A DNA stretch of 64,000 nt from an uncultured Pseudomonadota bacterium (GTDB lineage: Bacteria > Pseudomonadota > Alphaproteobacteria > JACZXZ01). The notes below the pieces were generated by a model, which saw only the letters and a list, made by a program, of their open reading frames with translations, did not search any database and had not been told where the DNA came from. Location: assembly GCA_963749075.1 (NCBI GenBank), contig CAVVLJ010000004.1, positions 96,001 to 160,000 of the forward strand. The letters are read 5' to 3'. The position numbers and the translations under genes are program-made. Positions 1 to 64,000 of the stretch are shown piece by piece (position 1 is the stretch's first letter; each line of letters begins with the position of its first letter).

Positions 1-177
1 TTGCATCATCCCGCCTCGAGGCCGCCGCCAACCCGTGCTGTCGGCGGCGGCGCTTCGCGGCTAATCTTAGGCGAGCATGGTCCCTGCCACCAGAACCGAT
101 TCCGTGACATTTTCGCGCCCGGCGGTGCGAGCGCTCGCGCGCCCGGCTCAGCGAGGCCGTTCGGAGACGGGCTTCGG

Positions 178-486
178 CTATGCGGGCCTGTAGGGGCTGA
201 CTTTGATGTCGCCGTCGCGCTGCCGCATCGCATGGCTGTCGCACCAGGCTTGCATGCTGAGGAGTGTGTCCATGGACACGCCGAAAGCCTTTTCGATCCT
301 GAGCGCCATTTCCGGCGAGAGCGCCGCTCTTTCGTTGACAAGATCGGAGAGCGTCGCACGGCGTACGCCGAGTATCTCCGCGGCGCGCGCAATGGACAAT
401 CCGAGCTCATCGAGGATCTCGATGCGGACGAAAGCCCCGGGATGGGAGGGCTTCATGCCGAGCCTCAGCGGTGCTTTTGCCATCAA
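178..486 (-). CDS. higA: HigA-family addiction module antitoxin (XRE HTH)
   Basis: HPGAFVR...LGLSIARAAEILGVRRATLSDLVNERAALSPEMALRIEKAFG motif; overlaps upstream toxin stop. Confidence 0.92.
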   Translation of the reverse strand: MMAKAPLRLGMKPSHPGAFVRIEILDELGLSIARAAEILGVRRATLSDLVNERAALSPEMALRIEKAFGVSMDTLLSMQAWCDSHAMRQRDGDIKVSPYRPA

Positions 487-767
487 TGGTAGTCCTCCAA
501 ATTTAAATTGCGAACTTCATCCCCTTCGGTATCGAAGGTGATCCGCCAGTTGCCTGAAACCGATATGCTCCAGGTGCCGGCACGATGTCCGGAAAGCCGA
601 TGAATGCGCCATCCAGGAGGTCCCTTCAAGCCGTCCAAGTCGGCGGCGCTGACCAGCGCTGTGAGGACGTTTCGTATCCTCTGAACGAGGTCGCGCCGGA
701 GTCCCCGGTCATCGTCATCTTCAAGGAGGCGCTTGAGGCCTCTGTGCCGTACGCTCACGATCCTCAT
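483..767 (-). CDS. higB: HigB/RelE-family toxin
   Basis: MRIVSVRHRGLK...PGWRIHRLSG...WSISVSGNWRITF...LNLEDYH; ATG at 767 preferred over TTG at 797. Confidence 0.9.
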   Translation of the reverse strand: MRIVSVRHRGLKRLLEDDDDRGLRRDLVQRIRNVLTALVSAADLDGLKGPPGWRIHRLSGHRAGTWSISVSGNWRITFDTEGDEVRNLNLEDYH

Positions 768-775
768 CCGCGAGG

Positions 776-804
776 ATCGTACGGTGTGACCGGACAATCG
801 TCAA
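776..804 (-). promoter_or_regulatory. sigma70-type promoter/operator of higBA
   Basis: TTGACG-N17-TACGAT on minus strand, 8 nt before ATG; imperfect palindrome GTCCGGT-cac-ACCGTAC in the spacer. Confidence 0.65.
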
Positions 805-828
805 GGCTGCGTAGAGGGGAATTCGGGA

Positions 829-1953
829 TTGATCATGCCGCACCCAGCTAAGGACGTCTCCGCGGCATTTTCGCGCCGCGAGGCCGCCAAGCTCGCAGCG
901 AGGCTCCTTGCCTGGTACGACCGGCACCGGCGCCGCCTGCCGTGGCGCGCGGCCGCGGGGGAGTGCGCCGATCCCTACCGCGTGTGGCTCAGCGAGATCA
1001 TGCTGCAGCAGACGACCGTGCAAACGGCAGCGCCCTATTTCACCGCCTTCGCGGCGCGCTGGCCGACCGTCGCCGCCCTTGCCGCGGCCGAGCTCGACGA
1101 AGTGCTGCACGCCTGGCAGGGGCTCGGCTATTACGCGCGCGCGCGCAACCTCCACGAGGCGGCACGGCTGGTGCTGAGCCGCCACGGCGGCCGCTTTCCC
1201 GAGAGCGAGGAGGCGCTGCGCGCATTGCCCGGCGTCGGCCCTTATACGGCGGCGGCGATCTCGGCAATCGCCTTCGGCCGGAAGGCGAGCGCCGTCGACG
1301 GCAACGTCGAGCGCGTGATCGCCCGGCTCTTCGCCGTCGCGGAGCCGCTGCCTGCCGCCAAGCCGCGGCTCAAGGCGCTCGCGGCGACGCTCGTGCCCGA
1401 GGCGCGCGCGGGCGACTATGCCCAGGCGTTGATGGATCTGGGAGCGCTTCTCTGCACGCCGCGGCGGCCGCGCTGCGGCCAATGTCCGTGGCGCCGCGCC
1501 TGTGCCGCCAAGGAGCGCGGCATTGCGCAGGCGCTGCCGCGCCGCACGGCCAAGGCGAAGCGGCCGCTGAGGCGCGGCGTCGCCTTCTGGCTGGTGCGCG
1601 GCGGCGAGGAGGTGCTGTTGCGTCGGCGGGCGAAGGACGGGCTTCTGGGCGGCCTCATGGAGCTGCCCACGACGGCCTGGCAAGAGCGGGCACCGGCCCT
1701 TGCCGCGGCTAAGCGCCAGGCGCCGGCGAGGACGCGCTGGCGCCTGCTGCCGGGCCGCGTGCGCCACGTCTTCACGCATTTCGAGTTGGAGCTTACGGTG
1801 CTGGCGGGAAGCGTCGGAGAGACGACCGAGGAGCCCCGCGGGGTGAACGAGGGGGGGACACCCCGCTGGTGCCGTCTCGACCGTCTCTCCGACTTTGCGC
1901 TGCCCAGCGTGATGAGGAAGGTCGTCGCCCATGCTCTCGCGAATGGGGGGTAG
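829..1953 (+). CDS. mutY: A/G-specific adenine glycosylase MutY
   Basis: PYRVWLSEIMLQQT, WQGLGYYARARNL, HhH LPGVGPYTA, VDGNVERV, Fe-S CxxxxxxCxxCxxxxxC, C-terminal NUDIX-like HVFTHF. Confidence 0.96.
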   Translation: MIMPHPAKDVSAAFSRREAAKLAARLLAWYDRHRRRLPWRAAAGECADPYRVWLSEIMLQQTTVQTAAPYFTAFAARWPTVAALAAAELDEVLHAWQGLGYYARARNLHEAARLVLSRHGGRFPESEEALRALPGVGPYTAAAISAIAFGRKASAVDGNVERVIARLFAVAEPLPAAKPRLKALAATLVPEARAGDYAQALMDLGALLCTPRRPRCGQCPWRRACAAKERGIAQALPRRTAKAKRPLRRGVAFWLVRGGEEVLLRRRAKDGLLGGLMELPTTAWQERAPALAAAKRQAPARTRWRLLPGRVRHVFTHFELELTVLAGSVGETTEEPRGVNEGGTPRWCRLDRLSDFALPSVMRKVVAHALANGG

Positions 1954-2098
1954 CTCGAGCATCGGTCGGCGACTTTGGCCTCGCATGGCCGGCTGCCGCA
2001 TTCAGGGGTGTGCGGGCAGTCCCTCGCCACGCCGGGTCAGTGCATATCCGTTGGCCGTCTCCCTGCTAATCCCGCGACGATGTCGAATGCGCCCAAGG

Positions 2099-2599
2099 TC
2101 AAACGCGCTCATGCCACACGGCGCCGCTCAGGGCATCTACGTTGAGCAGGCACCGCTCGCCGGCGGCTCCGCGCGCGAGCACCTGGTAATGACCGTCACG
2201 GGAGGCGATGGGGCCGAGGCACTGGTAGCCGAGGCGGCCAAGGCGATCTTCCACTTCCTCCCTCTTGAGGTGCGCGAGCCCGTAGCCTCCTTGCGGCACC
2301 GGCTCGCCCGTCGCGGCGTCGACATAGAGTTTTACGCGCCGGCCCCAGCGATCCTGCGCCTGCACCGCGAAGCCGGGACGCAAGGCCTCGACATGGATGA
2401 TGTCGCGGTAGCCGAGCTGGCGCAGCTTGTGGCGCACCAGCCAGGCCGGCAGCGGTGCCCCGCTCTCGGGTGCTGCCTGATACGCCTCGGGCCCGAGCGC
2501 CAGGGCTGCCGCCGACTGGGGCCCCAGGCCGAGAAGCGAGGCGAGCGCCGCGGCGAAGGCGGTGCCGGAGCGGCGGCCGGCTCGGCGGGTGTCGCGCAT
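2099..2599 (-). CDS. Secreted protein with two PepSY-like repeats
   Basis: Signal-peptide-like N-terminus; two repeats (L..LGY...YxV.A....G....L.VDA.(T/S)G); start uncertain (2599 vs 2662). Confidence 0.65.
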   Translation of the reverse strand: MRDTRRAGRRSGTAFAAALASLLGLGPQSAAALALGPEAYQAAPESGAPLPAWLVRHKLRQLGYRDIIHVEALRPGFAVQAQDRWGRRVKLYVDAATGEPVPQGGYGLAHLKREEVEDRLGRLGYQCLGPIASRDGHYQVLARGAAGERCLLNVDALSGAVWHERV

Positions 2600-2693
2600 C
2601 CGCAGGAATCCCCTATCGCGATCCTCGATGTCCCTTCGGGATAACCCGCTGGGATGGCCCATTGGGCGAGGGTGCCAATTTGCCTTATGCTTC

Positions 2694-2731
2694 CTGAACC
2701 GATGCTGAGAGGATCGTTCATCCGCCGTTCA
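2694..2731. promoter_or_regulatory. Paired 11-bp-period direct repeats, candidate response-regulator boxes between divergent PepSY genes
   Basis: CTGAAC/CTGAGA at 2694/2705 and GTTCA/GTTCA at 2716/2727, oppositely oriented. Confidence 0.45.
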
Positions 2732-2755
2732 GCTCTTGGGCGCTATGAAGGCGTC

Positions 2756-3097
2756 ATGCGCGAGCTTGTGGTCGTGGTGCCGACGGCGCTCTTGCTGGTG
2801 TCGGGGGCCGTGGGCATTTCACGTGCCGACGACAGCGACCACGAGCGCGCGCGCGCGGCGCTCGAGGCCGGCGAGGTCCAGCCCCTCAAGGACATCGTGG
2901 GCCGCGTGCAGAGCCGCTGCGGCGGGCGCGTCATCGAGGTCGAGATCGCGGAGCAGAGCCACGGCGGCAGCCACACCTGGCTCTACGAGATGCGCATGCT
3001 GATGCCCAAGGGCAACGTCCTGGGCTTGGACGTGAACGCCGCCACGGCGGAAATTCTCGACGTGAAGGGGAGGGGTGCGGCCAACGCCTGTCAATGA
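2756..3097 (+). CDS. PepSY domain protein
   Basis: Signal peptide, DHERARAALEAGEVQPL...GRVIEVE...YEMRML...VNAATAEIL; first gene of two-component operon. Confidence 0.82.
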   Translation: MRELVVVVPTALLLVSGAVGISRADDSDHERARAALEAGEVQPLKDIVGRVQSRCGGRVIEVEIAEQSHGGSHTWLYEMRMLMPKGNVLGLDVNAATAEILDVKGRGAANACQ

Positions 3098-3100
3098 CCC

Positions 3101-3805
3101 ATGCGCGTTCTAGCCATCGAGGACGAGCCGGATCTCGCGCGCCAGCTCGCTGAGGCCCTGCGCGAGGCGGGCTACGCCGTCGACGTGGCCCGCGACGGCG
3201 AGGAGGGCCATCATCTCGGCGACACCGAGAGCTACGACGCCGTGGTGCTCGACTTGGGCTTGCCGCTCATGGACGGCCTCACCGTGCTCGAGCGCTGGCG
3301 CAGCGCCGGGCGCAACATGCCCGTCCTCATCTTGACCGCGCGCGACCGCTGGAGCGAGAAGGTCGCCGGCTTCGACGCCGGCGCCGACGACTACGTGGCC
3401 AAGCCCTTCCGCATGGAGGAGGTGCTGGCGCGCTTGCGCGCGCTCATCCGACGTGCTGCCGGACACGCGCGCGCCGAGCTCGAATGCGGGCCGCTCCGCC
3501 TCGATACGCGAAGCTCGCGCGTCACCCTCGACGGCGCCCCCGTCAAGCTCACGGCGCAGGAGTACCGCCTCCTCGCCTATCTCCTCCACCACCGCGGCCG
3601 CGTCGTCTCGCGCAGCGAGCTCACCGAGCATCTCTACGAACAGGACTTCGACCGCGACTCCAACACCATCGAGGTCTTCGTCGGGCGTCTCAGGAAGAAG
3701 ATCGGCGCCGAGCTCATCCTGACGGTGCGCGGCCTGGGCTACCAACTCGCCGAACCCGGCGACGGCGCCGAGGCGGCCGTGAAGGGACCGAGGGAGCGCG
3801 CGTGA
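3101..3805 (+). CDS. OmpR/PhoP-family response regulator (FeuP-like)
   Basis: REC domain (EDE, VLDLGLP, DDYVAKPF) plus winged helix (SNTIEVFVGRLRKKI, TVRGLGY). Confidence 0.95.
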   Translation: MRVLAIEDEPDLARQLAEALREAGYAVDVARDGEEGHHLGDTESYDAVVLDLGLPLMDGLTVLERWRSAGRNMPVLILTARDRWSEKVAGFDAGADDYVAKPFRMEEVLARLRALIRRAAGHARAELECGPLRLDTRSSRVTLDGAPVKLTAQEYRLLAYLLHHRGRVVSRSELTEHLYEQDFDRDSNTIEVFVGRLRKKIGAELILTVRGLGYQLAEPGDGAEAAVKGPRERA

Positions 3806-5154
3806 AGATCAACTCGCTCGCCTTCCGCCTGGTGGCAGGTGCTGGCCTGTGGATCGCGGCGGCGCTGGCGGCGGGCGGCCTGCAGCTCTCGAGCATTTTC
3901 GAGGACTCGGCCGAGCGCAGCTTCGACGCCCGCCTCGAGGTCTATCTCGACGGGCTGATCGCGGTGAGCCGCAGCGGTGCCGCGGGCCGCATCGAGCTCG
4001 CGCGCGGGGTGGGGGAGCCGCGCTTCACCGAGCCCTATTCCGGCTGGTACTGGCAGATCTCGGGACCGGATGGCCCCATCCTGCGCTCGCGCTCGCTGTG
4101 GGACATGGCGATCGACGCCCAGGCGACGACCGACGGCGGCTTGAGCACCGGCGAGATCACCGGTCCCGACGGCCGCCGGCTGCGCCTCGCCGAGCGCACC
4201 GTGACGCTGCCGAGCTTCGCCCACCGGCTCAGCTACATGGTGGCCGCCGAGGATTCCGAGATCGACCGCGAGGTCGCGCACTTCAACAAGGTGCTCGCCT
4301 GGTCGCTCGCGGCACTCGGCCTCGGGCTCATCGCGGCGGTGCTCATCCAGGTGCATTTCGGCCTCGTTCCGCTGAAGCGCATGCGCGCCGCCCTCGCCGA
4401 CATCCGCGCCGGCCGCGCCGAGCGCCTCGCGGGCGGCCTGCCGGCCGAGGTGCAGCCGCTCGCCGACGAGCTCAACGCCCTCCTCGAGCACAACGCCAGC
4501 GTGGTTGCGCGCGCGCGCACCCACGTGGGCGACCTCGCGCACGCGCTCAAGACGCCGCTCGCCGTCTTGAGCAACGAGGCGGCGCGCGAGGCGGGGCCGC
4601 ACGCCGAGGCGATCGCGCGCCAGACGGCCGCCATGCGCCGGCAGGTCGACCGCTATCTCTCCCGCGCGCGCACGGCGGCGACGGCCGGCGTGCTCGGCGC
4701 CCGCACGCCCGTGCTGCCGGTCGTAGACGACCTCAAGCGCACGCTCCAGCGCATCCACGCCGAGCGGCCGATCGAGATCGCGGTCGAGGGCGACCGCGAG
4801 GCCGCCTTCCGCGGCGAGCGGCAGGACCTCGAGGAGATGCTCGGCAACCTCATGGACAACGGCTGCAAATGGGCGCGGAGCCGCGTGCGGCTCACGCTCG
4901 CGCAAGCCGGCGGGCGCCTCGCGATCGCGGTCGAGGACGACGGCCCCGGCCTCTCCGCCGAGGAGTGCCGCCAGCTCTTCCGCCGCGGCAAGCGCCTCGA
5001 CGAGGCGGTGCCCGGCAGCGGCCTCGGCCTCGCCATCGTGCGCGACATCGCCGAGCTCTACGGCGGCAGCGTCAGCGTCGATAGGGCGGCGCTCGGCGGC
5101 CTCAGGGTGAGCCTCGAGCTGCCCGCGATCGGGGTGCACGCGGCGGCGGGGTGA
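3802..5154 (+). CDS. Sensor histidine kinase (FeuQ/PhoQ-like)
   Basis: GTG start overlapping RR stop; 2 TM segments, LAHALKTPL H-box, [24 protein letters not shown]. Confidence 0.95.
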   Translation: MKINSLAFRLVAGAGLWIAAALAAGGLQLSSIFEDSAERSFDARLEVYLDGLIAVSRSGAAGRIELARGVGEPRFTEPYSGWYWQISGPDGPILRSRSLWDMAIDAQATTDGGLSTGEITGPDGRRLRLAERTVTLPSFAHRLSYMVAAEDSEIDREVAHFNKVLAWSLAALGLGLIAAVLIQVHFGLVPLKRMRAALADIRAGRAERLAGGLPAEVQPLADELNALLEHNASVVARARTHVGDLAHALKTPLAVLSNEAAREAGPHAEAIARQTAAMRRQVDRYLSRARTAATAGVLGARTPVLPVVDDLKRTLQRIHAERPIEIAVEGDREAAFRGERQDLEEMLGNLMDNGCKWARSRVRLTLAQAGGRLAIAVEDDGPGLSAEECRQLFRRGKRLDEAVPGSGLGLAIVRDIAELYGGSVSVDRAALGGLRVSLELPAIGVHAAAG

Positions 5155-5188
5155 GGGAGCGCGCGGGAGATTGGATCGCGATGGCTTG

Positions 5189-5226
5189 CCCCCTCTCCCG
5201 CGAGCGGGAGAGGGTCGGGGTGAGGG
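5189..5226. repeat. REP-like palindromic element (CCCTCTCCC...GGGAGAGGG family)
   Basis: ccctctcccgcgagcgggagagggtcggggtgaggg; related copies at 44118 and 51774. Confidence 0.7.
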
Positions 5227-5380
5227 ATGGCTCCGGCGGCGTGCGCCGGCAAGCTAAAGTCGAAGTTGATCGCATGTACGGGGCGGCGCGTGGTCAGAAA
5301 CCAACTCTGAGCCCAATTGCTCTTACCGTCGCTTCTGGTGGGGAGCACAGAGGGAATCTTCCGACGGGCCGCCTCCTCGC

Positions 5381-6157
5381 TTAGGTGAGTTTCGTCCATC
5401 GACTGCGTGATGCGTATGCGGTCCAGTCGATCGTGGGCCGCCGCCTCCACTCCCGTGTGAGGAAGTTCACCAAATGGAGGTAAAACTCGAGGAACAAGCT
5501 CGGTGAGTCTTCCTTCAAGAGAACCACCCCCGCCTCTGGGCGGATGATTCCGCGATCCATCACGATCACCCGATCAATGACATCTGGCGCGCAACCGATG
5601 TCTTGCGCCCTATGGAGCACACGCTGGTATTCTTTCTCGGCCCATCCGTCTGCCCCTAGGTTCGAGCTGTAGGCGAAGATGAAGTAAGGGCAGCGATAGC
5701 GGTCTTTCTCGACGCGACCTTCCGTGGGCGCAGCGATAAACCGCTTCTTGAATGGCCGCAGCGACCTCACCTTCATCGCTGCGCCGAGACAAATATCGAG
5801 ATCGGCTTGCGACAGGACCGATTTGACTTCGATCACGGCATATAAGGCTTCAGCGGGGACAATTAGGCTGTCGTTGCCGGTTTGGATTGGTGCGGCCGTC
5901 GAATGATCGTAGATAAAAAGGTCAAGCTCACCGGTGACGTTGTCGCCGTAGTCGCGCGCTTCACCCTTCCCAACCGCGAACACACGCGGCAAATGGAGCG
6001 ACAGAAACTCGGCGAGCGCCGCAGCCCGTTCATTGCCGCGAACACCCTTGTGTTCGAAGTTTGCCGCTTGCTCGGAACTCAGCGCCAGACGCTGTTCCGC
6101 CTGGGTCAGGACCTTGCGGAAAAGTGGGCTTGTGTTGCGTGTAGCGCGCTTCACCAC
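5381..6157 (-). CDS. DUF6602-like protein, putative PD-(D/E)xK nuclease fold
   Basis: G.ERAAAL.EFL..HLP....V..G...D......ELDLFIYD...VPAEALYAVIEVKS pattern; visibly lower GC than flanks. Confidence 0.7.
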   Translation of the reverse strand: MVKRATRNTSPLFRKVLTQAEQRLALSSEQAANFEHKGVRGNERAAALAEFLSLHLPRVFAVGKGEARDYGDNVTGELDLFIYDHSTAAPIQTGNDSLIVPAEALYAVIEVKSVLSQADLDICLGAAMKVRSLRPFKKRFIAAPTEGRVEKDRYRCPYFIFAYSSNLGADGWAEKEYQRVLHRAQDIGCAPDVIDRVIVMDRGIIRPEAGVVLLKEDSPSLFLEFYLHLVNFLTREWRRRPTIDWTAYASRSRWTKLT

Positions 6158-6361
6158 AGGCGAACTCCTTCCGCTGCCGCATGCCTAGCTGTTACCACCA
6201 CTTGCTATACAATCACCCCTGCGTCGATCGCGATGCAGTTCCGCCCGATGGGATAGCTGGCAATGCCGGTCGAGGCAGACCGGCCCGACGTCACGCATGA
6301 GCCACCAGATCACATATTCTGGCGCAAATCCGACCTCTCGCCAATTCGGCCACCATGGCCC

Positions 6362-6390
6362 TTGACGTTCTGGTGACAAATTTGTCACCA
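6362..6390 (+). promoter_or_regulatory. TA promoter with perfect 20-bp operator palindrome
   Basis: TTGACG at 6362, then TGGTGACAAATTTGTCACCA (6371-6390), 7 nt before toxin ATG. Confidence 0.75.
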
Positions 6391-6397
6391 TCTCTCG

Positions 6398-6745
6398 ATG
6401 AGCCGGGACACGCGGCCCATTTCATGGGTCAAGGCAGCGCGGAAGGACTTCGAGGCTTTTCCGGACAGTGCTCGAGATCGCTTGCTCGATGCCTTGACCG
6501 TCGTTGCGGAGGGCGGCACGCCGCGGATCGCGAAGCCGCTCGCCGGCCTCGGCAGCGGCGTCATCGAGCTGGCGCTTCCCCACGGTGGTGAGGCCTACCG
6601 CGTGGTTTATGCCCTCCACCTCGAGGCAAGCATCTGGGTGATCCACGCCTTCCAAAAGAAATCGAAGAAGGGGATCAAGACGCCGGCAACGGAGATCGAC
6701 CTGGTCCGCGAACGCATCAAGCGCCTCAAGGAGTCTTTCATATGA
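6398..6745 (+). CDS. RelE/ParE-family (Gp49-like) toxin
   Basis: KPLAGLGSGVIEL...AYRVVYA...IWVIHAFQKKSKKGIKTP..EIDL. Confidence 0.9.
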   Translation: MSRDTRPISWVKAARKDFEAFPDSARDRLLDALTVVAEGGTPRIAKPLAGLGSGVIELALPHGGEAYRVVYALHLEASIWVIHAFQKKSKKGIKTPATEIDLVRERIKRLKESFI

Positions 6746-7074
6746 GCAAGCGGTCCATCGCCGTCGTGCGCGGCAGCGGCAACGTCTACCGCGACTTCGG
6801 TTACGCCGATGCGGACATCCGCCAGGCCAAGGCCATGATGGCGGCTGAGATCATCAAGATTCTCGACGAGGAGAATCTGTCGACCCGTCAAGCCGAAGCG
6901 AGCACCGGGATCTCGCACAGCGAGTTCGCGCGCATCCGCCGCGTCAATCTGGCGCGCTTCACGATCGACCGCCTCATCGCCATTCTCAACCGCCTTGGGC
7001 GGGAGGTTTCGATCTCGGCAGCCGTGCATCGCAAGAGGGGCGTGAGGACGGCGACGCGCGCCGCGCATCCGTAG
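6742..7074 (+). CDS. XRE-family HTH antitoxin (HTH_37-like)
   Basis: GSGNVYRDFG..DA...KA, RFTIDRLIAIL..LG; ATGA overlap with toxin. Confidence 0.88.
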   Translation: MSKRSIAVVRGSGNVYRDFGYADADIRQAKAMMAAEIIKILDEENLSTRQAEASTGISHSEFARIRRVNLARFTIDRLIAILNRLGREVSISAAVHRKRGVRTATRAAHP

Positions 7075-7176
7075 GCCGTCCGCTGCGATAGGCGTGCGGC
7101 GCCCGTGCGATCCGGAGCACTCCCGTGATATGTTCGCGCCCATCTTGGGGCGCTCACATCGGGAGAGGCGGGAGGA

Positions 7177-8040
7177 ATGACGAGATCGGCTCATCGGGCG
7201 GCGCCGTCCGACGCGGCGGCGCGGCGGAGGGCGAAGGCGGTCGTGGTCTACTCGGTCGAGCATCTGCCGCCGTTCGACGCCGCCTTCTACGAGCGCGCGC
7301 GCTCGGCACTGACGAAGGTCTCCGAGCTAGCGGTTCCGCCGCGCGAGGCGAGGGCGTTCAGCGTGCCGGCCGGGCATTTCTTCCGCGTCATGAGCGTCGA
7401 GGGCCCCCAGGTCGGCGACCTCAACCTGTGGAACGCGCACGACCTCTCGGAGCGTTTCTTCAGCGGCAAGACGCGGGCGCTCCATGCGACGCACCTTTCG
7501 ACCGGCGACCGGCTGTGGAGCACCTTGCCACACTTGCGTCCGATGGCCACCATCACCCGGGATACGCTCGACTGGTACGGCTGGGACGAGGACGGCGGCG
7601 GCGTCCACGACGTGATCGGCACGCGCTGCGATCCCTACACCAATCTCCTCCTGAAGGGGACGGAGTACCATCACTGCTGCCACTCGAACCTGACGCGCGC
7701 CCTTGCGGCAGAGCGCCACATGCCGCTTGCCGAGGCCGAGCGCCACGTGCACGACGTGATGAACGTCTTCATGTGCACCGGCTACACGCGCGACACGCAC
7801 CAGTATTTCATGAAGGCGAGCCCGGTGCGGCCCGGCGATTTCATCGAGCTCTTCGCCGAAATCGATCTCCTCTGCGCCCTCTCCGCCTGTCCCGGCGGCG
7901 ATTGCGGCGCGAGCCACTCCGACGACGCCGCCAAGTGCTACCCGCTCAAGGTCGAGATCTACCGCGCGAAGGAGGACGCCCTCGCAGGCTGGCGCTCGCC
8001 GCCCGCTAACGCCTATTCGCGGACTCACGGGATCGTCTGA
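7177..8040 (+). CDS. Urea carboxylase-associated family protein (DUF1989/YcgI-like)
   Basis: EGPQVGDLNLWN, HDVIGTRCDPY, CCHSNL, HDVMNVFMCTG, ALSACPGGDC. Confidence 0.88.
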   Translation: MTRSAHRAAPSDAAARRRAKAVVVYSVEHLPPFDAAFYERARSALTKVSELAVPPREARAFSVPAGHFFRVMSVEGPQVGDLNLWNAHDLSERFFSGKTRALHATHLSTGDRLWSTLPHLRPMATITRDTLDWYGWDEDGGGVHDVIGTRCDPYTNLLLKGTEYHHCCHSNLTRALAAERHMPLAEAERHVHDVMNVFMCTGYTRDTHQYFMKASPVRPGDFIELFAEIDLLCALSACPGGDCGASHSDDAAKCYPLKVEIYRAKEDALAGWRSPPANAYSRTHGIV

Positions 8041-8052
8041 AGCCGCCCGTCC

Positions 8053-9186
<1,134 letters not shown>

Positions 9187-9286
9187 TCACGCTTTCAAGC
9201 CGCCTCGGCCATGCCCTGGCCGTTGCCCGCGGCTGCCCGGCCCCACTCTGAGTCAAGCGGCCCGTCGGGTCAATAACTTTGTCGAG

Positions 9287-9931
9287 TCAAAGACTTAAGC
9301 TGCCCTGGACGGCGCGCACCGGGGCGAAGCTGCGGCGGTGGTGCGGCGTGGCGCCGAAGCGCCACAAGGCCTCGCGGTGCTCCTCGGTGCCGTACCCCAT
9401 ATTGTGTGACCAGCCGAAATCGGGATGGCGCAGTGCCAAGCGCCGCATGAGGCGGTCGCGCGTCACCTTGGCGAGCACCGAGGCGGCGGCGATCGAGAGG
9501 CTCAGGCCGTCGCCGCCGACGAGGGTCTCGACGCGGCAGGGGAGGGCGGGCGTGCGGTTGCCGTCGACGAGGGCGGCATCGGGGAGCACGCCGAGTGCGG
9601 CGAGCGCCCGCGCCATGGCGAGGTGCGTGGCGGCGAGGATGTTGAGGCGGTCGATCTCGGCGACGCTCGCCGCCGCGATGGCGAAGCGCAAGCGGCCGTG
9701 CCGGGCGCAATCCGCGAGTGCCGCGAAGAAGACCTCGCGGCGCTCGGGCGTGAGGCGCTTCGAATCGTCGAGCCCGTCGAGCCGCCCGAGCGCCAGGCGC
9801 TCGCGCGAGCGCCGGTCGTGGCCGAGGATCACCGCGGCGGCGACGACGGGTCCCGCCCACGGCCCGCGGCCCGCCTCGTCGAGGCCGGCGACGAGCCCGC
9901 CCAGCCTCAGCTCGTGCGAGAGGTCGGGCAC
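9287..9931 (-). CDS. rnhB: Ribonuclease HII
   Basis: [47 protein letters not shown]. Confidence 0.96.
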
Positions 9932-9950
9932 CGCCGGTACCGCCCGGCGC

Positions 9951-12065
9951 TCACTCGGCCGCTTGCCGCGGCTGCAGGGTCTCGCCCTCGAGCAGCTTCT
10001 CGAAGTCCGCGGCGGACGAGGGGCGGGCGAAGAGGAAGCCCTGGATGCCGTTGCACTGGTAGGCGCGCAGATAGGTGAGCTCCTCGGTGTTCTCCACGCC
10101 CTCGGCGATGGCCTTCTTGTCCATGGCGTGGGTCATCGAGATGATGGCGTGCACGAGGGCGGCGTGGGCCGCGTCGGTCGTCATGCGCGAGATGAAGGAG
10201 TAGTCGATCTTGAGCGTCTCGATGGGCAGGCGCGAGAGGTGGCTCAAGGCCGAATGCTCGATGCCGAAATCGTCGATTGAGAAGGTGACCCCGGTGGCGG
10301 CGAGCCCCTTCATGGTGCGCGTCACCAGCTCCACGTTGCGCAGGATCGTGCTCTCGGTGATCTCGAGCTTGAGGGCCACGTTCGGCAGCTTGGTCTCCTC
10401 GAGCACGGCGAGGACGCGCTCGCCCAGGTCCGCGCGCATGAGCTGCAGGCCCGAGACGTTGACCGAGACCGGGAAATCGCAGATGCCCTTCCTCCGCCAC
10501 GCCTCGGTGTGGACGCACGCCATGCGCAGCACGGCCTCGCCGAGCGGGATGATGAGCCCGGTCTGCTCGGCGATGGGGATGAACTCGCCGGGCGACACGA
10601 GGCCGCGGACGGGATGGCGCCAGCGCACGAGCGCCTCCATGCCCATGATCTTGAATGTCATGGGATGGACCTGGGGCTGGTAGAAGACCTCGAGCTCGCC
10701 GCGCTCGATCGCCCGGCGCAGCTCGCCCTCGAGCGAGAGGCGCTTGACGGCGCTTTCCGTCATCTGGGCGCTGTAGAACTCGTAGCGCTGGCCGAGCGTC
10801 TCCCTGGCGCGGCCGAAGGCGGTGCTTGCGTTGCGTAAGAGCGCATCGGTGCTGTCGCCGTCGTCGGGGAAGAGGCTGATGCCCATGACGACCTTGGCGT
10901 AGAGCTCGCGGCCGCCCGCCTCGAAGGGCGCGTCGAAGGCGTGGCTCACCCGCTCGATGGGCGCCACCGCGTCGGTGCCGCGCCTGATGCCGCCCAGCAT
11001 GGCGAAGAAGCGGCCGGCACCGGCATGGGCCACCGTGTCGCCCGGCCTGAGCGCCGGCTGGAGGCGCTGCGCCGCCTCGCGGATGATGGCGTCGGCAGCA
11101 CCGAGGCCCGCCGTGTCGCGGATGGCCTCGAGCTGCTCGAGCTCGAGATAGATGACCGCGATCTTGCTCGAGAGCCGCTGGGCCTGGGGCAGCGCCTGGG
11201 AGACGCGGTCGTTGAAGAGCTGCTGGTTGGGCAGCCCCGTGAGCGGATCGTAATAGGCGAGATAATCGCGGTGGGCCTCGAGCTTCTTGAGCTCGGTGAT
11301 GTCGAGCGCCAGGCCGTCCCACTGGATCTCGCCGTTGAGCCGGCGTGGCCGGGCGACGGACTTCAGCCAGCGCACGCCGGCGCTCGGCGTGTTGAGGCGG
11401 AGCTCGACCTCCATGGGACAGAGCTCCTGGGCGGAGCGGCGCATGGCGTCGTCGAGCACCGGGCGGTCCTCGCTCACGACGCAGTCCGCGAACTGCGCGC
11501 TGTCGCGCACCATCTCGTCCGGATCGATGCCATAGAGCGTCTGCATCGCCGGGCTGACGTAGGTATAGGCCATATGGCCGTCGGGCTTGAGGATCTGGCG
11601 GAAAATGGCGCCCGGCAGGTTCTCGGCGATGCTGCGAAAGCGCTCCTCCGCCTCGCGCAGCGCGTTGAAGGCGCGGCTCGCGCGCAGGATGTAGCGCACG
11701 CGATGGGAGAGGATGAGCCAGTTGATCGGCTTGGCGATGAAGTCGGTGGCGCCCGCCTCGTAGGCCTTCTCGATCGACTCGATGTCGTCGAGACCGGTCG
11801 CCATGAGCACCGGCACGTAGGTCGCATCCGGCCGCTTGCGCAGCTCCCGGCAGAGCGCAAAGCCGTCCATCTCCGGCATCACCACGTCGGAGATCAGCAT
11901 CGCCGGGCGGTTCTCCTCGAAGGACTTGAGCGCCTCGCTGCCGTCGCCCGCCTCGATGACGGAGAAGCCGTCCTGCTCGAGCGTCTCGCGCATGAGGAAA
12001 CGCAGCGTCGCGTCGTCGTCGACGATGAGGATGACCGCGGGATCGCTCGCGTCGGCGGGGCTCAT
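9951..12065 (-). CDS. REC-PAS-GGDEF(degenerate)-EAL response regulator, likely c-di-GMP phosphodiesterase
   Basis: ATG at 12065 (MSPADASD); ILIVDDD, DVVMP; DPLTGLPN; GGDEF replaced by GAGRF; EALVRW, LEITES, IDDFG, AEGVEN. Confidence 0.9.
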
Positions 12066-12067
12066 CG

Positions 12068-14926
12068 CTAGGTTCCCATCAGTACTTTGAGCCCGCGCAA
12101 GGCGCCGTCGAGGTCGCTGTCGAGCGCCGGCAGCAGGGGTGCGATCTCGGGTGCCGCACCCTTCCGCCCGAGCGCCTCGATCTCCCGGCAGCGCCCGGAG
12201 AGGCGGAGCGCCCCCAGGTTGGCGGCGCTCGACTTGAGGCTGTGGGCGGCGCGCCAGGCGGCCTCCGTGTCGCCGCGCAGGGCAGCGCTCTTGATCTCGG
12301 CGACGAGGGTGGGCGCCGAGCGCGCGAATTCGGCCAGCACGCGGTCGAGGATCGACTGGTTGCCGCGCTTCGGCAGCGAGCGGATGCGCTCGATGGCGGC
12401 GAGGTCGATGTCGCCGTCGCTGCTCGCCGCTGCCGCGCTCGCCGGCGCCTGCCGCTCCTCGGGCTTGGCGGCGGCGGAGGGGGGCGGCGGCGCAGCCGGT
12501 GCGGCAGGCTCCGCCGCCTTGCGCTCGTCGGCCGGCGGCGGCACCGGCACTTCCGCGGCCTGTTGCTGCGGCAGCCAGTGCTTGAGCGTCTCGGCGACCC
12601 GCACCTCGTCGAACGGCTTGCTCAGGAAGTCGTCCATGCCGGCGTCGATGCACTGCTCGCGCACGCCCGCCATGGCATGCGCCGTCATGGCGACGATCGG
12701 CAGCCGCCCGGCGGCGCGCTTGGCAAGCGCCCCGTTGCGCTCGAGCTCGCGGATGCGCCGCGACGCCTCGAAGCCGTCCATCTCGGGCATCTCGCAGTCC
12801 ATGAGCACGAGGTCGAAGGGCTTCTCGACGACGAGACGCACCGCCTCGCGGCCGTTGCCGGCGGTCATCACCTGGCAGCCCATCGCCTCGAGGAGGCCGG
12901 TCGCCACCTCCTGGTTGATGGCGTTGTCCTCGACCACCAGGAGATGCGCCGCGAACTGGGGGCGCGCCTTGGGCTCGTGCGCCGAGCGCACGAAGAAGGG
13001 TGCGATGCCGCGCCGGCGGCCGCCCGAGGCGAGCGTGGCCAGGCAGTCGAACAGCACCGAGGGGCGCACGGGCTTGGTGAGCTGCGCGAAGGTCTCGCCC
13101 TTGTCGGGCGTGTCCTCGACGCCCTCGAGGCCGGTCAGGAGGATGAACTCGCCGACCGCCGCGTCGCTCTTGGTGCGCGCCCAGCGCACGAGCTCGAGGC
13201 CGGCCGGTCCAAGCCCCTTCACGTCGATGAAGGCGGCATCGAAGGCGCGCCCCTTGGCGCCCGCGGCGTTGATCGCCCCGCGCGCGGCGTCCATCGTCTG
13301 CACGAGCTCCGTGTCGATCTCCCAGCTCGAGAGATAGCTCGCCATCACCTTGGCGCTCGTGGCGTTGGTGTCGACGACGAGCACGTGGAGCGGCCGCGCG
13401 ATGCGGCGATGGACGGCGGGACCCTCGGCGTCGTCCTCGGCGCGGGCGAGGCGCACGGTGAACCAGAAGCGCGAGCCGCGGCCGAGCTCGCTCTCGACGC
13501 CGATCTCCCCGCGCATGAGCTCCGCGAGCTGGCGCGCGATGGCGAGGCCGAGGCCCGAGCCGCCGTACTTGCGCGTGAGCGAGGTGTCGATCTGGCGGAA
13601 GGATTCGAAGACGCGCTCCTGCTGGTCGGCCGCGATGCCGATGCCCGTGTCGAGGACGGAGAAGGAGAGCCGCACGCCCTTCGCGCTGATCTTGTCCAGC
13701 ATGAGGTCGACGTAGATCTCGCCGTGCTCGGTGAACTTGATCGCGTTGCCGACGAGGTTGACGAGAATCTGGCGCAGGCGCACCGGATCGCCGCGCAGCT
13801 TCCGCGGCACGTCCTCGGCGACGTAGTAGATGAACTCGATGCCCTTGCTGGCGCAGCGCGCGGAGAACAGGTCGTTCACCTCGGCGAGCACGTCGCGCGG
13901 GTCGAAGACCACGTCGATGAGCTCGAGCCGCCCCGCCTCCACCTTCGAGAGATCGAGAATGTCGTTGATGATGGAGAGGAGCGCCTCGCCCGAGCGCTTG
14001 AGATTGTCGAGCAGCCGCGCCTGGCGCTCGTCGAGCCGCGTGTCGGCGAGCAGGCTCGCCATGCCGAGCACGCCGTTCATCGGCGTGCGGATCTCGTGGC
14101 TCATGGTGGCGAGGAAGTTGGACTTGGCGCGGTTGGCGGCCTCCGCCTGCTCCTTCGCCTCGCGCAGCTCGCCGACGACGAGGGCGAGCTCCTCGTTCTT
14201 CTTGCGCAAGACCTCGTCGCGCTGCTCGATCTGCCCGAGCATGGCGTTGAAGCCCTCGACGAGGACGCCGATCTCGTCGTTCCCCGTCTTCTCCGAGCGC
14301 AGCGAGTAGTTCTGCTCCTTGCTCACCTTCGACATGGTGATGGCGAGCGAGCGGATCGGCTGGGAGATGATGCGTTGCAGGCCGACGCAGAGGATGTAGG
14401 CGACGGCGAGCGAGACGATGAGGATGACGAGCACCACGAGCTGCGAGCGCTCGGTGCTCATGGCGAGCTCCTCCGAGGTCGCCTTGACGTAGATCGAGCC
14501 GATCACGGCGCCGTTGGCGGTGATCGGCTCGCGCATGCTCACGAGGTCGCCCTCGCTCGAGACCGCCTCGCCGGGGCTCGTGGGCGGCGGGCCCGCCAAC
14601 TCGGGCATCGATTTGTTGCGGTAGCTCGCGAACATCTGGCCGTCCGGCCGGTAGATGGCGGCGGCCAGGATCTGCGGCTTGGCGGCAAGGCTGGCGAGCG
14701 CCTGCTCGGCTGCGGCGCGGTCGCCGGCGGTGATCGAGGCGGCGCTCGTCGAGCCGATGACGCTGCCCAGGGTCTGGAGCTCGGAGAGAGCGGCACCGCG
14801 CAGATAGCGCACCTCGTCCCGGATGAAGACGAGGAAGTCGAGCTCGAGGACCAGCGTGGTCGTCAGCATGACGATCAGAATGAGCTTCCTGCGGATCGAC
14901 AGGTTCCTGATGAAGTTGGTCAACAT
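12068..14926 (-). CDS. Hybrid sensor histidine kinase (sensor-HAMP-HisKA-HATPase-REC-REC-HPt)
   Basis: [44 protein letters not shown], HPt [12 protein letters not shown]. Confidence 0.95.
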
Positions 14927-15218
14927 CCTGGAATGCCCGCTCCTGATGGATGATGCTTACGCTGCCCGCCCGGTTTGCGCCGCAGCGGGCGCCGGCGCCC
15001 GGCCGCGAGGCCGCGCTGCGCTCCTCGTGCACTCCTCATGCGATGGCGATGGCCGGTGACGCCGGGCGCTGCGGGCGCCCGTCGCGAAGGCGCCCCGCGG
15101 GCAAGGCGCCGCCCGGCGCCGCGCGGGACAATCGGGCGGGCCATCCTCTCCCCATCGTCCGCTGGCAAAGCCTCGGCGATTCGCCGCCTCCGCTGCTCGA
15201 CCTTCGCGTGATTCGACG

Positions 15219-15233
15219 TTAACTGCCTATTAA
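15219..15233. promoter_or_regulatory. CtrA-binding site
   Basis: Exact TTAA-N7-TTAA (TTAACTGCCTATTAA) in an AT-rich patch upstream of the kinase; GANTC sites at 15178, 15210 and 15316. Confidence 0.72.
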
Positions 15234-15337
15234 ATAACGCAAAATGACTGGAAAATCCAATCGATTTATAGGCGCGGCCCGGCGCCGCCGGGGCGTTGCG
15301 GGCTCGATTGGCGTCGACTCGCAGGCCGCGGCGGCGC

Positions 15338-16150
15338 CTAAAGCGCCTTATCGGGGAAGAACGGATAGGGTCCGTCGAAGCGGCCGATGTAGCTCGTGTG
15401 GGAGACGATGCCCTGGCTCGCGTCCCACACATGGAGCTGGCAGGCCGGCGGCTCCAGGTTGAAGACGGCCGGCGCGTCGTGGCGCAGGTCGAGCACGACC
15501 TGGTGCGCGGTGCTCGGCCCGGTCGAGGCGAGGGTGCCGTGCCAGCGCATCTGGATGGGGCGGTGGAGGTGGCCGCAGAGGATGCGCTCGATCTCCGGAT
15601 GCTGGCGCACGATGGCGGCGAAGCCCTCGCTGCCGGCGAGGCCGATCGCGTCCATGTGCTTGACCCCGCTGGCGAAGGGGGGATGGTGCATGAAGACGAG
15701 GGTGGGCCGCGCCGGCGCCTCGGCGAGCCTTGCCGCGAACCAGGCGAGCCGCTCGACGCAGAGGAGGCCGCCGGCCTCCCCCGGCACCACGGTGTCGAGG
15801 CCGATGAGGCGCACCGGATAATCCTCGATGGCGTAGTGGAGGAAGCCGCCCGCGCGGGGCAGGTAGCCGTGGCCGGGAAAGGCGAGGGCGAGGGCGGCGC
15901 GGTCGTCGTGGTTGCCGGGCACGAGGAAGACCGGCATCTCGAGCTCGCCCAGCATGTCGGCGAGGAGCGCGTACTCCTCGGCGAGCCCGCGGTCGGCAAG
16001 ATCGCCGGTGGCGATCACCACGTCCGGCCGCGGGCGCATTTCGTTCAAGTGGCCGAGGGCTTCCTTGAGCATGCGGTTGGTCGACACCCGCTCGTAGGCG
16101 AGGAGGCCCTCCGGGCGGACGTGCAGGTCGGTGATCTGCGCGATGATCAT
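15338..16150 (-). CDS. Metallophosphoesterase (GpdQ/CpdA-like phosphodiesterase)
   Basis: TDLH, TGDL, PGNHD, HHPP, CGHLHR motifs. Confidence 0.9.
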   Translation of the reverse strand: MIIAQITDLHVRPEGLLAYERVSTNRMLKEALGHLNEMRPRPDVVIATGDLADRGLAEEYALLADMLGELEMPVFLVPGNHDDRAALALAFPGHGYLPRAGGFLHYAIEDYPVRLIGLDTVVPGEAGGLLCVERLAWFAARLAEAPARPTLVFMHHPPFASGVKHMDAIGLAGSEGFAAIVRQHPEIERILCGHLHRPIQMRWHGTLASTGPSTAHQVVLDLRHDAPAVFNLEPPACQLHVWDASQGIVSHTSYIGRFDGPYPFFPDKAL

Positions 16151-16235
16151 GGCTCTACTCCCGGCCCGCCGGCGATCCGCGGCCGCTCTTGCCTATTGCT
16201 GCGATACGCCGGCGCCGTCAAGGACCGTCAGGGCC

Positions 16236-17585
16236 TCACATGAGGTTGCCGCCGGTGATCTTATCCGCGAGCGGCTTCATGATCTCGTCCGCCGCCTTCT
16301 GGGCGTCCTTGACCGCCTGCGCCGGCTCCTTCTTGCCGGAGATCACCGCCTGCACCTGATCCTCGATCGCCTTGCGCACCGCCACGGTATCGTAGACGGC
16401 GAGCCAGGCGCCGGCGTACTCGAGCTGCTTCAAGGCGATGAGCGCATCGGGATGCTCGGCGATGAAGGCCTTCATCTCGGGCAGCTCGTAGGAGCTCTGG
16501 CGCGGCGAGAAATAGCCGGTGAAGCGGCTCCAGTGGCCGAGCTGCTCGGGCGTCGTCATGTAGCTCATGAAGCGCCAGGCGGCCTTGCGCTGCTCGGGCG
16601 TGAGCCCGTTGAAGGCGATGAGCGAGGCGCCGCCGATCGGCACCGAGTAGCGCACGTTCTTCGGCATGAAGGCGACCTTGTAGGGGAACTTGGCGCCGTT
16701 GCGGATGAAGGTGAGCGAGCCGGTCGAGAGCACCACCATCGAGGTCTTGCCCGAGAAGAAGTCGGCCGAGACCTGGTTGGGGTCGATGACGCCTTGCGGC
16801 ATGACCTTGTATTTGAAGACGAGGTCCTTCCACAGCTGCATGGCGCCGAGGGTGGAGGGCTGGTCGTAATAGACCTCGCCGCCGAACACCGGATTGTAGA
16901 AGAGCCCGCCGTTCGCCATGGTGAGCGACTGGGTGAGCCAGCCGCAGTAGTCGTAGGCCGACGGCATGGTGAGGCCCCAGCGCGTCACCTCGTCGCCTTG
17001 CCGCTTGGTGAGCTTCTCGGCGTCGGCCACGAGCTCGGCCCAGGTGGCCGGCGGCTTCTCCGGGTCGAGGCCGACCTCGCGGAACTGCTCGGCGTTGATG
17101 TAGAGGAGCGGCGTCGAGTTCTGGTAGGGGATCGCGTAGATCTTGCCGTCGATCACGGCGTTGGGCCGCACCGCCGGCCAGAAATCGTCGAGGTAGGTCT
17201 TGGGATCGATCTTGTTCTCGACGAGATAGTCCTCGATCGGCTCGATCTGCTTGTTGAGCGCGAACTCGATCACGACGTTGGCCAACATGAGGGCGACGCC
17301 CGGCGGCTTGCCCGCGGCGACGGCCGCCTGGGCCTTGAGCCGCGTGTCGTCGTAGCTGCCGGTATAGACGGGGACGACCTCGATGTCCGGGTTCTTCTCG
17401 TTGAACTCCTTGACGATGCGCGTGAGCTCGCGCGCGAGCGGGCCCTGCACCGGCGTCGGGAAATAGAAGTCGATCGAGGCGGTGGCGGCCTCGCCGGGGC
17501 TTGCTGCGAGGGCGCCCGCGAGAAGGGCGGCAAGTGCGGGCAGAAGCAGCCGGCGGGCGGCGAGGAGGCGGCGGAGCATGGTCAT
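16236..17585 (-). CDS. ugpB: ABC transporter substrate-binding protein (UgpB-like)
   Basis: Signal peptide; YTGSYDDT, PYQNSTPLLY.N, PIGGASL, WSRFTGY. Confidence 0.8.
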   Translation of the reverse strand: MTMLRRLLAARRLLLPALAALLAGALAASPGEAATASIDFYFPTPVQGPLARELTRIVKEFNEKNPDIEVVPVYTGSYDDTRLKAQAAVAAGKPPGVALMLANVVIEFALNKQIEPIEDYLVENKIDPKTYLDDFWPAVRPNAVIDGKIYAIPYQNSTPLLYINAEQFREVGLDPEKPPATWAELVADAEKLTKRQGDEVTRWGLTMPSAYDYCGWLTQSLTMANGGLFYNPVFGGEVYYDQPSTLGAMQLWKDLVFKYKVMPQGVIDPNQVSADFFSGKTSMVVLSTGSLTFIRNGAKFPYKVAFMPKNVRYSVPIGGASLIAFNGLTPEQRKAAWRFMSYMTTPEQLGHWSRFTGYFSPRQSSYELPEMKAFIAEHPDALIALKQLEYAGAWLAVYDTVAVRKAIEDQVQAVISGKKEPAQAVKDAQKAADEIMKPLADKITGGNLM

Positions 17586-17605
17586 GGCGAGGTCCCCTTT
17601 TCTGG

Positions 17606-18439
17606 TCACTTGAGTCCGGAGAACATGAAGCTGTTCACGAATTGCCGCTGGAAGGCGGCGAAGGCGAGGATGAGCGGCAGCGTGACTAAGAGCGTGCCGG
17701 CGGCAATGAGGCCCCACTCGGCCGCCCCCTCGCTCGCCTGGGTGAAGCTGGCCAGGCCCATGGTCAGCGTCTGCCGCTTGGGCGAGCTTATGACCATGAG
17801 CGGCCAGAGGAGCTCGTTCCAGTGCGCCACCACGCTCACGATGGCGAAGGCGACGAGCGCCGGGCGCACGAGCGGCAGCATGACGTGGCGGAGGAGGGCG
17901 AAGAACGAGCAGCCGTCGATCGCCGCCGCGTCCTCGAAGTCGCGCGGTACCGAGCGGAAGGCCTGGCGCATGAGGAAGGTGCCGAAGGCGGAGGCGAAGT
18001 AGGGCGCCATGACGCCGAGAAGCGAATCGTAGATGCCGAGCCTGACCGCGGTAATGAGGTTCGGGATGATGAGGATGGGCGGCACCAGCATGAGCTGGAG
18101 GAGGAAGAGGTAGAAGAGCGTCTCCTTGAAGCGGAACTCGAGGCGCGCGAAGGCGTAACCGGCAAGCGTGATGGTGACGAGCTGGACCGCGAGGATGCCG
18201 CTCACGACGATGAGCGTGTTGGCGTAATTGACGAGGAAATCGGCGCTCTCCCAGGCGAGCCGGAAGTTGAGAAGCGTCGGCACGAAGTCGGGCGAGAGCG
18301 AGGCGAGATCGCTCGGGCTGTAGCTCTCGGGCCGCAAGGCCGCGACGACCATCCAGAGGAACGGCGTCGACCACACGAAGCCGACGCCGGCCATGACCGC
18401 CGTGACGAGTGCCGCGGCGAGCGCTTTCCTACCGGCCAT
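17606..18439 (-). CDS. ugpE: Carbohydrate ABC permease (UgpE-like)
   Basis: AGYAFARLEF, FLMRQAF..VPRDFEDAAAIDG, HWNELLWPL. Confidence 0.82.
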   Translation of the reverse strand: MAGRKALAAALVTAVMAGVGFVWSTPFLWMVVAALRPESYSPSDLASLSPDFVPTLLNFRLAWESADFLVNYANTLIVVSGILAVQLVTITLAGYAFARLEFRFKETLFYLFLLQLMLVPPILIIPNLITAVRLGIYDSLLGVMAPYFASAFGTFLMRQAFRSVPRDFEDAAAIDGCSFFALLRHVMLPLVRPALVAFAIVSVVAHWNELLWPLMVISSPKRQTLTMGLASFTQASEGAAEWGLIAAGTLLVTLPLILAFAAFQRQFVNSFMFSGLK

Positions 18440-19367
18440 CGCGGATGCCCCGCTCGAGCGTGCGCAGGCCGAAGAGCGAGACGGCGAGGAGCAGGGCGAG
18501 GCTCACCACCGTGGCCGCCGTCGCCTTGCCGGGGTCGTGGAACTCGCTCTCCGTCTGGAAGATGTAGTAGAGGAGGAGGTTGGTCGCGTTGTCCGGCCCG
18601 CCGTGCGTCATCACGATGACATGGTCGACGTTGGTCACCACGTTGATGATGGCGATGACCACGACGAAGGCGGTGGTCGGCTTGAGCAGCGGCAGCGTCA
18701 CGTACCGGAAGCGCTGCCAGGCGTTGGCCCCGTCGAGGGTGGCCGCCTCGAGCGCCTCCTCGGGGATCGCCTGCAGGCCGGCTAAGTAGAAGAGCATGTA
18801 GTAGCCCGCGTTCTTCCACACCGTGAGGATGGTAAGCGCCGCGAGCGCGAGATCGGGGTTGCCGAGCCAGTTGATGCCGCGCAGGCCGAAGCGGCCGAGG
18901 TAATAGTCGATGAGCCCGCCGTTGGGCAGGAAGATGAAGATCCAGAGCCCGGCGGCGGCCGTGAGCGGCACCACCGCGGGGAAGAAGAGCGCCGCGCGGA
19001 TCGCCGCATTGACGCGCGTCGAGCGCTTGAGGAAGACGGCAAAGGCGATGGCGAGGACGATCGTCGGCGCCACCGTGCCGGCGGCGTAGAGAAGGTTGTT
19101 GAGGAGCGCCGTGCGGAACTTGTCATCGGCCAGGAGGCGCGCGTAGTTGCCGAGCCCGACGAAGCGCCCGACGCTGTCGCCGAGCTGCTTCAGATAGAGC
19201 GAGTCGAGGAGCACCCGGGCGATCGGCAGATAGGTGAAGAGGAGGAGGAGCAGGAAGGAGGGTGCGAGGAGGAGATAGGGCTTGGCGGCGGCGCTCCGCA
19301 GCCGGGCGCGCCCACGGAGGCCGGCCCCCTCGGCAATGACGAGCTCCGCCTCTCGGGCCGTTCCCAT
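18429..19367 (-). CDS. ugpA: Carbohydrate ABC permease (UgpA-like)
   Basis: FVGLGNY, WKNAGYYMLFYLAGLQAIP...EAATLDGA EAA motif, GGPDNAT. Confidence 0.82.
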   Translation of the reverse strand: MGTAREAELVIAEGAGLRGRARLRSAAAKPYLLLAPSFLLLLLFTYLPIARVLLDSLYLKQLGDSVGRFVGLGNYARLLADDKFRTALLNNLLYAAGTVAPTIVLAIAFAVFLKRSTRVNAAIRAALFFPAVVPLTAAAGLWIFIFLPNGGLIDYYLGRFGLRGINWLGNPDLALAALTILTVWKNAGYYMLFYLAGLQAIPEEALEAATLDGANAWQRFRYVTLPLLKPTTAFVVVIAIINVVTNVDHVIVMTHGGPDNATNLLLYYIFQTESEFHDPGKATAATVVSLALLLAVSLFGLRTLERGIRDGR

Positions 19368-19391
19368 GGCTCCTTTACCTAGCGGAATTTG

Positions 19392-19420
19392 ATGACCGGA
19401 CGGTTGCGATCCTGCGACGG
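19392..19420 (-). promoter_or_regulatory. Possible PhoB box array
   Basis: Minus-strand heptamers CCGTCGC, TCGCAAC, CGGTCAT at 11-bp period upstream of ugpA; degenerate versus CTGTCAT. Confidence 0.35.
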
Positions 19421-19459
19421 TTCCGCGTCAGGACGGCCGCCGTGCCGGTACCCGGGCGG

Positions 19460-20179
19460 TCAGCCTCCCGCCTCGGCCGCGGCGGACGAGCACTTCTCGA
19501 GGCAGAGAAGGGTGGCCGAGCCCGCGAGTGCCACCCTGCGCTCCTCGACGAGGGTGAGATCGGCGAGGCTGCCGAGGGCGCCGCGCGCGAGATCCGGCCG
19601 GAAGCCGAGGAATGCCGAAAGCGGCGCCGTGGCCCGCTCGAGCCAGCGCCAGGGCGCTTTTTGCGAGCGGAAGTGATTGAGGATGACGATGCGGCCGCCC
19701 TCGGCGCAGACCCGCCGCATCTCCTTCATGAGACGGAGCGGATCGGGCGCCACCGAGAGCACGTGGAGCGCCACCACGGCGTCGAAGCTGCCGTCGGGGA
19801 AATCCATGCTCTGGCCGTCCATCTCGCTGAGCGCCTCGACATGGGCGAGCCCGCGCTCGGCCACGCGGCGGCGCGCGCGCGCCAGCATCTCGGGCGAGAG
19901 GTCGATGCCGGTGACGCGCGCGTCGGTGCGATAGAGCGGCAGCGTCAGGCCCGTGCCCACGCCCACCTCGAGGATGCGTTGGGGCCCGGCCTCGTTGAGG
20001 CGGCCTATGGCGGCGCGGCGGCCGGCGCTGAGTGCGGCGCCGAAGAGCAGGTCATAGACCGCGGCATAGCGGCGGTAGGCGAGCCTCACCGCCTCGCGGT
20101 CGAACGCCCGGCGCGCCGTCCGCGTGCGGAGCTCGCGCAGCACCTGGGTGGCGCCATGCTCCCCCTCTCCAGTTCCCAT
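19460..20179 (-). CDS. pmtA: Class I SAM methyltransferase, phosphatidylethanolamine N-methyltransferase-like
   Basis: AYRRYAAVYDLLFG, ILEVGVGTGLTL, GIDLSPEML, RIVILNHF. Confidence 0.75.
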   Translation of the reverse strand: MGTGEGEHGATQVLRELRTRTARRAFDREAVRLAYRRYAAVYDLLFGAALSAGRRAAIGRLNEAGPQRILEVGVGTGLTLPLYRTDARVTGIDLSPEMLARARRRVAERGLAHVEALSEMDGQSMDFPDGSFDAVVALHVLSVAPDPLRLMKEMRRVCAEGGRIVILNHFRSQKAPWRWLERATAPLSAFLGFRPDLARGALGSLADLTLVEERRVALAGSATLLCLEKCSSAAAEAGG

Positions 20180-20286
20180 GCCCCGACCCCCTCCCACGCG
20201 CCCTTGGCCCCCTGGCGCTTCTCCTCGGGAATCCTAGCACGGACGGAACATGGCTTGGCAACTGCGCTTGCGCGCCGGGTTGATTT

Positions 20287-20451
20287 CCTCATCCTTCGAG
20301 ACGGGCCTGCGGCCCTCCTCAGGATGAGGAAATCCGCCAAACCTGGGGGCCGCCTCACCCTGAGGAGCGCGCCGCGGGCCGAAGGCCCGCTCTCTTGCAT
20401 GATGCAAGAGAGGCGCGCCTGCGCGCCGGGCGCGCGTCTCGAAGGGCGAGG
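20287..20451. repeat. Paired palindromic element (CCTCATCCTGAGGAG...TCTCGAAGG family)
   Basis: Two inverted units; the second has extra internal hairpins; sister element at 48678-48797. Confidence 0.72.
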
Positions 20452-20484
20452 TGGCCAAAGGCGCCGCCGCTTCACCCGCGCCGC

Positions 20485-21575
20485 TCAGAAGAGCGCCAGC
20501 TGGTCCCCCGTCCTGGGCGGCGGCTTGAACTGCGTGCAATCGAGCTGCCAGTCGCCGCGCTCCAGGCCGAGGCGCTTCGTCGCCAGCCGGAAGCGCTTGC
20601 GGATGAGCTCGGCATAGGCGCCCTCGCCGCCGAAGCGGCTGCCGAATCTCGGGGTCGTTGAGCTTGCCGCCGCGCACGTCGCGGATGAGCGCCAGCACGT
20701 GCTGGGCGCGTTTGGGGAAATGGGTGGCCAGCCACTCGGTAAAGAGGTCCTTGATCTCGAGCGGCAGGCGGAGGAGCACGTAGCCCGCCCCGCTCGCGCC
20801 ATGGGCGGCGGCCGCCTCGAGGATGCGCTCCATCTCCCAGTCGTTGAGCGCCGGGATGATGGGTGCGGTCATCACCGCCGTGGGCACGCCTGCGGCGCTG
20901 AGCTGTGCTATGGCGGCAAGGCGCTTCGCCGGCGCCGGCGCGCGCGGCTCCATGACCCGCGCGGTTGCGGGATCGAGCGTGGTCACGGAGACGGCGACGC
21001 GCGCCAGGCCGCGCGCGGCCATCGGCGCCAGGATGTCGAGGTCGCGCACGACGAGGGCGGATTTTGTCGTGATGACGACAGGATGGCCGAAGTCGCGCAG
21101 CACCTCGAGGATGCCGCGGGTGATCTTCATCTCGCGCTCGAGCGGCTGGTAGGGATCCGTGTTGCTGCCGAGCGCCAGAGGGTGCCGCCTCGTAGCCGGG
21201 CTTGCGCAGCTCCTCGGCGAGGAGCGCCGGTGCCGCGGGCTTGGCCAAGAGCCGGCTCTCGAAATCGAGGCCGGGCGAGAGGCCGAGGAAGGCGTGGCTC
21301 GGCCGCGCGTAGCAATAGATGCAGCCGTGCTCGCAGCCGCGATAGGGATTGACCGAGCGGTCGAAGGGGATGTCGGGAGACTCGTTGCGCGCGATGACGC
21401 TGCGGCTCTTGTCGATCGTCACCGTGGTGGCGAGACGGGGCGGCTCCTCCTCATCGGCCGCAGCCGTGCCCCAGCCGTCGTCGATGCGCTCCTTCTGCGC
21501 CGACTCGAAGCGTGGCGCCGGGTTGGAGACGGCGCCGCGGCCCTTCAGCGGCAGGTCGGGAAGCCTCTCGTCCAT
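20485..21575 (-). CDS. PA0069-family (SplB-like) radical SAM DNA-repair protein; two +1 frameshifts (about 21180 and 20645), likely sequencing errors
   Basis: NPYRGCEHGCIYCYARP CxxxCxxC, TDPYQP, ITTKS, GYVLLRLPLEIK, RFGSRFGGEG...QLALF spread over three frames. Confidence 0.85.
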
Positions 21576-21599
21576 GGCCGGACTCTAGCCCGTCTAATG

Positions 21600-21614
21600 G
21601 AACATATCAAGAAC
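21600..21614. promoter_or_regulatory. Alphaproteobacterial LexA (SOS) box
   Basis: GAAC-N7-GAAC (GAACATATCAAGAAC) 25 bp upstream of the radical SAM gene. Confidence 0.75.
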
Positions 21615-21708
21615 ATTGAATGCCCACCGAGCGCCGCCAACCGCCCCGCTCTTTGTCACGCGCCGGAATTACGCTTGACGTAAGTCGTAAATTCGGCCAC
21701 TCGTCGGC

Positions 21709-21993
21709 ATGATTCGGAGCTATGGCAGCAGCCAGACCGAGAAGTTTGCCGCAGGGCATAGGGTCAAGCAATTCGAGCCAATCCGCCGACAGGCCGAAAA
21801 AACGCTCGATCGGCTCGATGCCGCGACCGGCCTTCGCGACCTCGTGAATTTCCCCGGCCATCGGCTGGAGAAGATGAAAGGCGGCCGGGCCGGGACGTTC
21901 AGCATCCGAATCAACGACCAGTGGCGAATATGTTTCGCCTGGCCCGAAGGATCGTCCGGGCCGGAAAATGTGACGATCGAGGACTATCATTGA
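21709..21993 (+). CDS. higB: HigB/RelE-family toxin
   Basis: MIRSY, PGHRLEKMKGGRAGTFSIRINDQWRICF...IEDYH. Confidence 0.92.
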   Translation: MIRSYGSSQTEKFAAGHRVKQFEPIRRQAEKTLDRLDAATGLRDLVNFPGHRLEKMKGGRAGTFSIRINDQWRICFAWPEGSSGPENVTIEDYH

Positions 21994-22001
21994 GGTGAGC
22001 G

Positions 22002-22322
22002 ATGGCGCGTAGGGCAATTCATCCCGGCGAGCACCTGGCCGACGCAATTGCGGGCATGGGCATCACCGCCGCGCAGTTGGCGCGGGATATTCACGTCCCG
22101 GCCAACCGGTTGACGGGCATCCTGCATGGCGCGCGGGCGATCACCGCCGACACGGCGCTCCGGCTCGGCCGCTACTTCGACACGAGCCCGGAGTTCTGGA
22201 TGAACCTGCAGCAACTCTACGAACTGCGATTGGCCGAGAGGGACATCGGCGCGGAGATCAAGGCGATCCCGCGCGGCCAGACTCGGGTGGCCGAGCCGGC
22301 GCACGACAAGCCGCAGCTCTGA
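22002..22322 (+). CDS. higA: HigA-family antitoxin
   Basis: IHPGEHL...ITADTALRLGRYFDTSPEFWMNLQ. Confidence 0.93.
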   Translation: MARRAIHPGEHLADAIAGMGITAAQLARDIHVPANRLTGILHGARAITADTALRLGRYFDTSPEFWMNLQQLYELRLAERDIGAEIKAIPRGQTRVAEPAHDKPQL

Positions 22323-22427
22323 GCAGGAAGCGCCGCGCATTTGGGACGCCCGCCGCTCGCCGCTCGCCGCCCCGCACGCTATATTGAGCCTCGGAATTGC
22401 CAACAGCCCGAGCGGGAAAGCACTGCC

Positions 22428-22823
22428 ATGCCGAGATCGCTTTTTGCCCTCTGTTTCTCCCTTGCCTTCCTTACCGCCGCACCGCTCCTCGCCCAGAGCG
22501 CCGGCTTCACCGTCGATTTCACCTGGCAGGGCACGGAGTCCTGCTTCGATCCGGAATCCCCGCCCTTCACCTTGCGCGGCGTGCCGGCCGGCACTCTGCG
22601 GCTCGTCTTCGAGATGAAGGATCTGGATGCGCCCAACTTCCCTCATGGCGGCGGCACCGTCGCCTATAGCGGGCAGAGTGCCGTGCTGCGCGGCGCCTTC
22701 GCCTACAAGGGTCCCTGCCCGCCCGTGGGCCAGCACAGCTATCAATGGACCGTGCGCGCCGACGACGCCAAGGGCACGGCGCTCGCCGTGGCGCAGGTGA
22801 TGCGCAAGTTCCCGCCGCGCTGA
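22428..22823 (+). CDS. Secreted PEBP/YbhB-YbcL-like protein
   Basis: Signal peptide; VPAGT..L, DLDAP...HGGG, YKGPCPP.G.H.Y.W. Confidence 0.75.
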   Translation: MPRSLFALCFSLAFLTAAPLLAQSAGFTVDFTWQGTESCFDPESPPFTLRGVPAGTLRLVFEMKDLDAPNFPHGGGTVAYSGQSAVLRGAFAYKGPCPPVGQHSYQWTVRADDAKGTALAVAQVMRKFPPR

Positions 22824-22832
22824 GGGGGGCCC

Positions 22833-23432
22833 TTACGCCCAATCCTGGGCCTTCGCCGGGTCCCAGTGCTCGTAGCTCGCGGGATCGGCCAGCACGCTGC
22901 CGCATTTCTTGCAGGTGCGCTGCACCTCGTCGCGGTTGAAGGCGCCGACGACGCGGCCGAGCTCGGTCTCGATGTCGGCGCACCAGAACTCGACCTCGTG
23001 GAGCTTGTTGGCGCAGGCCGGGCAGAACCAGGCGAAGCCGTCGAGCTCGTCCTTGAGCCTGGGGCGCTCGATCACCAGGCCGACGCTCCCCGGCGGGCGG
23101 CGCGGCGAGTGGTAGGTGCGCTTGGGGAGGAGGAAGACCTCGCCCTCGGCGATGCGGACGCGGCGCTCGCGGCCGTCCTCGATGACGTGCACGAAGATGT
23201 GGCCCTTGAGCTGGAAGAAGATCTCGTCCCACGGGTCGATGTGGAAGTCGTTGCGCGCGTTGGGACCCTTGATGATCTGGAAGATGAAGTCCGAGCCCTT
23301 GAAGACCTCCTTGTTGCCGATGGCGCCGAGCGCCTTGGGCATGTGCTGGGCGATCCAGGCCTCGAGGCTGAAGGGTGCCGCGGGATGGGCTGCCGGCATG
23401 GTGCTCGTCTCCTCTCGCGGGTCGCGCGTCAT
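22833..23432 (-). CDS. nbaC: 3-hydroxyanthranilate 3,4-dioxygenase
   Basis: GPNARNDFH, E.FFQLKG, HSPRRP, WFCPAC and RTCKKCG rubredoxin-like Cys pairs. Confidence 0.85.
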   Translation of the reverse strand: MTRDPREETSTMPAAHPAAPFSLEAWIAQHMPKALGAIGNKEVFKGSDFIFQIIKGPNARNDFHIDPWDEIFFQLKGHIFVHVIEDGRERRVRIAEGEVFLLPKRTYHSPRRPPGSVGLVIERPRLKDELDGFAWFCPACANKLHEVEFWCADIETELGRVVGAFNRDEVQRTCKKCGSVLADPASYEHWDPAKAQDWA

Positions 23433-23746
23433 CAGTTCCCCTCCGCCGTCTTGGGCGCCGCCGCGGGATTCCACTGGCCGCGGCGCATGCGGCTCAGCTT
23501 GACCGTGGCGAAGAGCCCCGCGCGGCGGAAGGGCTCGCCCTCGGCGAAGGCCTCGGCGGCGGCGCGGTCGGGCACGTTGAGGATGAGCACGCTGCCGGCG
23601 CGCGTGGCGCCGTCCTCGGCGAGGAGGGCGCCGCCGAGCAGCAGGATGTCCCGGTGGCGCTCGAGATAGGCGAGATGCTCCGCCCGTCGGGCGGCGCGGA
23701 TCTCGCGGCTCCCGGGTCCGTCCTCCATATAGAGAATGTAGAGCAT
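23432..23746 (-). CDS. YciI family protein
   Basis: R...R.EHLAYL...GGALL.EDG....GSVLIL...A.AF...EPF; TGATG overlap with next gene. Confidence 0.85.
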   Translation of the reverse strand: MLYILYMEDGPGSREIRAARRAEHLAYLERHRDILLLGGALLAEDGATRAGSVLILNVPDRAAAEAFAEGEPFRRAGLFATVKLSRMRRGQWNPAAAPKTAEGN

Positions 23747-23760
23747 GGGATGCCTCGCCT

Positions 23761-24471
23761 CTAAGCCGCGTCGTGGAAGATGATGCCGAGGGTGAAGCGC
23801 CTCCCCGCGTGGATGCGGCTCACCCCGTGGCGCATGGCCGTACGGTAGAAGCCGCGCTTCCCCTCGACCGGGCGCTCGTTGACCGCGAAGATCACCGCGT
23901 CGCCTTCTGCGAGCGGCACCACCTCGCCCTTGGACTGGGCGCGCGGGCGCTGCTCGACGAGGAGGAACTCGCCGCCCGTGAAGTCGCGGCCGGGTGCCGA
24001 GAGCAAGACCGTCGCCTGCAGCGGGAAGGCGAGCGCGCCATAGAGGTCGCGGTGGAGGCAGTTGTAGCCGCCCGCCTCGTAGGCGAGGAGGAGCGGGGTC
24101 GGCCGCGCCTGCCCGGCGGCGTGGCAGTGCTGGAGATAGGCCTCGAGCGTTTCCGGATAGCGCTCGGCTGAGGCGAGCCGCTCGGCCCAGCGGTTGGCCA
24201 CGCGCGCGAGCGGTGGATAGAGTGCCGCGCGCAGGGCCTGGACGAGGGCGGGCAGCGGATAGCGGAAGTATTTGTACTCGCCCCGGCCGAAGGCGTGGCG
24301 CTCCATCACCACGCGGCTGCGGAAGAGCGCGTCGCGGCCGTAGAGCGCCTGCAAGCGGGCCGCGGCGGCGCCGTCGATGAGGCCGGGGACGGTGGCGAAG
24401 CCGCGCTCGTCGAGCTCGGCCGAGATTGCCTGCCAATCGAGCTTCGCGAGCCGCCGGCCAGCTGCCGTCAC
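23761..24471 (-). CDS. 2OG-Fe(II) oxygenase (DUF2086-type)
   Basis: FGRGEYKYF, RPTPLLL.Y, NCLHRDLYG, GGEF...EQRPR.QS, RHGVS, LGIIFHDA. Confidence 0.87.
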   Translation of the reverse strand: MTAAGRRLAKLDWQAISAELDERGFATVPGLIDGAAAARLQALYGRDALFRSRVVMERHAFGRGEYKYFRYPLPALVQALRAALYPPLARVANRWAERLASAERYPETLEAYLQHCHAAGQARPTPLLLAYEAGGYNCLHRDLYGALAFPLQATVLLSAPGRDFTGGEFLLVEQRPRAQSKGEVVPLAEGDAVIFAVNERPVEGKRGFYRTAMRHGVSRIHAGRRFTLGIIFHDAA

Positions 24472-25535
24472 GGCATCAGCTCCCCGGCCGCGAACTGCGC
24501 GAGCTCGGCCCTCAGGCGCGCGATGGTGCTGGCTGCGAAGAAGTCGGCGAGGCAGGTCTCCATGTGGCGGCGTGCGCGCGCGTCGAGATGGCGGCGCGAC
24601 CAGCCGCCACTGCCCTGGGATTCGACCGCCCATCTGACGCACCAGGTCATGGTGCGCAGCCAGACGAGGCGGCGCGTCGATGCCAGCCACGGCACCAACG
24701 CCGCGGCGGCATCCCGCCCGATCGCCGCGAGATAGCTGCGGTAGAAGCCGAGCGTCTCGTCCGCGCCGAGCACCGCGTCGATCTCGGGGTCGAAGCGCGT
24801 CGAGGTGTAGAGCGTGGCATGGGCGAGGTCGATCGCCGGGAGCGCGTACATGGCCTTCTCGAGGTCGACGAAATAGGCCTTGCCCGAGGGATGGATGACG
24901 AAGTTGCCGGGGTGGCTGTCGGTGAGGATGAGGCACTTCGGCTCGGCTGCGCTCAAGCCCTCGGCCACGCGGCGCCGCGCCGCCTCGAGCTCCTCGCGGA
25001 GTTGCAGCTCGGCCTCCGGTGCCAAGCCGGCGCGGCCGAGAAAGCCCGCCTGGCGCTCGATGGTCTCGAGCATCTGGAGAAGCGCCTGCGGAGGCGATAG
25101 GAGCGGCGGCCGCGCCGCCAGCGCCGGCATGGCAAGGCTATGGACCGCGGCGAGGCAGGCGACGATCGCCGGCAGATCCCGGGGAAGGCGCGGCTTCTCT
25201 CCCGCGATCTCCTCGACGAGTAGCGCGCCCATCGGGAGTGCCGGGTGCCGCGGCAGCACCGCCTCGAGGCGCGGCGTGTGGCCGCTCGCCGCTGCGCGGC
25301 GGAAAGCGGCGGCCTGGTAGGCGAGGTTGGCCTCGGCCGGCAGGCCCCATTGCGAGACGCGCGGCACGCGCAGGATGAGGCCTTTGCCGCGCACGCGGTA
25401 ATGGTCGTGCGCCATGCCGGAGAAGCCGGCAGGCTCGAGCGCCTCGGCCGGGATGCCGGTCGAGGCGGCGAGCTCCGCGAGCGTTCTTGCGAGCGCCGTC
25501 GCGGCATGCGGAGGGGAATCGAGACTTGGCGCCAT
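24468..25535 (-). CDS. Aminoglycoside-phosphotransferase-like kinase
   Basis: G.AHDH, LRVPR, LTDSHPGNF, FVDLEKA, DLAHATL. Confidence 0.78.
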   Translation of the reverse strand: MAPSLDSPPHAATALARTLAELAASTGIPAEALEPAGFSGMAHDHYRVRGKGLILRVPRVSQWGLPAEANLAYQAAAFRRAAASGHTPRLEAVLPRHPALPMGALLVEEIAGEKPRLPRDLPAIVACLAAVHSLAMPALAARPPLLSPPQALLQMLETIERQAGFLGRAGLAPEAELQLREELEAARRRVAEGLSAAEPKCLILTDSHPGNFVIHPSGKAYFVDLEKAMYALPAIDLAHATLYTSTRFDPEIDAVLGADETLGFYRSYLAAIGRDAAAALVPWLASTRRLVWLRTMTWCVRWAVESQGSGGWSRRHLDARARRHMETCLADFFAASTIARLRAELAQFAAGELMP

Positions 25536-25614
25536 GGCACGGGGTTTTGAGCTGGGAGCGACGGGACCTGTATGATACGGCTCGTCGGCCAATGCAACCC
25601 GGAGAGGCTGGCGC

Positions 25615-26301
25615 TTGCCTCGGCTCAGCATCGTCATCCCGGCGCTCGACGCGGCCGCCACGCTCGCTGCCGTCCTGGCGGCGCTCGCCGAGGCCGAGGC
25701 GGCAGGCCTGACGTGCGAGCGCATCGTGGTCGACGGCGGCTCGGCGGACGGCACGGCGGCACTCGCGGCAGCACTCGGCGCCCGCGTCCTTGAGGCACCA
25801 CCCAGCCGCGGCGGCCAGCTGCGCGCGGGTGCTGCTGTGGCGGCGGGCGATTGGCTCCTCTTCCTCCACGCCGACACGCGGCTCGAGCCTGGCTGGGCTG
25901 CTGCGGCCGGCCGCTTCATCGCCGACGAGAGCAACCGCGAGCGCGCCGGCTATTTCCGCTTCGCCCTCGACGATGCGAGCAAGGAGGCGCGCAGCCTCGA
26001 GCGCCTCGTCGCCTGGCGCGCGCGCCGCCTGGGCCTGCCCTACGGCGACCAGGGCCTGCTCATAGCACAGGCCTTCTACGAGCGGCTCGGCGGCTTTTCG
26101 GCACTGCCGCTCATGGAGGACGTGGACCTCGTGCGCCGCATCGGGCGGCGCCGTCTCATGGCCCTGCCGGCGGCCGCCGTCACCTCCGCGGCGCGCTACC
26201 GCCGCGAGGGCTGGCGGCGGCGGGGGCTGCGCAATCTCGCCTGCCTGGCGCTCTATTTCCTCGGCATGCCGCCGCGCCTCATCAAGCGTCTTTACGCGTG
26301 A
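25615..26301 (+). CDS. TIGR04283-type GT2 glycosyltransferase
   Basis: LSIVIPALD, VVDGGS.DGT, FLHADT, PYGDQGL, PLMEDV. Confidence 0.85.
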   Translation: MPRLSIVIPALDAAATLAAVLAALAEAEAAGLTCERIVVDGGSADGTAALAAALGARVLEAPPSRGGQLRAGAAVAAGDWLLFLHADTRLEPGWAAAAGRFIADESNRERAGYFRFALDDASKEARSLERLVAWRARRLGLPYGDQGLLIAQAFYERLGGFSALPLMEDVDLVRRIGRRRLMALPAAAVTSAARYRREGWRRRGLRNLACLALYFLGMPPRLIKRLYA

Positions 26302-26930
26302 GCACAGCACTTCCGCGCCATCTCGTCGTCATGGCCAAGGCGCCGCACCTGGGCCAGGTCAAGCGGCGCCTTGCCGCCGATATCTGCGCGCTCGCCGCAC
26401 TTGCCTTCTATCGCAGCACCCTCAGGCGCACGTGCCGGCGCCTCGCCCGCTCGCCGCACTGGCGCTGCTGGCTCTACGTGACGCCCGACGAGGCGGCCCG
26501 CGCGCCGCGGCTCTGGCCGCAGCGCCTGGCGCTCCGCGCGCAGGGCCGCGGCGACCTCGGCCGCCGCATGCGCCGCCCGCTTGCGGAGCTGCCGCCCGGC
26601 CCCGTCGTCATCGTCGGCAGCGACATCCCCGAGCTCACGGCGCGCCACGTCGCCGCGGCCTTCAAGGCGCTCGGCAGCCACGACCTCGTCTTCGGTCCGG
26701 CAATGGATGGCGGCTACTGGCTCGTCGGCGCGCGCCGCCGGCCGCATCTCCCCCGCCTCTTCCACAACGTGCGCTGGTCGAGCCCGCACGCGCTCGCGGA
26801 TACGCTTGCCGGGCTCGGCGACCGCTATCGGGTCGTGCTCCTCGGCACCCTCGAGGACGTGGACGACGGGGCTGCCTACGCCCGCTGGCGCAAGAGGGAG
26901 CGCGAGGCCGGTGCTGGTCCGACGGTTTGA
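26298..26930 (+). CDS. TIGR04282-type (DUF2064) transferase
   Basis: MAKAP..G.VKRRL, QG.GDLG.RM, VGSDIP, GPAMDGGYWL, EDVDD; GTGA overlap. Confidence 0.85.
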   Translation: MSTALPRHLVVMAKAPHLGQVKRRLAADICALAALAFYRSTLRRTCRRLARSPHWRCWLYVTPDEAARAPRLWPQRLALRAQGRGDLGRRMRRPLAELPPGPVVIVGSDIPELTARHVAAAFKALGSHDLVFGPAMDGGYWLVGARRRPHLPRLFHNVRWSSPHALADTLAGLGDRYRVVLLGTLEDVDDGAAYARWRKREREAGAGPTV

Positions 26931-26940
26931 TGCGCAGAGC

Positions 26941-27043
26941 ACCCCCCACCCCAGCCCTCCCCCTCAAGGGGGGAGGGGGTAAAGCGCTGCGCACGTTCTG
27001 AAATGACCCTCCCCCCTTGAGGGGGAGGGTAGGGAGGGGGGGT
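26941..27043. repeat. Paired inverted REP-like element (CCCTCCCCCTCAAGGGGGGAGGG)
   Basis: Two inverted hairpin units between convergent genes; copies at 53358 and 55765. Confidence 0.8.
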
Positions 27044-27066
27044 ACCTACCGCAATGATCGCGGGTA

Positions 27067-27612
27067 CTACCCCGCGCGCTTGAGATGCTCCATGAGCCGC
27101 GGCATCAGCTCGACGAGGTTGCACGGCCGGTAGCGCGCGTCGAGCTGCCAGCGCAGGATCTCGTCCCAGCCGTCGCGCACGGCGCCCGGCGAGCCTGGGA
27201 GCGCGAAGAGATAGGTGCCGCCGGCAACGCCGCCCGTGGCGCGCGACTGCATGGTCGAGGTCTTGATCTTGTCGTAGGAGATCATGCGGAAGAGCTCGCC
27301 GAAGCCGGGGATCTCCTTCTCGTAGACGGCGTGGAAGGCCTCGGGCGTCACGTCGCGCCCGGTGAGCCCCGTGCCGCCGGTCGCGATCACCACGTCGACG
27401 CGCGCATCTGCGATCCATTCGCGGAGCTTGGCGGTGATCTCGGCGACCTCGTCCTTGACGATGGCGCGCGCGGCGAGCTGGTGCCCCGCCGCCTCGATGC
27501 GCTCGACCAGCATCTGGCCGGATTTGTCCGCGGCAAGCTCGCGCGTGTCGGAGATGGTCAGGACCGCGATGCCGACCGGAACGAAGGGGCGCGCCTCGTC
27601 AATGCCCGCCAT
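27067..27612 (-). CDS. moaB: Molybdenum cofactor biosynthesis protein B
   Basis: LTISDTR...DKSG, TGGTGLTGRDVTPEA, IPGFGELFR, LPGSPGA. Confidence 0.93.
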   Translation of the reverse strand: MAGIDEARPFVPVGIAVLTISDTRELAADKSGQMLVERIEAAGHQLAARAIVKDEVAEITAKLREWIADARVDVVIATGGTGLTGRDVTPEAFHAVYEKEIPGFGELFRMISYDKIKTSTMQSRATGGVAGGTYLFALPGSPGAVRDGWDEILRWQLDARYRPCNLVELMPRLMEHLKRAG

Positions 27613-29203
27613 TCTTTGCCGCCGCCGGGATGAAGGTGCCGTCCTGGGGATTATAGGTTGGCCACTTGCCTTCGGCTATGGCGTCGAGCGCCGGGGTGGG
27701 CTGGCCGAGCTGATCGCGGTAGACCCAGTAATTGGCCACCACGTGCTCGACGAACAGGCGGGTCTGCTTGCTCGGGATGTCCTCGAGGAAGAGCAGGGGA
27801 TCGTCGTTGTGCTCGATGTTGCGCTGCCAGCGCGTGACGTTGCCCGGGCCCCCGTTGTAGGCCGCCACCACGAGGAAGAGGTTGGCCCTGATGCCGTCGC
27901 TCTCCATCAGGTGGGCGAGGTAGTTCTGGCCGAGCGCCATGTTGAGCGGCGGGTCGAAGAGCTCGTGGCGCTTTCCGCCGTAAGGTGTTCCGTCGGCGAC
28001 GAAGCGCGCCGTGCCCGGCATCAGCTGCATGACCCCGCGCGCGCCGGCGGTGCTGGTGGCGTTCGCCGAGAACTTGGACTCCTGGCGGATGAGCGCCAGC
28101 ATGAGTGCGCGGTCGACGGTATAGCCGCCCTGCGGCTGCCAGGACGGCACGGGATAGAGGGCGCCGTCGTAGCGCCGGCCGCTGGCGTCGACCACCTTCT
28201 CGGCAAGCTGCATGGCAAGCGACGGCATGTCGGCATGCGCGGTCACGGCAAGAAGCGCGTGCGCGGTCTCGGGCTGCGCCGGATTGATGTGGCGCAGCTC
28301 CTGCTCGGCGCGCGCGTCCTGGCCGATCTCGATGAGGGCGAGGGCCCGCGCGCCCTGCGGCGTGCGCAGGAGCTGAAGCGCGTCCTCGTGCGTGAAGAGC
28401 GGCTGCTCCCAATTGTAGTCGGCCGGCAGGCCCGAGAGCTTGCGCGCCAGAATGCCGTAGAAGGTGTAGGGGAAGTTGGCGGCGACGCCGAGCCAGTGCG
28501 TCACCTTCTGGGGTGCCGCCGCGCGCAGATGGCCGCGCGCCGCCCAATAGGCGCCGGCGGCGCGGCTCCAGGAATCGGCCCCCTCGCTCATGGCCACGCG
28601 CTCGAAATGCTCGGCCGCGAGGTCGTATTGCCGAAGACGCCAGGCGGCAAGCCCGCCCGCCCACTCGGCGCCTGCCTCGCCGGCGCCGTCGCTTGCCGCG
28701 GAGATATTGTAGACCGCCCCCTCGGGACGCCGCGGCAGCTTGGCGCCCTTGGGGTGCCGCGCCGCGGCCAGCCGGTAGATCTCCGGCGCCATCGGCAGGT
28801 CGGCGTAGAGGCTGAGCCAGTCGCTCAGCTCGGCGTAGCTCGCGCGGTAGTCGCGGGGGGAGAGGTAGCGCTCGGCAAGGACATGTCCGAGGAGGAGCTT
28901 GTTGCCGAGCCGGGCGATCTCGGCGTCCGCCGCGGCCCAGCGGCCTTGGTCCTCCAGGGCGAATATGCGGCGGTAGCGCCCCGCATCGGCATCCTTGAGC
29001 GGCTGCGGCAGCGCTCCCTCGGCGCCGAGGCGCATGGCGCCCGGCGTCAGCGCTGCGGTCTCCTGATCGCGCGGCTCGGCGCGGGCAAAATTCGCCCCGC
29101 CAAGCGTCGCCGCCATGCTGAGGAAGAGGACCAGAGCAGTGCCGGATAACAGCCGACCGGCGACGTTCCGAGCCTCGGAGTGTCGTCTTTCTAAAGGCGT
29201 CAC
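27599..29203 (-). CDS. Soluble lytic transglycosylase (SLT domain)
   Basis: ALIRQESKF, GARGVMQLMPGTA, AAYNGGPGN. Confidence 0.9.
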   Translation of the reverse strand: MTPLERRHSEARNVAGRLLSGTALVLFLSMAATLGGANFARAEPRDQETAALTPGAMRLGAEGALPQPLKDADAGRYRRIFALEDQGRWAAADAEIARLGNKLLLGHVLAERYLSPRDYRASYAELSDWLSLYADLPMAPEIYRLAAARHPKGAKLPRRPEGAVYNISAASDGAGEAGAEWAGGLAAWRLRQYDLAAEHFERVAMSEGADSWSRAAGAYWAARGHLRAAAPQKVTHWLGVAANFPYTFYGILARKLSGLPADYNWEQPLFTHEDALQLLRTPQGARALALIEIGQDARAEQELRHINPAQPETAHALLAVTAHADMPSLAMQLAEKVVDASGRRYDGALYPVPSWQPQGGYTVDRALMLALIRQESKFSANATSTAGARGVMQLMPGTARFVADGTPYGGKRHELFDPPLNMALGQNYLAHLMESDGIRANLFLVVAAYNGGPGNVTRWQRNIEHNDDPLLFLEDIPSKQTRLFVEHVVANYWVYRDQLGQPTPALDAIAEGKWPTYNPQDGTFIPAAAKNGGH

Positions 29204-29306
29204 GGGGGCTTCATAGCCGATCGGGCGCCCGATGGCAAGGCGTCTCGCTATCCCCGCTTTTCAAGCGCTTGTGGAAAACTTGATGAAATTCCACAAGAAC
29301 AAGTGG

Positions 29307-30173
29307 TTAGGGGAGGGTGGCCAGGCGTTCTTTCAGGCCCAGGAGGTCGCGCCAGGCCTCGCGTTTCTGGGCCGGGGAGCGCAAAAGATAGGCAGGATGG
29401 AAGATGGCGCCGGCCGGAATGGGCCGCGCCATGCCCTGGCTCTGGTACTGGAACCATTGCCCGCGCAGGCGGATGATGCCCTCGTTGCGGCCGAGCAAGG
29501 TCTTGGCCGACGAGCCGCCCACGAGGACGAGGAGCTCTGGATCGACGAGCTCGATGTGGCGCTCGACGAAGGGCAGGCAGGCGGCGACCTCCGCGGCGGT
29601 GGGCTGGCGGTTGCCGGGCGGCCGCCAGTAGAGGATGTTCGTTATATAGAAGTGCTGGCGGTCGAGGCCGATCCACCCCAGCATGCGGTCGAGGAGCTGG
29701 CCGCTCACGCCGACGAAGGGCTTGCCCTGGCGGTCCTCGTCGGCACCCGGCGCCTCGCCCACGAACATGACCCTCGCGCGCGGATTGCCGTCGCCGAAGA
29801 CGAGGTTGGTGGCGGTCTCCTTGAGCGGGCAGCCCTCGAAGGCGAGGAGCGCCTCCCTGAGCTCGTCCAGGCTGTGCGCCGCGGCGGCGAGCTCGCGCGC
29901 CGCCCGCGCCGCCTCGACGCCGCCTTCGAGCGCCGGTCGCCGGGCCGGGGCTGCCAGGGGCCTTGCCGGTCTTTCCGCCTGCTGCCGGGCGGGCGGCGGC
30001 TCCGGCTCCGCCTGCCGTTCCCCGGCTAGGGGCGCCGGACTTGCCGCGGGCGCTGCCTTGGCGGGCTCGGCGTAACGCGAGCGCGGCGCCTCGTCGAGCG
30101 CGTCCTCGGCACCCGAGGCGAGCTGCCAGGCGAGCGCTGCGAGGCAGGCGGCTCTGTCTCGCGTGAGGGTCAT
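29307..30173 (-). CDS. Uracil-DNA glycosylase family 4
   Basis: [36 protein letters not shown]. Confidence 0.93.
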
Positions 30174-30266
30174 GGCGCGAGCCTAGCAGTTCCGTTATTG
30201 CTGTGTCAGGCCTTGCGTGCCGGCCGGAGGATCGGAGGCCGGCGGGAGAGGAGACGAGGGCGGGCA

Positions 30267-31898
30267 ATGTCTCGGGAGACGATGGAATTCGACGTCGTGA
30301 TCGTGGGCGCGGGGCCGGCCGGGCTCTCCGCGGCGATCCGGCTCAAGCAGCTCGCCCAGGAGGCCGGCCGCGAGCTCGGCGTGTGCGTCGTCGAGAAGGG
30401 CTCGGAGGTGGGCGCCCACATCCTCTCGGGCGCGGTGATCGAGACGCGCGCCCTCGACGAGCTCTTGCCCGATTGGCGCGCGCGCGAGGCCCCCCTCGTC
30501 ACCGCCGCCGCGGAGGACCGCTTCCTCTTCCTCAGCGAGAAGCGGGCCTTCCCCATGCCGACGCCGCCGCAGATGCACAATCGCGGCAACTTCATCGTGA
30601 GCCTCGGCAACGTCTGCCGCTGGCTCGCCAAGCAGGCGGAGGGGCTCGGCGTCGAGATCTATCCCGGCTTCGCTGCCGCCGAGGTGCTCTACGACGAGAA
30701 GGGCACCGTCGTGGGCGTCGCCACAGGCGACATGGGCATCGGCAAGGACGGGCAAAAGACCGACCACTACCAGCCGGGCGTCGAGCTGCGCGCGCGCCAG
30801 ACGCTCTTCGCCGAGGGCTGCCGCGGCTCGCTCACCAAGACGCTCTTCGAGCGCTTCCGCCTGCAGGACGAGAGCGGCCCCCAGACCTTCGGCATCGGCC
30901 TCAAGGAGCTGTGGGAGGTCGAGGCCGCCAAGCACCGGCCGGGCCTCGCCGTCCACACGATCGGCTGGCCGCTCGACCGCCGCACCTACGGCGGCTCCTT
31001 CCTCTATCATATGGAGAACCGCCAGGTGGCGGTCGGCTTCGTCATCGGCCTCGATTACCGGAATCCCTATCTCAACCCCTTCGAGGAGTTCCAGCGCTTC
31101 AAGACCCATCCGGCGCTGCGCCCCGTCTTCGAGGGCGGCCGGCGCATCGCCTATGGCGCCCGCGCCCTCAATGAGGGCGGCTTCCAGGCGATCCCCAAGC
31201 TCACCTTTCCCGGCGGCGCCCTCGTCGGCTGCACGGCGGGCTTCCTCAACGTGCCCAAGATCAAAGGCACCCACGGCGCCATGAAGTCGGCGATGGTCGC
31301 GGCCGAGGCGCTCTTCGAGACGCTCGCCGAAGGGGACGGCCGCGGCGAGGCCGTGCGCTATCCCGAGCGGCTCAAGCAAAGCTGGCTGTGGGAGGAGCTC
31401 TATCGCGTGCGCAACATCCGCCCCGGCTTCCGCTGGGGGCTCTGGGGCGGGCTCGCCTACGCGGCACTCGAAGCCTTTATCCTGCGAGGGCGCGCACCCT
31501 GGACCCTCCGCCATCACGCCGACAATCTGAGCCTCAAGCGCGCGGCCGAATGCCGCCGCATCGACTACCCCAAGCCCGACGGCAAGGTCTCCTTCGACAG
31601 GCTGAGCTCGGTCTTCATCGCCAACACCAACCACGAGGAGAACCAGCCCGCCCATCTCAAGCTCAAGGACCCGGAGGCGGCGATCAAGATCAATCTGGCG
31701 CTTTATGACGCGCCGGAGCAGCGCTATTGTCCGGCCGGGGTCTATGAGATCGTGCGCGACGCCAACGCGGTACCCAGGCTGCAGATCAACGCGCAGAACT
31801 GCGTGCACTGCAAGACGTGCGACATCAAGGACCCGACCCAGAACATCAATTGGGTGACGCCCGAGGGCGGCGGCGGACCGAACTACCCGAACATGTGA
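30267..31898 (+). CDS. Electron transfer flavoprotein-ubiquinone oxidoreductase
   Basis: GAGPAGL FAD motif, EKGSEVGAHILSGA, YCPAGVYE, NCVHCKTCDIKDP, GGPNY. Confidence 0.96.
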   Translation: MSRETMEFDVVIVGAGPAGLSAAIRLKQLAQEAGRELGVCVVEKGSEVGAHILSGAVIETRALDELLPDWRAREAPLVTAAAEDRFLFLSEKRAFPMPTPPQMHNRGNFIVSLGNVCRWLAKQAEGLGVEIYPGFAAAEVLYDEKGTVVGVATGDMGIGKDGQKTDHYQPGVELRARQTLFAEGCRGSLTKTLFERFRLQDESGPQTFGIGLKELWEVEAAKHRPGLAVHTIGWPLDRRTYGGSFLYHMENRQVAVGFVIGLDYRNPYLNPFEEFQRFKTHPALRPVFEGGRRIAYGARALNEGGFQAIPKLTFPGGALVGCTAGFLNVPKIKGTHGAMKSAMVAAEALFETLAEGDGRGEAVRYPERLKQSWLWEELYRVRNIRPGFRWGLWGGLAYAALEAFILRGRAPWTLRHHADNLSLKRAAECRRIDYPKPDGKVSFDRLSSVFIANTNHEENQPAHLKLKDPEAAIKINLALYDAPEQRYCPAGVYEIVRDANAVPRLQINAQNCVHCKTCDIKDPTQNINWVTPEGGGGPNYPNM

Positions 31899-31912
31899 GG
31901 CCGCACGCGTTT

Positions 31913-31948
31913 CCCCGCCCGCGCGTAAAACCCCGCCCGCGCGTAAAA
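31913..31948. repeat. 18-bp tandem direct repeat
   Basis: (ccccgcccgcgcgtaaaa)x2 just after the ETF-QO stop. Confidence 0.8.
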
Positions 31949-32117
31949 CATGGGGGCATCCCGGCCGCCGGGCGGGCCCCGTTGCCGCGCGCGGCGCGCG
32001 CCTGCTGTTGCACCGCGGCACTAGACTTTGTCGCGAATTGGGCGAAGAATCTCTGAAGTTGGCCCCCTCTTTCTCTCTATCGGGGCGCGGAGGGTTGCAT
32101 TGAGCTGTTTTCGCTAT

Positions 32118-33932
32118 GTGACGACTGGTTCCCTTTGCAGGGCGCTTGGCCTGCTCGGCGTGATCGTGGCAAGCGGCTGTGTCGAGCCCGGCCACACGGC
32201 CTCCAGCAACGGCGAGACGACGGTGGTGGCACGGGACGCGGCCGTCCCGGCGGCGGCCGCCGCGGCGAGCGAGGACAAGGACGCGGGCATCTTCCAATCC
32301 GCCGCCGGCTTCTATCTCGCGGCGCGCGAGGCGGACAGCAACGGCGATCTCGCCAAGGCCGCCGATTTCATGGCGGAGGCGCTCAAGCGCGATCCCGACA
32401 ACATCGACCTGATGCGCGACGCCTTCCAGCTCAAGCTGGCCGACGGCCGCCTCGACGACGCGAAAGCGCTGGCCGAGCGCCTGGTGGCGAAGCAGCCCGA
32501 CAGCCAGCTCGCCAACGCCGTGCTGGCCCTCGAGGAGGCCCGGGCCGGCCGCTTCGCGGAAAGCGAGGCGCGCATGGCCAAGCTGCCGCGGACCGGGCTC
32601 GGCGGCGTGCTGGCACCTCTCATCGAGGGCTGGTCGCTGCAAGGCGAGGGCAAGACCGACGAGGCGCTCAAGGCGCTCGACCAGCTCTCGGGCGTGCGCG
32701 GCTTCGGCGTGCTGCACGACTTTCATGCCGCCTTCATCGACGAGATCGCCGGCCGCCCGGCTGCGGCCGAGGCCGCGTTCAAGGCGACGATGGCTGCGGA
32801 GAGCGCGCCCTCCTTCCGCGTGGTCCAGGCGTTTGCCGAATTCTACGCGCGCCAGGGCCGCCTCAAGGAGGCGCTCGCCCTCTTCGAGAGCTACCGCAAG
32901 AGCAATCCGGACACGGTGCGCATCGGGCTCACGCTCAAGGCGCTCAACTCGGGGAAGCAGCCGCCGCTCCACCCGAAGGATGCCGCCGAGGGGATGGCCG
33001 AGGCGCTCTTCGATGTGGGCTCGGCGCTGCGCCAGGATCAGGGCTCCCGCTTGGCGCTCGGCCTCATGCGCCTGGCGCTCTACATGCAGCCCAGCCTGAC
33101 GATCGCCAGCATGACCCTCGGCGACATGCTCGAGGGCGAGCGCCGCGACGAGGAGGCGCTGGCGATCTACCGCGGCATAGCTGCCGACTCGCCGCTCCAT
33201 TTCTCGGCGCAACTGCGCATCGCCGACGTGCTGCGCGAGGGGGACAAGCTCGACGAGGCGATCAAGGTGCTCGAAGCGCTCGCCGCCGAATGGCCCGACA
33301 GCTTCGAGCCGCTGGCGACCGAGGGCGACTATCTGCGCTCCGCCGAGCGCTTCGCCGACGCGGCCAAGGCCTACGACCTCGCGCTCGCCCGCGTGAAGAC
33401 CGTCGATACGCAGGACTGGTCGCTCTTCTATGCGCGCGGCGTGGCCTTCGAGCGCGCCGGCGAGTGGCCGCAGGCGGAGAAGGATTTCCTCGAGGCGCTC
33501 AAGCTCTCGCCGGATCAGCCGAGCGTGCTCAATTATCTCGGCTACTCCTGGGTCGACCGCGGCGAGAATCTGCCGAAGGCGAAGGAGTTCATCGAGCGCG
33601 CGGTGCAGCTCAAGCCCGACGACGGCTACATCGTCGACAGCCTCGGCTGGGTGCTCTACCGCCAGGGCGATTACCAGGGTGCCGTGAGCAACCTCGAGCG
33701 CGCGGTCGAGCTCAGGCCGGATGATCCGGTGATCAACGACCATCTCGGCGACGCCTATTGGCGCGTGGGACGCCTGGACGAGGCGCGCTTCCAGTGGAAG
33801 CGCGCGCTCACCCTCAAGCCCGAGCCCGATCTCGTGACGACGATCGGCGACAAGCTGCAGCACGGCCTCAAGGCCACCGGCAAGACGGGCGAGCGCGACG
33901 GTTCCGGCAAGACGGGCGAGCACGACAGTTGA
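32118..33932 (+). CDS. Tetratricopeptide repeat (lipo)protein
   Basis: VASGC lipobox-like; [31 protein letters not shown]; start uncertain (32028-32118). Confidence 0.9.
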
Positions 33933-34810
33933 AGCCGGCGCTCCGCGCCGCAGCGCCGGCCAAGCTCAATCTCTATCTCCACGTCGTGGGACGGCGCGCC
34001 GACGGCTATCACCTGCTCGACAGCCTCATCGCCTTCGCCTCCGTGCACGACACCCTCGCGGCGGCCCCTGCCGAGGCGCTCAGCCTCGCCGTGACGGGGC
34101 CCTTCGCTCAGGCGCTCGCCGCCGAGTCCGAGAACCTCGTGCTCAAGGCAGCACGCCTCCTCGCGGCCGAGACCGGGCGCGCGCCCGCGGCCGCCATCAC
34201 GCTCGAGAAGCGCCTTCCCGTGGCATCCGGCATCGGCGGCGGCTCGGCGGATGCGGCGGCGGCACTCGCCGTGCTCGCGCGGCTCTGGGGGGTGCCGATC
34301 GGCGAGCCGGCGCTCATGGCGCTGGCACTCCGCCTCGGCGCCGACGTGCCCATGTGCTTGAATGGACGGGCCGCCTTCGCGGGCGGCATCGGCGAGGAGC
34401 TGGCAGCGGCACCGCCGCTTCCCGAGGCCGGGCTCCTCCTCGTCAATCCGGGCGTAGCCCTGCCGACGGCAGCCGTCTTCGGCGCGCGCGAGGGCGCCTA
34501 TTCCGCACCCGCGCGCTTCCGCGAGGCGCCGCGCGACGCGGCAGCGCTCGCCGGTCTCCTTGCAACGCGCCGCAACGACCTCGCCGCCGCCGCCCGGCAG
34601 CTCGCCCCCGCGATCGGCACGGTGCTGACAACTCTGGCCGCGGCACCCGGCTGTCTTCTCGCGCGCATGTCGGGGAGCGGCGCCACCTGCTTCGGGCTCT
34701 TTCCCAGCGCCGCCGCCGCCGCCGCCGCCGCACCGGCCGTGGCGCGTCCCGGCTGGTGGGTGGCGCCCGCGCACCTCGTCACGGACGCCGCCTCGCTCGC
34801 GCCGGATTAG
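33929..34810 (+). CDS. ispE: 4-(cytidine 5'-diphospho)-2-C-methyl-D-erythritol kinase
   Basis: [48 protein letters not shown]. Confidence 0.95.
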
Positions 34811-34840
34811 GCGCCGCTGCCGCCCGAGAGCGCTTCCGGC

Positions 34841-36974
34841 TCACTGCTGTCCCGAGAGCTTCCGCATATAGTCGAGGAGCGCGCTCGAGGCGCTGCCGTC
34901 GACCTCGAGCCCCGAACTCGCGCTGGAAGGAGCGGATGGCGTTCGCCGTGCGCGGCCCCATGCGCCCGTTGGCCGGACCGGGGTCGTAGCCGAGCGCATT
35001 GAGGAGCTTCTGGATGTCGGCGACCGCGGCCGCACCCTCCGTCTCGGCGCCCGCTGCGGGCTTGGCCGGCGGCGGCTCGCTGCGCGCCGCGACTGCGGGC
35101 GCGGGCCGCGGTGCTGCGGGCACGGGCGAGGCCAGCGCCTTGGCAGGCCGGGCAGCCGGGCGCGCGGCCGCGGCGGGTGCGGCGCTTCCGGGCTGATAGG
35201 ATGGTCTGGCCGGGATCGCGGAGGCCGCCGCCTCGTAGCGGCGGGTGCCCTCGGCGATCGTCTGCGGCGTCATCTTGGCGGTGAGCGAGGTCAGATACTT
35301 CTCGGCCGCCGCGGCGCCGCCGCGCTGGGCGATCCTATACCACTTATAGGCCTCGACCGCGTCCGCCGGGCCGCCGCGGCCATCCTCGAACAGCACGCCG
35401 AGATTGAGGGCCGCGACCGCGAGGCCCTGCTCGGCGGCTTGCGAGAACCATCTGCGCGCCTCCTTGTCGTCCTGCTCGACGCCTTTGCCGTCCGCATAGG
35501 CGGTGCCGATGTTGTATTCGCCGGGCGGATAGCCCTGGCGGGCGGCGCTCAGGTACCAGCGGATCGCCTCCTTCTCGTTCTTCTCGATGCCGAGGCCCTG
35601 CTGATAGAGCACGCCGAGATTGTACTCTGCGCCCGCGATGCCCTGGAGCGCCGACTCGCGGAACCAGTGGGCGGCCGCGGCGTAATCCTGCGGCAGCTCG
35701 TCCCCGCGCACATAGAGCGTCGCCAGGTCGTATTGGGCGCGCGGGTCGCCGCCCTTGGCGAGCAATTCGATCTCCTTGACGCCGATCGCCCCGCGCTGTG
35801 CCGGCGCCTCGGCTTTGGCGGCCGGCACCGCTGCTGCGGCCGTGGGCGGCGCCGGCTTGGGCACCGGCAAGGGCAGCGGGGCGGCTGCGGCGGGCGGCAG
35901 CGCCGCCGTCTGGGGCTCGCTCGCGGCCGGCGTGGGCTCGGGCGCTGCCGCCGTCGGCGCGGTCGCGGCCGGCGCCGGTGCTGCCGGGCTCGCCGCGGGC
36001 GGCGCGGCCTCTCCTTGCGGCGGTGCCGCCGCCGGTGCGGCCGTTGCGGCCGGTGCCGCCGGTGCTGTCGCTGCCGCGGGTGCGGCCGGTGCCGCGGGTG
36101 CGGCTGGTGCCGTCGTTGCCGCCTGCTGCTCCGCCGGTTTGGCAGGCTCGCCGCTCGCGGCGGCCGGCGCCCCGGCGCTGGGGCCGGCTGCCGTCTCGAC
36201 CGGCCGTCCGCGGCTGAAGGCGAAGATGCCCCAGGCGACGAGGCCGAGGAGGAGCAGCGCCCCGGCACCCAGTGCGAGCTGGCGCATGCGCCGCGGCCGC
36301 GGCGTTTGCGCGCCGCTCTTCTCCGTCCCTTGCCCGGCGCCCTGGCGGAGACGGCGCGCGAGCTCGTTCGTGCGCTCCACGGCGGAGAGCGCCACGGCCG
36401 TGCCGAGCGGCGACTCCTCGCCATGGAAGGAATGCCCGGAGGCTTCCTCGCCGGCCGCGGCATCGTGAGCGGGTGGAGGCGGCTCGGGATCGAGGCGCAG
36501 CTCCGGTGCCGCGGGGTCGCGCGGCACGATCGGCTCGGCCGCGGGATTGTCCGCGTGCAGCTCGGGGAGATGGGGGGGCATATCCGTGCCTTCGGCAACG
36601 GGCCGGGCGGCCGCGTCCTCGGCGCTGTCATGGGCGTCGGGTGCTGCGCCAGCCTCGGGCGGCGCTGCTGCCGGCTCGGTGCTGATGCGGCGCAAGGCGA
36701 GCTTCAGCTCGGCGAGCTCGCGCGCCCTCGCCTCGGCGGTATCGGCCGGCTCTTGCGGCCCCGGCGCCGCGGCCAGCGTCCCCGCGGCGGCAGCGCTCCG
36801 GCTGCGCAGCGCATTGAGCCGCGCGAGGAGCTCCCGGTCACCCTCCGTGCCGGCCGCCGCTCCGCGCGCCAGCCACTCCTCGACGCTCACGCCGGCCGCG
36901 TGCGCCGCCGCCTCGGCGAGCTCGAGCGTCTCCGGGTCGAGATCCTTGGGCTGGAGCGGCGTCTCGGGGGCCAT
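34841..36974 (-). CDS. PodJ-like protein: TM, Pro/Ala linker, Sel1 repeats, C-terminal peptidoglycan-binding domain; +1 frameshift near 34910
   Basis: N-terminal AAAHAAGVSVEEWL; AQYDLATLY, AEYNLGVLY Sel1 repeats; IQKLLNALGYDPG..NG..G.RT..AI..FQ continuing LEVDG in the next frame. Confidence 0.75.
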
Positions 36975-37112
36975 CAAAAGCTCTCCGCAAAGGGTCGGCG
37001 AAACATATCAGGAATCACCGCGCGCGTGAATTGCGTCGGCCCGGGCCGGGCGCGCCGCGTCGAGGAGTTGCGGGCACGCCGATTGGGCGCTAAACCCTAG
37101 GCCGCGCACGGA

Positions 37113-37186
37113 TGGGGCGTGGCCAAGTGGTAAGGCAACGGATTTTGGATCCGTGATCCCAGGTTCGAATCCTGGCGCCCCAGCCA
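37113..37186 (+). tRNA. tRNA-Gln (TTG)
   Basis: Cloverleaf TGGGGCG...; anticodon arm ACGGA-TTTTGGA-TCCGT; GGTTCGAATCC T-arm; encoded CCA. Confidence 0.97.
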
Positions 37187-37368
37187 GCGCCTCATTGTCC
37201 GGCCCGGAGACATGGGTAACGGAACGTACCTAAGACATGGGTGACAACCCTGGGCCGAAATGGTTGTCGAGGGGTTGCAGGATCCGGAGGTGAATCCAGC
37301 ATGTCGTTGACGGCGGACAGATCGCGGCGCCCATGCCTCCCGATCGATCCGCCGCCGAGGCAATTTCG

Positions 37369-37409
37369 TATATCTTTTGGATATATATTAGTTTATCCAT
37401 AGGATACAC
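37369..37409. promoter_or_regulatory. mazEF operator palindromes
   Basis: TATATC-ttttg-GATATA and TATCC-ata-GGATA in an AT-rich patch before mazE. Confidence 0.55.
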
Positions 37410-37427
37410 ATTTTGGGCACGACCAAT

Positions 37428-37673
37428 ATGCCAATACAGGTTCAGATCGCCAAATGGGGCAACAGCCTCGGCCTCCGGGTGCCAAGAGACATTGCCGCTC
37501 GGGTGGGTCTCACCGAAGGCGCCCGCGTCGATATCGAGGCCTCCGATGACGGCCGGATCATCATCACCCGCTCTCGGCGGCATTTTAGCCTCGACGAGTT
37601 GCTGGCGGAGATGACACCCGAACGTGAGCACACCCTCGAGGATGATGGCCCGGTCGGCGAGGAAATCATCTGA
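37428..37673 (+). CDS. mazE: AbrB/MazE-family antitoxin
   Basis: KWGNSLGLRVP, SLDELL..MTPE, GPVGEEI. Confidence 0.92.
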   Translation: MPIQVQIAKWGNSLGLRVPRDIAARVGLTEGARVDIEASDDGRIIITRSRRHFSLDELLAEMTPEREHTLEDDGPVGEEII

Positions 37674-38005
37674 TGGCGCTTCCTGATCGCGGCAGCCTGG
37701 TTTGGCTGCATTTCTCGCCCCAGGCCGGCAGCGAGCAGGCGGGCCGCCGTCCCGGCATCGTCCTGACCAAGGCCGCCTATCACCGGCGTTCACGGCTCGC
37801 GGTCGTCTGCCCAATCTCCAGCCGGGAAAAGGGATGGCCGATGGAGGTGAAGTTGCCCCCAGGCCTGCCGGTCGCCGGTGTCGTCCTGGTTGACCATGTC
37901 AGGAGCGTTGACCGCGAGGCGCGCAGAATGGAAGTCGTTGGTGAAGCGCCGCTCCAAGTGCTCGACGAAATCGACGCCCGGCTGGCGCCGCTCTTGAGCT
38001 TGTAG
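37673..38005 (+). CDS. mazF: MazF/PemK-family endoribonuclease toxin
   Basis: PDRG..VWL.FSPQAGSEQAGRRP, VCPISS, GVVLVDHVRSVD. Confidence 0.92.
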   Translation: MALPDRGSLVWLHFSPQAGSEQAGRRPGIVLTKAAYHRRSRLAVVCPISSREKGWPMEVKLPPGLPVAGVVLVDHVRSVDREARRMEVVGEAPLQVLDEIDARLAPLLSL

Positions 38006-38347
38006 CTCACGTTCGCACGGCAAGCTTAGCAACGAAAGGCGGTTTGAATAGCAGGGTGCCGTGGGAGCGCTTCCGCTGCCTCACTGTCGTGGCTGTCCAT
38101 GAGCGTTCCCAGGGGCGAGCCGCGCTCGCCGTCATTAAAGCCAATTGCGATTTGATTAATTAGTGCCCGAGGTAGCCAAAGCGGACTCAACAAGCGCAAC
38201 TCGCCTAGGGCATCGGCAGACGGCCGCTGCTGCACCCCGCAGACGCGCGCCCAATGCTTCGATCGCGATCGAAGCGTTCCCGCTCGACAAGCGGACGTGG
38301 CCGGCTCACAGTCAGCGCTCCGCCCTTGCGCGATTCGGGAGACCGCC

Positions 38348-38668
38348 ATGTTGACGCTCTGCATCCGCTACACCCTCGACCACAACAAGCTCGGCCATTT
38401 CGAGGGTTATGCGCGGACCTTGCTCGGACAGATCGAGCGCTCCGGCGGCAAGCTCCTCGGCTACTTCGTGCCGACGAAGGTCGCCGGGCGGACCGATACC
38501 GCCCTGGCGCTCATCGATTTTGCCGATCTCGCAAGTTACGAGCAGTATCGCGCGAAACTGATGGCGGACCCGGAGGCTGCCGAGAACGTGCGCCGCGTCG
38601 AGGCGAGCGGCGTTATCCTGAATGAGGAGCGCTCGTTCCTCCACCGCGTGACAGCACCCGGCGAATGA
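38348..38668 (+). CDS. NIPSNAP family protein
   Basis: IRYTLD...FE.YA, GG..LGYF.P, ALIDFADLASYEQYR, ERSFL. Confidence 0.82.
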   Translation: MLTLCIRYTLDHNKLGHFEGYARTLLGQIERSGGKLLGYFVPTKVAGRTDTALALIDFADLASYEQYRAKLMADPEAAENVRRVEASGVILNEERSFLHRVTAPGE

Positions 38669-38716
38669 GGTGCCGGAGTCGGCCGCTCGCCTTGCCGCCA
38701 GCCGAGGAGAAGCACG

Positions 38717-39394
38717 ATGTTTGCGGTGATCTTCGAAGTGCAGCCCAAGAAGGAGCGTTGGGAGGAGTACCTGAGCCTCGCCAGGCTGCTCAAGCCGGAG
38801 CTCGAGCGCATCGACGGCTTCATCGACAACGAGCGCTTCGCGAGCAGGCGCCGGGAGGGCCGCCTCCTCTCCCTCTCCATCTGGCGCAACGAGAAGTCGC
38901 TCGTGCGCTGGCGCACGCAATCCGCCCATCACGCGGTGCAGGAGAAGGGCCGCTTCGAGGTCTTCGCGGACTATCGCTTGCGCGTCGGCGAGATCACCGC
39001 CGACAGCGAGGCAGCACCCGGGCCGAGGCTGGCCGACCAGCGCCTCGACGAGACCGAGGCCGGCGAGGCCAAGGCCGTGACGATCAGCGGGTTGGCACCG
39101 GCGGAAGGCGAGCGGCCGGCCAGCGCCGATCTCGCCGGCGATGCGGGGCTGCCGGCGGCGGGGACGGAGGGCGTCCTCGACCACGAGAGTTTTGCGAGCA
39201 TCTACCGGCCGGGGACGCTGCTGCTCCTCGTCTCGTGGCACGACGCGGCGGCCGCGGAGCGCTGGACGCCGCGGGCGGTCGCGGGTGCGATGCTCCGCCA
39301 TCGCCGCGTGCGCGTCATCCGCGACTACGGCATGTTCGACCGCCGCGAGGCGCCGCAATACTACGCCGAGGTCGCCCGCCCGCGCTCGCCCTAG
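38717..39394 (+). CDS. Antibiotic biosynthesis monooxygenase family protein (tandem ABM)
   Basis: MFAVIFEV.P, IDGFIDNERF.S, LSLS.W, H...Q..GR, VIRDYGMFDRREAPQ. Confidence 0.85.
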   Translation: MFAVIFEVQPKKERWEEYLSLARLLKPELERIDGFIDNERFASRRREGRLLSLSIWRNEKSLVRWRTQSAHHAVQEKGRFEVFADYRLRVGEITADSEAAPGPRLADQRLDETEAGEAKAVTISGLAPAEGERPASADLAGDAGLPAAGTEGVLDHESFASIYRPGTLLLLVSWHDAAAAERWTPRAVAGAMLRHRRVRVIRDYGMFDRREAPQYYAEVARPRSP

Positions 39395-39421
39395 GCCCAG
39401 GGCGGGTTGCGGCGCTTGGCC

Positions 39422-40186
39422 TCAGCCGGGCTCCATGCCGGTCGCCTTGATGACCTTCGTAGCCTCGGGCGAGGTGAGGAACTTGAGGAAGGCCTTGGCC
39501 GCCTCCACCGCTTCCGCCTTGGCGTTGGTGCCGATGCCGGCGGCAAATTCGGTGATCGCCTGGAGCTCGGCCGGCATGGGGCCCACGAGCTCGACGCCCG
39601 CGACCGGCACGATCTCGCTCACCTGCTGGATGCTGAGCTCGCATTGGCCGTTGAGGAGCAAATCCTCGCTGCGCACGGTGCCGGCCGAGAGCACGGTCTT
39701 GGGCTTCATCGCCGCGGCGATGCCGAGGCGCTCCATCACGCCCGCGGCATAGACGCCGCTCGCCCCCTTCTCGCTGTAGCACACCGACTTGGCCGCCAGC
39801 ATGGCGCGCTTGAACGCCTCGACGCTCGAGATGTCGGGCTTGGCGCCGCCCTTCAGCATGCCGACGCCGGCGCCCGAGCGCGCGATCTCGGTGCGCGAGG
39901 CGGCGGCGACCTTGCCGTCCTTGATGAGGGCGTCGAGCACGGGGCCGGTCAGGATCGTCACGTCGAAGGGGGCGCCGGCCTCGAGCTGACCCTTGAGAAC
40001 GTTGGCGACGCCCCAGGCGATGACGAGCTTGTTGCCGCTCGCGCGCTCGAACTCGGGCGCCAGCGTCTCCACCACCGCCTTCACCCCGATCGTGCTGGTG
40101 AGCTCTACCTCGGCGGCGCGCGCGCCGGCGAGCGGGGCGAGCAGCAGGCAGGCCGCCGCCGCCGCGATTGGCCAATGCCTTGTCAT
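39422..40186 (-). CDS. ModA-like periplasmic substrate-binding protein
   Basis: Signal peptide; KPDISSVEAFK, GASGVY, QQVSEI..V.GV..VGP.P. Confidence 0.8.
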   Translation of the reverse strand: MTRHWPIAAAAACLLLAPLAGARAAEVELTSTIGVKAVVETLAPEFERASGNKLVIAWGVANVLKGQLEAGAPFDVTILTGPVLDALIKDGKVAAASRTEIARSGAGVGMLKGGAKPDISSVEAFKRAMLAAKSVCYSEKGASGVYAAGVMERLGIAAAMKPKTVLSAGTVRSEDLLLNGQCELSIQQVSEIVPVAGVELVGPMPAELQAITEFAAGIGTNAKAEAVEAAKAFLKFLTSPEATKVIKATGMEPG

Positions 40187-40417
40187 TTGTCCCTCCCTTC
40201 GAGGATGCCCTTGCGCCGGCCGCAGGAGGCCGCGAGACCCTTCGTGTTGCTTGGCGCCAGTCTAGGGCAGGGCCGTCGTCGTGCGCAAATGGCCTTGCGC
40301 GCCGTGAGCGGCGCTTTTGGCAGCGCTCCCGCTTGCGGTTATGCTGGCTCAAGGCAGCGCAAGGCCGCCGGTCAGCCGAGCCTCGCGAGACGCGACTGCC
40401 GCGGACGATACAGCGCC

Positions 40418-41821
40418 ATGACGAGCAGCGATTGCAAGACCCCGGCCGCGAGCGCCGCGGACGACGAAGGCGGCGGATTGCCGGCAGCCGCCCGCCTCTG
40501 GGCGATCGCCACGGTGGTGCTCGGCATCTCCCTATCGGTGCTCGACGGGGCGATCGCCAACATAGCGCTGCCTACGATCGCGCGCGATCTTAAGGCCAGC
40601 GCGGTCGATTCGATCTGGGTCGTCAATGCCTACCAGCTCGCCATCACCATAACGCTCTTGCCCTTCGCCTCGCTCGGCGACATCGTCGGCTACCGCCGCA
40701 TCTATCTCCTCGGGCTCGCCGTCTTCACCCTCTCCTCGCTCGGCTGCGCGCTCTCCGGCTCGCTCACGGTGCTCACGCTGGCGCGCGTTCTCCAGGGCTT
40801 CGGCGCCGCCGGCATCATGAGCGTCAGCATGGCGCTCGTCCGCTTCATCTATCCGCGCCAGATGCTCGGCCGCGGCCTCGGCATCAACGCGATGGCGGTC
40901 GCCGTCTCCTCGGCGGTAGGCCCCACGGTGGCTTCCGCCATTCTCTCCGTCGCCCACTGGCAGTGGCTCTTCGCCGTCAACATCCCGATCGGGATCGCGG
41001 CCCTCCTTCTCGGCCTCAAGGCACTGCCGCGGGTCGCCGGCCAAAGACACCCCTTCGATTTCAAGAGCGCCGTTCTCAGCGCCGTGACCTTCGGCCTCCT
41101 GATCACCGGCATCGACGCGCTCGGCCACGAGCTCAAGCCGGCGCTGGCGGCGCTCGAGTTCGCAGGCGCCCTTGCCTGCGGCGTCGTCCTCGTCCGCCGT
41201 CAGCTCAGCATGCCGGCGCCGCTCCTCCCCGTCGATCTCCTGCGGCGGCCCCTCTTCGCGCTCTCGATCGGCACCTCGATCTGCTCGTTCACCGCCCAGA
41301 TGCTGGCCTTCGTCTCGCTGCCCTTCTATTTCCAGGACGAGCTCGGGCGCACCGCCGTGGCGACCGGCTTCCTGATGACCCCGTGGCCCATCGCGGTCGC
41401 CATCATCGCACCCATCTCCGGCCGCCTCTCGGACCGCTTCTCGGCAGGGCTCCTGGGCGGCATCGGGCTCGCGGCACTCGCCGCCGGCCTGGCGCTGATG
41501 GCCGGCTTGCCGGCGCATCCCGGCTGGGGCGAGATCGCCTGGCGGATGGCGCTCTGCGGCTTCGGCTTCGGCCTCTTCCAGTCGCCCAACAACCGCGCGA
41601 TGGCAACCTCGGCGCCCAAGGAGCGAAGCGGAGGTGCCAGCGGCATGCTGAGCACGGCGCGTCTCCTCGGCCAGACGACGGGTGCTGCCCTCGTCGCCCT
41701 CATCCTCGGCCTCGTCCCGCAGCACGGCACCACGGTCGCCCTGCTTACGGCCGCCACCTTCGCAGGCCTCGCGGCCGTGGTGAGCAGCATGCGCCTGACC
41801 GCTCTCGGCAATCCCGCTTGA
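40418..41821 (+). CDS. MFS transporter (DHA2, 14 TM)
   Basis: LDGAIANIALPTIA, WVVNAYQL, ARVLQGFGAA, FQSPNNR. Confidence 0.92.
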   Translation: MTSSDCKTPAASAADDEGGGLPAAARLWAIATVVLGISLSVLDGAIANIALPTIARDLKASAVDSIWVVNAYQLAITITLLPFASLGDIVGYRRIYLLGLAVFTLSSLGCALSGSLTVLTLARVLQGFGAAGIMSVSMALVRFIYPRQMLGRGLGINAMAVAVSSAVGPTVASAILSVAHWQWLFAVNIPIGIAALLLGLKALPRVAGQRHPFDFKSAVLSAVTFGLLITGIDALGHELKPALAALEFAGALACGVVLVRRQLSMPAPLLPVDLLRRPLFALSIGTSICSFTAQMLAFVSLPFYFQDELGRTAVATGFLMTPWPIAVAIIAPISGRLSDRFSAGLLGGIGLAALAAGLALMAGLPAHPGWGEIAWRMALCGFGFGLFQSPNNRAMATSAPKERSGGASGMLSTARLLGQTTGAALVALILGLVPQHGTTVALLTAATFAGLAAVVSSMRLTALGNPA

Positions 41822-41856
41822 GCGGCGATGGGCCCGCGCATGATGGAAAGAGCCCG

Positions 41857-42865
41857 ATGAGAAAAGGACGCAGCGGCAAGCCGCCGGCCCATCTCCACAT
41901 CGAGAACCTGCGCGCGCTCGGCGAGGTGTTCGAGGCCACGCCCAGGCGCGTCAAGGAGGCGCTCGCGCGGCGCCCCTGGCTCGAGGGCCGCGTGCGCATC
42001 ACGATCGGCTACGACGGCGACATCTACGGAAAGGCGATGCGCACGGCGGATGCCCTCTTCGGCTGGCGCTTCGAGCGCCGCGATCTTGGCAGCCTGGCGC
42101 CCAGGCTCAAATGGGTGCACGCGCATGGCGCCGGCGTCAATCACCTGATGCCGCTCGACTGGCTGCCCAAGGGGGCGGTTTTGACCAACAGCCGCGGCGT
42201 GCACGGCCCGCGGGCGGACGAGTACACGGTCATGGCGCTCCTCATGCTCAACAACGGCCTGCCGCGCATGGCCGCCAACCAGCGCTGCGGCAAGTGGGAG
42301 CAGGTCTTCGAGAGCTCGATCGCCGGCAAGACGCTTCTCGTCGTGGGCGTGGGCCACGTCGGCGGCGGTGCGGCGCGCTGGGCCAAGCGCTTCGGGCTCC
42401 ACGTCATCGGCGTGCGCCGCTCGGGGCGGCCGCACCGCCACGTCGACGAGATGCACCGCCCCGAGGCGCTCCGCCGCCTCCTGCCGCGCGCCGATTTCGT
42501 ATTGGTTGCAGCACCGCATACGGCGGAGAGCCATCATCTCATCGGTGCCGGCGAGCTCGCCCTCATGAAGCGCGGTGCCGGCCTCGTCAACTACAGCCGC
42601 GCCGAGCTCGTCGATTACGCGGCCCTCGGGCGCCATCTCGCGGCCGGGCGGCTCGCCGCCGTGCTCGAACGTCTTCGAGTCGGAGCCGCTGCCAAAGAAT
42701 TCACCCCTCTGGAAGACGCCCAACCTCATCATCACGCCCCATTCCTCGTCGGACGACCGCGCGCTCTATACGCCCAAGACGCTCGACCTCGTGATGGAGA
42801 ACCTCGAGCGCCTCATCAAGGGCAAACGCTTGCGCAACCGGGTGAGCGCCAAGCGCCAGTATTAG
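41857..42865 (+). CDS. D-2-hydroxyacid dehydrogenase family; +1 frameshift near 42668
   Basis: AGVNH, GVGHVG, N.SR, then (D)VFESEPLP..SPLW..PNLIITPH in the next frame. Confidence 0.85.
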
Positions 42866-42954
42866 CGTGGGCCGGCGCCTCGATTGCCGCCGCGCGCGAA
42901 ATGCGCTAACCAAGCCTGTGGGCGAACGCAACGCGGTTTCCAAACGGGAGATCG

Positions 42955-44115
42955 ATGCCTATCTCACCAAGTTCTGATCCGGCGGCGACAGCGGACCTCT
43001 TCGATCCCGCGCATTACGCGAACGTGCGCCTGCCGGTCCTCGAAGCGGAGACGCTGCCCGCCTGGTGCTATACCTCGGATGCCTTCTACAAGCGCGAGGT
43101 CCAGCACATCTTCAAGCGGACGTGGAACTTCATCGCGCGCGAGGACGAGCTCAAGAACCCCGGCGACTATGCGACCTTCCGGCTCCTCGGCGAGCCGCTC
43201 CTCGTCGTGCGCGGGAGGGAGGGCCGGCTCCGCGCCTTCGCCAACATCTGCCGCCACCGCGGCACGCGCATGCTCGAGGAGAGCGGCAACTGCCGCGTCA
43301 TCACCTGCCCCTATCACGGCTGGGCCTATGCGCTCGATGGCGCCCTCATAGCGGCACCGGGCATGGACGAGACGCGCGCCTTCGACCGCGGGCGCTACGG
43401 CCTCCTCCCCATCCGTCTCGAGAGCTGGGAGGGCTTCCTCTTCGCCACCTTCGATTCCGCGGCCGAGCCGCTCGCGGCCTATCTGGGCGAGCTTCCCGAA
43501 CGGCTCGCCTCCTACAATTTCGCGGACATGGTCTGCGTGCGGCGGCGCTCTTACGTGCTCGCCTGCAACTGGAAGGTCTATCTCGAGAACGCGATGGAGG
43601 ACTACCACACGCCCATGGTGCACAAGACCTCGATCGGGAAGCAGCTTACGGTGCGCGTCCAAGGCCGCGGCGCCTGGGCCGGCACGCATCTCCCGGGCGA
43701 GCGGACCATCGCCCTCCTGCCCGAGGATGCCGAGAGCGCTCTGCCGCCCATCCCGAGCCTCGCAGGCCTCGCCGCGCACGGCAGCCATTTCCTCGCCCTC
43801 TATCCCGCGACCTTCTTTGCTGCCACCCAGGACTGCATGTGGTGGCTGCAGCAGTTCCCGCTCGGCCCCGAGCGCACCAAGGTGGTGCACGGCTGCTGCT
43901 TCCCGCGCGCGAGCGTCGAGCGCGCCGACTTCGCGGCGAAGGTCGAGAGCTACTACCGCCGCTGGGACGCCTCGCTCGCCGAGGACAACGCCATCTCCGA
44001 GCGCCAGCAGGCCGGCCTCGCCTCGTCGTTCAACCGCCCCGGCCGGCTCTCCTGCCGCGAGCCCCTGGTGCACGACATCGCCAACTGGGTGCTCGACCGC
44101 GTGCTGGATGAGTAA
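42955..44115 (+). CDS. Rieske non-heme iron oxygenase alpha subunit (choline monooxygenase/N-demethylase-like)
   Basis: NICRHRG...CPYHGW Rieske motif; NWK...EN.ME.YH...VH; ED...E.QQ.GL. Confidence 0.9.
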   Translation: MPISPSSDPAATADLFDPAHYANVRLPVLEAETLPAWCYTSDAFYKREVQHIFKRTWNFIAREDELKNPGDYATFRLLGEPLLVVRGREGRLRAFANICRHRGTRMLEESGNCRVITCPYHGWAYALDGALIAAPGMDETRAFDRGRYGLLPIRLESWEGFLFATFDSAAEPLAAYLGELPERLASYNFADMVCVRRRSYVLACNWKVYLENAMEDYHTPMVHKTSIGKQLTVRVQGRGAWAGTHLPGERTIALLPEDAESALPPIPSLAGLAAHGSHFLALYPATFFAATQDCMWWLQQFPLGPERTKVVHGCCFPRASVERADFAAKVESYYRRWDASLAEDNAISERQQAGLASSFNRPGRLSCREPLVHDIANWVLDRVLDE

Positions 44116-44117
44116 AT

Positions 44118-44142
44118 CCCTCTCCCGCAAGCGGGCGAGGGG
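44118..44142. repeat. Palindromic hairpin (REP-like), possible terminator between convergent genes
   Basis: ccctctcccgcaagcgggcgagggg. Confidence 0.55.
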
Positions 44143-44197
44143 TTTCTTGCCTTCTCCCGTCAGCGCGGGCGACTCACGGCGGTGAAGCGCGTGCCGT

Positions 44198-45325
44198 CTA
44201 CACCACGAGCGTGTCGCTGACCGACCAGGTGATGACGACCTCGGCACCGTAGGCCGGCGTGCCGATGCCGGCGCGGTGCTGCTGCTTCAAGGTGAGCGGG
44301 GCGCCGAAGGGGGTCTCGAGCACGTAGCGGTGCATCTCGCCGACGAACGTGACCTCGCGCACGATGGCCGGGACGGCGTTGATCCCGGGTGCGGCCGACG
44401 CGTGCCCCGCCTCGGCGAAGAGCAGCTTCTCGGGGCGCACCGCGAGCACGACTTGAGCCCCCACCTCGCGGGCGCCGGGCGAGAGCGCCCTCACCGTGGC
44501 ATTGCCGAGCCGCACCACGGCCGCGCCGCCTTCCATGCCGGCGAGCGTGCCTTCGAGGAAGTTGGATTCGCCGACGAAGGCGGCGACGAAGCGGTTGGCC
44601 GGGCGATCGTAAAGGTCGGCGGGAGTGCCGAGCTGCTCGATGCGGCCCTGGTTCATCACGGCGATGCGGTCCGACATGATGAGCGCCTCGCGCTGGTCGT
44701 GCGTCACGTAGATGAAGGTGATGCCGAGCTGCTGATGGAGGCGCTTGATCTCGAGCTGCAGGCCCTCGCGCAGCTGCTTGTCGAGCGCGCTCAAGGGCTC
44801 GTCCATGAGGAGGACGCGCGGGTTGAAGATGATGGCGCGCGCGAGCGCCACGCGCTGCTGCTGGCCGCCGGAGAGCTGGCGGGGATAGCGCGCCTCGTAG
44901 CCCGAGAGCTGCACGATCTCGAGCACCTCGCCGATGCGCCGTAGGATGGTCGCCTTGTCGACGCGGCGCTGCTTGAGCGCGAAGCCGACGTTCTCCGCCA
45001 CGGTCATGTGGGGAAAGAGCGCGTAGTTCTGGAACACCATGCCGATGTTGCGGCGATAGGGCGGGGTCTGCACGATCGGCTGGGAGTCGATGTAGATCTC
45101 GCCGCCCGTGGGGAACTCGAAGCCGGCGATCATCATGAGCGTGGTGGTCTTGCCCGAGCCGCTCGGCCCGAGCAGCGTGATGAATTCGCCCGGCTCCATG
45201 GCCAGGCTCAAGTCGTCGACCGCCACGACAGCACCAAAGCGCTTGTCGAGATGCTCGAGCACGACCGAGGCGCCGGTCCTGGTGGCGTGCGCCGCCTCGG
45301 CCGCGGCAGCCATTGTCGTCTCCAT
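44198..45325 (-). CDS. PotA-like ABC ATP-binding protein
   Basis: [40 protein letters not shown]-terminus. Confidence 0.93.
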
Positions 45326-45537
45326 CGGCTTCCCTGCCCGTTCCCGTTCGCTCGCGCGAACAATAGACGAAGTGCGCCGGCCGCGTCATCCGCAAATACG
45401 GCCGAGGTGCTGCGGATGGGGCGCCGGGGACGAGACAATTGACGGGAAGAGGGTCTCGGCTATGCTGGCTCTCCGAACCGGCGCCGCGGTTGCGGTCGAA
45501 AAGCCGGCCGAAGTGATAAGAAATTAGGCAGGGCTGG

Positions 45538-46416
45538 ATGGCTTCGGCGCTCGGGCGCTCCGCCAGGGAAGCGGCACATCTCAGGGGCCGGCAGCTCCGC
45601 CACGTGGCGCTCGTGCTGCCGCTGCTCGCCTATCTCTGCGTATTCTACGCCTATCCGGTCGCGGCCATGATGTTCCGCAGCATCCGCGAGCCGCACTGGG
45701 GCGTCGAGAACTTCGCCGCGATCTTCAAGACCGGCATCTATCTCGAGGTGCTCTGGCTCACGGTGCGCATCGGCCTCGTCGTGGCGATCGCCTCGCTGCT
45801 GCTCGGCTATCCGCTCGCCTACGTGCTGGCGCGCGTCGAGCGCTCCAAGTCGAACCTCATGATGATCCTCGTGCTCGTGCCCTTCTGGAGCAGCATCCTC
45901 GTGCGCACCTATGCCTGGATGGTGCTGCTCGGCCGCCAGGGCGTCGTCAACCAGCTCCTCCTCTGGCTCGGCGTCATCGACGAGCCGCTGAGACTCCTCA
46001 ACACCACGCTCGCGGTCTACATCGCCATGGTGCATGTGCTGCTGCCCTTCATGATCCTGCCGCTTTACGGCGTCATGCGCGGCATCGACGAGAGCCTGCT
46101 GCGCGCGGCGCAAGGCCTCGGCGCGCGGCCGAGCGGCGTCTTCCGCAAGATCGTGCTGCCGCTCTCGCTGCCGGGCATCTCGGCGGGCTGCCTCCTCGTC
46201 TTCATCCTCGCCCTCGGCTTCTTCATCACGCCCGCCCTCGTCGGCGGCCCGCGCGATCTCATGATCGCCGTGCTCATCCAGCAGCAGGTCGACCTCTTCA
46301 ACTGGCCCTTCGCCTCGGCGCTCGCCGTATTGCTGCTGGCGGCGGCACTCCTCATCTTCGCCGTCTTCGCGCGCACGCTCGGCGTCGAGGAGACCTTCGG
46401 CCGGGCGCGCACATGA
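45538..46416 (+). CDS. PotB-like ABC permease
   Basis: PFWSSILVRTYAW, LPFMILPLY, FFITPALVGG. Confidence 0.9.
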   Translation: MASALGRSAREAAHLRGRQLRHVALVLPLLAYLCVFYAYPVAAMMFRSIREPHWGVENFAAIFKTGIYLEVLWLTVRIGLVVAIASLLLGYPLAYVLARVERSKSNLMMILVLVPFWSSILVRTYAWMVLLGRQGVVNQLLLWLGVIDEPLRLLNTTLAVYIAMVHVLLPFMILPLYGVMRGIDESLLRAAQGLGARPSGVFRKIVLPLSLPGISAGCLLVFILALGFFITPALVGGPRDLMIAVLIQQQVDLFNWPFASALAVLLLAAALLIFAVFARTLGVEETFGRART

Positions 46417-47252
46417 GACGGGACCCGCGCGCCCGGCGCGCCGCCCGGCGCCCGCATCGGGTGCCGCTCTGGTGCGCTGCCCTCGCGGCCGTCGTGCTCT
46501 TCTACCTCGTAACACCCATCCTCGTGATCGTTCCGCTCTCCTTCTCCTCGGCGCTCTATCTCAGCTTTCCGCCGCCCGGGTTCAGCCTGCAGTGGTATCG
46601 CAACTTCTTCGCGCGTCCCGATTGGCTCGCCGCGGCCTGGCTCAGCATCTGGGTCGGTGCGACTGTCATGGTGCTGGCGACCGGGCTCGGCACGCCGGCG
46701 GCGATGGGGCTGGTGCGCGGCCGCTTCCGGGGGCGGAAGGCGATCAACGCCTTCATCCTCTCGCCGCTCATCGCACCCGTCATCATCGTGGCGATCGGCG
46801 TCTATTTCTTCTATGCCGAGCTCGGGCTCGTCGGCAGCGCCTATGCCCTCGTCTTGGCGCACACGGCGCTCGCGGTGCCCTTCGTGGTCATCAACGTCTC
46901 GGCCACGCTCTACGCCTTCGACGAGCGGCTCGAGCATGCCGCACTCAGCCTGGGTGCCACGCCCTGGCGGACCTTCTGGCAGGTGACGCTGCCGCTCATC
47001 CGGCCCGGCGTGCTGGCGGGCGCCGTCTTCGCCTTCATCTCCTCCTTCGACGAGCTCATCGTGGCGCTCTTCGTCTCCGGCACCACGGCGGTGACGCTGC
47101 CGCGCAAGATGTGGCAGAGCATCCGCTTCGAGATCGACCCCACCATCGCGGCGGTCTCGACGCTGCTCATCGCCATTACCGCGACGCTTTTCCTCACGGC
47201 GGAAATGCTGCGCCGGCGCTCCGAGCGACTGCGCACGGCGCCGCAGGCGTGA
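46413..47252 (+). CDS. PotC-like ABC permease
   Basis: FSLQWY, LEHAALSLGA, FISSFDE, TLPRKMW, DPTIAAVS. Confidence 0.9.
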   Translation: MRRDPRARRAARRPHRVPLWCAALAAVVLFYLVTPILVIVPLSFSSALYLSFPPPGFSLQWYRNFFARPDWLAAAWLSIWVGATVMVLATGLGTPAAMGLVRGRFRGRKAINAFILSPLIAPVIIVAIGVYFFYAELGLVGSAYALVLAHTALAVPFVVINVSATLYAFDERLEHAALSLGATPWRTFWQVTLPLIRPGVLAGAVFAFISSFDELIVALFVSGTTAVTLPRKMWQSIRFEIDPTIAAVSTLLIAITATLFLTAEMLRRRSERLRTAPQA

Positions 47253-47434
47253 GCGCGGCGGCGGCGGCCCCGGTGGAGTCCTGATTTGAGCACGACCGGG
47301 AATCCGGTTGACTCCCCTTTCTCGGCGGCAGCAGGATACGCGCAAGGCGCGCGAGGCAGAGAAGAGGTTCCGCGAAGACGCGCGAAGCGACGCGGAACGG
47401 CTCGCCGCGCAGCTCACGAACAGGGAGAGAAGCC

Positions 47435-48628
47435 ATGCGCGAAGATCGGGATATCGCGGAATATTTTCTGTCGCTGGCGCATAAGTCGCCCCATGCGGCG
47501 GCGATGGGCCGCCGCCAGCTCATGCGCTCGGCGGGCCGCTTGGCTCTCGGCGCCGGCGCCATTGCCGCGCTCGGCAAGATGCTTGCAGGCGGCGAACTCC
47601 TTGCTGCCGACGCGCCGGCATTGCCCGAGATCACCTCGATCCCCGCAAAGCTCAAGGGCACGGGCAGCGTGCGCGTCTGCTCCTACGGCGGCGCCTTCCA
47701 GGAGGCGCAGCGCAAGGCCTATTTCGAGCCCTTCGAGCGCCTCTCGGGCATCAAGGTGATCGAGGCCGAGGGGCCCGACGTGGTCAAGGTCAAGGCCATG
47801 GTCGATACCAAGAACGTCGAATGGGACGTGGCCGAGTTCGACATGGCGGACATCATCAACCTCGAGCGCAAGGGCGACTATTGGGAGCCCATCGACTACA
47901 GCCTCGTCGATACCGCCGACATCGACGCCTCGTTCCGCGCCAAGAACGCGCTCGCCATGCTGCCCTACGGGCAGGTCATGGCCTACCGTACCGACGTCTT
48001 CAAGGGTGCCGTGCCCGACGGCTGGGCCGACTTCTGGGACACCAAGAAGTTCCCCGGCGGCCGCACCATGCCGGCGGGAACGGGCGGGCTCGTGCCCGAT
48101 CTCGAATCCGCGACCATGGCGGCGGGCGTGCCCATGGACAAGATCTATCCGATCGACGTCGACAAGGCCTACGCGAGCCTCGCCAAGATCAAGTCCGCCG
48201 TGGTCAAGTGGTGGGAGGCGGGCGCCATCCCAGCACAGCTCCTCAACGACAAGGAAGTCACCATGGGCATCGCCTGGAACGGCCGCATCGCCGCCATCCA
48301 GGCCAAGGGCGCTCCCGTCGACATCTCCTGGCGCCAGGGTGCTCTGCGCACCGACGTGTGGGCCGTGCCCAAGGGCGCTCCCAACCGCGAGAACGCCATG
48401 AAGTTCACCGCCTTCATCACGGAGCCCATCGCGCAGGCGCGCCTCTCCATGCTGATCCCCTACGGCTTCGTCAACAACAAGGCCGTGAACTACCTGCCGG
48501 CGGCGCGCCTCAAGGTGCTGCCGACCTCGCCCGAGATCAAGAAGCAGCTCTACATCTACAATTCCCTATGGTGGGCGGACAACCGCGACAAGGTCATCTC
48601 GCGCTGGGCGAGCTTCGTCTTGAAATAG
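47435..48628 (+). CDS. PotD-like ABC substrate-binding protein (Tat-like signal)
   Basis: GRRQL twin-arginine; SYGG..Q.AQ..AYF.PF, W.DFWD..KFPG, AWNGR. Confidence 0.88.
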   Translation: MREDRDIAEYFLSLAHKSPHAAAMGRRQLMRSAGRLALGAGAIAALGKMLAGGELLAADAPALPEITSIPAKLKGTGSVRVCSYGGAFQEAQRKAYFEPFERLSGIKVIEAEGPDVVKVKAMVDTKNVEWDVAEFDMADIINLERKGDYWEPIDYSLVDTADIDASFRAKNALAMLPYGQVMAYRTDVFKGAVPDGWADFWDTKKFPGGRTMPAGTGGLVPDLESATMAAGVPMDKIYPIDVDKAYASLAKIKSAVVKWWEAGAIPAQLLNDKEVTMGIAWNGRIAAIQAKGAPVDISWRQGALRTDVWAVPKGAPNRENAMKFTAFITEPIAQARLSMLIPYGFVNNKAVNYLPAARLKVLPTSPEIKKQLYIYNSLWWADNRDKVISRWASFVLK

Positions 48629-48677
48629 GCGGGAAGTTCCGGTGCTCAGACGTCTCGAGGACGCTTGCAGCGCCATC

Positions 48678-48797
48678 GTGGGTCCTTCGAGACGCGCCCC
48701 TTCGGGGCGCTCCTCAGGATGAGGTCGATTTGTGTGTGGCAGAAAGACTTGACCTCATCCTGAGGAGCGAGCGCAGCGAGCGTCTCGAAGGACCCAC
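48678..48797. repeat. Paired palindromic element (CCTTCGAGAC...CTCAGGATGAGG family)
   Basis: Long inverted repeat gtgggtccttcgagacgc...gcgtctcgaaggacccac; same family as 20287-20451. Confidence 0.78.
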
Positions 48798-48926
48798 CGC
48801 GGCCAGTCCGAGACGCCTTTTCGCGGAGCAACGCCACGATTTGTCGGCGATCTTCGCGTTTGCGTGGATCCCGTAACTGAGCGGGAGAGGGCAGAGCGAG
48901 GCGGGGCGCCCGCGGGAAGCATCCGG

Positions 48927-50087
48927 ATGGCACTCCATTTCGAGCGGAGCGAGATCAGGGCGCGCATCGCGCGCGCGCGGGCGGCGTTGCGCGAGGCCGA
49001 TCTCGCGGCCCTCCTGATCTTCGCGCAGGAGAGCCACTATTACCTGACCGGCTTCGATACCGGCGGCTTCGTCTTCTTCCAATGCGCCGTGCTCGCGGCC
49101 GACGAGCAGCCGATCACGCTCCTCACGCGCAAGCCGGACCTCGAGCAGGCGCGGCGCACCTCGGTCATCGAGGACGTGCGCATCTGGTACGACGAGGAAG
49201 GTGCCGATCCCACGCGCGAGCTCAAGGCGATCCTCGCCGAGAAGGGGCTCGGAGGCCACCGCCTCGGCATCGAGCTTGATACCTTCGGCCTCACCGGCTT
49301 CAACCACGAGCGCGTGCGCCGCCGTTTGGACGGCTGGTGCACGCTGGTCGACGCCTCGAATGTCGTGCGCGCGCTGCGCGTCGCCAAATCGCCGGCCGAG
49401 CTCGCCTATGTGCGGAAGGCGGCCGGCCTCGCCGACGACGCCCTCCTCGCCATGCTCGCCGCCACGCGCCCCGGCGCCTTCGAGGGCGCCATCGCGGCGG
49501 CGGGCGCTTCGGCCATCCTCGCGGGCGGCGGCGACCCGCCGCCCTCGGGTCCCGTGCTCGGCTCGGGCGAGAGGGCGCTTCTCGTGCGGAGCGCCACCGG
49601 CTACCGCACCCTCGACCCCAAGGACCAGCTCACCCTCGAGTTCGCCGGCAGCTACCGCTACTACTGCGCCTGCCTCATGCGCACCGTCGCCGTTGGCCAG
49701 GGCAACGCGCGCCAGCGCGCCATGTACGAGGCGACGCGCGATGCGCTCGCCGCCATGGACGAGGCGGTGCGGCCCGGCCGGCCGCTCGGCGAGATCGACG
49801 ACGCCCACCGCCGGGTCTTCGATGCGGCCGGCTTTGGCGGCGCGCGCCTGGCCGCCTGCGGCTACTCGCTCGGCGCCACCTTCAAGCCCTCCTGGATGGA
49901 CGTGCCGCCGATGATCTACTCGGGCAACCCGGTGCCGGCGCTCTCCGGCATGGTGCTCTTCCTCCATGCCATCCTCATCGATGCCGACCATGATCTCGCC
50001 ATGTCGCTCGGCCACACGGTCGTCGTCGGCGAGCACGGCGCCGAGGTCCTGAGCAGGCTCGCGCCCGAATACCGCGTCTGCGTCTGA
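48927..50087 (+). CDS. M24 (pita-bread) peptidase family, EutD/DoeA/creatinase-like hydrolase
   Basis: YYLTGFD, KSPAEL, LEFAGSYRYY.A.LMRT, CGYSLGATF.PSW. Confidence 0.82.
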   Translation: MALHFERSEIRARIARARAALREADLAALLIFAQESHYYLTGFDTGGFVFFQCAVLAADEQPITLLTRKPDLEQARRTSVIEDVRIWYDEEGADPTRELKAILAEKGLGGHRLGIELDTFGLTGFNHERVRRRLDGWCTLVDASNVVRALRVAKSPAELAYVRKAAGLADDALLAMLAATRPGAFEGAIAAAGASAILAGGGDPPPSGPVLGSGERALLVRSATGYRTLDPKDQLTLEFAGSYRYYCACLMRTVAVGQGNARQRAMYEATRDALAAMDEAVRPGRPLGEIDDAHRRVFDAAGFGGARLAACGYSLGATFKPSWMDVPPMIYSGNPVPALSGMVLFLHAILIDADHDLAMSLGHTVVVGEHGAEVLSRLAPEYRVCV

Positions 50088-50091
50088 CTTT

Positions 50092-50139
50092 CGCTTGCCG
50101 TTCTAGGCGCTTGCCGTTCTAGGCGCTTGCCGCTCCAGG
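50092..50139. repeat. 16-bp tandem repeat x3
   Basis: cgcttgccgttctagg x2 plus cgcttgccgctccagg, abutting the GGAGG RBS. Confidence 0.8.
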
Positions 50140-50152
50140 GAGGTCTTCCGCG

Positions 50153-51754
50153 ATGGCCGAGCTCTACGAGGCGAAGAAATACGCGATCGATTGGCTCGCG
50201 GAGAACGCCAAGCGCTTCTCCGACTGGCACATGCGCATCTGGCATTACGCCGAGCCGGCGTGGCGCGAGTACAAGTCCGCCAAGGCCTATTGCGATCTTC
50301 TGCGCGCCGAGGGCTTCGCGGTCGAGGAGGGCTCGGGCGAGATGCCGACCGCCTTTGCCGCGAGCTGGGGGAAGGGCGGCCCGGTCGTCGGCACCTACGC
50401 CGAGTACGATGCGGTGCCGGGCAACTCGCAGCAGCCGGTGCCGCGCCAGGCGCCGCGCGCGGGCCTGCATCCCTGGTGTGCCGGCCACACGGATCCCCAT
50501 TCGGCACTCGGCACCACGGCACTCGCGGGCGTGCTCGCCGCCAAGGCGGCCATGGAGAAGTTCGGCATCAAAGGCACGGTCCGGATGTTCGGCGAGCCCG
50601 CGGAGAAGGTGTGCGGCTCCAAGCCCGTGCACGCGGCCAAGGGCTATTTCGACGGCAGCGACGCCTTCATCTCCTACCATCCGCACTTCGGCAACACGGC
50701 GATCTGGGACACCCATTGCGGCTCCTACTGGAGCATCGTCGTCAGCTTCGAGACGCTTCGGCCCGAGACCTGGATCGACAAGAGCCTGGTGCCCTGGTCG
50801 CACACCTCCCACGCGGCCGCGCGCTGCCCGGGCGCCATCGACGCGCTCTGCCTCATGTACACCATGACGAAATACACCAAGGAGGCGATGTTCCCCCACA
50901 GCGGCACCTGGACGCTCAACGAGTTCGTGCTGGTGGGGGGCGACGCCACCTCGGACAACCTGCCGCCGCGGCTCAGCCAGATCCAATATGCCTGGCGCTC
51001 GCCCGACCTCGGCATCCAGCAGCAGATCTACAAGGTGCTCGAGCAGAACGCGCGCCATGCCGCGGGTGCTGCCGGCTGCCAGGCCTCGGTGCGCTGGGTG
51101 ACAAAGACGCGCGTGGGCCTCGCCAACCACGCCATGGCGGATCTCACCTTCGGCAACATGGAGCTCGTCGGGCCGCCCAAGTTCGGCGAGGAGGCGCGCG
51201 CCTTCGCGCGGCAGATCCAGGAGAACCTCGGTTTGCAGCCGATGGAGAACCCCTTCCTCGCCGATGCCGAGCGGCTCATGCCGCCCCAGGAGTACGAGAC
51301 GCGGCTGCGCCGCGCGCTGCCCGAGTGGCAGAAGTGCTTCACCTCCGACGATTACGTCGATTACACCTGGCACGCGCCGACCGTGCGCCTCTTCACCATG
51401 CGGCCGCGCCTCAGGCCCCCAAACGAGGGCTACGAGTATCCCGCCTGGGTGGCGAACGCCTTGGGCGGCTTGCCGGCCGCGATCGATCCCGGCATTCTCC
51501 TCGGCGCCAAGACCATCGCCGCCACCTTCCTCGATCTTTATACGAAGCCGGAGGCGCTGAAGCGCGCAAAGGACGAGTTCGGGGAGCGCACCGGCGGCGG
51601 CGTCGGCGGCTCCAAGTGGGTGGCGCCCTTGCTGCCCAAGGACTTCAAGCCGCCCGTCGACCTGCGCTGGCCCGAGTACATCAAGACCGTGCGCGGCGAG
51701 GAATGGTGGATCCCGACGCCCGCCTCCGGCTCGGGCGCCGGCGAGCGGTTATAA
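50153..51754 (+). CDS. M20 amidohydrolase (AbgB-like)
   Basis: AEPAWREYKS, MPTAF.A, EYDAVPG, GEPAEK...SK, YHP. Confidence 0.85.
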   Translation: MAELYEAKKYAIDWLAENAKRFSDWHMRIWHYAEPAWREYKSAKAYCDLLRAEGFAVEEGSGEMPTAFAASWGKGGPVVGTYAEYDAVPGNSQQPVPRQAPRAGLHPWCAGHTDPHSALGTTALAGVLAAKAAMEKFGIKGTVRMFGEPAEKVCGSKPVHAAKGYFDGSDAFISYHPHFGNTAIWDTHCGSYWSIVVSFETLRPETWIDKSLVPWSHTSHAAARCPGAIDALCLMYTMTKYTKEAMFPHSGTWTLNEFVLVGGDATSDNLPPRLSQIQYAWRSPDLGIQQQIYKVLEQNARHAAGAAGCQASVRWVTKTRVGLANHAMADLTFGNMELVGPPKFGEEARAFARQIQENLGLQPMENPFLADAERLMPPQEYETRLRRALPEWQKCFTSDDYVDYTWHAPTVRLFTMRPRLRPPNEGYEYPAWVANALGGLPAAIDPGILLGAKTIAATFLDLYTKPEALKRAKDEFGERTGGGVGGSKWVAPLLPKDFKPPVDLRWPEYIKTVRGEEWWIPTPASGSGAGERL

Positions 51755-51773
51755 CGATGCAGCGCGGCGCTGT

Positions 51774-51858
51774 CCCTCACCCGGCCGCTTCGCGGCCACC
51801 CTCTCCCGCATGCGGGAGAGGGAAGGGGCCCGTTGCGAAGCAACGGGAAGGGTGAGGG
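51774..51858. repeat. Paired REP-like palindromic element
   Basis: ccctcacccggccgcttcgcggccaccctctcccgcatgcgggagaggg...gggtgaggg. Confidence 0.7.
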
Positions 51859-51895
51859 ACAGCACGGCGCACCGGCGTTGGAAGGACGTTGAATC

Positions 51896-53332
51896 ATGAC
51901 GACGACGCTCATCAGGAATGCCGCCTGGGTGGTGGCGTGGAATGCCGCGCGGGGGCGGCACGAATATCTCTGCGACGCGGACGTGGCCTTTGCGGACGAC
52001 CGCATCGTCCACGTCGGGCCGCGTTACGCAGGCACGGCCGAGCGCGAGATCGATGGCCGGGCGCGCATGGTGCTGCCGGGCTTCGTCAATATCCACGCCC
52101 ATCCGGCGTCCGAGCCCTTCAACAAGGGGCTCATGGAGGAGCGCGGCTCGACCAGGCTCGGCATGAGCTCGCTCTACGAGTTCATGCTTCTGATGCGGCC
52201 CGATGCGGAGGCGGCGCGCGCCGCGGCGCTCTTCGCCGTGGCCGAGCTCTTGAAGAGCGGCGTCACCACCTTCACCGACTATTCAGCACCCCGACCCGGC
52301 TGGCTCGAGGACATCGCATCGACCGGTATCCGCGGCTGCATCGCACCGAGCTACCGCTCGGGCCGCTGGTTCACGCCAAACGGCAGCCGCGTCGAATACG
52401 CCTGGGACGAGGGTGCGGGACGCGAGGCCATGGCGCGGGCGATCGAGATCGTCGACCAGGCGAATAGCCACAACAGCGGGCGGCTCTTCGGCATGGTGGC
52501 GCCGGCCCAGGTCGACACCGTGAGCGCCGAGCTCATCGAGGCGAGCGTCATCGCCGCCAAGGCGCGCAACGCGCCCATCCAGATCCACGCGGCCCAGAGC
52601 GTCGTCGAGTTCCGCGAGATGACGGCGCGCCACGGCAAGACGCCGCTCGAATGGCTCGACGGGCTCGGCTTCCTCTACGAAGGCGCCATCATCGGCCACT
52701 GCATCTTCATCGACGAGCACAGCGCCATCCGCTGGCCGCACGAGGGCGACCTCGAGCGCGTGGCGCGGGCCGGCGCCTCGGTCGCCCACTGCCCCAACAT
52801 CTTCGCGCGCCGCGGCATCGTGCTGCAGCATTTCGGCAAATACCGCAACCGCGGCATCAACATCGGGCTCGGCACCGATACCTTCCCGCACAACTTCATC
52901 GACGAGATGCGCTGGGCCGCGGTGATGTGCAAGGTGAGCTCGGGCAACGTCGAGGGCACCAGCCTGGCCGAAGTGCTCCACGCCGCGACCGTGGGCGGGG
53001 CCAAAGCGCTGAAACGCGACGACATCGGGCGCCTCGAGCCCGGCTGCAAGGCCGACCTCTCCCTCGTCGATCTCGCTCACCCGGCCATGCAGCCCTTGCG
53101 CGATCCGCTCAAGAGCCTCGTCTTCTCGGCGCTCGAACGGCCGATCACCGACGTCTTCGTGGACGGCCGGCAAGTGGTCGCCAGTGGCAAGGTGCTCACC
53201 ATCGACCTCGACGCCGCCGTCGCCGCCGTCAATCGCGGCCAGCGCGAGGCCCTCGCGAAGGCGCCCGAGAACGATTACGCCAGGCGCACCGTCGAGGAGA
53301 TCTTCCCCATGACCCTCGAGATGGGGGGCTAA
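51896..53332 (+). CDS. Metal-dependent amidohydrolase (SsnA/AtzA-type deaminase family)
   Basis: PGFVNIHAH, IHAAQS..E, IIGHC, AHCP, GLGTD, ATVGGA. Confidence 0.88.
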   Translation: MTTTLIRNAAWVVAWNAARGRHEYLCDADVAFADDRIVHVGPRYAGTAEREIDGRARMVLPGFVNIHAHPASEPFNKGLMEERGSTRLGMSSLYEFMLLMRPDAEAARAAALFAVAELLKSGVTTFTDYSAPRPGWLEDIASTGIRGCIAPSYRSGRWFTPNGSRVEYAWDEGAGREAMARAIEIVDQANSHNSGRLFGMVAPAQVDTVSAELIEASVIAAKARNAPIQIHAAQSVVEFREMTARHGKTPLEWLDGLGFLYEGAIIGHCIFIDEHSAIRWPHEGDLERVARAGASVAHCPNIFARRGIVLQHFGKYRNRGINIGLGTDTFPHNFIDEMRWAAVMCKVSSGNVEGTSLAEVLHAATVGGAKALKRDDIGRLEPGCKADLSLVDLAHPAMQPLRDPLKSLVFSALERPITDVFVDGRQVVASGKVLTIDLDAAVAAVNRGQREALAKAPENDYARRTVEEIFPMTLEMGG

Positions 53333-53357
53333 GACGGCGACGCTTGGTGCGCGGTGC

Positions 53358-53458
53358 ACCCCCCTCCCTAACCCTCCCCCTCAAGGGGGGAGGGGATGTC
53401 CTGCGCACGGCCCCGACAGTCCCCCTCCCCCCTTGAGGGGGAGGGTGGGGAGGGGGGT
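53358..53458. repeat. Paired inverted REP-like element (CCCTCCCCCTCAAGGGGGGAGGG)
   Basis: Same family as 26941-27043; between convergent genes. Confidence 0.8.
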
Positions 53459-53484
53459 CTGCCAGGCCGGAACGTGTCCAGGTG

Positions 53485-54663
53485 TTACGCCGCCTCGCCG
53501 CACGCCTTCTCCAAGATCGCCACCATCTCGTCGATCTCCTCGCGCGTGACGGTGAGCGCCGGCATGAAGCGCAACGAGTCCGGGCGCGGCGCGTTCAAGA
53601 GGAGGCCGTGCTCGCGCGCGAGCTCCGCTATGCGCGGGGCGATCGAGCACTTCAAGTCGAGCGCCAGGAGGAGCCCGCGCCCGCGCACCTCGCCGAAGCC
53701 GTGGCGCTCGGAGAGCTCGGCAAGCCGTGCCGCGAGATGGGCGCCGGTCTCGCTCACCCGCTCGAGGAAGCCCGGCCGCGTCACCTCCTCCATGACGGCG
53801 CAGCCGACCGCGGTCATCAGCGGATTGCCGTTGAAGGTGCCGCCCTGGTCGCCGTGGGCGAAGCAGCAGACCTCCTGCCGCGCCACCAGTGCTGCGAGCG
53901 GCACGCCGCCGCCGAGGCCTTTGCCGAGCGTCATGATGTCGGGAAGGACGCCGGCGTGCTGATAGCCGAAGAGCTTGCCGGTGCGGCCGACGCCCGTCTG
54001 GATCTCGTCGAGGATGAGGAGGATGCCGCGCCGCGTCGTGAGCTCCCTCAGCGCGCGCAGATAGTCGTCGCCCGCCTCGAACACCCCCGCCTCGCCCTGG
54101 ATGGGCTCGAGCATCACGGCCACAGTGTTCTCCGTGATCGCCGCCTCGGCCGCGGCGAGATCGCCCAACGGCACCTTCTTGAAGCCCGGCACCTTGGGCT
54201 CGAAGAGCGCCTCCCACTGGGGCTTGCCCGAGGCGGACATGGTGGCAAGGGTGCGGCCGTGGAAGCCGTGCTCCATGGTGACGATCTCGTAGGCGCCGCC
54301 GCGGTGGAGCTGGCCCCACTTGCGCGCGAGCTTGATGGCGCCCTCGTTGGCCTCGGCGCCGCTGTTGGCGAAGAAGCTCTGGTCGAGGCCGCTCCCGCGC
54401 GCGATGAGGGCGGCTAAGCGGATCATCGGCTCGTTCAAATAGGCCGGGCTGCAGTTCATCAGCCTGGCGGCCTGGCGGGAGAGCGCCTCGCGCAGCACGG
54501 GTGGCGAGTGGCCGAGGCAGTTGACCGCCCAGCCCTGCACGAAGTCGAGATAGCGCTTGCCGCTCCGGTCGATGAGCCAGGAGCCGCGGCCCTCGACGAA
54601 GACTTGGGCGGGCCGGCTGGTGATCTCCATGAGGGCGGTCGCTTGCGGGCTTGCGTCGGGCAT
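53485..54663 (-). CDS. argD: Acetylornithine aminotransferase
   Basis: [67 protein letters not shown]; RBS AAAGGAG. Confidence 0.9.
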
Positions 54664-54680
54664 GGCGTCTCTCCTTTGCA

Positions 54681-54712
54681 TAATAAAAAACCCCGCCGAG
54701 AGTCGGGCGGGG
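54681..54712 (-). terminator. Intrinsic (attenuator) terminator in the argD leader
   Basis: CCCCGCCCGA-CTC-TCGGCGGGG followed by TTTTTTATT on the argD strand, upstream of the RBS. Confidence 0.82.
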
Positions 54713-54739
54713 TCCGGATCGTGCATCGTGCGAATTGAG

Positions 54740-54814
54740 CTAGCGCGCGCGCACCTCTCCCGTCCCGCCAAGGCTGCGGCGGCGTCGGACGCGGATGTTG
54801 AGCGCGCTATGCAT
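54740..54814 (-). CDS. Putative Arg-rich leader peptide (24 aa, [24 protein letters not shown])
   Basis: Short ORF with CGC GTC CGA CGC CGC CGC, between the promoter and the terminator of argD. Confidence 0.72.
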
Positions 54815-54821
54815 GGGCGCA

Positions 54822-54850
54822 TCAATACGTGAGGTGCTGGGGATTGTCAA
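54822..54850 (-). promoter_or_regulatory. sigma70 promoter of the argD leader
   Basis: TTGACA-N17-TATTGA, ending 7 nt before the leader ATG. Confidence 0.68.
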
Positions 54851-54930
54851 TTCCGCCGCGGGGCGGCGTTGTCCGCATGTCGTCGCGGGGTTATGATGCG
54901 GAGAGAAAACGGGGTCGGGGGAGGTCGGGG

Positions 54931-55744
54931 ATGCGCCTCACGCAAGCCCAGCTCGAGCAGTACGACCGCGACGGCTTCCTCGTCTTCCCGGCGCTGTTCT
55001 CGCCCGAGGAGGTCGCGGTGCTGCGCCGCGAGGTGGCGCGCGTCGCCATGGTCGAGACCGACGCCGTGGTGCGCGAAGGGGAGGCCCAGGCGCCGAAGTC
55101 CCTCTTCCGCCTCCACGAGAGCGACGGCCCGACCGCCTCCGAGGCCTTCCGCGCCGCCTGCCGCCTGCCGCGCACGCTCGGCGTGGCGCGCCAGCTCCTG
55201 CGGCGACGAGCGCCTCTACCTCCACCACTCCAAGGTCAATGCCAAGGCGGCGATCGAGGGCTCGGTGTGGCCGTGGCACCAGGACTACGGCGCCTGGATG
55301 CGCGACGGCATCGCCGAGCCGGCGATGGCGACCTTCATGGTGGCGCTCGACGACGCGAGCGAGTTCAACGGCTGCCTCTATCTCCTCCCCGGCAGCCACC
55401 GCCTGGGGCGCACCGAGCCCTATTTCGACACCTCGACCGCCTACAAGTTCTGGGCGGTGCCGCCCGAGCGCATCAAGGAGATGCTGGCCGAATGCCCGCC
55501 GCCCGTGGCCGTCGCCGGCCAGGCGGGCATGGGTGCCGTCTTCCACTGCAACCTCATGCACGCGTCGGGCCACAACCTCTCGGCCCACGACCGCTGGCAG
55601 ATCTATTTCTGCTACAACACCGTGGCCAATCATCCGCATGACGTCGAGAACCCGCGCCCCGACTACGTGCGCTCGCGCAACTGGACGCCGCTCAAGCTCG
55701 CCGCCGAGAACGCGGTGCTGGAGGCTGGGTTGGCGCGGGCGTAA
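54931..55744 (+). CDS. Phytanoyl-CoA dioxygenase family (EctD/proline hydroxylase-like); +1 frameshift near 55200
   Basis: LTQAQLEQYDRDGFL; then Y.HHSKVNAK, WPWHQDY, NGCL..LPGSH, H.SGHN. Confidence 0.83.
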
Positions 55745-55764
55745 GCAGTCGCGGCGCATTGCCC

Positions 55765-55869
55765 ACCCCCCACCCCAACCCTCCCCCTCAAGGGGGGAGG
55801 GGGATTTGCCGAGCTCGTACATTTATTAATTTTCCCTCCCCCCTTGAGGGGGAGGGTAGGGAGGGGGGT
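55765..55869. repeat. Paired inverted REP-like element (CCCTCCCCCTCAAGGGGGGAGGG)
   Basis: Third copy of the family; between convergent genes. Confidence 0.8.
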
Positions 55870-55884
55870 ACTGCTTCGAGCCCC

Positions 55885-57535
55885 TCACCCCTCCCTCAAC
55901 CGGCTCGGGTGCAGCTCGCCTGCGGCCTCGAGCACCGGGTAGGCGACCGAGCAGATGTGCGAGTGGACTCGCTTCAGGTCGCGCAGCACGTCGAGGTGGA
56001 GCGAGCTCGTCTCGATGCTTTCCGGGCGGCCCTCGCGCAGGCGCGCCAGGTGGTTCTCGGCCGCGGCCATCTCGGCCTCGCGGAGGCTTGCCTTCTCCTC
56101 GAGGAGCCGGCGTGCGGTCCTGGTGTCGCCCGAGATGAAGACGCCGAAGGCGAGCTTCAAGTTGTCGACCACGCGGCGGTGAAAGGCCTCGAGCTCCGCC
56201 GCCCCCTCCTTGGAGAACTGCAGCTTGCGCTTGATCTTCTTGGCCGCGAGCTCCATCAGGTTCTTGTCGATGATGTCGCCGATGTGCTCGAGGTTGATGG
56301 TGAAGGAGATGATCTCCATCGCCCGGCGGCCGTCGGCGTCCTCCAGGCTCTCGCGCGTCACCTTGGTGACGTAGAGCTTGATCGCCTCGTCGAGGCGGTC
56401 GACCGCGTTGTCCATGCGCGAGATCTCGGCGACCATCTTGCGGTCGTCGTTCATCATGGCAACGATGGTCTGCTGCAGCATGGTCTCGACGATGTCGCCC
56501 ATGTGGAGGGTCTCGCGCGCGGCGCAGGCGAGCGCCACCGCGGGGGAATCGATCACCGTCTCGTCGAGATAGCGAGGTGCCGCGGGATCGACGGGCTTCT
56601 TCGCATCGGGGAGGAGCTTGACGAGGAGCCAGGCGAGGCCGTCGAGCGGCACGATGAAGAGCAGCGCCAGCACGAGGTTGAAGGCGGTGTGGAAGTCGGC
56701 CACCTGGCGCGCCGGGTCGGGGTCGAAGCGTGCGAGGAGGTTGGCCAGGGGATGGAGGAAGGGGAGGGCTAAGGCCGTACCGACGAGGCGGTTCATGAGG
56801 TTGCCGAGCGGGAGGCGCCGGCTCGCCGGGTCGCCGCGCTTGCCGCCCTCGATGAGCGGGTTGATGGCGCTCCCGAGGTTGGCGCCGAGCACGAGCGCCA
56901 GGGCCGCCACGGGCGTCACGTAACCGGCGTAGCTCAACGACATGATGAGCAGCACGCTGGCGACGCTCGAGTGCGCGAGCCAGGTGAGCGCTGCGGCGAG
57001 CAGCACGTTCAAGGCGGGCTCGCCGGTGAGGGCTGCGAGGAGGCTGCGCACGGCGGGAGCGCTCTCGGCGGGGGCGAGCGTCCCGAGGAGGATGTGCAGC
57101 GCCAGCAGCATGAGGCCGAGCCCGATCGCGACGCGGCCCAGATCCCGCGTGCGCGTCTGGCCGCCGCGCTTGAAGGCGATGACGCCGAGCGTGAGAAGGA
57201 TCGGCGCCAGCCAGGAGACGTTCGAAGGAGAGCACCTGGACGATGAGCGTGGTGCCCACGTTGGCGCCCAGCATGATGGCGAGTGCCGGCACGAGGGCGA
57301 CGAGCCCGCTCGCGGTGAAGGAGGTCGCCATGAGGGCCGCCGCCGTGCTGCTCTGGAGGATGGCGGTCACCAGCACGCCCGAGAGCATGGCGCTCACGCG
57401 GTTGCGGAGTGCCGTCGAGAGCAGGCGCCGCAGGTCGGAGCCGAAGGCGCGCACGATGCCGCTGTGCACCATGTGCAGGCCCCAGAGCAGCAACGCGATG
57501 CCGCCCATCACGTCGAGGAGGATCATGCTTCCCAT
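55885..57535 (-). CDS. Na+/Pi cotransporter with PhoU domain; +1 frameshift near 57222
   Basis: LQSSTA, LGANVGT, HSSVASV, LGANLGS, NLEHIGDII, TSSLHLDVLRDLKR. Confidence 0.88.
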
Positions 57536-57622
57536 AGGAACCAGCCGACCCGTCGGAGTGCGGCGACGGCGGTGGCCGTCCGACGCAGCGAGGCGGATAT
57601 GTGCGCGCGCCTCTTGCCGATG

Positions 57623-58438
57623 TCAATTGCGCGGAGAAGCCGGGGCGCGGTCCGCTGCGATCACGCGATCGAGCGGGTCGAAGAGGGCGGCGTTGCTCGC
57701 GAGGAGCGCGTTGCCGAGCCTGAGCCCGTCGCCGGCGAGGAAGTCGCTCACCGTCCCGCCCGCCTCGGTGACGAGGAGGATGCCGGCGAGCGCGTCCCAC
57801 GGCTGGAGATGGAGGCCGTAGAAGCCGTCGGAGACGCCGCGCGCCACGTCGGCGAGCGCGAGCGCCGCCGAGCCGGCCCAGCGCACGACGGCGCCCGCCG
57901 CGAGCGTGCGCTCGACCGCAGCCGTGTAATTCGCCGGCGGCGGGCTGCGGCGATAGCAGCCCATCTCGAGGGAGGCTTGGCTGAGGTCGGCGGTGCCGCT
58001 CGCCCGGATGGGCTTGCCGTTCAAGAAGGCGCCGGCAGCCACTGTGGCCGAGAACAGAAGGTCGAGCATCGGATCGTAGACCACGCCAAGCGCAGGCTTG
58101 CCATGAAGCGCAAAGCCGATCGAGACGGCGAAATGCTCGACGCCGTGGGCGAAGTTCGCGGTGCCGTCGAGCGGATCGACCACCCAGGTGGCATCGCTCA
58201 CTTCGCCGCCCGCCTCCTCGCCGAGCAAAGTGTCGGCGGGAAAGTGCCGCTCGACCGCGGTGCGGATGAGCGCCTCGGCCTCGCGGTCGACGGCGGTCAC
58301 ATAATCCTGCGGCCCCTTGAGGCTCACATCGAGTGCGGCACCGCCGCCGAGGCGCTCGCGCATGAGCCGCCCGGCAGCAACCGCGAGCTCGGCGGCAAGG
58401 GCGGCGCGCTCGGCGATGGTGGTCGAAGCCTCGGGCAA
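57623..58438 (-). CDS. Inositol monophosphatase family protein
   Basis: DYVT.VD, LGEE, WVVDPLDGTANF, WDALAG. Confidence 0.9.
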   Translation of the reverse strand: MPEASTTIAERAALAAELAVAAGRLMRERLGGGAALDVSLKGPQDYVTAVDREAEALIRTAVERHFPADTLLGEEAGGEVSDATWVVDPLDGTANFAHGVEHFAVSIGFALHGKPALGVVYDPMLDLLFSATVAAGAFLNGKPIRASGTADLSQASLEMGCYRRSPPPANYTAAVERTLAAGAVVRWAGSAALALADVARGVSDGFYGLHLQPWDALAGILLVTEAGGTVSDFLAGDGLRLGNALLASNAALFDPLDRVIAADRAPASPRN

Positions 58439-58464
58439 GGAACCGCTCGCTTACTTGCGTCCCA

Positions 58465-58562
58465 GAGCGTTTCCCGATCAGGTAGGATCGGGAAACGCTC
58501 CAGGATCATAGGTTCGACGAGCAAATCCCGATCCGGTGATTCGACCGGATCGGGATTTGCTC
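58465..58562. repeat. Double-hairpin (RIME-like) element
   Basis: Perfect 15-bp and 19-bp inverted repeats (GAGCGTTTCCCGATC; GAGCAAATCCCGATCCGGT). Confidence 0.75.
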
Positions 58563-58698
58563 CAGGGCGCTTAAGATGCCGCGAGAGTGGCCGCGGCGAG
58601 CGGCGCCGTCAAGCGCGCATCGCCGCGCTGGCAGCCGCGATGTGCCGTGCTATAAGAGGTGCCCCGCCACGCCGCGGCGGGCACTCAGGATCGCCTCG

Positions 58699-59493
58699 AT
58701 GACGGCTCCCGCGACCGGCAAACCGCCCGCAGTCCCAGTTCCCGCCGCGACGCTTCTGCTGCTGCGCGACGGCGCCCGCGGCCTCGAGATCCTCATGACG
58801 GTGCGCCACAGCGGCTTCTCCTTCGGAGCCGGCGCCATGGTGTTCCCCGGCGGCAAGCTCGAGGCCGGCGACCGCGAGCTCTTGCGCCGCTGCGCCGGAG
58901 CGGCCGGCGCCGACGACGCCGCGCTTGAGCTCCGCGTAGCCGCGATCCGCGAGACCTTCGAGGAATGCGGCATCCTCCTTGCGAGGAAGCGCGGCGGCGC
59001 CGCGCTCCTTCCCGAGAGCGCCGTCAAGGAGTTGCGGCGGCGCCACGCCGGCGGCGCGGATTTCGCCGCCATGGTGGAGGAGGCGGGTCTCGAGCTGGCG
59101 GGCGACCTCTTGGTGCCCTTCGCCCATTGGATCACGCCGGTCACCAGCCCGCGCCGCTTCGACACGCTCTTCTTCATCGCACCCGCACCGCCGGACCAGC
59201 TCGCGAGCCACGACGGCCGCGAGGCCGTGGAGGTCACGTGGACGACGCCCGAGAGCGCCATTGCCGACGGCGACGTCGGCCGGCGCCACCTCATGTTCGC
59301 GACCTACGTCAATCTCCTGAAGCTCGCGCGCTACCGCACCTCGGCGGAGGCGATCGCGGCCGCACCGCGCGGTCCGCTCGTGACCGTGACGCCCGAGCTC
59401 GTCGAGGCGCCGGAGGGGCAGGAGTTCCGCATTCCGGCGGCGGCGGGCTACGGCCTCACCAGCCTGCCCGCGCGGAAGGTGCGGCGGCCCTGA
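58699..59493 (+). CDS. NUDIX hydrolase
   Basis: PAATLLLLRD, VFPGG, AAIRETFEECG, HWITP...RRFDT.FF. Confidence 0.9.
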   Translation: MTAPATGKPPAVPVPAATLLLLRDGARGLEILMTVRHSGFSFGAGAMVFPGGKLEAGDRELLRRCAGAAGADDAALELRVAAIRETFEECGILLARKRGGAALLPESAVKELRRRHAGGADFAAMVEEAGLELAGDLLVPFAHWITPVTSPRRFDTLFFIAPAPPDQLASHDGREAVEVTWTTPESAIADGDVGRRHLMFATYVNLLKLARYRTSAEAIAAAPRGPLVTVTPELVEAPEGQEFRIPAAAGYGLTSLPARKVRRP

Positions 59494-59502
59494 GGAGCGC
59501 CG

Positions 59503-60394
59503 ATGGCGGACATCCGCTTCTACCGCGATTATCCCTTCGCATACGGCCGCCTCGAGGACGTCTCGCCGCTCGTGCGCCGCGTCGTCGCGCGCAACCCGAG
59601 CGCCTTCACCTTCAAGGGCACCGCCACCTTCATCCTGGGCCGCGGCCGCGTCGCCGTGATCGATCCGGGCCCCGACCTCGCCGAGCACGTGGCGGCACTC
59701 CTCGAAGCGCTCCGCGGCGAGAGCGTCGACAAGATACTGGTCACCCACACGCACCGCGACCATTCGCCCGCGGCGGCGGCGCTCAAGCAGGCGACGGGTG
59801 CCGGCACTTATGGTTTCGGCCCCCACGGCGCCGGCTTCGGGCCGGCGGTCGAGGAAGGCGGCGATCGCGATTTTGCTACCCGACGTGCGCCTCGTGGACG
59901 GCGACGCGATCGAGGGGCCGGGCTGGCACGTGACGGCCGTGCATACGCCCGGCCATACCTCGAACCACCTGTGCTTCGCCCTTGCCGAGGAGCGCACGCT
60001 CTTCACGGGCGACCACGTGATGGGCTGGTCGACGAGCGTGATCTCGCCGCCCGACGGCGACATGGCGGCCTATATGCGCTCGCTCGAGAAGCTCCTCGGG
60101 CGCGACGACGCCCTCCTCAGGCCGACCCACGGTCCGGCGGTCGGCGATCCCAAGGCGCACGTGCGAGCCTTCATCGCCCACCGCCGCGAGCGCAGCACCG
60201 CCATCCTCGCCCGGCTCCGTGCCGGCGAGACGACGATCCCCGAGCTCGTCGCCGCCATCTATCGAGGCCTACCCGACAATCTGCGCGCCGCCGCCGGCCG
60301 CTCGGTGCTGGCCCACCTCATCGAGCTCGCCGCCTCGGGCGAGGTGGTGTGCGAGGGCGAGGCCGCGATCGACGGACGCTATCGGCTGCGCTAG
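59503..60394 (+). CDS. MBL-fold metallo-hydrolase; +1 frameshift near 59877
   Basis: NPSAFTFKGT, THTHRDHS; then TPGHTSNH, GDHVMGWSTS, PTHG. Confidence 0.87.
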
Positions 60395-60451
60395 CGGACG
60401 AGAGAAGCGCGCGGCACCCGGAATCTGTTAATCTCGCGATGCGGCCGTGAG

Positions 60452-61714
60452 ATGGGGGAGAAGACGCGCGTGGACGTCATCATCATCGGCGCCGGCATCG
60501 GCGGGCTCACCCTCGGCCTGATGCTCGAGCGCGCGGGCATTCCCTGCCGCATCTACGAGGCGTCGCCGGCACTCAAGCCGATCGGCGTCGGCATCAACCT
60601 CTTGCCCCATGCCATGCGCGAGCTCTCCGCCTTGGGCCTCGAGGAGACGCTCGCCGGCATGGGCGTGCTCACCGCCGAGTCCGCCTTCTTCAACCGCTTC
60701 GGCCAGCTCATCTACAAGGAGCCCCTCGGTCGCGCCGCGGGCTACGACTGGCCGCAGGTCTCGATCCACCGCGGCGACTTGCAGCTCGCCCTCGCCGAGG
60801 CCTTTCGCGCGCGCGCGGGCGAGGAGCGCTTGCTGCTCGGCTGGCAATGCACCGGAGCCGCCGAGGAGGCGGGTGCCGCACTCGCCTCCTTCGCCGCGGC
60901 CGGCAGCGGGGAGCAATTGCCGACCCAGCGAGGGTGCGCCGTCATCGGCTGCGACGGCATCCATTCGGTGTTGCGCCGGCAGCTCTATCCCGAGGAGGAC
61001 GAGCCCATCTATTCCGGCGTCAACATGTGGCGCGGCGTCACCCGCTGGCGGCCGATCCTCTCCGGCGCCACGATGATCCGCGCCGGCTGGTTCAGCCACG
61101 CCAAGATCGTCGTCTATCCCATCCGCGACAACGTCGACGGACGCGGCCGTCAGCTCGTCAATTGGGTCGTCGAGATCGCGACGGCGAAGCACGAGCGCTG
61201 GAACTGGAGCCGGCCGGGGCGGCTCGCGGACTTCATCGCCCCGCTCGCCGAGTGGCATTTCGACTGGCTCGACGTGCCGGCCTTCATCCGTGCCGCCGAC
61301 GTCATGCTGGAATATCCCATGGTCGACAAGGACCCTTTGCAGCATTGGAGCTTCGGCCGGCTGACGCTGCTCGGCGACGCGGCGCATCCCATGGTGCCGC
61401 GTGGCTCGAACGGCGCCGGGCAGGCCATCCTCGACGCGGCGGCACTCGCCGCGAGCCTCGCGGCGGAGGCAGACGCCGCGGCGGCACTCGCGGCCTACGA
61501 GAAGCAGAGGCTCGAGGCCACGGCCAAGGTCGTGCGCACCAACCGCACCATGCCGCCAGACGCCATCCTCGGCGAGGTCTACAGGCGCACCGGCGACCGC
61601 CCCTTCGTCCGAATCGACGACGTGATCAGCCGCGACGAGCTCGCCGCCATCTCCGACGGCTACAAGAGGATTGCCGGCTACGACAAGGAGGCGCTCAGCC
61701 GCGCATCCGGCTGA
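60452..61714 (+). CDS. FAD-dependent monooxygenase
   Basis: GAGIGGL, IGCDGIHS, LLGDAAHPM.P.GSNGAGQAI.DA. Confidence 0.9.
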   Translation: MGEKTRVDVIIIGAGIGGLTLGLMLERAGIPCRIYEASPALKPIGVGINLLPHAMRELSALGLEETLAGMGVLTAESAFFNRFGQLIYKEPLGRAAGYDWPQVSIHRGDLQLALAEAFRARAGEERLLLGWQCTGAAEEAGAALASFAAAGSGEQLPTQRGCAVIGCDGIHSVLRRQLYPEEDEPIYSGVNMWRGVTRWRPILSGATMIRAGWFSHAKIVVYPIRDNVDGRGRQLVNWVVEIATAKHERWNWSRPGRLADFIAPLAEWHFDWLDVPAFIRAADVMLEYPMVDKDPLQHWSFGRLTLLGDAAHPMVPRGSNGAGQAILDAAALAASLAAEADAAAALAAYEKQRLEATAKVVRTNRTMPPDAILGEVYRRTGDRPFVRIDDVISRDELAAISDGYKRIAGYDKEALSRASG

Positions 61715-61741
61715 CGGCGCTCAAGGGAGGAGGACGGCCCG

Positions 61742-62980
61742 ATGGAGACTCCGCGATCCGCGCGCTACGAATTCGCCATCGTGGCGCTCCTCGTGCTGTT
61801 CTGGGGCAGCGTCGGCCTCAACCGGGTCGGCATCGGCTTCATCTTTCCCCAGATCGTGCCCGAGTTCCACATGGCGATGTGGCAGGCAGGCCTGCTCATT
61901 TCCGGCACCTCGATCACCTGGGCCTTCAGCAGCTGGATCGGCGGCTGGCTCTCCGACCGCTACGGCCGGCGCCGCATGCTGCTGCCCGCGGCCGGCTTCG
62001 TCTGCCTCACGACCGCGGCCATGGGCGGCACCTGGAACTTCCTCTCCATGTTCATCGTGCGCGACCTGCTCGGCATCGGCGACGGCATCGGCTGGTCGGT
62101 CGGCGAGGCCACCATCAACGAGGAGTCGGCACCCCGCCGGCGCGGCCTCAACCAGGCGCTCTTCACCGCGGGCTATACGCTCATCGGCGCGGGGCTCGGC
62201 GCCCTCGTCATCACCACGCTCACGCAGCACTTGGGCTGGCGCTGGGTCTTCCCCATCATCGGTGCCGCGACGGCGCTCGTGGTGCTCGGCCTCTACGCCG
62301 TGATGCGCGAGCCGCCGCGGCACACGCTCCTCCACTCGCGCGACTGGCGGGCTTCCTTGAAGATGCTCGGGGATCGCTCGCTGCTATACGTCACCATCGC
62401 AGGCTGCGCCGTCCTCACCTGGCTGCAGATCTCGATCGGCTTCAACCTGCTCTTCCTCACCAAGGTGCGGCAGTTCAGCCTGCTCGATGCCGGCGCCATC
62501 GCCTCGGTCTGGGGCTTTGCCGGCGCCGCCGGCCAGGTCTTGCTCCCCCGGCTCTCCGACTTCTGGGGCCGCCGGCCGACCGTCCATGCCGCTGCGTCAC
62601 TCTGCGCCATTGCCTTGGTCCTTTATCTCATCGGCGGCTTCGGCATGCGCGGCATGCAGATCCTCCTCGGGCTCAGCGGCTTCTGCGGCTTCGGCGTGCT
62701 GCCGATCGTGCTGGCAACCTGCGTGAGCGAGCTCGTGCCCGAGGCGCAGCGCGGCACCGCACTCGGCATGACGAACTTCTTCGCCGTCATCGTCGGCACC
62801 ACCCTGATGCCGGTGGTGGGCGGCGTCATCGCCGATCACCTGACGCTCGGTGCTGCGATGGGGATCGCCGTGCTCAGCCAGATCGTCGTGGCCGCCTCGA
62901 TCATGGCAGTCAAGGAGACCTCGCCCCGCGCCCTCGCGCGCAAGGGCGGGCCGCCGCCGGCAGCACCTCCCGCCGGCTAG
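61742..62980 (+). CDS. MFS transporter
   Basis: GWLSDRYGRR and RLSDFWGRR motif A; about 12 TM segments. Confidence 0.9.
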   Translation: METPRSARYEFAIVALLVLFWGSVGLNRVGIGFIFPQIVPEFHMAMWQAGLLISGTSITWAFSSWIGGWLSDRYGRRRMLLPAAGFVCLTTAAMGGTWNFLSMFIVRDLLGIGDGIGWSVGEATINEESAPRRRGLNQALFTAGYTLIGAGLGALVITTLTQHLGWRWVFPIIGAATALVVLGLYAVMREPPRHTLLHSRDWRASLKMLGDRSLLYVTIAGCAVLTWLQISIGFNLLFLTKVRQFSLLDAGAIASVWGFAGAAGQVLLPRLSDFWGRRPTVHAAASLCAIALVLYLIGGFGMRGMQILLGLSGFCGFGVLPIVLATCVSELVPEAQRGTALGMTNFFAVIVGTTLMPVVGGVIADHLTLGAAMGIAVLSQIVVAASIMAVKETSPRALARKGGPPPAAPPAG

Positions 62981-63036
62981 CCGGCGGCATCGCCGCACCC
63001 CGATCTCGGCGGCGATCCCGACCGGGCGCCCGCGCC

Positions 63037-63927
63037 TCAAGGATTTTGGCCCAAAGGCTTCCCTCCCTCCCGGCGATCGGCGTTGGCCTTGGCGAGCTCG
63101 GCGCCGAAGAGGAGGATCTGCGCCGAGAAGAAGACCCAGAGAAGGACCACCACGAGTGCGCCCGCGGCACCATAGGAGGAGGCGATCCGGCTCGAGCCGA
63201 TGTAGAGGCCGATCAGGTATTTGCCGGCCGTGAAGAGGAGCGCCGTCCACGCCGCGCCGAACCGCACGTCGCGCCACTCGACGTGCTTGTCCGGCAGCAC
63301 CTTGAACATGGCGGCGAAGAGGAGTGCGGTGAAGGCGAAAGAGACCGCCAGATGCATGGCGCGCAGCGCCAGCGGCAGGCTCGGGACGACGCCCGCGAGA
63401 TAGTCGCTGAAGGCGGTGAGCGCCGCACTCGCGGCGAGCGACACCAGGAGTAGGAAGCCGGTGGCGACGATGAGCGAGAGGCTCAGGAGCCGCGCCTTCA
63501 TGAGGCGCCAGAGGCCGTATCCGGGCCGCGGCTTGGCGTGCCAGATGACGTTGAAGCTCGTCTGCAGCTCGGCGAGCACGGCGGTGGCGGTGACGAGCAA
63601 GGTCAGAATCGCGATCGCCGTGGCGACGAGGCCCGTATGGACGTCGGCCGCGTTGCGGATGACCGCCTCGAGGGCCGCCGCCTTGTCGCGGCCGATCAGG
63701 CCGGAGATCTCGCCGATGAGGGCGCCTTCCGCCGCCTTGCGTCCGAAGGCGAGGCCGGCCGTGGCAATGACCAGGAGGAGGATCGGACCCAGCGAGAACA
63801 CCGTATAGAAGGCGATCGCCGCACCCATGCTGGGAGCGCGGTCGGCAAACCAGTTGGCGCCGGCGCTGCGGAAGAGGGCGAGCCATGCCCTGGCGGCCGC
63901 CGCCGGGCGCGCTGCGGCGCTCCTCAT
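63037..63927 (-). CDS. YihY/BrkB-family membrane protein
   Basis: GAAIAFYTVFSL.P, SSYGAAGALVVVLLWVFFSAQILLFGAE. Confidence 0.88.
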   Translation of the reverse strand: MRSAAARPAAAARAWLALFRSAGANWFADRAPSMGAAIAFYTVFSLGPILLLVIATAGLAFGRKAAEGALIGEISGLIGRDKAAALEAVIRNAADVHTGLVATAIAILTLLVTATAVLAELQTSFNVIWHAKPRPGYGLWRLMKARLLSLSLIVATGFLLLVSLAASAALTAFSDYLAGVVPSLPLALRAMHLAVSFAFTALLFAAMFKVLPDKHVEWRDVRFGAAWTALLFTAGKYLIGLYIGSSRIASSYGAAGALVVVLLWVFFSAQILLFGAELAKANADRREGGKPLGQNP

Positions 63928-64000
63928 GACGGGACGGATTGTATATCGACCGCGGCAGCGCGGGCCACGATGGCGTCTCCCCGCGAAGTTGCGCAATGAC

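Follow-up and report, generated by a model that had tools for sequence, protein, structure and literature searches.

Does the short, arginine-rich open reading frame (uORF) that lies between a promoter and an argD gene of an uncultured alphaproteobacterium couple the expression of this gene to the supply of arginine? The window analyzed here, 64,000 nucleotides of contig CAVVLJ010000004.1 (assembly GCA_963749075.1, GTDB lineage JACZXZ01), had been given a preliminary description based on its letters alone, in which the region upstream of argD was read as a candidate ribosome-mediated transcription attenuator; all the elements of that reading, from the promoter to the argD start codon, are found on the minus strand at the positions assigned to them. 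The type of mechanism is a textbook one; for arginine, to our knowledge, no classical attenuator is known, and no description of a version acting on argD was found in the literature covered. For the control of arginine synthesis in proteobacteria that lack ArgR, such a leader offers a concrete candidate answer.

The arginine-rich leader of argD

The layout and the terminator sequence, as well as the in-frame codon conservation considered below, are seen directly in this analysis. The features of the locus are as follows.

54845..54850, minus strand: -35 box TTGACA (sequence)
54822..54827, minus strand: -10 box TATTGA, without the final T, after a 17-nt spacer from the -35 box (sequence)
54815-54814, minus strand: predicted start site (ortholog start sites are mapped at the ATG or 1 nt before it)
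54740..54814, minus strand: leaderless uORF of 24 codons (P0002), ATG at 54814, TAG at 54742-54740 (conserved layout)
54776..54793, minus strand: control codons Arg8 and Arg10-13, segment 1 of the protector hairpin
54739..54769, minus strand: segment 2, from GGCGGG to the stop codon (masked folding, word table)
54706..54730, minus strand: segment 3, the antiterminator partner of segment 2, which takes in the terminator's 5' arm (masked folding, word table)
54683..54712, minus strand: intrinsic terminator (3:4) with U-tract (terminator listing, folding)
54670..54677, minus strand: argD Shine-Dalgarno sequence AAAGGAGA (sequence)
53485..54663, minus strand: argD paralog, acetylornithine transaminase NF002985/PRK03715 (618 bits, cut-off 568)

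The gap between the -10 box and the uORF ATG is 7 nt on the minus strand. The control codons of the window read CGC GTC CGA CGC CGC CGC, with Arg in five of the six. Segment 2 contains GGCGGGACGGGA (54769-54758) and segment 3 contains TCCGGACCCCGCC (54718-54706), both on the minus strand. The terminator begins 27 nt past the uORF stop codon and consists of a hairpin (54712-54691, -14.6 kcal/mol) and the U-tract TTTTTTAT (54690-54683); the argD start ATG is at 54663 on the minus strand. The terminator was listed by the consensus scanner and the promoter was absent from the listing, having been missed because its -10 box lacks the last T. Folding of the whole leader was uninformative, being no better than that of shuffled sequences (z -0.91).

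The source genome (5.49 Mb) was scanned for the combination of a -35-like box, an ATG at 35-38 nt, a short ORF and a U-tract terminator. Of 2269 box-plus-ATG sites, 857 had a short ORF and 12 of these a terminator; among the 12, the window leader alone combines an Arg run with a biosynthetic gene behind it. Because only one of these 12 sites fits and the same layout recurs in 65 of 183 orthologs (see below), the layout is not a chance arrangement. An N-terminal extension of argD, for which an open frame runs from 54825 across the leader, was considered and rejected: the alignment with relatives begins at the ATG at 54663, and the open frames of these relatives vary between 423 and 453 codons.

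A second argD gene and the arginine genes of the genome

The product of the leader-linked gene is, judging by its profile match, a member of the acetylornithine transaminase family (NF002985/PRK03715); no gene on the same strand follows it. The preliminary description had overlooked that this gene is a second argD copy: a canonical argD, with 42% identity to the one in the window, is located on another contig (C20), and the gene behind it is one that we take to be argF. No such leader was found within 420 nt upstream of argB, argC, argG, argH, argJ or the canonical argD of the source genome, and the window site was the sole match when this genome was searched with the RNA model. In a plasmid collection, the gene is present in 3 Ralstonia records.

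ArgR (PF01316) was not found in the source genome (96% complete) by searches that detected their controls in 9 of 14 cases. A wider survey, which covered 50 of 76 candidate loci and many genomes that are incomplete MAGs, detected the ArgR C-terminal domain in none of the 29 leader-bearing genomes versus four of the 21 leader-less ones, all four from Rokubacteria/Methylomirabilota. In L200, the gene directly upstream of argD presumably carries the ArgR C-terminal motif. Within Proteobacteria, ArgR is reported only in gammaproteobacteria in the available part of PMC5343134.

A gene for a GNAT acetyltransferase (Pfam) directly follows the leader-linked argD in two loci (L111, 1032-1484, minus strand; L013, 3173-3817, plus strand), ORFs resembling it are located behind argD also in L063 and L139, and in L278 an Arg leader lies ahead of an acetyltransferase-like gene. 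Possibly, the GNAT gene behind leader-linked argD encodes an alternative ArgA.

Conservation of the leader among argD orthologs

Orthologs were drawn from GTDB genomes (best 80 of 533 confirmed), relatives, metagenomes (best 80 of 531), Burkholderiales (32 of 201 genomes above the cut-off, 30 used) and Rhizobiales (3 of 201). Loci with less than 54% identity were removed and duplicates were merged, which left 183 distinct orthologs. The uORF was picked through its position relative to the promoter, irrespective of its Arg content. The layout of a -35 box followed after 35-38 nt by an ATG, then an Arg run and a terminator, is present ahead of 65 of the 183 orthologs, with 63 distinct peptides, and 118 fail the promoter-anchored rule. 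In 64 of 70 promoter-anchored calls, for which 32-39 nt were permitted, the -35-like box is located 35-38 nt before the uORF ATG. A looser, CGA-based rule added 10 loci, two of them with duplicate peptides, and is circular because of this basis.

Conservation of the Arg run in orthologous leaders, on which the preliminary description made its reading depend, is borne out: at least 3 Arg within 5 codons are found in frame in 56 of the 63 peptides versus 12 and 11 in the other frames. Read in frame, 28% of the uORF codons specify Arg; the two other frames give 11% and 14%, and the argD coding sequences 5.7%; the first triple CGN is in frame 0 in 43, in frame 2 in 2 and absent in 18 of the 63.

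An argD leader with an Arg uORF is found in many alpha- and beta-proteobacteria, including four of the five other genomes of the window's genus, with one at a contig end. In a tree of 128 proteins (FastTree), which excludes leader-less metagenome rows, leaders occur on most proteobacterial branches and the leader label needs 14 changes; the leader is missing in the Rokubacteria/Methylomirabilota rows, in Desulfobacterota-type rows and in scattered beta-proteobacteria. An exact look-up of 5 leader peptides in a protein collection gave no record.

Two groups of relatives depart from this build. In L013, L019, L021, L048, L050 and L205, the stop codon of the uORF directly adjoins the Arg run, a C/U-rich tract comes next, and no U-tract terminator was found in these six. 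An RBS-occlusion switch was considered for them and is unsupported by folding; Rho-dependent control would be a guess. Upstream of argD in L045, L079, L138, L139, L199 and L213, the peptides alternate Arg and Ala, with CGA first or second in the cluster, and the antiterminator peak comes several codons later in four of these leaders.

Predicted folding switch and proposed mechanism

How the leader would refold as a ribosome advances was predicted by a ribosome walk, in which the RNA was masked through +13 from the P site, codon by codon, and the score was the cost of freeing the terminator 5' arm in a transcript that ends immediately ahead of the 3' arm. For a ribosome whose A site is on Arg10-13 of the window uORF, this cost is 11.7, 11.5, 13.1 and 10.1 kcal/mol; it is 4.4 kcal/mol one codon further on, 3.5 at the stop codon and 3.1 without a ribosome. 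The five controls, E. coli trpL, hisL, thrL, leuL and pheL, all yielded the same shape of profile, with a peak of 7-15 kcal/mol on or just after the control codons and 0-2 kcal/mol at the stop codon or ribosome-free. In the stalled fold, masked folding pairs GGCGGG (54769-54764) with CCCGCC (54711-54706), and in the ribosome-free RNA codons 3-24 fold as a long protector hairpin (1:2), itself a candidate polymerase pause site that would couple ribosome and polymerase. The antiterminator suggested in the preliminary description corresponds to the model structure with a ribosome on Arg10-13; the pairing consists of 6 perfect pairs (GGCGGG/CCCGCC) and two imperfect inner helices, not of a 12-bp duplex.

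The walk was extended to 61 leaders (two of the 63 had no hairpin called, and 4 of the 61 are without a true U-tract). The median cost is 12.3 kcal/mol on the core, 3.7 at the stop codon, 4.9 without a ribosome and 6.8 with segment 2 shuffled, and the core exceeds the stop by 3 kcal in 56 of the 61. At most 1 of 20 segment-2 shuffles was as good in 35 of the 61 leaders; the window leader was matched by 3 of 20. The peak falls within the core or up to 2 codons past it in 32 of the 61, and several beta-proteobacterial leaders peak 3-10 codons after the core. Cognate duplexes of segments 2 and 3 from 57 leaders average -18.8 kcal/mol versus -15.0 kcal/mol for non-cognate ones, with the duplex of the window ranking 19th and 13th. 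Covariation of the 2:3 helix is limited: among its words, 14 of 17 are compatible and 3 have an A-C mismatch, and the 3 compensatory cases all come from one clade. Plain alignment folding yields the terminator and part of 1:2 only, since the window's genus has its switch word shifted by one base. At equilibrium, the terminator probability is 0.61-0.81 in the stalled state versus 0.91 otherwise, and trpL, hisL and leuL behave alike; because the terminator still dominates, the predicted switch must be kinetic, that is, co-transcriptional.

Thus supported by the conserved in-frame Arg run, the start sites of orthologs and the position-dependent model fold, the attenuator interpretation can be stated more specifically: the argD leader is likely a classical ribosome-mediated attenuator that senses the charging of Arg-tRNA (ICG). 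Among the features of attenuators, a short uORF leading an amino-acid biosynthesis gene, tandem end-product codons in frame with drifting flanks and an intrinsic terminator between uORF and gene are present; mutually exclusive protector, antiterminator and terminator structures, with the antiterminator formed on stalling, are present in prediction only.

For the operation of this attenuator, we infer translation of the uORF, stalling and a response to arginine. Transcription would start at about the ATG, as mapped in orthologs, and a ribosome would load on the leaderless RNA. With plentiful arginine, the ribosome would reach the stop codon and cover segment 2, so that the terminator forms and an RNA of about 130 nt is released; without a ribosome, the predicted 1:2 hairpin would have the same outcome, termination. 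Under a shortage of arginine, stalling would occur at codons 10-13 (CGA-CGC-CGC-CGC), so that the ribosome covers segment 1 alone; segment 2 would capture the terminator's 5' arm while the 3' arm has yet to be transcribed, and the polymerase would enter argD. This read-through step is predicted by folding and would be kinetic rather than an equilibrium effect. The near-invariant, rare CGA may sharpen the stall; with no tRNA-Arg(UCG) among the tRNAs called, it would be read by inosine wobble. The outcome would be extra, starvation-induced ArgD in a genome where ArgR was not found.

Choice of arginine codons

The core Arg codons of the 63 peptides comprise 112 CGC, 53 CGT, 48 CGA, a single CGG and no AGR. 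In the adjacent argD genes, CGG accounts for 23%, AGR for 7.6% and CGA for 3.6% of Arg codons, and the overall CGA usage of the source genome is 3.8%. Kin were collapsed to one representative per cluster before codons were counted: with clusters at 80% identity, non-ICG codons number 0 of 131 and CGA is present in 31 of 38 clusters; at 72% identity, the numbers are 0 of 46 and 14 of 15 clusters.

CGA, CGC and CGU are decoded by one tRNA-Arg(ICG), which in E. coli is the starvation-sensitive Arg isoacceptor. The tRNA-Arg anticodons called in the source genome are ACG, CCG, CCT, TCT and one odd GCG; tRNA-Arg(UCG) (anticodon TCG) was not found among these calls, and therefore CGA, CGC and CGU would share tRNA-Arg(ICG). 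Attenuators prefer the codons that are most sensitive to starvation (PMC1183508), and the leader is a natural test for the selective-charging theory of control-codon choice. The avoidance of CGG may be partly structural, because 79% of the third bases of CGY are paired in the predicted folds; the A of CGA is paired in 44%.

Leaders of the same build with other codons

A covariance model built from 19 alpha-type Arg leaders matched 28 of 149 alphaproteobacterial genomes, with 41 places listed, of which 21 were examined, plus one more from a search of the window's genus. The build of the argD leader recurs at 15 of the 21 places: Lys-codon leaders ahead of dapA (3 places), Thr/Lys-codon leaders ahead of asd (5), Thr-run leaders ahead of thrS (3) and an Arg leader ahead of a canonical argD (1, with a GTG start); the scaffold was also found before an acetyltransferase-like gene, with Arg codons (1), and before small ORFs (2). 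Of the other examined places, 5 resemble plain terminators after gene ends and 1 is unassigned. The control codons of the scaffold follow the downstream pathway, which provides a natural control. In the ribosome walk, most scaffold homologs have the high window over Lys or Thr codons; the exceptions are L266 (peak on Arg-Lys), L268 and L273 (weak contrast) and L270 (no terminator called), and the asd leader of Bradyrhizobium (L235) gave a flat walk with the automatically chosen hairpin. No paper joining these leader and codon terms with dapA, asd, thrS or argD was found in the literature search. A leader scaffold with swappable codons would be useful for amino-acid biosensors.

The scaffold-homolog loci of the alphaproteobacterial genomes are L262-L270, L272, L273 and L288. 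The thrS gene behind the Thr leader is a short copy without the N-terminal part of the profile. In a genome of the Bradyrhizobium order (G301), a leaderless Thr/Lys-rich uORF and a U-tract terminator are located upstream of asd (L235, 1470-1630, plus strand). A further scaffold homolog lies ahead of a small gene in G007 (L259, 1450-1900, plus strand), presumably of the DUF1127 type. The 'long PhaR box' reported before asd (PMC10888616) is the start of the leaderless Thr/Lys-rich uORF, and in S. meliloti a DUF1127 gene is attenuated through a uORF by a different, Rho-like mechanism (PMC12218461).

What could arrest the ribosome

The same switch might be thrown by a different signal, either a general slowing of translation or a ribosome-targeting antibiotic acting at Arg-X-Arg. 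The uORF contains R-V-R-R-R-R, Arg-X-Arg is a macrolide arrest motif, and a DUF1127-like gene lies behind one of the scaffold homologs. Leaders with uORFs in Alphaproteobacteria can sense the inhibition of translation (PMC12218461, bioRxiv 10.1101/606483). Nevertheless, the target gene is argD, the codon set is limited to one isoacceptor family, and the scaffold homologs switch to Lys or Thr along with the downstream pathway, all of which makes a general or antibiotic signal very unlikely.

A nascent peptide that arrests the ribosome together with free ornithine, arginine or a precursor, in the manner of SpeFL, TnaC or the fungal arginine attenuator peptide, would also place Arg codons in the uORF, and such codons do feature in orf34 of the Salmonella speF leader (PMC6386406). 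An arrest peptide is disfavored because the residues flanking the Arg run are not conserved: outside the run, the commonest residue at any position is found in no more than 10 of 45 peptides. The start of the run is not fixed either, ranging from codon 5 to codon 17, and none of 4 leader peptides had a match in NCBIfam. We accordingly give hardly any credence to a peptide sensor and retain the charging of Arg-tRNA as the signal.

Published transcripts of orthologs

The RNA nc5U30 of Burkholderia cenocepacia J2315, reportedly defined by Sass in 2017, spans a region that begins at the uORF ATG and ends at the U-tract. It was detected by dRNA-seq as an RNA of 156 nt between BCAL2700 and BCAL2701, and the same RNA, under the name Bc_KC_sr7, was detected by Northern blot (PMC6321483 Table S1). 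For BCAL2701, a class III aminotransferase gene of B. cenocepacia, the primary start site is at 2967641, 194 nt before the gene (PMC4603805), which is the A of the uORF ATG; the distance from this ATG to argD in the Burkholderia-type locus L111 is 147 + 47 nt, equal to these 194 nt. In Bradyrhizobium diazoefficiens, the start site of blr4582 (argD2) maps 37 nt downstream of the T that opens TTGAC (PMC4842269); the uORF ATG is at 38 in homologous loci, so this start probably falls 1 nt before the ATG. The start sites of both orthologs are thus on or adjoining the uORF ATG and upstream of the hairpin, where the preliminary description had expected transcription to begin. For orthologs of the window gene, published data thus already include a leaderless start and a short RNA that ends at the terminator.

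These RNAs can also be viewed as the product of a trans-acting sRNA gene, followed by a leaky, unregulated terminator and containing an incidental uORF. The corresponding Rfam family, RF02884 (BcKCsr7), is typed 'Gene; sRNA' and matches the L111 leader at 161.9 bits; the RNA is sufficiently stable to be seen on Northern blots (PMC6321483), and rnTrpL shows that attenuator RNAs can act in trans (PMC6614838). What is conserved across lineages, however, is the in-frame codon run and the spacing rather than RNA sequence. RF02884 (gathering score 59 bits) had no match to the window leader at E values up to 5 and none at 19 other loci tested. Pairing of the leader to the start regions of six other arg genes was at background level (fractions 0.40-0.89 of 400 background genes). 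An sRNA gene of this kind is accordingly scarcely plausible, and a trans role could coexist with attenuation. BcKCsr7 (RF02884, identical to nc5U30, Burkholderia sRNA 7) is the Burkholderia-type member of the leader set: like the window leader, it has an ATG at its 5' end, a CGA-led run of four Arg, a stop codon, a terminator and a PRK03715 gene. It is filed as an sRNA, and the available part of PMC6321483 mentions neither a uORF nor attenuation; if the attenuator reading is true, this Rfam family is to be reclassified as an attenuator.

A DNA-binding factor, for example PhaR, might instead control argD mainly through its promoter, the leader being a vestige. The B. diazoefficiens gene blr4582 is 48.9-fold up in the phaR mutant, from which the authors infer direct repression, and PhaR shifts the blr4582 promoter fragment at concentrations of at least 1 uM (PMC10888616). 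The blr4582 start-site peak is 93 in nodules versus 8 in free-living cells (PMC4842269). We hold promoter-level control to be practically negligible all the same: the binding is weaker than at the genuine target phaP1 (PMC10888616), asd, also high in the phaR list, has a leaderless Thr-rich uORF and a terminator in Bradyrhizobium, and a vestige would not retain frame and codon choice through 38 lineages. Amino-acid shortage could therefore explain the two phaR-mutant effects. A metabolite-binding riboswitch was rejected, the conservation being bound to the reading frame, with several folds among orthologs and no Rfam riboswitch match on the leader.

On balance, we favor a broader version of the attenuator reading, held with less confidence than the mechanism at argD itself. 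Alpha- and beta-proteobacteria that lack ArgR would carry a true arginine attenuator in the form of a portable leader-plus-argD module tuned by the rare, inosine-wobble CGA; in Alphaproteobacteria, one leaderless scaffold would have been reprogrammed through changes in its control codons alone (Arg for argD, Lys for dapA, Thr for thrS, Thr/Lys for asd); the RNA left by termination in the module would be BcKCsr7; and relief of attenuation would account for the 49-fold increase of argD2 in the phaR mutant. The start site of blr4582 in B. diazoefficiens USDA 110 is already mapped, so the proposal is testable now.

Relation to known systems

The leader resembles E. coli trpL, hisL, thrL, leuL and pheL in having a short uORF with tandem end-product codons, 1:2, 2:3 and 3:4 pairing, an antiterminator window that one and the same model places over the control codons, a U-tract terminator 20-60 nt past the stop codon and biased synonymous codons (PMC1183508). 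Unlike those attenuators, it has arginine codons and a leaderless uORF, and it precedes a single extra-copy gene instead of the main operon. There is no sequence homology between them: nothing came near its gathering score in an Rfam search of the window, the best match being Trp_leader at 19 bits versus a gathering score of 41.

S. meliloti trpL/rnTrpL (PMC6614838) is likewise an alphaproteobacterial leader with a leaderless uORF and a three-stem switch; rnTrpL is described as leaderless there, as the preliminary description had stated for rhizobial trpL. In S. meliloti, attenuation affects only one of the dispersed genes of the pathway, as it would here, and the terminated RNA accumulates, as in the Burkholderia ortholog. 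The differences are the Trp codons of rnTrpL and its demonstrated trans role, of which the pairing scan found no sign here.

Comparative surveys of attenuators are said to have been made by Vitreschak in 2004 and Lopatovskaya in 2010. In the literature covered, which leaves out most subscription papers, no terminator/antiterminator attenuator on an arginine-biosynthesis gene was found; a term search did not find argD in the available parts of PMC8632094, PMC5314783 and PMC2965389, and the accessible part of PMC7829197 added nothing for bacteria. The ArgR regulon (PMC5343134) does the same job of matching the expression of arginine-biosynthesis genes to supply, by means of a protein repressor. 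As proposed for the argD leader, Arg codons of a uORF report arginine through ribosome pausing in Salmonella speF orf34 (PMC6386406) and S. aureus rbfL (PMC13009471). The former differs in acting through Rho, RNase G and RBS access on a polyamine gene, and the latter in RBS occlusion at AGA/AGG codons, with control of a biofilm gene; in neither, as described in the available texts, does an intrinsic terminator with its antiterminator govern a gene of arginine biosynthesis.

Other features of the genome and the window

Another promoter-anchored short ORF with a terminator is located on contig C20 of the source genome (G000, position 245474, plus strand), ahead of an ABC ATPase-like gene, and is a possible antibiotic-type attenuator. 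Divergent to the argD leader, the window contains a PhyH-family dioxygenase gene in two frames (54829-55744, plus strand; Pfam positions 1-82 and 74-211), which is either split by an assembly indel or a pseudogene; a promoter-like site at 54869-54897 (plus strand) faces this split gene. A Na/Pi cotransporter gene (55826-57535, minus strand) is also split across two frames.
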